A stretch of 11,161 nt of DNA from a virus (taxonomy: Duplodnaviria > Heunggongvirae > Uroviricota > Caudoviricetes). The stretch is taken from the IMG/VR virus record IMGVR_UViG_2563366906_000002. One strand, 5' to 3'. This document shows, in pieces, positions 1 through 11,161 of this stretch; the stretch's first letter is position 1; every line of letters begins with the position of its first letter. The notes beneath the pieces are model-generated. The model did not search any database. It saw only the letters and a program-made list of their open reading frames with translations, and had not been told where the DNA came from. The position numbers and the translations under genes are program-made.

Positions 1-74
1 GTGAAATTACCGACAAGAAGGGAAAGGGCCTTCCCGAGAGTGGTAAAGGAGAGGCCCTGGAAATACCCCACAGC

Positions 75-137
75 CCCGAAAAAGAGCCAGTCAGTTGCTT
101 AACTGACTGGCATTACCCCTTAGGGGGTGATTTTTTT
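75..137. terminator. Terminator-like hairpin cluster at the backbone/cargo boundary, possibly bidirectional
   Basis: Perfect inverted repeat CCAGTCAGTT-gctt-AACTGACTGG (87-110, extendable to an 11-bp stem 86-111). On the minus strand it is followed by a U-rich tract (complement of CCGAAAAAGAG, 75-85). A second short stem CCCC-tta-GGGG (116-126) is followed by T7 (131-137) on the plus strand. Confidence 0.4.
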
Positions 138-304
138 ACATGACTTTTGATTAGCTGACATTGTAAATCCGCATGTATCAGATGCATTGTTTTGCATGTG
201 GAAATGGGTGTTTTCACTGCCAGCTATCGCTACATGTAGCAAAAACACGGGCTTAATAAGAAATCATTCTGCCATAAGGCATAACTTCCCCGCGTGCTCA
301 GGTA

Positions 305-334
305 TTGACGTCATAGATATGGATCTTTTTTAAT
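305..334 (+). promoter_or_regulatory. Candidate sigma70-type promoter for the TIR-domain gene
   Basis: TTGACG (305-310) with TTTAAT (329-334) after an 18-nt spacer. The fit is weak because an AAGG ribosome-binding site (335-338) sits immediately downstream. By-eye assignment only. Confidence 0.2.
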
Positions 335-348
335 CAAGGTATGGTATT

Positions 349-1296
349 ATGAAGATATTTATTAGTTGGTCAGGTCAGGACAGCCTGGAGATAGCAAAAG
401 TATTACGGGATTGGATACCGAATGTTATTCAAGTAGCTGAGCCGTACGTATCAGCGGAAGATATTGATAAAGGCACTCGCTGGGCGACTGATATATCAAA
501 GGAACTTGATGACTCTTCTTATGGGATTATTTGCCTTACAAAAAATAATATTAATGCACCGTGGATAAATTTTGAGGCGGGTGCTTTAGGTAAAAAGGTT
601 GATAAGAGCCGGGTTAGTCCTTTCTTGTTTAAAATTAAACCATCTGAGATAACAGGCCCAATATTACAATTCCAGTATACTCGTTCGGATGATAAGAACG
701 ATATTTTGAAGTTGATGTTGTCAATAAATAATCAAGCAGGATTTTTGACTGAAGAACGCTTAACTAAAGCTTTCGAGCAATGGTGGCCAAGTTTAGAGCG
801 TGAGTTAGATAACATTCAAGATATTAACCCTGTAGATAAAGATTCCACTAAAAAAACAAAAGGTGATTCGACTTCTGAGATACAAAATCTTTCCAAAATT
901 GTTGAAAGTTTGCTGGATATTAGCCGAACAAATCACCAATTATTGCGTGATCCAGCATCATTATTGCCAGAAGAATATGTTAGCAAAATAATAAACAGGG
1001 AAGGGCGTAAAGAAACTGTTTTAAAAATTGTAGCTTCTGATTTATTATCCATGCATCATTCACTAATTCGTGTAAAAAGAAGATTTATTCGCCGTGGTAT
1101 TGATGAAACATCTAGGAGCGAGTTAATTGAATCATTAAATAAAATGATAATGGATTGTTCTAGAGTAATCGCTCACTTAGATAATTATTGTGGGGTTTCA
1201 TCAAACAATATGTTCAATAGTGCGCTTAGATTGCGGACCAGAAATTTAATTGACATGATGGATGAGGAGGATGCAGAACGGGATGAAATGGAATAA
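349..1296 (+). CDS. TIR-domain protein (about 130-aa N-terminal TIR-like domain plus about 185-aa predicted helical, charged C-terminal domain of unknown function)
   Basis: 315-aa ORF with ATG at 349 and AAGG 10 nt upstream. The N-terminus MKIFISWSGQDS...AKVLRDWI...GTRW...YGIICLTKNNINAPWINFEAG follows the bacterial TIR pattern: hydrophobic-FIS-aromatic-S start, then a W-x3-E motif with the putative catalytic Glu at residue 76 (nt 574-576). The C-terminal half matches nothing I recognise. AT-rich codon usage differs from the P2 backbone. Confidence 0.75.
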   Translation: MKIFISWSGQDSLEIAKVLRDWIPNVIQVAEPYVSAEDIDKGTRWATDISKELDDSSYGIICLTKNNINAPWINFEAGALGKKVDKSRVSPFLFKIKPSEITGPILQFQYTRSDDKNDILKLMLSINNQAGFLTEERLTKAFEQWWPSLERELDNIQDINPVDKDSTKKTKGDSTSEIQNLSKIVESLLDISRTNHQLLRDPASLLPEEYVSKIINREGRKETVLKIVASDLLSMHHSLIRVKRRFIRRGIDETSRSELIESLNKMIMDCSRVIAHLDNYCGVSSNNMFNSALRLRTRNLIDMMDEEDAERDEME

Positions 1297-1347
1297 TCAA
1301 TTTTGACTAATCATAAATAATTTTGCATATATAAACTTATAATGCCG

Positions 1348-1370
1348 CAGCCGCTATTTTTCAGCGGCTG
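1348..1370 (+). terminator. Hairpin downstream of the TIR gene, possible weak intrinsic terminator
   Basis: CAGCCGCT (1348-1355), 7-nt loop, AGCGGCTG (1363-1370), 52 nt after the stop codon. The 3' flank TATATCGTTTATAAT is only moderately U-rich, so termination efficiency is uncertain. Confidence 0.3.
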
Positions 1371-1858
1371 TATATCGTTTATAATGGGTATGTTATTTTT
1401 TATTTTGATAAAATCATTAAAATTGTCGATGTTATATGAATGCACATGTATTATTAATGTTAGAAGATTATGCCTGCTTACGGCTATTGTGCTGAATTCA
1501 ACTATGAACGCATCAGTATTAAAATCGTTCCATGAAATGTTCTTCGTCTACAGCAGATGATGGGCAACGAAAAAATGACGCTGAGTGAGTTGGTCGGGGA
1601 GAATTGTTAGAGGTATTTATGGAGTGGTTTAATAATATCGGTCAATCCTGAGTTGCAGCATCACATAGACGATAGGGAATCTCTCCAGTCGTTCTGGAAT
1701 GGCAGCGTTGAACAACAAGCACAGCGAGGCGTTAGATGCCCATCAGATTGACACAGAGGGTTTATGAATCGCTGGGATTTACTTAGTTTGAAAAATAATA
1801 TATTTATATGTTTTTGTATTGTGTTTGTTAAGGAGTTTGGATTGAAAAGAAAACTGAT

Positions 1859-2047
1859 TTGTGTTATGGCTTTTTGGGGGCGTTGCTGGCTGGTTGTAAT
1901 GAGAGTAATAAAAAAGAAGTTGAGGGTTGTATTGAAAGAGGTGTCCAATATTTTATAGAGATTGGTTCTTACCCTAAATTAAGTGATGGGCGTGATGCTG
2001 TGAAAGTTGCTACTGAACGTTGTAATAGAACAATAACGGCTTTCTGA
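1859..2047 (+). CDS. Small putative lipoprotein (lipobox LLAGC, mature part about 50 aa with three Cys); start codon uncertain
   Basis: The frame contains ...GFLGALLAGC|NESNKKEVEGCIERGVQYFIEIGSYPKLSDGRDAVKVATERCNRTITAF. Its stop (2045-2047) is 2 nt before the ATG of the next gene, indicating translational coupling. In-frame starts are non-canonical: ATT at 1841 (5 nt after an AAGGAG Shine-Dalgarno at 1830-1835) or TTG at 1859. The adjacent frame starting TTG 1842 encodes a textbook n-region MKRKLICVMAF and would join this frame via a 1-nt change in the T5G5 run at 1871-1880. Confidence 0.45.
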   Translation: MCYGFLGALLAGCNESNKKEVEGCIERGVQYFIEIGSYPKLSDGRDAVKVATERCNRTITAF

Positions 2048-2049
2048 TA

Positions 2050-2967
2050 ATGGATTATACGAGCTATATAATAGGACAGCTTCAGGTTGAGGATATTATT
2101 GATGCAATTAAAGGCGTTAATAATACTAATGTCATAAAAGATTATGTGCTGCCTGTAGTATTACCAATTATATCTTCTGTGCTGAGTTACTTTATTGCAA
2201 CTAGGTTGTTTTATCGGCAGGAGTACCTTAAAGCACAAAGAAGAAAGGTAAGCGTTGTAAATAAATGTATTTATGACTACTTTTCTGCAATGACAACGTT
2301 GTTGCAAATTAAAGGGAATTATTATGGTGGGGTAAGTATAAGTGAAAATCCTATCGAGAGGGCTTTAGCTTTTCCTGTTGTGGTTTTTTCTGGTGCTCCT
2401 CTATCATCAGATTTAAGTGAGTTTGCCTGTATATTGAGTCAAAAGGGAGTAGGGAATAATAGAGAGACAGCAAAGACTACTAACTGGGGGGATGCTTTTG
2501 CTGTTAGTGATATAGCAAGAAGGTTTAACAGCCTATTGGCTGCATTAAATGTTAGGAATGATTTTGATGACACCTATAGAGGAATGATTATTGAATCAAC
2601 AGGTTCACCTTTGCCTACGATGCGTTTTAAAAATGATGATATTGTTAATGCTATAGGTAGTAATAAGGCAGCTTATTACATTGATATTACTGAGCAAATA
2701 ATGATTATGATAGATGTTTTGTTGCTTGATATTAATCTGTTGCTCAAAGAGTTGCCATTGTATGCTGAATCGCTGTTTGACAAAAGAGTAATGCAAGAAG
2801 ATTCAGGGATTCTTAAATTCAATGATTTGCACGAACGTTTTCCTCTACTTATGAAACCTGTAACGCCACCTTCGATTAAACTCATGTCTGATTATTTGGG
2901 GTACAGTGAAGATGAGATCTTACGACGCTATCCATACCCGTTCTTTAATATGCATGATTGTGAATGA
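2050..2967 (+). CDS. Hypothetical single-pass membrane protein, 305 aa (N-terminal transmembrane anchor, family unknown)
   Basis: ORF with ATG at 2050 and no own Shine-Dalgarno, coupled to the upstream small ORF. One strongly hydrophobic segment YVLPVVLPIISSVLSYFIATRLFY (residues ~32-55) is followed by basic residues (RQEYLKAQRRK). AT-rich codon usage. No motif I can assign. Confidence 0.7.
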   Translation: MDYTSYIIGQLQVEDIIDAIKGVNNTNVIKDYVLPVVLPIISSVLSYFIATRLFYRQEYLKAQRRKVSVVNKCIYDYFSAMTTLLQIKGNYYGGVSISENPIERALAFPVVVFSGAPLSSDLSEFACILSQKGVGNNRETAKTTNWGDAFAVSDIARRFNSLLAALNVRNDFDDTYRGMIIESTGSPLPTMRFKNDDIVNAIGSNKAAYYIDITEQIMIMIDVLLLDINLLLKELPLYAESLFDKRVMQEDSGILKFNDLHERFPLLMKPVTPPSIKLMSDYLGYSEDEILRRYPYPFFNMHDCE

Positions 2968-3071
2968 ATGTGCATATGTCAGAAGCCGTTTTTATTGTCA
3001 GTTATCGTCAGTGCTGGCGCGCTCTTGGAGTGTTCATGCAACTGCATTAAAACCGCCCCACGAAGCGGGCG

Positions 3072-3090
3072 GGCGAGGCGGGGAAAGCAC
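3072..3090. other. cos: cos cohesive-end sequence of P2-type phages
   Basis: GGCGAGGCGGGGAAAGCAC matches my recollection of the 19-nt P2 cohesive end. It lies ~160 bp beyond the 3' end of the leftward portal gene, as in P2. Recalled, not database-checked. Confidence 0.55.
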
Positions 3091-3220
3091 TGCGCGCTGG
3101 CGGTGGTGATGATTGTCTGAGCGCGTCGTGATGGCGTTTAGATTGTGCGCCGGGGCGTTGGTGTGTCTGCGGGGTGTTTTGTACAGTGGCGAGCGTGTGA
3201 GGGCGTGATGACGGGGGTGT

Positions 3221-3242
3221 AAAAAAGCCGCCCGCAGGCGGC
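3221..3242 (-). terminator. Intrinsic terminator of the P-Q operon
   Basis: On the minus strand, stem GCCGCC-tgcg-GGCGGC followed by T6 (plus strand reads A6 at 3221-3226, then GCCGCC cgca GGCGGC). It begins 5 nt after the Q stop codon. Confidence 0.5.
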
Positions 3243-3247
3243 GATGT

Positions 3248-4282
3248 TCAGCCGTTGTCAGTGTCCAGTGAGTAGTTTTTAAAGCGGATGACCTCCTGAC
3301 CGAGCCAGCCGTTTATTTCCCGAATCCTGTCCTGTAACGGGATAAGTTCATTGCGGACAAAGACCTTTGCCACTTTCTCAATATCGCCCAGCGACCCGAC
3401 GTTTTCCGGCTTGCCACCCATCAACTGAAAGGGGATGCGGTGCGCGTCCAGCAGGTCAGCGGCGCTGGCTTTTTTGATATTAAAAAAATCGTCCTTCGTT
3501 GCCACTTCACTGAGCGGGATAATTTTAATGCCGTCGGCTTTCCCCTGTGGGGCATAGAGAAACAGATTTTTAAAGTTATTGCGGCCTTTCGACTTAACCA
3601 TGTTTTCGCGAAGCATTTCGATATCGTTGCGGTCCTGCACGGCATCGGTGACGTACATGATGTATCCGGCATGTGCGCCGTTTTCGTAATACTTGCGGCG
3701 GAACAGCGTGGCCGACTCATTCAGCCAGGCAGAGTTAAGGGCGCTGAGATATTCCGGCAGGCCGTACAGCTCCTGATTAATATCAGGCTCCAGCAGGTGA
3801 AACACGGAGCCGGGCGCGAAGGCTGTCGGCTCGTTGAAGGACGGCACCCACCAGTAAACATCCTCCTCCACGCCACGACGGGTATATTTGGCCGGTGAGG
3901 TTTCCAGTCTGATGACCTTACCGGTGGTGCTGTAACGCTTTTCCAGAAACGCATTACCGAACACCAGAAAATCCAGCACAAAACGGCTGAAATCCTGCTG
4001 GGAAAGCCACGGGTGCGGGATAAACGTTGAGGCCAGAATATTACGTTTGACGTAAATCGGTGAGCTGTGATGCACGGCAGCACGCAGGCTTTTTGCCAGA
4101 CCGGTAAAGCTGACCGGTGGCTCATACCATCTGCCGTTACTGATGCACTCGACGTAATCCAGAATATCACGGCGGTCGAGTACCGGCACCGGCTCACCAA
4201 AGGTGAATGCCTCCATTTTCGGGGCGCTGGCAGTCATTGTTTTCACCGCTGGCTGCGGTGTTTTCCCTTTTTTCTTACTCAT
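3248..4282 (-). CDS. Q: Portal protein (P2 gpQ-like)
   Basis: 344-aa ORF starting MSKKKGKTPQPAVKTM..., recognised as P2 portal protein Q, with the same length as P2 Q. Its ATG overlaps the stop of the upstream terminase gene (ATGA). Confidence 0.95.
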   Translation of the reverse strand: MSKKKGKTPQPAVKTMTASAPKMEAFTFGEPVPVLDRRDILDYVECISNGRWYEPPVSFTGLAKSLRAAVHHSSPIYVKRNILASTFIPHPWLSQQDFSRFVLDFLVFGNAFLEKRYSTTGKVIRLETSPAKYTRRGVEEDVYWWVPSFNEPTAFAPGSVFHLLEPDINQELYGLPEYLSALNSAWLNESATLFRRKYYENGAHAGYIMYVTDAVQDRNDIEMLRENMVKSKGRNNFKNLFLYAPQGKADGIKIIPLSEVATKDDFFNIKKASAADLLDAHRIPFQLMGGKPENVGSLGDIEKVAKVFVRNELIPLQDRIREINGWLGQEVIRFKNYSLDTDNG

Positions 4283-6054
4283 CAGTAAAACTCCAGAATG
4301 GTGGATGTCAGCGGAGTGCTGATACCGGCGGTGAGTGGCTCATTTAACAGGGCGTGCATGGTCGCCCAGGCGAGGTCGGCGTGGCTGGCTTCCTCGCTGC
4401 GGCTGGCCTCATAGGTGGCGCTGCGTCCGCTGCTGGTCATGGTCTTGCGGATAGCCATAAACGAGCTGGTGATGTCGGTGGCGCTGACGTCATATTCCAG
4501 ACAGCCACGACGGATAACGTCTTTTGCCTTGAGCACCATTGCGGTTTTCATTTCCGGCGTGTAGCGGATGTCGCGTGCGGCGGGATAGAACGAGCGCACG
4601 AGCTGGAACACGCCGACACCGAGGCCGGTGGCATCAATACCGATGTATTCGACGTTGTATTTTTCGGTGAGTTTGCGGATGGATTCAGCCTGGGTGGCAA
4701 AGTCCATGCCTTTCCACTGGTGACGCTCAAGTATTCTGAATTTGCCACCGGCCACCACCGGCGGTGCCAGTACCACGCATCCGGCGCTGTCGCCACGGTG
4801 TGACGGGTCGTAACCAATCCATACCGGGCGGGAGCCGAACGGATTGGCGGCAAACGGCGCATAGTCTTCCCATTCTTCCAGCGTGTCGACCATGCAGCGT
4901 TGCAGCTCCTCGAACGGGAACACCGACGCCTTGTCGTCAACAAATTCACACATGAACAGGTTTTTAAAATCGTCGGCGCTGTTTTCGCGTTTGAGCTGCT
5001 CAATGTCGAACAGCGTGCAGCCACCTTTCAGGGCGTCCTCAATGGTGACAATCTGCCGCCACTGGCCGTCCGCACAGAGAAGCCCTCCGGCAAGGGCGTT
5101 ATGACTGACGTCGATTTCCACGCGTTCGGCGGCGCTGGCGCGTCCCCGGTTGAACAGTTCACCTGACCAGAACGGGTAGGCGTCGTGCGCCAGCGTGGAC
5201 GGGGTGGAGAAATAGGTCGAACGCAGGTGACTCTGTGAGGCCATACCTGATGCCACCTTACGCAGTACCTGAAAATTCGGGATCCAGAAAATCTCGTCGA
5301 CGTACAGGTCGCCGTTATGGCTCTGTGCGGTGTTGGAGTTGGTGCCGAGAAAAATCAGTTTTGCGCCGTTATTGCCCAGGACAATCGGGTCACCGGTCAG
5401 GTCAACGTCAACCAGACGGGCAAAGGCGATGATGTATTCGCGGAACACATACGCCTGCGTTTTACTGGCCGACAGAAAAATCTGGTTATGACCGGTTTTC
5501 AGGGCACGCAGCAGCGCCTCGCGGGAAAAATAAAACGTTGCGCCAATCTGGCGGGATTTCAGGATATCGCGGATGCGGTGCTCAAGCCCGGCGCGATACC
5601 AGTGCAACTGATAGTCGAAAGACTGCTCAAAGAAAATCTGCTCCAGCTTTTCGATGGCTTCGTCGCTGAAAAAATTCTTTTTCGGTTTGCGCCGCCCGCC
5701 TTTGTTGCGGTTAGCGATGTTCGGATTAAGGTCTGCCTCGTTGCCGGTCTGACTGTAGCGGTTGACCCGTGCCAGTCGTTCAATCTGGCGTCCCAGCAGG
5801 TCAATTTCCTTGAAGTCACCGCCGGTTTTCTGCGGTTTGATGATGAGCTGGGTCAGCCGCGCTTCCAGACTCATTTCGACACGGCTGATGGGGGCAACGC
5901 TGTCCCAGCCGTCGCGCTGTTTCCAGCTCTGCACCGTCGGGCGTTTCATCTGCAACATGGCGGCAATCTGCGGCACGGAAAACCCCTGCCAGTACAGCAG
6001 CGCCGCCTGACGACGCGGGTCGTGTAAAAGAGTGGTGTCTGTGGTGATGGTCAT
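4282..6054 (-). CDS. P: Terminase large (ATPase) subunit (P2 gpP-like)
   Basis: ORF-track entry 4282-6084 begins at a TTG. The ATG at 6052-6054 (protein MTITTDTTLLHDPRRQ...) is preceded by GGCGAGG and gives 590 aa, the P2 gpP length. Large-terminase-like content; sits upstream of and coupled to Q. Confidence 0.93.
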   Translation of the reverse strand: MTITTDTTLLHDPRRQAALLYWQGFSVPQIAAMLQMKRPTVQSWKQRDGWDSVAPISRVEMSLEARLTQLIIKPQKTGGDFKEIDLLGRQIERLARVNRYSQTGNEADLNPNIANRNKGGRRKPKKNFFSDEAIEKLEQIFFEQSFDYQLHWYRAGLEHRIRDILKSRQIGATFYFSREALLRALKTGHNQIFLSASKTQAYVFREYIIAFARLVDVDLTGDPIVLGNNGAKLIFLGTNSNTAQSHNGDLYVDEIFWIPNFQVLRKVASGMASQSHLRSTYFSTPSTLAHDAYPFWSGELFNRGRASAAERVEIDVSHNALAGGLLCADGQWRQIVTIEDALKGGCTLFDIEQLKRENSADDFKNLFMCEFVDDKASVFPFEELQRCMVDTLEEWEDYAPFAANPFGSRPVWIGYDPSHRGDSAGCVVLAPPVVAGGKFRILERHQWKGMDFATQAESIRKLTEKYNVEYIGIDATGLGVGVFQLVRSFYPAARDIRYTPEMKTAMVLKAKDVIRRGCLEYDVSATDITSSFMAIRKTMTSSGRSATYEASRSEEASHADLAWATMHALLNEPLTAGISTPLTSTILEFY

Positions 6055-6227
6055 GAATACCTCGCCGTGATGAATACACGGCAAGGCTACTGAGTCGCGC
6101 CCCGCGATTCGCTAAGGTGCTGTTGTGTCAGTGATAAGCCATCCGGGACTGATGGCGGAGGATGCGCATCGTCGGGAAACTGATGCCGACATGTGACTCC
6201 TCTAATCACTATTCAGGACTCCTGACA
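6055..6227. promoter_or_regulatory. Divergent late-promoter region between P (leftward) and O (rightward)
   Basis: 173-bp intergenic region between divergently transcribed late operons. In P2 this interval carries the Ogr-dependent promoters for the PQ and ONML... operons. I could not pin down the individual promoter elements by eye. Confidence 0.5.
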
Positions 6228-7082
6228 ATGGCAAAAAAAGTCTCAAAATTCTTTCGTATCGGCGTTGAGGGTGACACCTGTGACGGGCGTGTCATCAGTG
6301 CGCAAGATATTCAGGAAATGGCGGAAACCTTTGACCCGCGTGTCTATGGTTGCCGTATTAACCTGGAACATCTGCGAGGCATCCTGCCTGACGGCATTTT
6401 TAAACGTTATGGCGATGTGGTCGAACTGAAGGCCGAAAAGATTGACGATGATTCGGCGCTGAAAGGCAAATGGGCGCTGTTTGCGAAAATCACCCCGACC
6501 GATGACCTTATCGCGATGAACAAGGCCGCACAGAAGGTCTACACCTCAATGGAAATTCAGCCGAACTTTGCCAATACCGGCAAATGTTATCTGGTGGGTC
6601 TGGCCGTCACCGATGACCCGGCAAGCCTCGGCACGGAATACCTGGAATTCTGCCGCACGGCAAAACACAACCCCCTGAACCGCTTCAAATTAAGCCCTGA
6701 AAACCTGATTTCAGTGGCAACGCCTGTTGAGCTGGAATTTGAAGACCTGCCTGAAACCGTGTTCACCGCCCTGACCGAAAAGGTGAAATCCATTTTTGGC
6801 CGCAAACAGGCCAGCGATGACGCCCGTCTGAATGACGTGCATGAAGCGGTGACCGCTGTTGCTGAACATGTGCAGGAAAAGCTGAGCGCCACTGAGCAGC
6901 GCCTTGCTGAGATGGAAACCGCCTTTTCCGCACTTAAGCAGGATGTGACTGACAGGGCGGATGAAACCAGTCAGGCATTCACCCGCCTGAAAAACAGTCT
7001 CGACCACACCGAAAGTCTGACCCAGCAGCGCCGCAGCAAGGCCACCGGCGGTGGCGGTGACGCCCTGATGACGAACTGCTGA
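6228..7082 (+). CDS. O: Capsid scaffolding protein (P2 gpO-like)
   Basis: Internal ATG at 6228 (MAKKVSKFFRIGVEGDTCDGRV...) preceded by AGGA; gives 284 aa, the P2 gpO length. The ORF-track entry starting at 6162 is an upstream extension. Confidence 0.93.
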   Translation: MAKKVSKFFRIGVEGDTCDGRVISAQDIQEMAETFDPRVYGCRINLEHLRGILPDGIFKRYGDVVELKAEKIDDDSALKGKWALFAKITPTDDLIAMNKAAQKVYTSMEIQPNFANTGKCYLVGLAVTDDPASLGTEYLEFCRTAKHNPLNRFKLSPENLISVATPVELEFEDLPETVFTALTEKVKSIFGRKQASDDARLNDVHEAVTAVAEHVQEKLSATEQRLAEMETAFSALKQDVTDRADETSQAFTRLKNSLDHTESLTQQRRSKATGGGGDALMTNC

Positions 7083-7140
7083 CCGGCGTCAGTCAGTCCG
7101 GGAAAACCTTCACGATTAACCCTTAATTTCAGGAAAAACT

Positions 7141-8214
7141 ATGCGCCAGGAAACCCGCTTTAAATTTAATGCCTACCTGTCCCGTGTTGCCGAACTGAAC
7201 GGCATCGACGCCGGTGATGTGTCGAAAAAATTCACCGTTGAACCGTCGGTCACCCAGACCCTGATGAACACCATGCAGGAGTCCTCTGACTTTCTGACCC
7301 GCATCAACATTGTGCCGGTCAGCGAAATGAAAGGGGAAAAAATTGGTATTGGTGTCACCGGCTCCATCGCCAGCACCACCGACACCGCCGGTGGCACCGA
7401 GCGTCAGCCGAAGGACTTCTCGAAGCTGGCGTCAAACAAGTACGAATGCGACCAGATTAACTTCGATTTTTATATCCGCTACAAAACGCTGGACCTGTGG
7501 GCGCGTTATCAGGATTTCCAGCTCCGTGTCCGTAACGCCATTATCAAACGCCAGTCCCTTGATTTCATCATGGCCGGTTTTAACGGCGTGAAGCGTGCCG
7601 AAACCTCTGACCGCAGCAGCAATCCGATGCTGCAGGATGTGGCGGTCGGCTGGCTGCAGAAATACCGCAATGAAGCCCCGGCGCGCGTGATGAGCAAGGT
7701 CACTGACGAGGAAGGGCACACCACCTCTGAGGTCATCCGCGTGGGTAAGGGCGGTGATTATGCCAGCCTTGATGCACTGGTGATGGATGCGACCAACAAC
7801 CTGATTGAGCCGTGGTATCAGGAAGACCCTGACCTTGTGGTGATTGTGGGACGTCAGCTACTGGCGGACAAGTATTTTCCCATCGTCAACAAGGAGCAGG
7901 ACAACAGCGAAATGCTGGCCGCTGACGTCATCATCAGCCAGAAACGCATCGGCAACCTGCCAGCGGTACGCGTCCCGTACTTCCCGGCGGATGCGATGCT
8001 CATCACGAAGCTGGAAAACCTGTCCATCTACTACATGGATGACAGCCATCGCCGCGTGATTGTGGAAAACCCGAAACTCGACCGCGTGGAGAACTACGAG
8101 TCAATGAACATTGATTACGTGGTGGAAGACTACGCCGCCGGTTGCCTGGTGGAAAAAATTAAGGTCGGTGATTTCTCCACACCGGCCAGGGCGACCGCAG
8201 AGCCGGGAGCGTGA
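7141..8214 (+). CDS. N: Major capsid protein (P2 gpN-like)
   Basis: 357-aa ORF starting MRQETRFKFNAYLSRVAELNG..., recognised as P2 major capsid precursor N. Same length and position as in P2. Confidence 0.95.
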   Translation: MRQETRFKFNAYLSRVAELNGIDAGDVSKKFTVEPSVTQTLMNTMQESSDFLTRINIVPVSEMKGEKIGIGVTGSIASTTDTAGGTERQPKDFSKLASNKYECDQINFDFYIRYKTLDLWARYQDFQLRVRNAIIKRQSLDFIMAGFNGVKRAETSDRSSNPMLQDVAVGWLQKYRNEAPARVMSKVTDEEGHTTSEVIRVGKGGDYASLDALVMDATNNLIEPWYQEDPDLVVIVGRQLLADKYFPIVNKEQDNSEMLAADVIISQKRIGNLPAVRVPYFPADAMLITKLENLSIYYMDDSHRRVIVENPKLDRVENYESMNIDYVVEDYAAGCLVEKIKVGDFSTPARATAEPGA

Positions 8215-8217
8215 CCG

Positions 8218-8961
8218 ATGACGAGTCCCGCACAGCGCCACATGATGCGGGTCTCGGCAGCGATGACCGCGCAGCGGGAAGCCGCCCCGCTGCGACATGC
8301 AACTGTCTATGAGCAGATGCTGGTCAAGCTGGCCGCAGACCAGCGCACACTGAAAGCGATTTATTCAAAAGAGCTGAAGGCCGCGAAAAAACGCGAACTG
8401 CTGCCGTTCTGGTTGCCGTGGGTGAACGGCGTGCTGGAGCAGGGCAAAGGTGCACAGGATGACATTCTGATGACGGTCATGCTGTGGCGTCTGGATACCG
8501 GCGATATTGCCGGTGCGCTGGAGATTGCCCGTTATGCCCTGAAGTACGGTCTGACCATGCCGGGTAAACACCGCCGCCCCCCGCCGTACATGTTCACCGA
8601 GGAGGTGGCGCTCGCGGCCATGCGTGCTCACGCTGCCGGTGAGTCTGTGGATACCCGCCTGCTGACGGAGACCATTGAACTGACCGCCACGGCTGACATG
8701 CCTGATGAAGTGCGCGCAAAGCTGCACAAAATCACCGGTCTGTTTCTGCGTGACGCTGGTGATGCCGCCGGTGCGCTGGCTCACCTGCAACGTGCGACAC
8801 AGCTCGACTGTCAGGCAGGCGTCAAAAAAGAGATTGAACGACTGGAGCGGGAGCTGAAACCGAAGCCGGAGCCGCAGCCAAAAGCGGCCACCCGTACCCC
8901 GCGTAAGACCCGGAGCGTGACACCGGCAAAACGTGGACGCCCGAAAAAGAAAGCCAGTTAA
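8218..8961 (+). CDS. M: Terminase small (endonuclease) subunit (P2 gpM-like)
   Basis: 247-aa ORF 3 nt after the N stop. Position and length match P2 gpM; basic Pro/Lys-rich C-terminal tail. Confidence 0.92.
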   Translation: MTSPAQRHMMRVSAAMTAQREAAPLRHATVYEQMLVKLAADQRTLKAIYSKELKAAKKRELLPFWLPWVNGVLEQGKGAQDDILMTVMLWRLDTGDIAGALEIARYALKYGLTMPGKHRRPPPYMFTEEVALAAMRAHAAGESVDTRLLTETIELTATADMPDEVRAKLHKITGLFLRDAGDAAGALAHLQRATQLDCQAGVKKEIERLERELKPKPEPQPKAATRTPRKTRSVTPAKRGRPKKKAS

Positions 8962-9060
8962 CAACCGAATGCGCCCCGCGCCAGGGCGGCACGCCGGTCA
9001 GTGAGGGTGAATTACCTGACATTGCACCGGCGTCCACCGCCCGACTTTTCAGAGGTAGTC

Positions 9061-9570
9061 ATGATGACGCTGATTATTCCGCGAAAGGAGGCTCCCGTGT
9101 CCGGTGAGGGTACGGTGGTCATCCCGCAACCGGCAGGCGACGAGCCGGTGATTAAAAACACGTTCTTTTTTCCCGATATCGACCCGAAGCGCGTCCGGGA
9201 ACGTATGCGCCTTGAGCAGACCGTCGCCCCCGCCCGTCTGCGTGAGGCCATCAAGTCAGGCATGGCGGAGACGAATGCGGAGCTGTACGAGTACCGCGAA
9301 CAGAAAATTGCCGCCGGTTTTACGCGTCTGGCGGACGTCCCGGCGGACGACATCGACGGTGAAAGCATCAAAGTTTTTTACTACGAGCGCGCCGTGTGTG
9401 CGATGGCGACCGCGTCGCTTTATGAGCGTTATCGCGGCGTGGATGCCAGTGCGAAAGGTGACAAGAAGGCTGACAGCATTGACAGCACCATTGATGAACT
9501 GTGGCGGGATATGCGCTGGGCGGTGGCGCGTATCCAGGACAAGCCGCGCTGCATCGTGAGTCAAATCTGA
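9061..9570 (+). CDS. L: Head completion/stabilisation protein (P2 gpL-like)
   Basis: ATG at 9061 (MMTLIIPRKEAPVSGEG...) preceded by GAGG; gives 169 aa, the P2 gpL length. The ORF-track entry from 9001 is an upstream extension. Confidence 0.9.
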   Translation: MMTLIIPRKEAPVSGEGTVVIPQPAGDEPVIKNTFFFPDIDPKRVRERMRLEQTVAPARLREAIKSGMAETNAELYEYREQKIAAGFTRLADVPADDIDGESIKVFYYERAVCAMATASLYERYRGVDASAKGDKKADSIDSTIDELWRDMRWAVARIQDKPRCIVSQI

Positions 9571-9773
9571 TGAAGACCTTTGCGCTACAGGGCGACACGC
9601 TCGACGCCATTTGTGTCCGGTATTACGGGCGCACTGAGGGCGTGGTTGAGACCGTGCTCGTCGCAAATCCGGGACTGGCTGAACTGGGTGCGGTGCTGCC
9701 ACACGGCACCGCCGTCGAACTGCCCGACGTTCAGACCGCGCCCGTGGCTGAAACTGTCAATCTGTGGGAGTAA
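9570..9773 (+). CDS. X: Tail protein X (P2 gpX-like)
   Basis: 67-aa protein MKTFALQGDTLDAICVRYYGRTEG... from the ATG at 9570, overlapping the L stop by 1 nt (TGATG). Length and position match P2 X. Confidence 0.9.
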   Translation: MKTFALQGDTLDAICVRYYGRTEGVVETVLVANPGLAELGAVLPHGTAVELPDVQTAPVAETVNLWE

Positions 9774-9776
9774 CGC

Positions 9777-10058
9777 ATGACAGCAGAAGAAAAAAGCGTC
9801 CTGTCGCTTTTCATGATTGGGGTGCTGATTGTTGTCGGCAAGGTGCTTGCCGGTGGTGAACCCATCACCCCGCGTCTGTTTATCGGGCGCATGTTGCTCG
9901 GTGGTTTTGTCTCGATGGTTGCCGGTGTTGTTCTGGTGCAGTTTCCTGACCTGTCACTGCCTGCGGTGTGCGGCATCGGCTCCATGCTGGGTATCGCCGG
10001 TTATCAGGTGATTGAGATTGCCATTCAGCGCCGCTTTAAGGGCAGGGGGAAACCGTAA
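9777..10058 (+). CDS. Y: Holin (P2 gpY-like)
   Basis: 93-aa hydrophobic protein with several predicted transmembrane segments and a charged C-terminus (RRFKGRGKP), located immediately upstream of the endolysin gene. Length matches P2 Y. Confidence 0.9.
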   Translation: MTAEEKSVLSLFMIGVLIVVGKVLAGGEPITPRLFIGRMLLGGFVSMVAGVVLVQFPDLSLPAVCGIGSMLGIAGYQVIEIAIQRRFKGRGKP

Positions 10059-10555
10059 TGCCGGTAATTAACACGCATCAGAATATCGCCGCCTTTCTCG
10101 ACATGCTGGCCGTGTCCGAAGGGACGGCGAATCATCCGCTGACGAAAAACCGGGGCTATGACGTGATAGTCACCGGACTGGACGGAAAGCCGGAAATCTT
10201 CACCGACTACAGTGACCACCCGTTCGCACATGGCCGACCGGCGAAGGTGTTTAACCGTCGCGGTGAAAAATCCACGGCCTCCGGTCGCTATCAGCAGCTT
10301 TACCTGTTCTGGCCGCACTACCGCAAACAGCTTGCCCTGCCGGATTTCAGTCCGTTGTCACAGGACAGACTTGCCATTCAGTTGATCCGCGAACGCGGTG
10401 CACTGGATGACATCCGGGCGGGACGCATTGAGCGCGCCATTTCACGCTGTCGCAATATCTGGGCGTCCCTGCCGGGTGCCGGTTACGGTCAGCGTGAGCA
10501 TTCACTGGAAAAACTGGTCACCGTCTGGCGTACCGCTGGCGGCGTACCGGCTTAA
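10058..10555 (+). CDS. K: Endolysin, phage lysozyme family (P2 gpK-like)
   Basis: 165-aa ORF whose ATG overlaps the Y stop (TAATG). N-terminus MPVINTHQNIAAFLDMLAVSEGT... is typical of phage lysozyme-like endolysins. Length matches P2 K. Confidence 0.92.
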   Translation: MPVINTHQNIAAFLDMLAVSEGTANHPLTKNRGYDVIVTGLDGKPEIFTDYSDHPFAHGRPAKVFNRRGEKSTASGRYQQLYLFWPHYRKQLALPDFSPLSQDRLAIQLIRERGALDDIRAGRIERAISRCRNIWASLPGAGYGQREHSLEKLVTVWRTAGGVPA

Positions 10556-10569
10556 ACGGAGTAAACACC

Positions 10570-10995
10570 ATGAAGAAATTATCCCTTTCACTGATGCTGC
10601 ACGTGTCGCTGGCGCTGATGCTGGCACTGTCCCTGATTTACCCGCAGAGCGTGGCTGTCAGTTTTGTCGCTGCCTGGGCAATTCTGGCGACGGTTATCTG
10701 TGTGGTTGCCGGTGGTGTCGGCGTGTATGCCACTGAGTATGTGCTGGAACGCTACGGGCGGGAGCTGCCGCCGGAATCGCTGGCCGTGAAGATTGTCACG
10801 GCGCTGTTTTTGCAGCCGGTGCCGTGGCGCAGGCGGTCAGTGGCTCTGGTAGTGATGGTGGCGACGTTTATCTCGCTGGTCGCTGCCGGGTGGATTTTTA
10901 CTGCGCTGATTTATCTTGTGGCGTCGCTGTTTTTCCGGCTGATACGTACGGCCTGCCGTCAGCGTTTTGAGGGGCGGGAACCATGTCAAAGCTGA
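10570..10995 (+). CDS. lysA: Lysis-timing membrane protein (P2 LysA-like)
   Basis: 141-aa protein with multiple hydrophobic helices, directly after the endolysin gene. Length and position match P2 lysA. Confidence 0.85.
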   Translation: MKKLSLSLMLHVSLALMLALSLIYPQSVAVSFVAAWAILATVICVVAGGVGVYATEYVLERYGRELPPESLAVKIVTALFLQPVPWRRRSVALVVMVATFISLVAAGWIFTALIYLVASLFFRLIRTACRQRFEGREPCQS

Positions 10996-11161
10996 TGACG
11001 GTGCTGGTTGTGTTGTTATCACTGGCGGTGCCGGGGCTGTTTCTGGTGAAGCATGAAAATGCCAGCCTGCGCACCTCACTGGACAGGGCGAACAGCGTCG
11101 CCAGCGGGCAGCAGACGACCATCACCATGCTGAAAAATCAGCTTCATGTTGCCCTCACCAG
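10983..11161 (+). CDS. lysB: Rz-like inner-membrane spanin (P2 LysB-like), 5' part only; runs off the window
   Basis: ATG at 10983 overlaps the lysA 3' end in another frame. N-terminal signal-anchor MSKLMTVLVVLLSLAVPGLFLV is followed by a polar, helical region. No stop codon before the window ends. Confidence 0.85.
   Translation, partial: MSKLMTVLVVLLSLAVPGLFLVKHENASLRTSLDRANSVASGQQTTITMLKNQLHVALT

Follow-up and report, generated by a model that had tools for sequence, protein, structure and literature searches.

A mosaic cargo island in the gpA-cos hotspot of a P2-like prophage carries the TIR gene of a known defence system and a separate lipoprotein/membrane-protein cassette

Does the AT-rich block next to cos in this P2-like prophage, with its genes for a TIR-domain protein, a small lipoprotein and a membrane protein, form a single and possibly undescribed defence locus, as a preliminary description of the DNA had proposed? 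The block lies near one end of a stretch of 11,161 nucleotides (virus record IMGVR_UViG_2563366906_000002; hereafter, the window), which is matched at 100% by the E. coli scaffold KB732428.1 (L032; positions 1-7296 aligned at 100%), where the gene order is A, 2TM, 1TM, IS4, TIR, 305 aa and portal. The computed G+C content of positions 140-2970 is 35.9%, against 56.7% for the late genes (3248-11161), in agreement with the one-third versus more than half first estimated; that of the cos region (2968-3247) is 58.9%. The block also lies where it had been placed, at the cos-proximal tin/old locus (gpA-cos) of a P2-like phage: it abuts cos, which is represented by a 19-mer that we take to be the P2 cohesive end (Table 1). 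Homology to the P2-like backbone sets in at 2964-3037 in one comparison and at 3007-3072 in another, and the linear record of phage P2_AC1 (AC1), whose DNA is 99.9% identical to window 140-2970, terminates at window 3071. The late-gene backbone is 98.4% identical to another P2-type record and forms a P2-like mosaic unlike that of AC1. As had been expected, the three genes are without a counterpart in P2, since at the protein level both the 305-aa membrane protein and the full TIR protein were absent from 50,697 phage records save P2_AC1; nor was any DNA or protein match to the island found in the P2 records. The island shares with old and tin of P2 both the place between gpA and cos and the role of phage-excluding, non-essential cargo; PADLOC, Pfam and the P2 records gave no similarity to Old (an ATPase-TOPRIM nuclease) or to Tin. 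The reading of the block as horizontally acquired cargo of the gpA-cos hotspot that includes anti-phage defence was upheld. Positions 116-2967 are probably a mosaic of three layers, namely the TIR gene, a relic gene and a separate gene pair, carried by a P2-like prophage in its gpA-cos defence hotspot.

Table 1. Features of the island and its borders (positions are those of the window)
Feature	Position	Strand	Remarks
IS4 right end	1..115	+	3' end of transposase ORF, stop codon 100-102; terminal repeat ...CTGACTGGCATTA ends at 115
Hairpin with T7 run, intrinsic-terminator-like	112..138 (hairpin 112-131)	+	terminator scan; in AC1, located behind the '1TM' gene
Right copy of the IS4 target-site duplication, 12 bp, CCCCTTAGGGGG	116..127	.	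second copy directly before the IS4 left end
TIR-domain protein, 315 aa	349..1296	+	third gene of the 2TM + 1TM + TIR (Rst_2TM_1TM_TIR) system
Terminator-like hairpin	1347..1371	+	51 nt 3' of the TIR stop codon; 9-bp G+C-rich stem, z -3.4; weak T-tail
Degenerate relic of a small 68/77-aa gene (phrog_11386)	1538..1750	+	DNA and tblastn similarity
pFD240 reverse cloning primer site	1659..1683	+	Table S2 of Rousset et al., 2022 (PMC9122126); exact match, unique in the window
Gene for a small lipoprotein (intact product, 68 aa)	1842..2047	+	TTG start at 1842; signal peptide MKRKLICVMAFWGALLAGC, then NES...
305-aa single-pass membrane protein	2050..2967	+	begins 2 nt downstream of the lipoprotein stop codon
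P2-type cos 19-mer GGCGAGGCGGGGAAAGCAC	3072..3090	.	right limit of the hotspot; sequence
Portal gene gpQ	3248..4282	-	first backbone gene right of the hotspot; annotated as phage portal protein in identical or near-identical loci

The assignment of a TIR domain was confirmed by matches to Pfam TIR_2 (E 7.5e-10) and to the PADLOC model PDLC03016 'TIR-TM' (E 2.7e-118, covering residues 1-295 of 315). The domain occupies approximately residues 1-115 and contains the motif W72...E76, whereas the C-terminal half of the protein is helical, without a membrane segment. The motif aligns, weakly (E 0.66-1.4), with the W..NYE stretch of AbTIR (7uwg, 8g83), E76 falling on the Glu of this stretch, which is presumably the catalytic residue of AbTIR. 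Over residues 1-301, the part aligned by tblastn, the protein is 100% identical to that of AC1. Rousset et al. (2022, Cell Host Microbe 30:740; PMC9122126, Fig. 5B-E) cloned the three-gene AC1 locus, '2TM + 1TM + TIR', in plasmid form as pFD240 and found that it protects against the phages lambda, LF82_P8 and P2; in DefenseFinder, the AC1-type system bears the name Rst_2TM_1TM_TIR. The partners of the TIR gene lie upstream, beyond the window, and encode membrane proteins of 126 and 185 aa that match the PADLOC models '2TM-TIR' (6.9e-58) and '1TM-TIR' (2.7e-75); in L032, '2TM' is found at 3280-3660 and '1TM' at 3681-4238. Thus, the TIR defence locus is already known, having been cloned and found protective in 2022 and being represented in both DefenseFinder and PADLOC, and the suggestion of an undescribed locus survives only for the lipoprotein/membrane-protein pair. 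An annotation made from the window alone would assign the TIR gene to the wrong system, its partners being the two upstream membrane proteins.

Rousset and co-authors proposed that a nucleotide signal made by TIR switches on the membrane proteins (PMC9122126). In the mechanism that we propose, infection would activate the TIR enzyme, with Glu76 as the putative catalytic residue, and NAD+ would be consumed; an ADP-ribose-derived signal would then activate the membrane effectors 2TM and 1TM, or else NAD+ would be depleted directly, and both routes would end in aborted infection. The logic put forward by Rousset and co-authors is that of Thoeris, in which the TIR protein ThsB acts with the effector ThsA or, in type II, with a membrane-anchored Macro effector, and the gene for a stand-alone TIR protein beside those for small membrane proteins is a further likeness. 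However, no ThsA-like SIR2/SLOG domain or Macro domain was detected in the neighbouring proteins with PADLOC and Pfam, and there was no PADLOC match to Thoeris.

The L032 locus shares with AC1 the hotspot, the upstream 2TM and 1TM genes, the downstream genes and an allele of the lipoprotein gene described below; it differs by an IS4 element, with a 12-bp target duplication, between 1TM and TIR. The first 115 positions of the window are identical to the right end of IS4, as represented by the copy in E. coli MS 21-1 (L014:1801-1915). Only these final 115 bp fall within the window, position 1 of which is the first base past a 425-N scaffold gap in the middle of the element; in L032, IS4 extends over 4257-5767, that is, 1511 positions of which 425 are the N gap. 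The canonical length of IS4 is 1426 bp. The hallmarks of IS4 are all present: the terminal inverted repeat, the 3' end of the transposase and the target duplication (12 bp; expected 11-13 bp), the other copy of the 12-mer lying directly 5' of the IS4 left end, TAATGCC, in L032. Without the insertion, the site in AC1 reads AAAATCACCCCTTAGGGGGTGATTTTTTT and folds into a 12-bp stem. Both the 12-bp duplication and the type of target, a G+C hairpin followed by TTTTTTTACATG, match those of the IS4 copy at fumB-fumC. RNA folding of positions 80-145 gave a pair of neighbouring hairpins (-31.1 kcal/mol; z, -6.3), and the post-insertion terminator is rebuilt from the last four bases of IS4 (112-115) and the target copy. 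As read from the sequence, IS4 inserted in the terminator of the 1TM gene. What had been described as a backbone hairpin cluster (75-137) is thus no part of the backbone, as positions 1-115 are the IS4 right end and the second hairpin is the 1TM-gene terminator. The same insertion was absent from 14 complete genomes, from AC1 and from nine other places.

In L032, the three genes of the system are therefore not contiguous, unlike in the cloned AC1 fragment, and all of their ORFs are intact; by its sequence, the arrangement is an interrupted copy of Rst_2TM_1TM_TIR and not a separate system. The interrupted system is probably still functional, because the hairpin already split 1TM from TIR before the insertion and the 230 bp upstream of TIR are untouched. 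This natural, IS4-interrupted copy bears on whether the expression and action of TIR are independent of the transcription unit formed by 2TM and 1TM.

Do the two genes downstream of TIR belong to the same system? A single, undescribed three-gene defence system, with TIR as the sensor or enzyme and the envelope proteins as effectors, would account for three adjacent genes on the same strand in AT-rich DNA, for the presence of the 305-aa gene downstream in 14 of 14 complete E. coli genomes and in all of 10 places with this TIR gene, and for a ThsB-like TIR gene some 0.8 kb away from a distant member of the 305-aa family. However, curated models recognise the two upstream genes as the partners of TIR, and the co-occurrence of TIR and the 305-aa gene is not independent evidence because it comes from a single lineage, 99.5-100% identical. 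Moreover, a three-gene clone without the lipoprotein/305-aa pair reproduced the phenotype of the AC1 lysogen in full (PMC9122126); as the reverse primer used for its construction ends at window 1683 (Table 1), both genes of the pair were excluded from the validated clone. Between TIR and the pair there are also a terminator-like hairpin, a spacer of about 545 bp and a relic gene, and a comparison with hhalign did not link the 305-aa family to the 1TM effector. Finally, at least three other architectures of the hotspot contain the pair but no TIR gene. It was found in the hotspot of ETEC1730, L013 and E. albertii, being the sole cargo from gpA to portal among the genes listed for ETEC1730 and L013, and alongside other cargo in MS 16-3, L012 and L004; in all, the close copies of the 305-aa gene are all in the P2 hotspot, in four different cargo combinations. 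A three-gene system is therefore largely refuted, and we regard it as very improbable; the three genes do not form the one unit initially proposed. Instead, we read positions 1692-2967 as an independent two-gene cassette, apart from the TIR system, because the validated clone stops short of it and other P2-like hotspots carry it without TIR.

The gene to which the relic is related, phrog_11386, comes after gpA-DUF3850 in many P2-like prophages, and at the DNA level the relic is about 70% identical to the copy found in approximately 336 E. coli genomes. Only positions 1539-1598 translate recognisably (tblastn, residues 22-41, 60% identity, E 4e-4). The relic probably marks an old recombination joint. 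From 1692 onwards, the DNA is homologous at high identity to a prophage in E. coli MS 16-3 that has no TIR gene.

The first gene of the cassette is not intact in the window. At 1871-1880, it has T5G5 where 13 complete E. coli genomes have T5G6, and the resulting -1 frameshift leaves the gene to be read in two frames (1764-1958 and 1859-2047). The signal peptide thereby loses its charged beginning, and only MCYGFLGALLAGC, from the TTG at 1859, remains. In the intact alleles, as judged by eye, the signal peptide has a charged N-terminus, a hydrophobic core and a lipobox of the form L-[AS]-G-C (MKRKLICVMAFWGALLAGC and MNKN...LLSGC). The gene was thus rightly called a lipoprotein gene as far as the T5G6 alleles are concerned, but not as an intact ORF of this DNA. 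The lipobox and two more Cys residues are invariant over four subtypes. The protein belongs to phrog_32041 and weakly matches phrog_36378 (E 0.0026), neither with an assigned function, and gave no significant Pfam match and no NCBIfam family.

The product of the second gene is, as the preliminary description had it, a membrane protein, with a single helix predicted at residues 32-55; an acidic, periplasmic N-terminal segment of 31 aa and a cytoplasmic helical bundle of about 250 aa complete the predicted topology, and the charge is -3 before the helix and +5 after it. The AF2 model has a pLDDT of 87.8 and a pTM of 0.80. No match to Pfam, NCBIfam or PADLOC and no solved or viral fold relative was found for the protein, and none of 50 members of its family matched PADLOC. 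The family comprises 199 representative clusters and corresponds to phrog_21267 (no assigned function). Both genes of the cassette are real and under purifying selection, given dN/dS values of 0.16-0.36 for the lipoprotein and 0.13-0.22 for the 305-aa protein, together with the conservation of the lipobox and Cys residues. The cassette is now defined by four independent hotspot contexts and by natural alleles both intact and frameshifted, and brings with it a confident structure model without fold relatives and a wider family of some 200 clusters.

Since the lipoprotein gene is frameshifted both here and in AC1, which carries the same T5G5 allele, the cassette is probably impaired in the two of them. 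Could the whole island then be largely inert in this genome, as decaying cargo in which IS4 uncouples TIR and the frameshift kills the second cassette? The presence of IS4 between 1TM and TIR in this scaffold only, among the copies compared, the truncated signal peptide and the relic, which attests that decay does happen here, would fit. However, IS4 entered a pre-existing terminator and left the region upstream of TIR and all three ORFs intact; AC1, with the same frameshift, is protective through its TIR system; the ORF for the 305-aa protein is unbroken, with 99-100% conservation; and defence-gene pseudogenes are rare in P2, according to a 2026 survey (PMC13586616). An inert island is accordingly quite improbable. 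The reproduction of the AC1 phenotype without the pair speaks against a defence role for the latter, yet the AC1 allele is the frameshifted one.

Our best guess for the pair, made from sequence and predicted structure, is that it would counter incoming phage at the envelope. Its lipoprotein would be a small, disulfide-containing periplasmic protein, and the 305-aa protein, translationally coupled to it, would be inserted N-out/C-in with its helical bundle in the cytoplasm. A sensing or blocking part would be made up of the lipoprotein together with the short helix that the 305-aa protein has in the periplasm. The bundle could work by superinfection exclusion, stabilising a block to DNA entry, or by abortive infection, triggering damage to the membrane. 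We tentatively suggest that the pair, in its intact G6 allele as found in 13 complete E. coli genomes, may be a new, self-contained anti-phage module across the inner membrane. If so, the frameshifted allele of AC1 would account for the absence of the cassette from the activities described in 2022.

Several prophage lipoproteins are known to act in superinfection exclusion (Sie), such as Llp of T5, Cor of phi80 and N15 and Ltp of Streptococcus TP-J34, as are inner-membrane proteins such as Imm and Sp of T4 and SieA of P22. The pair presumably resembles these factors in combining a tiny, disulfide-containing prophage lipoprotein with an inner-membrane protein in an exclusion/defence locus. No sequence or profile similarity to Llp, Cor, Ltp or the inner-membrane Sie proteins was detected, and we know of no counterpart in those systems to the large cytoplasmic helical bundle.

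The cassette could also be a non-defence moron, that is, an envelope-modifying or host-fitness factor (compare the Bor lipoprotein of lambda), or serve the prophage's own biology. According to Rousset et al. (2022; PMC9122126), partition systems, toxins and other cargo unrelated to defence are also found in P2 hotspots. Moreover, the cassette matches no defence model, the lipoprotein domain family is found also without the membrane protein and is widespread among free-living Proteobacteria, and a common sublineage has kept the allele with the frameshift (427 blocks list the exact TIR protein, and T5G5 is present in 10 of the 10 places read). The distant members of the 305-aa family, whose partner genes are not conserved, speak in both directions. 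Two of them stand alone amid housekeeping genes; others adjoin the integrase of a P4-like satellite, an integrase and IS21, or a Gp49/HTH toxin-antitoxin pair, or are flanked by hsdS and a pentapeptide-repeat gene at a locus that includes a specificity subunit of type I restriction-modification (RM). All close copies, by contrast, are in a defence hotspot with varying cargo, and six of eight randomly picked unknown-gene loci of the sister P4 hotspots were protective in the 2026 survey (PMC13586616). A function other than defence thus appears rather unlikely, and the protective P4 loci make the cassette a reasonable candidate for a new envelope-level defence.

Among the distant relatives, the member near the TIR gene lies in an islet with the ThsB-like protein; this neighbourhood, together with the RM, P4-like satellite, integrase/IS21 and toxin-antitoxin neighbourhoods and the P2-hotspot copies, hints at a defence role for the 305-aa protein. 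Two of the lipoprotein subtypes carry Asp at position +2, the residue that, under the Lol-avoidance rule, signifies retention in the inner membrane.

The G+C content of window 140-2970 is 35.9%, against 58.9% for 2968-3247 and 56.7% for 3248-11161 (exact values), and the sliding-window profile falls sharply across the island. Downstream, the late genes are 97-98% identical to those of many P2-like phages, and homology with other P2-like phages starts somewhere in 2964-3072, next to a 19-mer which we take to be the P2 cohesive end (see table). Because of the drop in G+C, the position of this 19-mer and the start of backbone homology, the sequence places the island in the gpA-cos hotspot of P2-like prophages, the site at which P2 itself carries old and tin (Rousset et al., 2022; PMC9122126). 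The AT-rich island beside cos and its reading as hotspot cargo, both proposed in the preliminary description, are thus upheld. In a protein-level search of 50,697 phage records, P2_AC1 was the sole encoder of the 305-aa protein or of the full TIR protein. Comparison of window 1-3400 with Rfam gave no match, and a promoter scan gave nothing exceeding the shuffled expectation, so that none is proposed. An ORF at 1342-1560 (72 aa) and the minus-strand ORFs within the island were unsupported and were discarded as spurious.

Features of the window, and located distant relatives of the 305-aa protein in other loci
Feature	Position	Strand	Basis or context
IS4 right end	1-115		sequence identity; transposase stop 100-102, terminal repeat ends 115
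TIR-domain protein gene, 315 aa	349-1296		Pfam TIR_2; PADLOC 'TIR-TM' 2.7e-118
Relic of 68/77-aa gene (phrog_11386)	1538-1750		about 70% identity; recognisable translation only 1539-1598
Lipoprotein gene	1842-2047		split here into frames 1764-1958 and 1859-2047 by a -1 frameshift in the T5G5 run 1871-1880
305-aa membrane-protein gene	2050-2967
P2 cos 19-mer	3072-3090		sequence match
gpQ portal gene	3248-4282	minus	annotations of near-identical loci
Large terminase gene	4282-6084	minus	annotations of near-identical loci
Scaffold, capsid, small terminase, head completion and lysis genes	beyond terminase	plus	annotations of near-identical loci
Locus with relative P0006, 290 aa	L017:311-7430		right after integrase of P4-like satellite
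Loci with a relative in TARA and Logan metagenome contigs	L020:6246-8837, L021:397-2988		islet with ThsB-like TIR protein and RadC

At DNA level, window 140-2970 shares 99.9% identity with Escherichia phage P2_AC1, and 99.5-99.9% with 14 complete E. coli chromosomes. AC1 was isolated by Rousset and co-authors, who found its lysogen to be resistant to lambda and LF82_P8; a three-gene clone, pFD240, reproduced the lysogen phenotype and blocked P2 as well (Rousset et al., 2022; PMC9122126). The name in use for the AC1 system is Rst_2TM_1TM_TIR. The PADLOC '2TM-TIR' and '1TM-TIR' matches are proteins of 124/126 aa and 185 aa, both encoded upstream of the TIR gene, and neither the lipoprotein nor the 305-aa protein matches these two models. 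The insert of pFD240 has its left end just past gene A, and its reverse primer anneals to window 1659-1683; since this primer puts the right end at 1683, the validated fragment lacks 1842-2967. In Table S5 of Rousset and co-authors, five genes are entered for the hotspot ('hyp + hyp + TIR_2 + hyp + hyp'), WP_023140580 and WP_023140581 among them, and the first three are the only ones tested (PMC9122126). The assignment of a TIR-domain protein made in the preliminary description stands, whereas its possibly undescribed defence locus does not extend to the TIR gene, whose system had been cloned and found protective (Rousset et al., 2022; PMC9122126); nor do TIR protein, lipoprotein and membrane protein form one system, since the PADLOC partners lie upstream and the clone ends at 1683. 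Taken together, the island is genuine hotspot cargo with a defence content described before, and its three ORFs do not make up one system.

As to how the system would act, the authors of that study put forward the hypothesis that the TIR protein produces a nucleotide messenger, which would activate the 2TM and 1TM membrane proteins (PMC9122126); alternatively, it might deplete NAD+ directly. The TIR domain has a W72...E76 motif, for which a weak alignment places it on the W..NYE stretch of AbTIR, an NAD+ hydrolase; the C-terminal half of the protein is predicted to be helical and without a membrane segment. A literature search on follow-up of the 2TM + 1TM + TIR system and on the protein accessions found no mechanistic study, and Wang et al. 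(2024) contains no identifiable entry for the system. A protein of the lambdoid phage mEp390 (JQ182729.1:33733-34218), annotated as hypothetical, is 41% identical to the TIR domain of the window (residues 1-157).

Window 1-7296 is 100% identical to KB732428.1 (assembly GCA_000350985.1; locus L032), the E. coli scaffold from which the window derives, where the gene order is gpA, 2TM, 1TM, IS4, TIR, 305 aa and portal. The IS4 copy of this scaffold (L032 4257-5767) encloses a 425-N assembly gap, and base 1 of the window is the first base past the gap. On both sides of IS4 lies a 12-bp duplication, CCCCTTAGGGGG, which is the loop-proximal piece of the terminator hairpin AAAATCACCCCTTAGGGGGTGATTTTTTT found 3' of the 1TM gene in AC1; IS4 has inserted into this terminator hairpin. 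The hairpin cluster at 75-137, previously ascribed to the phage backbone, turns out to consist of the subterminal palindrome of IS4 (86-111) and, at 112-131, the rebuilt terminator; the two together fold with -31.1 kcal/mol (z -6.3). Coordinates transferred from E. coli 0-4 would make window 1-109 the 3' part of the 1TM gene; this was rejected, as the aligned stretch is the IS4 end. The insertion at the 1TM/TIR position is absent from all 14 complete genomes, from AC1 and from nine other places, and no IS4/TIR junction was found in viral contigs. In AC1, a strong hairpin with a T7 run is already present between the 1TM gene and TIR, and window 116-348 and the 2TM, 1TM and TIR ORFs are intact despite IS4. 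Because the existing terminator already separates 1TM from TIR, and because 116-348 and the three ORFs are untouched, the interrupted system is expected, from its sequence, to stay functional.

In E. coli MS 21-1 (L014), the IS4 copy of the fumB-fumC spacer has nearly the same target, a G+C hairpin followed by TTTTTTTACATG, also with a 12-bp duplication. The hairpin-then-TTTTTTTACATG pattern, common to these two unrelated IS4 sites (window 116-142 and L014:1916-1942), points to a strong target preference of IS4 for terminator-like sites. Since the IS4 end and the target pattern occur at other sites too, window 1-142 has megablast matches in 2,614 genomes.

The lipoprotein and 305-aa genes are an independent cassette, the latter gene starting 2 bases past the lipoprotein stop codon. 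The pair was found in four hotspot architectures: after 2TM-1TM-TIR (AC1 type); after DUF3850/ASCH and a 77-aa gene and before a 333-aa gene (MS 16-3, L012); before a 433-aa gene (L004); and alone between gpA and portal (ETEC1730, L013). A 52%-identical copy occurs in E. albertii (L009), and the matches of a homology search with a 3-sequence alignment were confined to 1 genome and 4 viral loci, each of them P2-like. From window 1692 onwards the sequence has high-identity homology with MS 16-3. In some 336 P2-like prophages of E. coli, gpA-DUF3850 is followed by a phrog_11386 gene; the relic of this gene in the window, just upstream of the homology to MS 16-3, marks the recombination joint at which the TIR and lipoprotein cassettes meet. 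The genes for 333 aa (L003:8646-9647) and 433 aa (L004:1808-3109; weak MauJ match) are further unannotated cargo after the lipoprotein cassette, and their products gave nothing significant against Pfam, PADLOC, NCBIfam and PHROGs. At one locus (L027; GCA_006239165.1, SRJR01000058.1), the place of gpA upstream of a 2TM-1TM-TIR-305 block is taken by two genes, one for SIR2_2 and one for 571 aa; the late-gene region downstream gives only many short scrambled matches to the window, and a cos-like stretch is also present upstream. The locus represents a rearranged or tandem prophage, or else a misassembly.

In E. coli 0-4, alignment shows one extra G in the 1871-1880 run and an intact lipoprotein gene. 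The gene starts at the TTG at 1842, with AAGGAG six bases before, and encodes a product of 68 aa, MKRKLICVMAFWGALLAGC/NES.... The frameshifted T5G5 allele is found in the window, AC1, strain M21816, two IMG/VR contigs and 10 of 10 places with the exact TIR protein of the window; T5G6 (13 complete genomes) and T7G4 (MS 16-3 type) are in frame. The frameshifted form is fixed in the sublineage that holds the experimentally used phage AC1, and the cassette is probably impaired in this genome. The dN/dS values of the lipoprotein gene (0.16-0.36) and of the 305-aa gene (0.13-0.22) indicate purifying selection on both. In homologues of three other subtypes the lipobox is retained, as are two additional Cys residues, and the C-terminal half hardly varies. 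Position +2 is Asp in two lipoprotein subtypes, a signal for retention of lipoproteins in the inner membrane; the lipoprotein would therefore stand beside the short periplasmic helix of the 305-aa protein. The mature domain (motif C..RG..YF.EIGSYP.LS...ERC.RT..AF) defines a wider, widespread family of small proteins with 54 clusters, some of them zinc-ribbon-anchored, and it occurs without the membrane protein, for example in a Nitrosospira conjugative element, so that the pairing with the 305-aa protein is specific to the P2-like subgroup. Some family members have a zinc ribbon and a membrane anchor in place of the lipobox; the copy in Nitrosospira sp. Nsp11 (L036:6001-6222) lies just 3' of Trb conjugation genes and a DUF4236 gene.

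A word-indexed search with the 305-aa protein gave two clusters only; an exhaustive profile search (E below 1e-3) gave 199 representative clusters, most of them full-length and of 280-300 aa. P35, K88 and R104 are invariant in the family, and Y32, N71, L84, Y91, P101, R169, E215, D222 and a position reported as N158 are nearly so. All 50 members tested fall in phrog_21267, a PHROG of unknown function. Only sub-threshold chance matches were obtained for the 305-aa protein, 50 relatives and the lipoprotein against Pfam, NCBIfam and PADLOC, the lipoprotein too matched no PHROG other than ones of unknown function, and a PDB sequence search with the protein and the family profile gave nothing meaningful. 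With a 50-sequence alignment, AlphaFold produced a confident model (pLDDT 87.8, pTM 0.80), an earlier AF2 model from 3 sequences having been poor (pLDDT 57). The model has a short N-terminal helix, a long membrane-spanning helix that extends as a stalk, a helical bundle and small C-terminal helices. The membrane helix is preceded by a charge of -3 and followed by one of +5, from which an N-out/C-in topology is predicted. That the protein is a paralogue of the TIR-system effector was considered and dropped, as hhalign found no relation to the 1TM effector.

The distant relatives (20-27% identity; a handful of cases, with no statistic) have no conserved partner gene that we could find: the partner is a DUF4124 protein, a 215-aa membrane protein, a 146-aa soluble protein, or nothing, and hhalign found no relation between the 305-aa family and these upstream partners. 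Besides those in the table, relatives occur between hsdS and a pentapeptide-repeat gene, adjoining an integrase and IS21, beside a Gp49/HTH pair, 3' of the gene for a DUF4124 exported protein with an MqsA-like HTH gene close by, and alone among housekeeping genes. The P4-like satellite also encodes Ogr/Delta, a Toprim primase and a protein with an ANT domain (PF03374), the relative being apparently in cargo position. In the metagenomic islet, the TIR protein is divergently oriented and carries a Fib_succ_major domain; the islet is a second, independent TIR neighbourhood for the 305-aa family, which may be coincidence. Such scatter is as expected of an accessory, often mobile gene and fits defence. 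For the cassette we favour, tentatively, an envelope-level anti-phage role; that it is instead a moron with a function other than defence seems somewhat less likely. The residual novelty of the island thus lies in the lipoprotein and membrane-protein cassette as a candidate, and the value of the analysis in the corrected gene grouping, the IS4-interrupted natural variant and the good definition of this candidate.

Many complete RefSeq assemblies of E. coli chromosomes (e.g. NZ_CP133923.1, NZ_CP147084.1) begin with the first base of the P2 gene for the gpA replication endonuclease, which was apparently mistaken for the chromosomal start gene by a rotation step.

Follow-up and report, generated by a model that had tools for sequence, protein, structure and literature searches.

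The TIR gene of the phage AC1 defence locus is probably an autonomous single-gene module beside independent 2TM+1TM and lipoprotein modules

The TIR gene at positions 349 to 1296 (plus strand) of the window, by which we mean the whole 11,161-nucleotide stretch of caudoviral DNA analysed here (IMG/VR record IMGVR_UViG_2563366906_000002), is a component of a published, validated and catalogued defence locus, that of the P2-like phage AC1. Within this locus the gene probably encodes an autonomous, separately transcribed defence protein, with a self-contained NAD+-cleaving mechanism of abortive infection that we infer, and it would stand beside two independent modules, a 2TM+1TM gene pair and a pair formed by a small lipoprotein gene and a gene for a 305-aa protein. 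A more detailed version of this reading, on which we are evenly divided, holds that the name "2TM-1TM-TIR" conflates modules. On this view the TIR protein, with more than 1,500 relatives in the Proteobacteria and beyond, would suffice by itself as an abortive-infection NADase, phage would be sensed by its hypervariable three-helix unit, a sensor of a new kind that the helix carrying the invariant E186, L189, R193 and L199 would couple to the TIR domain, and the 2TM+1TM pair would be a separate prophage exclusion module. No discovery claim is needed for the TIR gene, because the identical protein is already part of a validated and catalogued locus; the useful result is a correction to the catalogue entry.

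Positions 115-3071 of the window agree with Escherichia phage P2_AC1 at 99.9% identity, and the ORF is intact (ATG at 349, TAA at 1294-1296), encoding 315 aa that are 100% identical to protein 3 of clone pFD240. That clone is given as "2TM + 1TM + TIR" in Table S2A of Rousset et al. (2022, PMC9122126), with a 125-aa 2TM protein, a 185-aa 1TM protein and the TIR protein. In the same work phage AC1 was isolated and its lysogen was found to resist lambda and LF82_P8; the cloned locus, with all three genes together, protects against lambda, LF82_P8 and P2, and on a plasmid it gave protection in E. coli C (Rousset et al. 2022, PMC9122126). The reverse cloning primer of that study has an exact match, GAGATTCCCTATCGTCTATGTGATG, at 1659-1683 on the minus strand; the validated clone ends here, and the genes further downstream are therefore outside it. 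In PADLOC, model PDLC03016 ("TIR-TM") matches residues 1-295 with E=2.7e-118, and the catalogue covers the locus with models named TIR-TM, 1TM-TIR and 2TM-TIR. In DefenseFinder the AC1 system bears the name Rst_2TM_1TM_TIR. The gene is rare in E. coli, being found in 14 of 5,426 complete genomes, all at 99.7% identity or above. An earlier note on this DNA, made from the letters alone, had put the gene forward as a candidate single-gene defence protein. As a new candidate it does not stand, having been published by Rousset et al. (2022) and entered in PADLOC; the defence role itself is supported at the level of the three-gene clone, because the identical protein sits in that protective clone.

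The N-terminal domain, residues 1-155 (349-813, plus strand), has the TIR (flavodoxin-like) fold. Pfam TIR_2 matches residues 3-113 with E=7.5e-10 and 39.8 bits against a cut-off of 28, the AF2 model built from 64 homologues is confident over residues 1-155 (pLDDT about 85-94), and mean identity to the window protein among these homologues is 69% in this domain. When the model was compared with the PDB by Foldseek, the best matches were nearly all TIR structures (SPARTA TIR-APAZ, PdTIR, TLR1/2, BtpA, AbTir and BtTir), with probability about 1.0 and weak E-values (2e-3 to 1e-2). Positions 562-582 translate to WINFEAG, and E76, the putative catalytic glutamate of the αC WxxxE motif (W72-I-N-F-E76, 562-576, plus strand), is therefore encoded by codon 574-576. 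Residues W72, F75, E76, A77 and G78 are invariant across the 64 homologues, and in the family profile W72INFE76 falls on the DWTNYEL segment of AbTir, the alignment being marginal (E=0.27); this segment is the WxxxE motif of AbTir, whose glutamate, E208, is catalytic and required for NADase activity. The TIR assignment of the earlier note thus holds in both the profile search and the structure search, and its placing of W72-x3-E76 at the catalytic position agrees with the invariance of the motif and its alignment with AbTir. AbTir and BtTir, which share the TIR fold and the motif, also carry a helical non-TIR region; they differ from the protein described here in having that region at the N-terminus and in producing cADPR isomers, a role in phage defence is not established for them, and the similarity is of the marginal kind just given.

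The gene lies inside a 3-kb island of about 35% GC, which adjoins P2-type portal, terminase, scaffold and capsid genes of 55-60% GC, and its position is the cos-proximal gpA-gpQ hotspot of a P2-like prophage. The right end of an IS4-family insertion element occupies positions 1-115 (plus strand), of which 1-114 matches, at 100% identity, the IS4 (insG) copies of about 2,600 E. coli genomes. What precedes it can be read in assembly GCA_000350985.1 (locus L029), with which the window is identical over 7,296 bases: the gene order there is gpA, 2TM, 1TM, IS4, TIR, and the element spans 4257-5767 (about 1.5 kb) between the 1TM and TIR genes. Because IS4 separates these two genes, the window holds the TIR gene only; the adjacent 2TM and 1TM genes are absent from it, as it starts inside IS4, and are present upstream of IS4 in L029. 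In locus L001 they occupy 3043-3417 (2TM) and 3438-3995 (1TM), both upstream of the TIR gene, and these AC1-type orthologues match PDLC02978 and PDLC02977, the PADLOC 2TM-TIR / 1TM-TIR models. Compared with the published "2TM + 1TM + TIR" locus (PMC9122126), the copy studied here has the same TIR sequence at the same gpA-gpQ cos-proximal hotspot, with 2TM and 1TM genes likewise in L029, and differs in the IS4 element between 1TM and TIR.

The insertion point of IS4 is inside the hairpin of an intrinsic terminator. In intact islands this terminator stands directly past the 1TM stop codon, its hairpin being AAATCACCCC-TTAG-GGGGTGATTTTTTT at 3569-3596 of locus L022. The 12-bp target-site duplication of the element, CCCCTTAGGGGG, is at 116-127 of the window (plus strand) and at 4245-4256 of L029, and the 3' half of the terminator with its T-run is retained after the duplication at 116-138 (plus strand; the terminator scan lists 112-131), while the TIR ORF was left intact. 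The untranslated region upstream of the TIR gene, 139-348 (plus strand), is 99-100% conserved in all AC1-type islands, and the gene's own promoter is presumed to lie there; a scan with the sigma-70 consensus gave no plus-strand match of 9/12 or better within it, and no convincing promoter at 116-348. On the other side, a terminator-like hairpin with a 9-bp stem and a weak T-tail is located at 1347-1371 (plus strand), 50 nt past the TIR stop codon. An Rfam search of the window returned no match, and NCBIfam has no model matching any of the proteins.

Homologues of the TIR protein number more than 1,500, with lengths of about 280-320 aa, and come from Enterobacterales, Burkholderia, Massilia, Vibrio and beyond, including Dehalococcoidia and Pirellulaceae. 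A scan of genome contigs with the TIR protein as the single query gave only 4 distant loci; for the 1TM protein there are 49 homologues, the named ones being from Enterobacterales except one. We fetched 67 loci, added that of phage mEp390 afterwards, and searched them by tblastn with all five proteins of the island (2TM, 1TM, TIR, lipoprotein and 305 aa); the loci compared are those that the searches returned, that is, a sample and not an exhaustive census. The AC1-type TIR loci contained all five genes in 16 of 16 cases, always with the TM pair adjacent. Around divergent TIR genes (35-74% identity, about 40 loci) tblastn detected no 2TM, 1TM, lipoprotein or 305-aa gene within 5 kb in any locus. 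Divergent 2TM+1TM pairs (42-81% identity, four lineages; loci L059-L067) were adjacent to each other and without a TIR gene in 9 of 9 loci, which belong to lambdoid prophages of Klebsiella aerogenes and K. pneumoniae and to P2-like prophages of E. coli and Proteus. In lambdoid prophages the TIR-less pairs lie past the lysis genes or in the interval from Q to the holin gene.

Where TIR homologues stand alone, the flanking gaps measure 69-675 bp, too short for both TM genes, and such settings were seen in P2-like prophages of Klebsiella (in which gpA and the portal gene have the TIR gene alone between them), on a Serratia chromosome, at an Enterobacteriaceae prophage edge, and in Burkholderia and Massilia. 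In lambdoid phage mEp390 a homologue of 272 aa stands alone between Q and the holin gene; it is encoded on the opposite strand and has an annotated terminator of its own. After clustering of the flanking ORFs, the recurrent neighbours of TIR genes were phage core genes only (HNH, terminase, integrase, portal and CI), and no recurrent neighbour outside the phage core was detected for the divergent TIR genes. Homologues occupy phage accessory-gene positions and are also found beside OLD-like and SIR2 genes. This distribution and the terminators point to an AC1 island made of three independent accessory modules side by side, in which the TIR gene is a separate transcription unit and the 2TM+1TM pair an independent two-gene prophage accessory module; the catalogued three-gene definition probably merges them. 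The "single-gene" part of the earlier note is favoured by the independent distribution, the intervening terminator and the stand-alone homologues; it contradicts the three-gene catalogue entry, and the adjacency of the TM pair in every AC1-type locus counts against it.

Two loci deserve separate mention. In L024 (GCA_006239165.1) the five-gene block (2TM, 1TM, TIR, lipoprotein and 305 aa) is found in a context free of P2 genes, beside a SIR2_2 gene, which suggests that the block has moved between elements as a unit. In Vibrio fluvialis (L017, 6004-7927) genes for proteins of 368, 36 and 219 aa without Pfam match lie downstream of the TIR homologue and in the same orientation.

Rousset et al. 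(2022, PMC9122126) proposed Thoeris-like signalling by the three genes, in which the TIR protein senses infection and makes an NAD+-derived messenger, upon which the adjacent 2TM and 1TM proteins kill the cell. We consider this unlikely, although it is the hypothesis of the authors themselves for a phenotype obtained with the three-gene clone, and PADLOC has models for all three proteins. A parallel is offered by type II Thoeris, which pairs a TIR protein with a Macro-domain effector. The Macro-domain effector of type II Thoeris is also transmembrane. The adjacency of the three genes in 16 of 16 AC1-type loci likewise favours the proposal, and cooperation may therefore occur in the AC1 lineage; however, among the loci sampled divergent TIR genes were always without the TM genes, and divergent TM pairs always without a TIR gene. 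The 1TM and TIR genes are divided by an intrinsic terminator, a nucleotide-binding domain could be recognised in neither TM protein, and in the source genome IS4 parts the genes by 1.5 kb with the TIR ORF still intact. Thoeris proper (the TIR protein ThsB with ThsA) resembles the present case as a bacterial TIR protein in anti-phage immunity and differs in its effector: domain and family searches found no SIR2, SLOG or Macro gene in the window, and no ThsA-type effector (SIR2-SLOG or Macro) was among the neighbours of the homologues sampled, so that the absence of such a partner, remarked upon in the earlier note, extends to the family as sampled.

It is also conceivable, but improbable in our judgement, that the 2TM+1TM pair is what produces the phenotype of the AC1 clone (for example by exclusion at the membrane level) without a contribution of the TIR protein, which might then act on different phages or serve some other purpose, such as the interference with host TLR signalling proposed for TcpC and BtpA. 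The published phenotype does belong to the three-gene clone as a whole (PMC9122126), and the 2TM+1TM pair is widespread as an accessory module of its own in lambdoid and P2-like prophages. An idle TIR protein is hard to reconcile with a strongly conserved TIR domain, a catalytic motif invariant in 64 sequences and a family of such size, and also with the occurrence of homologues at phage accessory-gene positions and beside OLD-like and SIR2 genes; a role specific to animal hosts is disfavoured because homologues occur in environmental Burkholderia, Massilia, Vibrio, Dehalococcoidia and Pirellulaceae. In E. coli, 64 TIR clusters were compiled and 32 systems tested by Wang (2024, PMC11350192), and mutation of conserved TIR active-site residues abolished defence in all 12 of the systems validated there. 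That the TIR protein signals to an unlinked effector, encoded at another place in the host or prophage, would account for the lack of a recognisable effector domain beyond TIR, and is in our view very improbable: the cloned locus worked on a plasmid in E. coli C (PMC9122126), the homologues are spread over very different hosts without a shared neighbour, and TIR domains can themselves be NAD+-depleting effectors.

Beyond the TIR domain the protein consists of three parts of unequal conservation. Residues 156-185 (814-903, plus strand) form a variable linker of low confidence, with pLDDT below 50 at 163-173 and 24% identity to the window protein. They are followed by a conserved helix-turn motif, residues 186-210 (904-978, plus strand; 63% identity, entropy 0.98), in which E186, L189, R193 and L199 are invariant and N195, R200, P202, P207 and Y210 are at least 90% conserved. 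The remainder, residues 211-315 (979-1293, plus strand), is a fast-evolving helical C-terminus with 16% identity to the window protein in the variable helices (211-285) and 8% in the disordered acidic tail (286-315). AF2 modelling of the C-terminal part alone gave long helices at 173-200, 208-249 and 253-280 with pLDDT about 90, and then the disordered tail. The region has no Pfam match, Foldseek of the C-terminal unit against the PDB gave no fold match with E<1 (the nearest being designed helical bundles), and a profile search of PDB sequences returned designed bundles only. In an exhaustive phmmer search of 1.84 billion representatives 8 proteins were retrieved, namely family members, fragments and 1-2 unrelated repeat proteins. 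A transmembrane segment is absent from this part (the maximum Kyte-Doolittle mean over 19 residues is 1.04). The C-terminal region is thus a family-specific three-helix unit without sequence or fold relatives and, for lack of any specific match, not a detectable portable domain, which sharpens the description of an unassigned helical C-terminus in the earlier note by the structure prediction and Foldseek comparison it had proposed.

A conserved stem with a variable tip is the pattern that would be expected of a coupling helix on a fast-evolving recognition surface, and we infer a sensor function because the C-terminus is only 8-16% identical to the window protein among homologues, as against 69% in the TIR domain; the variability could instead reflect relaxed constraint and not an arms race. 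In the mechanism that we propose, the N-terminal domain would act as an NAD+ glycohydrolase, with E76 of the WxxxE motif as its catalytic residue, and in the uninfected cell the protein would be inactive as a monomer or small oligomer. On infection the fast-evolving three-helix unit would bind a phage component, and the conserved helix 186-210 may couple this binding to TIR-TIR assembly and thereby to opening of the active site; cleavage of NAD+ would then arrest the infected cell and abort the infection. No other protein of the locus would be needed. There are precedents for such triggering: single-protein TIR systems of E. coli respond to portal or tail-fibre proteins (Wang 2024, PMC11350192), and the NADase SpbK, itself the product of one gene, becomes active when it directly binds a portal protein (PMC11984713).

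SpbK of the Bacillus subtilis element ICEBs1 (PMC11984713) is the pattern for our working model: its NADase aborts infection after direct binding to a phage protein. It is a single gene on a mobile element and encodes a small two-part protein, in which a non-TIR region and a linker are joined to a TIR domain with a catalytic glutamate, and the stand-alone genomic contexts of the TIR homologues fit this single-gene type. The arrangement is different in that the sensor of SpbK is N-terminal and its TIR domain C-terminal, and no sequence relationship outside the TIR fold was detected. The systems of Wang (2024, PMC11350192) are similar as single-gene TIR defences of E. coli; they are described as having "only a short TIR domain", unlike the TIR domain with attached C-terminal unit described here.

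Should the TIR gene be independent of the 2TM+1TM pair, any tool that demands the full set of three genes will overlook nearly every member of a TIR family that is mostly stand-alone, and will also credit the family with a mechanism by membrane effectors that perhaps does not exist. In that case the family would offer a compact model, a single gene of 315 aa, for the control of a TIR NADase by a minimal helical appendage.

Several ORFs follow the TIR gene in the window. A hydrophobic ORF of 72 aa at 1342-1560 was treated as spurious, as it matched no family and shares sequence with the terminator-like hairpin; it falls inside the cloned fragment of Rousset et al. The ORFs at 1764-2047 and 2050-2967 were considered as the TM partners and ruled out, since the proteins of Table S2A map upstream and the clone ends at 1683. 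Within the first of these, a small lipoprotein gene at 1830-2047 has the Shine-Dalgarno sequence AAGGAG, a TTG start at 1842 and the lipobox LAGC. A run of five G (1876-1880) shifts the reading frame in the window and in AC1, as it does in 12 of 13 loci checked; in E. coli 0-4 the run is six G long and the ORF is intact. Translation of the G5 allele from the TTG start would give a hydrophobic peptide of 38 aa. PHROG 32041 matches residues 27-94 only of the G6 ORF, and the homologue in locus L021 is a clean lipoprotein of 68 aa. The G5 gene could be a pseudogene, be phase-variable, or be read by slippage on T5G5.

The 305-aa protein (2050-2967) has one N-terminal TM helix and belongs to PHROG 21267; Pfam, PADLOC and NCBIfam searches gave no match for it, and it forms only two clusters among 5.8 billion proteins. 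In L021, which has the sole divergent homologue of the 305-aa protein, the lipoprotein and 305-aa genes are found directly after gpA without a TIR gene. The two genes are a separate two-gene module, outside the validated clone of Rousset et al. Immediately past the island, the window has GGCGAGGCGGGGAAAGCAC at 3072-3090, presumably a P2-type cos sequence; the linear P2_AC1 record ends at position 3071 of the window, and 3072-3090 is therefore probably the P2-type cos end. The whole accessory island directly adjoins this putative cos, in the gpA-gpQ hotspot.

What the first reader, a model, noticed from the sequence alone, without database searches (positions are those of the whole stretch)
349..2967. 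Unclear whether the TIR gene and the lipoprotein/membrane pair are one system or two
The TIR gene is followed by a hairpin (1348-1370) and a ~545-bp gap before the next gene, with a separate Shine-Dalgarno at 1830-1835, which suggests two transcription units. The hairpin lacks a strong U-tract, however, and all three genes share orientation and AT-rich composition. A TIR signal producer with a membrane effector would resemble membrane-effector Thoeris-like systems, but I found no Macro or SLOG signature in the 305-aa protein by eye.
Basis: inference. Interest (0 to 1): 0.55.

Follow-up and report, generated by a model that had tools for sequence, protein, structure and literature searches.

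The report
Separate TIR and membrane-pair cassettes
The TIR gene is the already published anti-phage gene of P2-like phage AC1, and the lipoprotein/membrane-protein pair after it is a separate, uncharacterised cassette that also occurs without the TIR gene and carries a frameshift in this copy.

Summary
This is two systems, and probably three modules. The window is about 99.9% identical to P2-like phage AC1. Its TIR protein (349-1296) is identical to protein 3 of the validated '2TM+1TM+TIR' defence of Rousset et al. 2022. The TIR gene's published partners lie upstream, not downstream. In this window they are replaced at the left edge by the last 115 bases of an IS4 element. The validated clone ended at window 1683, so it lacked the lipoprotein/305-aa pair, yet it reproduced the lysogen's defence.

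The pair occurs without any TIR gene in four different P2-hotspot contexts, at 99%, 56% and 53% identity, and always as a pair. Homology to the pair-only loci starts at window 1692. TIR-protein homologues (47-78% identity) are solitary in P2 hotspots, on small plasmids and in chromosomes. In IMG/VR, 49 of 51 TIR loci lack all four other genes. The 2TM+1TM pair also occurs alone.

The pair has no known family or fold. In this window its lipoprotein gene is frameshifted (T5G5 instead of T5G6). I infer an envelope phage-exclusion role from context only.

The parts
1..115 (+). Right end of an IS4 element. The transposase C-terminal ORF ends at 100-102. The terminal inverted repeat ...CTGACTGGCATTA ends at 115.
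   Evidence: Window 1-135 matches annotated IS4 transposase copies in about 2,600 E. coli genomes at 96-97%. Alignment with an IS4 copy and with AC1 puts the IS4/P2 junction at 115|116. No complete E. coli genome has this junction.
112..131 (+). Hairpin plus T-run. It is the remains of the terminator-like palindrome that follows the 1TM gene in AC1 (AAAATCACCCCTTAGGGGGTGATTTTTTT). This palindrome was the IS4 target.
   Evidence: -12.1 kcal/mol, z=-2.7. A reference IS4 copy is flanked by a similar 12-bp palindromic duplication, CCCCTACAGGGG.
234..348 (+). Conserved upstream region of the TIR gene. I infer that it holds the gene's own promoter or regulatory region.
   Evidence: Window 234-1536 is 79.5% identical to L023 4888-6197, where the TIR gene is the only cargo between gpA and the portal gene.
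349..1296 (+). TIR-domain protein, 315 aa. It has an N-terminal TIR domain with invariant FISWSG and W-x-N-F-E76-A-G motifs, plus a helical C-terminal region. It is identical to protein 3 of the validated 2TM+1TM+TIR system of phage AC1.
   Evidence: Pfam TIR_2. PADLOC TIR-TM E=2.7e-118. Sequence in Rousset 2022 Table S2A. 100% identity to AC1 by tblastn. Family alignment.
1347..1371 (+). Stem-loop after the TIR gene, a probable weak intrinsic terminator. It belongs to the TIR module.
   Evidence: In the 78%-identical solitary TIR locus L023 the stem CAGCCGC/GCGGCTG is kept and the loop differs.
1297..1536 (+). 3' flank of the TIR module.
   Evidence: Homologous to the TIR 3' flank in the solitary-TIR locus L023.
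1545..1598 (+). Relic of a 77-aa hypothetical gene. In pair-only prophages that gene lies upstream of the pair.
   Evidence: 87% identity to L005-L007 5450-5503.
1659..1683 (+). Annealing site of the reverse primer used to clone the validated system (pFD240). It marks the end of the tested fragment.
   Evidence: Primer in Table S2A of PMC9122126. Single exact match in the window.
1692..1841 (+). Upstream region that travels with the lipoprotein/305-aa pair. Position 1692 is the left boundary of the pair module.
   Evidence: Two independent pair-only contexts (L001 and L005-L007) become homologous to the window at exactly 1692. No sigma-70 consensus was found here.
1842..2047 (+). Lipoprotein gene, frameshifted in this window. 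Intact copies encode a 68-aa prolipoprotein, MKRKLICVMAFWGALLAG|C..., giving a 50-aa mature part with two further conserved Cys residues. The T5G5 tract is at 1871-1880.
   Evidence: Orthologues with lipoboxes LLSGC-D in L004 and L020. PHROG 32041, unknown function.
2050..2967 (+). 305-aa single-pass membrane protein (TM about residues 32-54) with an all-helical four-helix-bundle domain that I predict to be cytoplasmic. The start codon is 2 nt after the lipoprotein stop codon.
   Evidence: ORF. AlphaFold2 model with a 53-sequence alignment: pLDDT 87, pTM 0.81. K/R bias on the C-terminal flank of the TM in 40 of 53 family members. PHROG 21267, unknown function. No hit in Pfam, PADLOC, NCBIfam, PDB or BFVD.

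Best explanation
The region is a mosaic of independently mobile cargo cassettes in the cos-proximal defence hotspot (gpA to portal) of a P2-like prophage.

(1) The TIR gene, with about 115 bp of its own upstream sequence and its downstream hairpin (234-1536), is the TIR component of the experimentally validated '2TM+1TM+TIR' system of phage AC1. Its published partners are encoded upstream. In this genome an IS4 insertion in the 1TM-TIR intergenic palindrome separates them from it, or they are absent.

(2) The lipoprotein/305-aa pair (1692-2967) is a different two-gene unit that is not needed for the TIR defence.

Inferred mechanisms:
- The TIR protein has an invariant catalytic-type glutamate and a helical C-terminal region. 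It most likely acts as a self-contained sensor-effector that consumes NAD+ or makes an NAD-derived product on infection, causing abortive infection.
- The pair most likely forms an inner-membrane complex. A small disulfide-bonded lipoprotein on the periplasmic face would contact the short periplasmic N-terminus of a bitopic protein whose helical bundle is cytoplasmic. This complex would exclude superinfecting phages at the envelope.
- In this window the pair is probably inactive. The lipoprotein frame is broken, and translational coupling to the 305-aa gene is lost.
For: Shown:
- The TIR protein is identical to protein 3 of pFD240 and matches PADLOC TIR-TM at 2.7e-118.
- In AC1 and in 14 complete E. 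coli genomes, the genes directly upstream match PADLOC 2TM-TIR (2e-58) and 1TM-TIR (3e-75).
- The pFD240 reverse primer anneals at window 1659-1683. [quoted passage not shown]
- The pair occurs without TIR, 2TM or 1TM in E. coli MS 16-3 and L043 (99% identity), in L005-L007 (98.7%), in L004 (56%) and in L020-L022 (53%). The lipoprotein is always directly upstream.
- Pair-only loci become homologous to the window at exactly 1692.
- TIR homologues of 47-78% identity are solitary. They are the sole cargo between gpA and portal (L023-L026, L049), the cargo of a small Klebsiella plasmid (L034-L037), or chromosomal in Serratia (L027-L029).
- 49 of 51 IMG/VR loci with a TIR relative have none of the other four genes within 5 kb.
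- 2TM+1TM occur without TIR in two P2-like prophages (83-86% identity) and in a lambdoid prophage (62% and 53%).
- Window 234-1536 aligns at 79.5% with the solitary-TIR locus, hairpin stem included.

Inferred:
- Catalytic competence of the TIR domain, from invariant E76 and general knowledge of TIR NADases.
- Topology of the 305-aa protein, from the K/R bias.
- An exclusion role for the pair, from its hotspot context.
Against: - Every copy of this particular TIR allele that I found (14 complete E. coli genomes, AC1, 2 IMG/VR contigs, the window) also carries the pair downstream. These copies are 99.5-100% identical, so this amounts to one evolutionary event.
- There are no transcript data. The hairpin has a weak T tract, and no sigma-70 consensus was found in 1692-1841. 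Read-through from the TIR gene into the pair is therefore possible.
- The published experiment used AC1, whose lipoprotein gene is already frameshifted. An intact pair has never been tested with or without the TIR gene.
- Rousset et al. did not test the three cloned genes singly, so autonomy of the TIR protein is inferred only from gene distribution.
- There is no functional evidence of any kind for the pair.
Confidence: 0.8

Rival explanations
1. One system. The TIR protein makes a nucleotide signal that activates the downstream lipoprotein/305-aa membrane pair, as in a Thoeris-like system with a membrane effector.
For: Same strand, same AT-rich composition and adjacency. Perfect co-occurrence in the AC1-type cassette. 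The hairpin is a weak terminator.
Against: - The validated clone lacked the pair.
- The lipoprotein gene is frameshifted in AC1 itself, yet the AC1 lysogen defends.
- The pair is found in four contexts without a TIR gene. 49 of 51 viral TIR loci and all diverged TIR homologues examined lack the pair.
- The 305-aa protein has no SLOG, Macro, SIR2 or other nucleotide-binding signature or fold.
- The close family of the pair has 2-3 clusters. The TIR family has 1,508.
Confidence: 0.04
2. The pair is a facultative accessory of the AC1-type island. It would tune toxicity or phage range of the TIR defence without being required.
For: The five genes stay together in all 18 AC1-type copies seen. P2 hotspots are reported to meld components into chimeras (PMC13586616).
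Against: The co-occurrence is one recent lineage. 5 of those 18 copies carry the frameshift, apparently without loss of the island. The module boundaries (1536, 1692) and the relic at 1545-1598 indicate simple juxtaposition.
Confidence: 0.08
3. The pair is independent of the TIR gene but is not an anti-phage system. It could be a lysogenic-conversion envelope factor, an addiction module, or a decaying remnant.
For: No match to any defence model. Frameshifted alleles are common. P2 hotspots also carry non-defence cargo such as partition systems and toxins.
Against: - The pair is conserved as a pair at 53-60% identity, and it can be the only cargo of the hotspot (L020).
- Distant family members lie next to type I restriction-modification genes, on a plasmid and beside integrases.
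- Most untested unknown loci at the related P4 hotspot proved defensive (6 of 8).
Confidence: 0.3
4. 2TM+1TM+TIR is an obligate three-gene signalling system, as in the published model. If so, the IS4 insertion has orphaned the TIR gene in this genome, and it is inactive on its own.
For: Rousset et al. proposed that the TIR protein activates the transmembrane proteins. DefenseFinder and PADLOC model three genes. IS4 lies between 1TM and TIR.
Against: Full-length TIR homologues are solitary in every diverged context examined. 2TM+1TM occur alone. A terminator-like hairpin and a 240-bp spacer separate 1TM from TIR even in AC1, and the TIR upstream region is conserved in solitary loci. One survey did not detect the three-gene combination in its bacterial genome set.
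Confidence: 0.25

Closest known systems
2TM+1TM+TIR system of P2-like phage AC1 (Rousset et al. 2022, PMC9122126; DefenseFinder Rst_2TM_1TM_TIR; PADLOC 2TM-TIR / 1TM-TIR / TIR-TM)
   Same: The TIR protein is identical. The P2 hotspot, flanks, hairpin and downstream genes are the same, and the DNA is about 99.9% identical to AC1 from window 116 onwards.
   Different: In the window an IS4 end replaces the sequence upstream of 116, so the 2TM and 1TM genes are not adjacent and may be absent. The lipoprotein/305-aa pair was never part of the published system.
Thoeris (ThsB TIR signal producer with a ThsA SIR2-SLOG or Macro-TM effector)
   Same: A TIR-domain protein with the conserved glutamate lies in a defence locus next to membrane proteins.
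   Different: There is no ThsA-like SLOG, Macro or SIR2 protein. The best model for the TIR protein is TIR-TM, not ThsB. The TIR family is mostly solitary, so no conserved effector partner exists.
Single-polypeptide TIR effectors (the TIR-NLR of the P4 hotspot, TIR-APAZ of short pAgo systems, TIR-SAVED of CBASS). This comparison rests on my own knowledge.
   Same: A TIR domain is fused to a non-catalytic region in one protein that can stand alone as a defence gene.
   Different: The C-terminal part here is a short helical region of about 170 aa with one conserved motif (E186...R193-x-N195...P202...Y210). It has no NTPase, APAZ or SAVED domain, and no solved relative was found by sequence search.
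P2 old, tin and fun(Z) exclusion genes
   Same: They occupy the same kind of prophage accessory locus. old and tin sit in this same gpA-cos-Q hotspot. They are AT-rich, lysogen-expressed cargo that excludes other phages.
   Different: No sequence relationship was detected.
Envelope superinfection-exclusion proteins (T5 Llp and phi80/N15 Cor lipoproteins; T4 Imm, P22 SieA, HK97 gp15 inner-membrane proteins). This comparison rests on my own knowledge and was not tested by sequence.
   Same: A small prophage-encoded lipoprotein and/or a single-pass inner-membrane protein encoded by an accessory gene.
   Different: Here the unit is a conserved two-gene pair with a large helical bundle predicted to be cytoplasmic. 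No homology was established and no receptor or injection phenotype is known.

Membership tests
Rst_2TM_1TM_TIR (2TM+1TM+TIR) | A TIR protein matching the system's TIR model | tested here: met
   PADLOC PDLC03016 TIR-TM, E=2.7e-118, residues 1-295. Identical to pFD240 protein 3.
Rst_2TM_1TM_TIR (2TM+1TM+TIR) | 2TM and 1TM genes directly upstream of the TIR gene | tested here: inconclusive
   They are present in AC1 and in 14 E. coli genomes. In the window the sequence upstream of 116 is IS4 and the window ends inside it. The genes may lie beyond the IS4 or be lost.
Rst_2TM_1TM_TIR (2TM+1TM+TIR) | The three genes form one conserved unit across diverged homologues | tested here: not met
   The TIR gene is solitary in 49 of 51 viral loci and in all 47-78% homologues examined. 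2TM+1TM occur alone in L033, L046 and L047.
Rst_2TM_1TM_TIR (2TM+1TM+TIR) | Anti-phage activity | not testable with these tools
   Published for the AC1 clone against lambda, LF82_P8 and P2. Not tested for this IS4-bearing copy.
Thoeris | An adjacent ThsA-type effector (SIR2-SLOG or Macro-TM) | tested here: not met
Thoeris | Conserved co-occurrence of the TIR gene with its effector | tested here: not met
Spanin pair (Rz/Rz1-type); considered for the lipoprotein plus membrane protein | Location in the lysis cassette, i-spanin first with an N-in/C-out periplasmic coiled coil, and a proline-rich o-spanin lipoprotein | tested here: not met
   The pair lies in the gpA-cos hotspot, far from the lysis genes at about 9.8-11 kb. 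The lipoprotein gene comes first. The K/R bias predicts a cytoplasmic C-terminal domain. The mature lipoprotein is not proline-rich.
Bacterial lipoprotein (Lgt/LspA substrate) | A signal peptide with a positive n-region, a hydrophobic core and a lipobox L-[AS]-[GA]-C | tested here: met
   This is met in intact alleles: MKRKLICVMAFWGALLAG|C, and LLSG|C in L004 and L020. In the window the frame is broken upstream of the lipobox.
IS4 | A transposase C-terminus and terminal inverted repeat ending ...GGCATTA, next to a palindromic target | tested here: met

The most novel reading that the evidence does not exclude
The published '2TM+1TM+TIR' system is not one system. It is a juxtaposition of two autonomous defences: a widespread stand-alone TIR protein with its own C-terminal sensor region, and a 2TM+1TM membrane pair. 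The lipoprotein/305-aa pair (PHROGs 32041 and 21267) next to them is a third, new kind of envelope-based phage-exclusion system. The 305-aa protein belongs to a family of about 170 representative clusters with no known fold relative.
Probability: 0.3. Interest if true: 0.6.

Novelty: already known. Interest (0 to 1): 0.35.

Why it matters
The TIR gene belongs to a defence locus that has already been tested experimentally, and the downstream pair is unrelated cargo. This stops the region being misread as a new Thoeris-like system.

Two points of modest value remain:
- Gene distribution suggests the catalogued three-gene TIR system is a composite. That would affect how DefenseFinder and PADLOC score 'incomplete' hits, and it points to a common single-gene TIR defence on plasmids and prophages.
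- The lipoprotein/305-aa pair is a compact, conserved and unannotated occupant of a hotspot where unknown genes often prove defensive. It is a reasonable candidate for testing, provided the intact T5G6 allele is used rather than the frameshifted AC1 allele.

Tried and rejected
- Thoeris-like reading: rejected. There is no ThsA-type domain or fold and no co-occurrence.
- Spanin reading of the pair: rejected on location, gene order and predicted topology.
- Function of the 305-aa protein: nothing informative came from any search.
  - Pfam, PADLOC and NCBIfam gave nothing.
  - PHROG 21267 has unknown function.
  - A PDB profile search gave nothing.
  - The single-sequence AlphaFold2 model was unusable, pLDDT 33.
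  - The afdb50 library was not available.
- Word-indexed homologue search with the family profile returned only 4 proteins.
- The family alignment was too divergent for a viral-contig scan.
- A genome-contig scan with the TIR protein gave only 4 distant hits to the TIR domain alone.
- A non-coding RNA in the 545-bp gap: no Rfam match in 1-3300.
- The ORFs in the gap (1342-1560 on +, 1661-1948 on -) have no family hits. They overlap the hairpin and the module boundary, so I treat them as spurious.
- Promoter search for the pair: no sigma-70 consensus in 1692-1841. This is inconclusive.
- Source genome of the window: the IS4/TIR junction was not found in 5,426 complete E. coli genomes, in IMG/VR or in JGI metagenomes.
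- Literature: no paper in the library dissects the three genes.
Full report
**What is in the window.** Bases 3248-10995 encode P2-type portal, terminase, scaffold, capsid, head-completion and lysis genes at 50-63% GC. Bases 116-2967 are AT-rich cargo at 32-39% GC. Window 250-3100 is 99.5-99.9% identical to 14 of 5,426 complete E. coli genomes, and 99.9% identical to Escherichia phage P2_AC1 (OV192280). In these relatives the cargo lies between the replication gene gpA and the portal gene. This is the cos-proximal defence hotspot described by Rousset et al. 2022 (PMC9122126).

**Checking the observation.**
- The TIR ORF (349-1296) is real. It matches Pfam TIR_2 at E=7.5e-10 and PADLOC 'TIR-TM' at E=2.7e-118.
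- The hairpin is at 1347-1371. It has a 9-bp stem with 6 G-C pairs and a weak T tail, and folds at -18.7 kcal/mol with z=-2.3.
- The gap 1297-1841 is 545 bp. AAGGAG lies at 1830-1835, 6 nt before TTG 1842.
- The 305-aa ORF (2050-2967) starts 2 nt after the lipoprotein stop codon.
- The lipoprotein ORF is broken here. From TTG 1842 it reads LKRKLICVMAFWGRCWLVV... and stops at 1956-1958. Intact relatives read MKRKLICVMAFWGALLAG|CNES..., a canonical lipoprotein signal.
- The difference is one G in a T5G6 tract at window 1871-1880. T5G5 occurs in the window, AC1, E. coli M21816 and two IMG/VR contigs. T5G6 occurs in strains 0-4 and EC17CM6. 13 of the 14 complete genomes have the small gene annotated, so they probably carry T5G6 too. 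An in-frame T7G4 variant occurs in the MS 16-3 type.

**The TIR gene's published partners are upstream.** In AC1 and the 14 genomes, the two genes before the TIR gene (124-126 aa and 185 aa) match PADLOC '2TM-TIR' (2e-58) and '1TM-TIR' (3e-75). Table S2A of Rousset et al. lists plasmid pFD240, '2TM + 1TM + TIR', from phage AC1. Its protein 3 is letter-for-letter the window's TIR protein. The paper reports that the clone reproduces the AC1 lysogen's protection against lambda and LF82_P8 and also protects against P2. The reverse cloning primer anneals at window 1659-1683. The tested fragment therefore stopped inside the 545-bp gap and did not contain the lipoprotein/305-aa pair. AC1 itself carries the frameshifted lipoprotein allele.

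**The left end of the window is IS4.** The window is collinear with AC1 only from about position 112-116. Bases 1-115 are the right end of IS4. They match annotated IS4 transposase genes in about 2,600 E. coli genomes. An ORF encoding the transposase C-terminus ends at 100-102, and the terminal repeat ...CTGACTGGCATTA ends at 115. IS4 sits in the palindrome that follows the 1TM gene in AC1 (AAAATCACCCCTTAGGGGGTGATTTTTTT). A reference IS4 copy is flanked by a similar 12-bp palindromic duplication. No complete E. coli genome, IMG/VR contig or JGI metagenome contig has this junction. Whether 2TM and 1TM survive beyond the IS4 cannot be seen from the window.

**The pair is its own module.**
- The 305-aa protein has only two or three close clusters among billions of proteins.
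- Every close relative is preceded by a lipoprotein homologue and lies in a P2 hotspot without TIR, 2TM or 1TM:
  - E. coli MS 16-3 and an IMG/VR contig at 99% identity, followed by a 333-aa gene;
  - the L005-L007 prophages (pair-only P2-like prophages from Logan/NCBI assemblies; the cluster representative is named from Salmonella Potsdam) at 98.7%, after DUF3850;
  - L004 at 56%, followed by a 433-aa gene;
  - L020-L022 at 53%, where the pair is the only cargo between gpA and the portal gene.
- Two independent pair-only contexts become homologous to the window at exactly 1692.
- Window 1545-1598 is a relic of the 77-aa gene that precedes the pair in L005-L007.

**The TIR gene is also its own module, and so is 2TM+1TM.**
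- The TIR family is large, with 1,508 clusters at E<=1e-10.
- Full-length homologues are solitary in every context examined:
  - 78% identity in E. coli and 74% in Klebsiella, as the only gene between gpA and the portal gene;
  - 61% on a small Klebsiella mobilisable plasmid;
  - 60% in the Serratia chromosome;
  - 47% next to an unrelated prophage.
  None has a 2TM, 1TM, lipoprotein or 305-aa homologue within 5 kb.
- An IMG/VR scan with the family profile found 51 loci. Only the two AC1-type contigs carry the other four genes.
- Window 234-1536 aligns at 79.5% with the solitary-TIR E. coli locus. The alignment includes 115 bp upstream of the gene and the hairpin, whose stem is kept while the loop differs.
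- 2TM+1TM occur without a TIR gene in two P2-like prophages (83-86% identity) and in a lambdoid prophage (62% and 53%).
- All five genes occur together only in one near-identical lineage.
- Rousset et al. did not test the three genes singly. One survey did not detect the three-gene system in its bacterial genome set.
- P2 and P4 hotspots are known to hold several systems and to swap and mix them.

**What the proteins look like.**
- The TIR family has invariant FISWSG and W72-x-N-F-E76-A-G motifs and a conserved central motif (E186...R193-x-N195...P202...Y210) before a variable tail. From general knowledge of TIR NADases, E76 is the likely catalytic glutamate. No solved relative was found by sequence.
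- The 305-aa protein belongs to a family of 167 representative clusters at 22-28% identity and about 280-300 aa. It has no Pfam, PADLOC or NCBIfam match, and PHROG 21267 has unknown function.
- With a 53-sequence alignment, AlphaFold2 gives pLDDT 87 and pTM 0.81. The model has an N-terminal helix, one TM (about residues 32-54) that continues as a long helix, and a four-helix bundle.
- K/R residues are enriched on the C-terminal side of the TM in 40 of 53 members and on the N-terminal side in 4. This predicts an N-out, C-in topology.
- Distant members lack the lipoprotein. They lie near type I restriction-modification genes, on an Erwinia plasmid, or beside integrase and transposase genes.
- The mature lipoprotein is 50 aa with two further conserved cysteines. 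Orthologues have Asp at position +2, which from my own knowledge is the inner-membrane retention signal. The E. coli type has Asn there.

**How it most likely works.**
- Shown: the modules are physically separable, and the TIR-containing fragment defends without the pair.
- Inferred for the TIR protein: it senses infection through its C-terminal region and acts through its TIR domain on NAD+, causing abortive infection. The role of 2TM and 1TM, if any, is unresolved.
- Inferred for the pair: it forms an inner-membrane complex that excludes incoming phages at the envelope, or signals envelope damage to the cytoplasmic bundle. This rests on context alone.
- In this window the pair is probably silent. 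Ribosomes starting at 1842 stop 91 nt before the 305-aa start codon, so coupling is lost. The 1859 start has no Shine-Dalgarno sequence. Slippage of -1 on the T5 tract could restore the frame, but that is speculation.

**Verdict.** The TIR gene and the pair are two systems, and the region probably holds three modules. The TIR gene is already known and experimentally characterised. The residual interest lies in the apparently composite nature of the catalogued three-gene system and in the untested lipoprotein/305-aa pair.

Noticed in passing
window 1-115: The window begins inside an IS4 element, inserted in the palindromic terminator between the 1TM and TIR genes of the AC1-type cassette. The junction is absent from 5,426 complete E. 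coli genomes, IMG/VR and JGI metagenomes.
   Followed up: yes
window 1871-1880: A T5G5 homopolymer tract frameshifts the lipoprotein gene. T5G5 occurs on cassettes with both the 124-aa and the 126-aa 2TM allele (L041/L042, and AC1/M21816). It is therefore either recurrent slippage or has moved by recombination. A -1 ribosomal slip on GCU-UUU-UGG would restore the frame; this was not tested.
   Followed up: partly
window 3072-3090: GGCGAGGCGGGGAAAGCAC lies here. From my own knowledge this is the 19-nt P2 cohesive-end sequence. The linear AC1 phage record ends at the base corresponding to window 3071. The 305-aa gene therefore lies about 100 bp from the virion DNA end.
   Followed up: partly
window 1545-1598: A 54-bp relic (87% identity) of a 77-aa hypothetical gene that precedes the pair in the pair-only prophages L005-L007. 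It looks like a recombination scar between the TIR module and the pair module.
   Followed up: yes
L002 3908-4282 and L003 2902-3282: The 2TM protein has a length polymorphism in its N-terminal Gly-Lys repeat: 124 aa (GKGKGN) or 126 aa (GKGKGKGN).
   Followed up: no
L004 1808-3109: In the 56%-identity pair locus, the next gene encodes a 433-aa protein with a weak MauJ hit and an R-x4-H motif (MIRNTLVHSSDRY) that resembles HEPN. It is a different co-resident cargo gene.
   Followed up: no
L001 7646-8647 and L043 1634-2632: In E. coli MS 16-3 the pair is followed by a 333-aa protein with hydrophobic C-terminal helices. It has no PADLOC, PHROG or NCBIfam match.
   Followed up: partly
L034-L037: A 61%-identical TIR homologue is the only cargo gene of a small mobilisable Klebsiella plasmid (RelE-type toxin-antitoxin, PriCT replicase, MobC and a relaxase). 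It was listed in 365 blocks of the assembly collection, so this may be a common plasmid-borne single-gene TIR defence.
   Followed up: partly
several E. coli RefSeq records (e.g. NZ_CP133923.1, NZ_CP190018.1): These chromosome records start at the P2 gpA replication gene rather than at dnaA. The cause is presumably automated start-fixing on a 'replication' gene. The prophage therefore sits at coordinate 1.
   Followed up: no

Follow-up and report, generated by a model that had tools for sequence, protein, structure and literature searches.

In phage T4, the inner-membrane protein Imm and the periplasmic protein Sp jointly exclude the DNA of superinfecting phages; Sp is a non-lipoprotein and Imm is devoid of any large cytoplasmic helical domain. 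The two-component spanins (Rz/Rz1, and LysB/LysC of P2), like the gene pair described here, associate a small lipoprotein with an inner-membrane protein of the single-pass type, the two genes lying side by side in the phage; the i-spanin exhibits a periplasmic coiled coil and the o-spanin gene is located within or after the i-spanin gene. In P2-like phages, the interval comprised between gpA and the portal gene, occupied by old/tin in P2 itself, is an anti-phage hotspot with a known role in the competition between viruses (PMC9122126). The 2TM+1TM+TIR system of phage P2_AC1 (Rousset et al. 2022, PMC9122126; DefenseFinder Rst_2TM_1TM_TIR) occurs in this hotspot, and the defence of the AC1 lysogen against lambda and LF82_P8 was reproduced by a three-gene clone devoid of the gene pair considered below (PMC9122126).

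The window, i.e., the whole stretch of 11,161 nucleotides that was analysed, corresponds to a P2-like prophage sharing 99.9% identity with P2_AC1. Between gpA and the portal gene Q, and more precisely between the TIR gene and cos/portal, it harbours two adjacent genes, a small gene with a lipobox and a gene for a 305-aa membrane protein, in agreement with the initial annotation, which regarded them as phage-encoded; the lysis genes are located at about 9.8-11 kb. The GC content of the cassette (35-37%) differs from that of the phage core (~57%). In the prophage of E. coli MS 16-3, which lacks TIR, the homology with the window starts at 1692 and amounts to 97% over 1692-3097. A Shine-Dalgarno sequence AAGGAG occurs at 1830-1835, 6 nt ahead of TTG 1842, and a terminator-like hairpin is found at 1347-1371, 3' of the TIR gene. 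Most likely, the region 1692-2967 consists of a self-contained, horizontally acquired two-gene accessory cassette, the features of which are listed in Table 1. An IS4 element has also been inserted in the same gpA–portal hotspot.

Table 1. Coordinates of the features of the two-gene cassette in the window.
Feature	Position	Strand	Evidence
Conserved upstream leader of the cassette; left boundary and presumed own promoter region	1692..1841	+	MS 16-3 homology
Lipoprotein gene, 5' part in the original frame: TTG start, signal-peptide n-/h-region MKRKLICVMAFWG	1842..1880	+	Alignment with EC17CM6 and MS 16-3; translation
G5 homopolymer, shorter by 1 nt than the G6 of intact alleles (deletion causing the frameshift)	1876..1880	+	Run-length counts
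Lipoprotein gene, 3' part, out of frame: lipobox LLAGC, mature domain, stop TGA 2045-2047	1881..2047	+	Translation, PHROG 32041
Single-pass inner-membrane protein, 305 aa, all-alpha domain of ~250 aa predicted to be cytoplasmic	2050..2967	+	ORF, PHROG 21267, AlphaFold
Transmembrane helix codons, residues 33-55 VLPVVLPIISSVLSYFIATRLFY	2146..2214	+	Hydropathy maximum at residue 33

The LLAGC frame reported for the small gene is indeed present, its Cys codon being TGT 1895-1897 and its stop preceding ATG 2050 by 2 nt. The start assigned to it at 1841 proved to be an ATT, which is no start codon, and the earliest canonical start of this frame, TTG 1859, yields MCYGFLGALLAGC; with a Cys at residue 13 and a region devoid of K/R in place of a basic n-region, this product does not offer a credible lipoprotein signal. 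Alignment with the relatives places the true start at TTG 1842, at a position where MS 16-3 exhibits an ATG, and in another frame than the LLAGC of the window. When read as in the intact relatives, this start encodes MKRKLICVMAFWG-ALLAGC-NES…, the relatives themselves encoding MKRKLICVMAFWGALLAGC followed by N. According to the run lengths counted in the window and in the relatives L001-L004 and L040-L042, EC17CM6 associates a TTG start with a G6 run and MS 16-3 an ATG start with T7G4, with respect to which the G5 of the window represents a -1 frameshift. From 1842, the frame of the window runs into a stop at 1958 and gives a 38-aa product, and a single G added in silico exactly restores the 68-aa lipoprotein. 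The lipobox and the mature domain thus lack a proper start because G5 shifts the frame, and the N-terminus 'IEKKTDLCYGF' read in the initial annotation turns out to be the true signal peptide translated in the wrong frame. Since the lipoprotein gene is frameshifted, the description of a translationally coupled small lipoprotein does not apply to the window copy.

The G5 allele is common to the window, P2_AC1, E. coli M21816 and two IMG/VR contigs, and the matched span measures 1268 nt in M21816 as compared to 1269 nt in 13 other complete genomes. A sequencing error was discarded as the cause of the frameshift, G5 being found in five independent assemblies, including the Illumina/SPAdes genome of AC1. 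A canonical start, a basic n-region, an uncharged h-region and the motif [LVI][ASTVI][GAS]C with its Cys at residue 15-35 (a rule of the PROSITE PS51257 type) are all found in the relatives (MKRKLICVMAFWGALLAGC, MNKNVFYMAVITLFLLSGC and MNKNTFYIIVIATFLLSGC). The window copy departs from this rule, in that the frame opened at 1842 loses the lipobox past G5 and the lipobox frame only starts at ATT 1841 or TTG 1859. Depending on the genome, the small gene is annotated as encoding 94, 80, 68 or 54 aa, or is left uncalled.

The mature domain of the small protein consists of 49 aa with two further conserved Cys residues, and the protein matches PHROG 32041 at 7e-31. Residue +2 is Asn in the clade to which the window belongs, of the CNE type, and Asp in the two other P2 clades, of the CDD/CDN types. 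Asp at +2 is an inner-membrane retention signal in E. coli lipoproteins and, as the clades differ at this position, the lipoprotein may be anchored to either the inner or the outer membrane.

The 305-aa protein matches PHROG 21267 at 8e-149. The single N-terminal transmembrane anchor previously attributed to it is confirmed by a unique, strongly hydrophobic segment at about residues 33-55 (Kyte-Doolittle mean 2.04). An AlphaFold model built from an 81-sequence alignment (pLDDT 88.5, pTM 0.81) displays an all-helical domain, with the transmembrane segment included in the start of a long helix 28-97; the model derived from three sequences only (pLDDT 56.9) was unusable. The segment is flanked by two K+R residues on its N side and six on its C side, and the C-flank is the more basic one in 63 of the 81 family members. 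This charge bias, which is the sole basis of the topology, predicts an N-out/C-in orientation with the helical bundle located in the cytoplasm. No Shine-Dalgarno sequence precedes ATG 2050, and the large gene probably relies for its translation on the coupling provided by a stop codon located 2 nt upstream. A HEPN-like reading of a conserved 'RN' motif was rejected, His being absent at +5/+6 in every aligned member.

With respect to its distribution, the pair is rare and patchy (19 of 5,426 E. coli genomes), and every one of the 19 complete E. coli genomes possessing either gene has both, side by side. The pairs fall into three clades with a mutual identity of 52-60%, and homologues of the 305-aa protein share 99%, 56% and 53% identity with it. 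Four hotspot contexts were distinguished, in which the pair accompanies 2TM+1TM+TIR, a 333-aa hypothetical gene, or a 433-aa HEPN-like/DzbB-like gene, or stands alone between gpA and Q, E. coli CP058063 offering such a pair-only cassette. This constant adjacency, maintained across diverged clades and four contexts, supports the view that the two genes form a functional pair. The envelope-located two-gene module proposed earlier is accordingly retained as regards the pairing and remains plausible as regards the location, owing to the lipobox of the intact relatives and to the single transmembrane segment. The features themselves go beyond chance, since diverged relatives show conservation of both proteins at the protein level and each of the two is part of a wider family. 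All enterobacterial copies of the pair reside within the P2 defence hotspot. Outside the P2 clade, the two families were never found adjacent, and their partnership is therefore recent.

The 305-aa protein had been described as lacking any recognisable motif, and it remained without match in Pfam, NCBIfam, PADLOC, PDB and BFVD. The PDB profile search returned no match at E<=10, and Foldseek searches with the model gave nothing significant (best E 0.13 in PDB and 0.056 in BFVD). The 81 family members yielded scattered single chance matches only in Pfam and PADLOC. The three ORF readings of the small protein were without match in Pfam, NCBIfam and PADLOC, where no member of either family gave a significant match, and the small protein has no counterpart in PDB or BFVD either; both PHROG families (32041 and 21267) are of 'unknown function'. 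The literature searched for these protein accessions and for P2 lipoprotein exclusion contained nothing on either gene. A word-indexed homology search retrieved just two clusters for the large protein and five for the small one; a full HMM scan brought the 305-aa family to 199 clusters at E<=1e-3, nearly all of full length (270-320 aa), with members outside the P2 group occurring as solo genes in bacterial chromosomes. Among the eight contexts of distant homologues that were inspected, several are of the defence-island or mobile type: the neighbours comprise RES toxin genes, an integrase, and HipA together with AAA_23/helicase genes, one homologue is placed 3' of hsdS in a type I RM operon, and some are located among housekeeping/metabolic genes. 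Similarly, the mature domain of the lipoprotein is conserved in the P2-type relatives and recurs in many Proteobacteria as a solo protein, in some cases in mobile contexts and in others among metabolic genes.

The interpretation that we favour, with a probability of about 0.5, regards the cassette as an independent anti-phage cassette built around the membrane protein and degenerate in the window copy. An anti-phage role is inferred from the record of the hotspot (PMC9122126) and from the neighbourhoods of the distant homologues. According to this scheme, the 305-aa protein would consist of a short, acidic, amphipathic N-terminal helix predicted to face the periplasm, a transmembrane helix and a cytoplasmic helical bundle of ~250 aa, and would act as an anti-phage sensor/effector at the inner membrane, either through abortive infection or by preventing entry. 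Within the enterobacterial P2 clade, this core gene would have acquired the 68-aa lipoprotein as a partner, whose 49-aa mature domain, periplasmic and probably closed by a disulfide, may tune or trigger the membrane protein from the periplasmic side through a putative contact with the N-terminal helix. The G6-to-G5 frameshift in the signal-peptide region inactivates the lipoprotein gene of the window and also removes the stop-2nt-ATG coupling. Most likely, the cassette of the window is defective or operates at a reduced level, because the lipoprotein is frameshifted and the coupling has been lost for a large gene devoid of Shine-Dalgarno sequence. We also infer that the lipoprotein is not an essential antitoxin, since the large ORF has remained intact in the five independent assemblies in which the small gene is frameshifted. 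A more speculative extension, which we hold only tentatively, would be that the 305-aa proteins form a new family of ~200 clusters (50% identity) of single-gene, membrane-anchored, helical-bundle anti-phage proteins of defence islands, the members of which in the P2-like prophages of Enterobacteriaceae have recruited a periplasmic, disulfide-bonded lipoprotein as a trans-envelope co-sensor. In such a case, an event at the envelope, e.g., the penetration of a phage tail or the entry of DNA, would be signalled by the pair to an effector in the cytoplasm or the membrane, a two-compartment sensing logic of which we know no example among the described defence systems.

Other explanations have to be weighed against this independent cassette. 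By analogy with T5 Llp or phi80 Cor, an outer-membrane lipoprotein (the default location with Asn at +2) could mask a receptor or block DNA entry, with the 305-aa protein as a helper, much as Imm is associated with Sp in T4. The canonical lipobox and the tightly conserved two-Cys mature domain of the intact relatives would suit such a superinfection exclusion, as would a prophage-borne location in a hotspot of inter-viral competition (PMC9122126), and the occurrence of the lipoprotein domain alone in many Proteobacteria implies that it is able to act without the large protein. We nevertheless consider this explanation unlikely, given that neither protein has any sequence match with the Sie, Cor or Llp families in Pfam or PHROGs, that the large-protein family is more widespread in defence-like contexts and works solo, that a frameshifted allele persists in five assemblies, and that Asp at +2 in two of the three P2 clades predicts an inner-membrane retention ill-suited to the masking of an outer-membrane receptor. 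A lysogenic-conversion or housekeeping envelope function unrelated to phages (stress, adhesion, membrane maintenance), or else a decaying, functionless remnant, would account for the lack of match with any defence family, for the distant homologues of both proteins found among metabolic genes, and for a hotspot in which the small gene is a pseudogene and an IS4 has been inserted. Such a role seems improbable for a cassette whose enterobacterial copies are all confined to the P2 defence hotspot, whose rarity and patchiness fit a defence cargo, which is strongly conserved at the protein level between clades, and several distant homologues of which have RES, HipA, RM or integrase neighbours.

The initial annotation had also considered the membrane partner as a possible membrane-acting effector of the upstream TIR protein; in this reading, the pair would belong to the TIR system and be switched on by a nucleotide signal made by TIR. 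In the AC1-type hotspot, the pair directly follows TIR and shares its strand, and an activation by TIR of the transmembrane proteins associated with it has been proposed by Rousset et al. (PMC9122126). The partners meant are, however, two other genes located upstream of TIR (126 and 185 aa), which have their own PADLOC models (2TM-TIR at 6.9e-58 and 1TM-TIR at 2.7e-75) and make up, together with TIR, the validated AC1 system, also matched by the model TIR-TM at 2.7e-118; neither the 305-aa protein nor the small ORF, in any of its three readings or in its relatives of 94 and 68 aa, has a PADLOC match even at E<=10. The forward pFD240 primer lies upstream of the 2TM gene and the reverse primer anneals by its 3' end to window 1659-1683, so that the cloned fragment which reproduces the lysogen's defence stops at 1683, 159 nt short of the small gene. 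As defence is reproduced without it, no role can be assigned to the pair, at least when frameshifted. The hairpin located 3' of the TIR gene and the homology block that begins at 1692, which moves independently of TIR, also argue against this explanation, as does the absence of TIR from three of the four contexts (MS 16-3/L042, L005 and L006/L019/L043, plus four ETEC genomes). It may be regarded as largely refuted and is very improbable, the cassette being most likely independent of the adjacent 2TM+1TM+TIR system. Equally hard to credit is a functional recoding or phase-variable site at the G5 run, by which the lipoprotein would be made at a low level or switched. A -1 slip on U-GGG-GGC would give the wild-type …FWG-ALLAGC… exactly, and the G5 allele is stable in the five assemblies; a programmed frameshift is nonetheless unlikely because no stimulatory structure occurs downstream (MFE -6.2 kcal/mol over 80 nt), G5/G6 runs are short for phase variation, and most copies possess G6, or T7G4, which maintains this frame in the absence of any long run of G.

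Many new anti-phage systems have come from the P2 and P4 hotspots, and the cassette adjoins a validated system in the tested phage AC1, although the clone did not include it and it is absent from the defence databases searched. If active, it would introduce a new family of membrane proteins, whose relatives in other bacteria number in the hundreds, and would offer a tractable example of an inner-membrane defence protein assisted by a periplasmic lipoprotein. It represents one more uncharacterised cargo of the hotspot, partly degenerate in the window. Since the AC1 allele is frameshifted, a G6 allele, such as that of E. coli EC17CM6 or D7, or else the pair-only cassette is to be preferred for experiments.

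Compared to the known systems, the closest neighbour of the pair is 2TM+1TM+TIR, which occupies the same hotspot, on the same strand and adjacent to it; both consist of small membrane proteins of P2-like phages whose mechanism is not known, but the pair matches none of the models of this system, lies outside its clone and is found without TIR. The four-helix-bundle sensor domains of chemoreceptors and histidine kinases (PilJ, Tar, TorS and NarX), as well as designed helical bundles, share 5-13% identity with the 305-aa protein, as generic up-down bundles; the sensor domains are periplasmic and inserted between two transmembrane helices, whereas the 305-aa protein has one such helix and a bundle predicted to be cytoplasmic. 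A spanin reading of the pair was rejected, since the pair lies outside the lysis cassette, the lipoprotein gene comes first and the predicted orientation is N-out/C-in, as opposed to the N-in/C-out orientation of i-spanins; in addition, its membrane protein is two times larger than usual and has homologues that occur as solo chromosomal genes. Like Llp of T5 and Cor of phi80/N15, the intact relatives of the pair encode a prophage-borne lipoprotein with a canonical lipobox and a mature part of ~50 aa. It differs from them in having no functional match in Pfam or PHROG, in having, in P2, a membrane protein as a constant partner, in a domain widespread outside phages and in the Asp +2 of two clades. 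No sequence or fold relationship was detected with Imm and Sp of T4, and the resemblance is a works-like analogy only, each being a phage-encoded association of an inner-membrane protein with a small periplasmic protein.

A small lipoprotein gene and the adjacent gene of a 305-aa membrane protein (the small and the large gene) constitute a real, autonomous module. Among the complete E. coli genomes (n=5,426), the window-type pair occurs in 15 and a diverged type in 4, and the two genes are adjacent in 19/19 positive genomes, none of which carries one alone. Three clades of the pair are distinguished, with identities of 99%, 56% and 52-53% for the large protein and 96%, 60% and 59% for the small one; the signal peptides have diverged across clades, but conservation is tight in the mature domains, where ERCNRTITAF is invariant.

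The gene order of the window corresponds to the left arm of a P2-like phage. Window 115-3071 matches the linear genome of Escherichia phage P2_AC1 (AC1; OV192280.1) at one of its ends and window 112-3247 a prophage of E. coli M21816, both with 99.9% identity. Because of these matches, and because the replication gene gpA stands immediately upstream of the region in related prophages, the pair is assigned to the gpA–cos–Q interval, in which P2 carries old and tin and which was shown to be a hotspot of anti-phage systems (Rousset et al., PMC9122126). The GC content is 35-37% across 349-2967 versus 56-57% in the phage core, as expected for acquired cargo. Two GC-rich, terminator-like hairpins occur close to cos, at 3053-3072 and 3227-3244 (minus strand); since the linear AC1 genome ends at window 3071, the first abuts the cos end.

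Coordinates of the genes and of the TIR-proximal hairpin in the window
Feature	Position	Strand	Evidence
TIR protein	349-1296		PADLOC TIR-TM 2.7e-118; Pfam TIR_2 7.5e-10
Terminator-like hairpin, 3' of TIR gene	1347-1371
64-aa ORF	1764-1958
Large gene, 305 aa	2050-2967
Portal Q	3248-4282	minus	ORF map
Terminase P	4282-6084	minus	ORF map
Scaffold O, capsid N, small terminase M, L, X, holin, lysozyme, lysA	beyond terminase P	plus	ORF map

The system validated from AC1 by Rousset et al. on plasmid pFD240 is designated 2TM + 1TM + TIR, and their Table S2 lists the TIR protein as protein 3, with "2TM in protein 1 and 1 TM in protein 2" (PMC9122126). The translated TIR ORF of the window reads identical to the pFD240 protein of that table in a by-eye comparison, and the window TIR gene is the third gene of this system. 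The AC1 genes of 126 and 185 aa upstream of TIR match the PADLOC profiles 2TM-TIR (6.9e-58) and 1TM-TIR (2.7e-75). The forward primer of pFD240 lies upstream of the 2TM gene; the reverse primer, in reverse complement, matches window 1659-1683 at its 3' end, so that the clone ends 159 nt short of the small gene. Taken together, this clone boundary, the upstream location of the system's own TM genes and the existence of TIR-less contexts largely rule out the pair as membrane effector of the TIR protein, one of the roles initially proposed. At its left end the window carries the 3' terminus of an IS4-family element (1-142; 95.8% identical to IS4 copies). The match takes in ~40 nt past the annotated transposase gene as well as its final ~100 nt, and AC1-like homology begins at 112-115, just 6-30 nt past where the 1TM-TIR gene of AC1 stops. 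This junction at ~112-142 therefore places IS4 between the 1TM and TIR genes in the source genome, an insertion that may uncouple or disable the 2TM+1TM+TIR system.

Four arrangements of the hotspot were encountered: gpA–2TM–1TM–TIR–pair–Q (AC1 type), gpA–DUF3850–hypothetical–pair–333-aa gene–Q (MS 16-3 and locus L042), gpA-like–pair–433-aa HEPN/DzbB-like gene–Q (locus L005), and the pair alone, gpA–pair–Q, in E. coli CP058063, E. albertii, locus L043 and four ETEC strains. The AC1 type and MS 16-3 are homologous from window 1692 onwards, which gives the cassette an upstream sequence of its own of ~150 nt. The 333-aa hypothetical gene (7646-8647 in MS 16-3), located at window-equivalent 3097-3115, had no family match. 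In the diverged P2-like hotspot of L005 (1808-3109; Logan SRR10403516 contig), the 433-aa protein following the pair displays an R-x4-H motif (MIRNTLVH), a Pfam MauJ match (3.6e-6) and a weak PADLOC DzbB match (2e-4), and is probably encoded by a separate HEPN-type defence gene.

The lipobox of the small protein is genuine, but the start initially proposed at 1841 is not, and the gene is frameshifted in the window. The codon at 1841 is ATT, the earliest canonical start in that frame being TTG 1859, and the N-terminus IEKKTDLCYGF results from an out-of-frame reading of the signal peptide. In E. coli EC17CM6 and MS 16-3, the start aligns to window 1842 (TTG; ATG in MS 16-3), 6 nt past AAGGAG/AAGGTG, and the encoded MKRKLICVMAFWGALLAGC|NESNKKEVEGCIERGVQYFIEIGSYPKLSDGRDAVKVATERCNRTITAF reads as a textbook lipoprotein precursor. 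The G-run at 1876-1880 comprises 5 G in the window versus 6 in EC17CM6, and MS 16-3 exhibits T7G4 with a total length equal to EC17CM6. The 1842 frame of the window therefore stops at 1958 (38 codons), leaving the lipobox and the mature domain in another frame, and one G inserted in silico restores a 68-aa protein. The 5-G allele is common to the window, P2_AC1, M21816 and two IMG/VR contigs (L040, L041). A sequencing error of a single assembly was rejected, since five assemblies have it. In 13 other complete E. coli genomes the matched span is 1 base longer and both genes are annotated, and an intact 94-aa call was found on 297 contigs. Depending on the genome, the RefSeq call is 94 aa, by extension to an in-frame ATG upstream, or 68 aa, and in 5-G genomes the gene is missing from the annotation. 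The upstream ATG, which yields the 94-aa call in 6-G genomes, opens in the window a 64-aa ORF (MNRWDLLSLKNN…) continuing into the frameshifted signal-peptide frame. This N-terminal extension is probably not translated, because a Shine-Dalgarno sequence precedes the TTG/ATG at 1842 and the PGAP call in MS 16-3 is 68 aa.

The domain of the small protein, ~45 aa with two conserved Cys, follows the pattern C…RG[VI]AYFKEIGSYPTL…ERCxRTxTAF. It carries no annotation and is broadly distributed across Beta-, Alpha- and Gammaproteobacteria and Gemmatimonadota (contig hits L020-L038), with hosts including Nitrosospira, Acinetobacter, Tepidiphilus, Sphingomonas, Massilia and Idiomarina. It is found there in solo lipoproteins and in secreted or TM-anchored proteins, mostly after a lipobox and in some cases fused to an N-terminal part with a zinc-ribbon/TM or a long coiled coil. 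The Telluria copy lies immediately 3' of a 624-aa ORF with an N-terminus resembling a P-loop ATPase motif (LVGPNNAGKSS). No member of the large family was found within 4 kb of these solo genes. The domain being solo elsewhere and always paired in the enterobacterial P2 clade, the partnership is specific to that clade and strict there. Asp at position +2 is a retention signal of the E. coli inner membrane; it occurs in two clades (CDD, CDN), and the membrane of the window-type lipoprotein is uncertain because it has Asn (CNE).

The large protein corresponds to its first description, with a single strongly hydrophobic segment (residues 33-55) and an ATG 2 nt past the TGA (2045-2047) that closes the upstream frame. 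Pfam, NCBIfam and PADLOC gave no significant match for either protein, PHROGs places them in families 32041 (small) and 21267 (large), both of unknown function, and 81 large-family members searched against Pfam and PADLOC gave only single chance matches; neither protein is a member of any described family. Among 1.84 billion representatives scanned in full by HMM, relatives of the large protein numbered 199 clusters at E<=1e-3, and 112 clusters reached E<=1e-10, almost all of 270-320 aa and aligned end to end at 20-27% identity, with Y32, P35, Q57, N71, L84, K88, Y91, P101, R104, N160, R169, E215 and D222 near-invariant. The AlphaFold model built with the family alignment (pLDDT 88.5, pTM 0.81) has a helix at the N-terminus (5-23), then a long one (28-97) that includes the TM segment; additional long helices (149-184, 204-242) are packed as a bundle. 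K+R residues are more numerous in the C-terminal than in the N-terminal TM flank in 63/81 members (means of 3.4 vs 1.9; 6 vs 2 in the window protein), and by the positive-inside rule the N-terminal helix is accordingly predicted to lie in the periplasm and the bundle in the cytoplasm. In the loci examined, the genes of distant members are solo, with no small lipoprotein found nearby; they adjoin RES-domain toxin genes (L009-L011) or an integrase (L014), stand near a HipA plus AAA_23/helicase pair (L012) or 3' of hsdS in a type I RM operon, or are surrounded by metabolic genes (L016, L017). We infer that the large family behaves like single-gene defence cargo.

The initial view holds in part, as to a two-gene envelope module of the phage, but not as to the TIR effector role. 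Judging from sequence and context, the chances are about even (roughly 0.5) that the pair represents an independent anti-phage cassette of membrane-protein-plus-lipoprotein architecture, and, within that reading, a membrane-acting abortive or sensor mechanism seems slightly preferable to pure receptor or entry blocking. The membrane-anchored helical protein would form the core of the module, with the lipoprotein as a periplasmic accessory that could touch its short periplasmic helix. That the lipoprotein is an antitoxin needed for tolerating the large protein is unlikely, since the large ORF remains intact beside the broken small gene in five assemblies. The frameshift probably also lowers translation of the large gene, because no Shine-Dalgarno sequence was found before the window-type gene, which begins 2 nt past the small-gene stop. 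The pair is absent from the only experiment on the AC1 phage, the pFD240 clone, and the kind of finding is a familiar one, that of uncharacterised cargo in a known defence hotspot.

Follow-up and report, generated by a model that had tools for sequence, protein, structure and literature searches.

The window analyzed here (the whole 11,161-nt stretch of IMG/VR record IMGVR_UViG_2563366906_000002) covers the gpA/gpQ cargo hotspot and the late region of a P2-like prophage, as judged from the annotations of M21816 and D7. On the strand presented it carries a TIR-domain gene, a small lipoprotein gene that is split between two reading frames, and a gene for a 305-aa predicted membrane protein, called the partner below (Table 1). 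The TIR gene is the third gene of the "2TM + 1TM + TIR" system of phage AC1, whose lysogens resist lambda, LF82_P8, and P2; a "2TM + 1TM + TIR" clone reproduces this resistance, and in Table S5A of the same study the intact hotspot comprises five genes, WP_023140580 and WP_023140581 among them (Rousset et al. 2022, PMC9122126). The clone, pFD240, ends at window position 1659, with its reverse primer annealing at 1659 to 1683, and therefore the validated clone excludes both the lipoprotein and the 305-aa genes. Window positions 1 to 115 belong to the terminal part of an IS4 element (...CTGACTGGCATTA); in all other records of this cargo, the 185-aa "1TM" gene has its 3′ end there. The TIR gene is therefore cut off from the other two system genes in the window genome, and the IS4 insertion may represent a second lesion of the hotspot. 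A terminator-like hairpin (1347 to 1371) and a promoter-like site (1358 to 1385) follow the TIR gene.

Table 1. Positions of the cargo genes and of the elements of the split lipoprotein gene in the window
Feature	Position	Strand	Basis or remark
TIR-domain gene	349..1296	+	Pfam TIR_2; PADLOC TIR-TM, E 2.7e-118
Shine-Dalgarno AAGGAG	1830..1835	+	sequence; 6 nt 5′ of start codon
Lipoprotein gene start codon TTG	1842..1844	+	alignment, PGAP 68-aa call, phrog_32041 profile
Signal peptide n-region and most of h-region, MKRKLICVMAFWG, frame A	1842..1880	+	translation
T5G5 tract, site of 1-nt deletion	1871..1880	+	T5 1871-1875, G5 1876-1880
Lipobox L-A-G-C (CTG GCT GGT TGT), -1 frame relative to start codon	1886..1897	+	translation
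Mature 50-residue lipoprotein coding region CNESNKKEVEGC...ATERCNRTITAF and TGA	1895..2047	+	out of frame with start here
Premature TAG for ribosomes starting at TTG 1842, T5G5 allele	1956..1958	+	translation
Partner gene (305 aa; a single predicted transmembrane helix, all-helical bundle)	2050..2967	+	prediction

We re-read the region around the frame split, and the positions given in a preliminary description for the Shine-Dalgarno sequence, the TTG start, the T5 run, and the TAG stop all agreed with the sequence. Frame A, the frame of TTG 1842, opens with MKRKLICVMAFW, passes through the T5 and G5 runs, and continues as WGRCWLVV; its full translation to the TAG is LKRKLICVMAFWGRCWLVVMRVIKKKLRVVLKEVSNIL, that is, (M)KRKLICVMAFWGRCWLVVMRVIKKKLRVVLKEVSNIL. 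The adjacent (-1) frame, to which the lipobox and the rest of the protein had been assigned, indeed encodes them: it reads IEKKTDLCYGFLGALLAGCNESNKKEVEGCIERGVQYFIEIGSYPKLSDGRDAVKVATERCNRTITAF, also ...IEKKTDLCYGFLGALLAGCNESNKKEVEGC...TITAF, and closes with the TGA at 2045 to 2047. This frame is shut on its 5′ side by a TAA at 1829 to 1831. The n- and h-regions of the signal peptide and the lipobox thus lie in different frames in the window, and no single frame holds the complete set of lipoprotein precursor features, namely a positively charged n-region, a hydrophobic h-region, and a lipobox of the form [LVI][ASTVI][GAS]C some 15 to 25 residues after the start. The two starts earlier listed for the lipobox frame, ATT 1841 and TTG 1859, are both present but are not the only ones, since TTG 1874 and TTG 1883 are also available; the signal peptide left by either of these would be too short, amounting to almost none.

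Intact forms of the gene were found among close relatives. The 401-bp segment at 1700 to 2100 is present in 15 of 5,426 complete Escherichia coli genomes, with a T5G6 tract in 13 of them, T7G4 in one (strain MS 16-3), and T5G5 only in M21816. Direct inspection identified the extra base of the 13 T5G6 genomes as a G, and their product is a single open reading frame (ORF) from TTG 1842, MKRKLICVMAFWGALLAGC followed by NES...TITAF (68 aa). Because both halves are joined in one ORF in 14 of the 15 complete genomes with the segment, the frame split in the window is more than a chance arrangement. The MS 16-3 copy is the most diverged (93.5% identical) and has an 11-nt tract that keeps the frame; alleles of this type have ATG in place of TTG at the 1842 position and carry T7G4 or T6G5, and the T6G5 form is also present in protein databases. 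Since the position of the T/G boundary alone varies, residue 12 of the signal peptide is W, L, or F. The AAGGAG sequence is kept in every T5G6 and T5G5 record in the alignment, and the MS 16-3 type has AAGGTG. An exact-pattern scan of GTDB species representatives returned no match, and a scan of JGI metagenomes returned one locus only, in frame.

The tract is therefore 11 nt long in relatives (T5G6, T6G5, T7G4) and 10 nt long in the window, from which it follows that the window has lost a G and is not missing a T. Comparison of tract lengths at homologous loci had been proposed in the preliminary description; in the relatives, an 11-nt tract places the 1842 codon and the lipobox in one frame. 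This is not the arrangement that would have refuted its reading, namely an unchanged tract with a conserved start in the lipobox frame, and these in-frame genes bear out its core claim of a single lipoprotein ORF broken by a 1-nt shift at T5G5. Its suggestion that one added T would repair the gene was right in that a T6G5 allele (...MAFLGALLAGC) does exist (L028, P0026), but the common intact allele instead has an added G (T5G6, ...MAFWGALLAGC).

The intact 68-aa product matches phrog_32041, a phage protein family of unknown function, over nearly the whole profile (E 9.5e-38, residues 1 to 68 versus profile positions 1 to 74 of 77), and the window encodes this protein only across two frames. 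The consensus of the intact forms, MKRKLICVMAF(W/L/F)GALL(A/V)GC followed by NES..., describes a prolipoprotein of 68 aa, of which 50 residues form the mature part, with conserved cysteines at two further positions, and all of its lipoprotein precursor features (MKRK, LICVMAF(W/L/F)GAL, and L(A/V)GC) stand in one frame in the intact T5G6, T6G5, and T7G4 alleles. An E. coli homologue with 59% identity (P0004) has its own unrelated but equally typical lipoprotein signal, MNKNTFYIIVIATFLLSGC, and shares the two additional cysteines and the tail ATERCNRTITAF. The window lipobox LAGC aligns with LLSGC of the divergent homologue, the G-C of the lipobox is invariant in an alignment of six sequences, and Cys30 and Cys61 of the precursor are invariant among homologues, along with the C-terminal motif. 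The two halves in the window are therefore one lipoprotein gene, the product of which is predicted to be lipidated. Searches of the lipoprotein against Pfam, NCBIfam, PADLOC, and PDB sequences returned no informative family, and the only matches were to PHROGs of unknown function.

The start codon of this gene is annotated inconsistently. The intact gene is usually called by PGAP as a 94-aa protein from ATG 1764 (WP_023140580), which adds the stretch corresponding to window positions 1764 to 1841. In the MS 16-3 type, PGAP calls the 68-aa form (WP_148713231) from the 1842 position. The phrog_32041 profile alignment begins at residue 1 of the product that starts at 1842, and the sequence 5′ of the 1842 codon is not conserved in the variants P0018, P0020, and P0004. 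The evidence therefore favors the 68-aa form that begins at 1842, and ATG 1764 is unlikely to be the true start. The M21816 and P2_AC1 records have neither a coding sequence nor a pseudogene feature for the frameshifted gene; this locus, left blank in RefSeq and in the P2_AC1 record, would be better annotated as a frameshifted pseudogene of the 68-aa lipoprotein.

The ATG of the partner gene lies 2 nt after the lipoprotein stop (TGATAATG), with no evident Shine-Dalgarno sequence of its own. Given this spacing and the missing ribosome-binding site, the early stop in frame A probably lowers translation of the 305-aa partner, a polar effect by translational coupling that we propose from the gene arrangement. 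The partner has a positively charged cluster after its predicted transmembrane helix, and its AlphaFold model is confident and all helical (pLDDT 88.3). There are 167 remote relatives of the same length. Neither the partner nor 50 of its relatives matched Pfam, NCBIfam, or PADLOC; against the PDB, the partner had no sequence match, and its fold matched only generic helical bundles. No small lipoprotein gene was found upstream of remote partner homologues at any of five loci, and the lipoprotein is thus specific to the enterobacterial P2 branch. Some of these remote homologues (approximately 25% identical), on marine and other metagenome contigs (L044, L045) and on one ENA contig, lie beside a ThsB-like TIR gene and RadC, or beside a type I restriction-modification S subunit and a pentapeptide-repeat protein. 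Such neighbors suggest a defense-island flavor for this unannotated family of at least 167 representatives.

A 1-nt difference in a homopolymer is a classic error site, and with G6 in 13 of the 15 complete genomes, the missing G could be thought a sequencing or assembly error confined to this record. However, T5G5 recurs across records obtained independently with different platforms and pipelines: E. coli M21816, phage P2_AC1 (NC_070903/OV192280), two IMG/VR contigs, and all 10 contigs sampled from Logan, ENA, and NCBI, which come from ten different runs or assemblies, gut metagenomes included. The P2_AC1 genome was assembled with SPAdes from Illumina reads (PMC9122126). The 64-aa product that only T5G5 can encode (P0006) occurs on at least 124 contigs (153 index blocks across NCBI, ENA, and Logan); for the commonest intact product, in its 94-aa call, the corresponding figures are 297 contigs and 675 index blocks. 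T5G5 also cosegregates with linked single-nucleotide polymorphisms (SNPs), which random errors would not do. The window itself is identical to no record found and is 98 to 99% identical to relatives over the portal and terminase genes. An artifact is accordingly extremely unlikely, and we reject the sequencing-error option raised in the preliminary description, given T5G5 in at least five separate records and at least 124 contigs, among them an Illumina/SPAdes phage genome.

We aligned approximately 3.1 kb of the window (115 to 3240) with 32 other records, 33 in all, and compared haplotypes. Thirteen T5G5 records have in common haplotype A, defined by T1196, T1378, A2467, and the absence of a 13-bp insert at 3114. 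The T5G6 records all belong to B-type haplotypes, with C1196, C1378, and, mostly, C2467 and the insert; haplotype A with G6 occurred in none of the 33 records. Two T5G5 records (L009, L016) are mosaics that resemble the B type through position 1396 and haplotype A from the tract on, and a single recombination suffices to explain them. With T5G5 found on one cargo haplotype and these two mosaics, a single deletion followed by spread is a sufficient account of its origin.

The T5G5 lineage is not brand new and has diversified since the frameshift, because a neighboring repeat varies within it and because T5G4 and T6G5 derivatives exist. The repeat lies in the 2TM gene (e.g., L017, 2388 to 2768), where an in-frame hexanucleotide array, ATGGGGAAGCAA(GGCAAA)nGGCAAC, gives proteins of 124 to 130 aa with a variable Gly-Lys repeat; (GGCAAA)n has 2 to 5 copies in T5G5 and T5G4 records and 2 copies in nearly all T5G6 records. 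T5G4 was seen in three assemblies, on haplotype A. In one of them (L026, GCA_053228365.1), 5 nt are inserted early in the TIR gene, at the equivalent of window position 367, and the annotation begins this gene farther along, as a 311-aa product; the added lesion suggests that the hotspot cargo as a whole is decaying in this strain. T6G5 on haplotype A is represented by L028 (GCA_038401845.1), which equals the window over the approximately 3.1 kb save for one added T and encodes MKRKLICVMAFLGALLAGC; second-site frame restoration is the most parsimonious reading of this allele. A G-to-T change at window position 2424 (Leu to Phe in the partner, SELAC to SEFAC) is common only to L017 (T5G5) and L028 (T6G5), and it tags the subhaplotype that gained the frame-restoring T. 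Every other homopolymer that varies in length within the 3.1 kb is intergenic, and the G6 run of the partner gene does not vary. Positions 3109 to 3215, an intergenic stretch that separates the 305-aa and portal genes close to where cos is expected, hold a cluster of SNPs, the haplotype-linked 13-bp indel at 3114, and a G5/G4 polymorphism at 3213; the mosaic patterns there point to frequent recombination between related prophages.

Taken with the intact relatives in frame, the inheritance of T5G5 and its linkage to a haplotype favor the genuine frameshift that the preliminary description had listed among its options. We therefore consider it highly probable that T5G5 is a natural, inherited loss-of-function (pseudogene-type) allele of a small cargo lipoprotein gene of P2-like prophages. 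The G6 run that encodes part of the signal peptide h-region has lost one G, presumably by replication slippage at the run in one P2-like prophage sublineage, and the haplotype A prophages would then have spread between E. coli hosts. Ribosomes starting at TTG 1842 therefore read into WGRCWLVV... and terminate at the TAG, so that the lipobox and mature domain would not be made, or only in traces.

The frameshifted allele could in principle still yield a functional lipoprotein, either by -1 slippage on GCU UUU UGG, which would give ...MAFLGALLAGC, or by initiation at ATT 1841 or TTG 1859. The P-site tRNA-Phe is able to re-pair on the overlapping UUU one base back, and T5G5 remains fairly frequent, with the downstream ORF intact. 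However, T TTT TGG does not fit the X XXY YYZ heptamer pattern, since tRNA-Trp cannot re-pair on UUG, and the 83 nt downstream (1878 to 1960) fold more weakly than all 200 shuffled versions (minimum free energy, -6.4 kcal/mol; z score, +1.8). An Rfam search found no element, and no Shine-Dalgarno-like stimulator lies within 15 nt 5′ of the slip site. Programmed -1 frameshifting is known in E. coli dnaX and in insertion sequence transposases. The window shares with these systems a U-rich run on which a P-site tRNA could slip one base back, but it lacks their heptamer, their hairpin or pseudoknot, and their Shine-Dalgarno-like stimulator, and its two-frame layout is not conserved. The out-of-frame layout is instead derived and in the minority, the in-frame state being ancestral and the majority one in complete genomes (14 of 15) and in most contigs.

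Alternative initiation fares little better. ATT 1841 stands 5 nt from a strong Shine-Dalgarno sequence, and its product, IEKKTDLCYGFLGALLAGC, is still weakly lipoprotein signal-like, but ATT is a very poor initiator and TTG 1859 is preceded by no Shine-Dalgarno sequence. Continued production of the lipoprotein from T5G5 by either route is very unlikely. Ribosomal slippage, one of the options first proposed, finds no support given the noncanonical slip site, the unstructured downstream region, and the in-frame state of most homologues, and we found no positive evidence for the noncanonical initiation proposed with it. Trace expression from T5G5 may occur, and nothing suggests that selection has acted for it.

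The several tract lengths seen in nature raise the further question of whether the tract is a slippage-prone ON/OFF switch (a contingency locus), with G6 and T6G5 as ON states and G5 and G4 as OFF states, varying the lipoprotein together with its coupled partner. Contingency loci are known from poly-G and poly-C tracts, typically at least 7 to 8 nt long, in genes for surface proteins and restriction-modification systems of Neisseria, Haemophilus, and Campylobacter. Like them, the locus studied here encodes an envelope protein, changes frame between ON and OFF at a G run in the 5′ part of the gene, and occurs with several natural tract lengths. Four indel states occur in nature (T5G6, T5G5, T5G4, and T6G5), which takes at least three indel events within a stretch of 10 to 11 nt, and this is the sole coding homopolymer with indels in the 3.1 kb of the 33 records. 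The apparent +T reversion on the exact window haplotype and the close spacing of the lipoprotein stop and the partner start (2 nt) would also fit a switch, and the occurrence of three indel states on haplotype A may mean toggling more often than expected of a plain pseudogene.

On the other side, runs of 5 to 6 nt are far below the length of classical contingency tracts, the OFF state T5G5 is limited to one haplotype for which a single origin is enough, and a divergent orthologue (L039) has no G run in the signal region. G4 takes the gene another base away from the original frame, and one of the G4 records also has the broken TIR gene, a pattern more like decay. Exact look-ups for -1 and +1 products found none on approximately 200 T7G4/T6G5 contigs (cluster 4, MS 16-3 type) or on B-type haplotypes, and no G7 product in the collection; length variants on other allele backgrounds were thus not seen. 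We regard a dedicated switch as unlikely. The fuller version of this proposal, in which a low-rate reversible switch would toggle a previously unrecognized two-gene phage exclusion or defense module, made up of a periplasmic lipoprotein and a coupled single-pass membrane protein, in P2-like lysogens and the natural OFF (G5, G4) and regained ON (T6G5) states would reflect alternating selection (for example, cost versus protection from competing phages), is likewise improbable. Of the earlier alternatives of an inactivated or a phase-variable gene, then, inactivation stands, and phase variation is weakly supported at best, given the confinement to a haplotype and the lack of frameshift products elsewhere. 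As read from these alleles, the tract is a mildly slippage-prone site in a gene under apparently weak selection, and not a dedicated contingency tract.

The inactivated allele has many of the properties of homopolymer frameshift pseudogenes in prophage and accessory genes of Enterobacteria: a 1-base deletion in a short run, a derived minority allele, linked SNPs, and secondary lesions in the same lineage (T5G4 and the 5-nt insertion in the TIR gene). It is unlike them in that the lesion falls inside a signal peptide, where both halves look meaningful, and in that haplotype A also includes a natural +T restoration. By itself, the frameshift looks like an ordinary slippage mutation that raises no new question.

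The lipoprotein and the partner occur together in all three types of cargo: with the TIR gene (the window type), without it (MS 16-3), and as the sole cargo between gpA and the portal gene (E. coli CP058063). The partner is intact in 12 of 12 sampled T5G5 and T5G4 loci, with no sign of module-wide decay. The terminator-like and promoter-like elements after the TIR gene suggest that the pair is a transcription unit separate from it. A single system made up of the TIR gene and the gene pair was considered and rejected, because the pair occurs without the TIR gene, a terminator-like hairpin intervenes, and the validated clone excludes the pair. The pair shares with the AC1 "2TM + 1TM + TIR" system its hotspot and phage lineage, and P2_AC1 has the same T5G5 tract, but the pair lies outside the validated clone and is also found without TIR.

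From its location and architecture, the pair is most likely a phage exclusion or defense module of the P2 gpA/gpQ hotspot. Small lipoproteins that act in phage exclusion include Llp of T5 and Cor of phi80 and N15. The lipoprotein described here is like them a small, cysteine-containing lipoprotein encoded by nonessential cargo of a temperate phage, at a locus known for exclusion and defense genes. It differs in having no detectable similarity to annotated families and in always being paired with a membrane protein of approximately 290 to 305 aa.

P2_AC1, which carries T5G5, is a viable, plaque-forming temperate phage, and the phage therefore does not need the pair. The phenotypes of AC1 lysogens are uninformative on the intact lipoprotein and its 305-aa partner, since AC1 carries the broken allele. 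The pair is thus a compact candidate module of the P2 defense hotspot, for which natural null alleles (G5, G4) and a natural restored allele (T6G5) exist for comparison.
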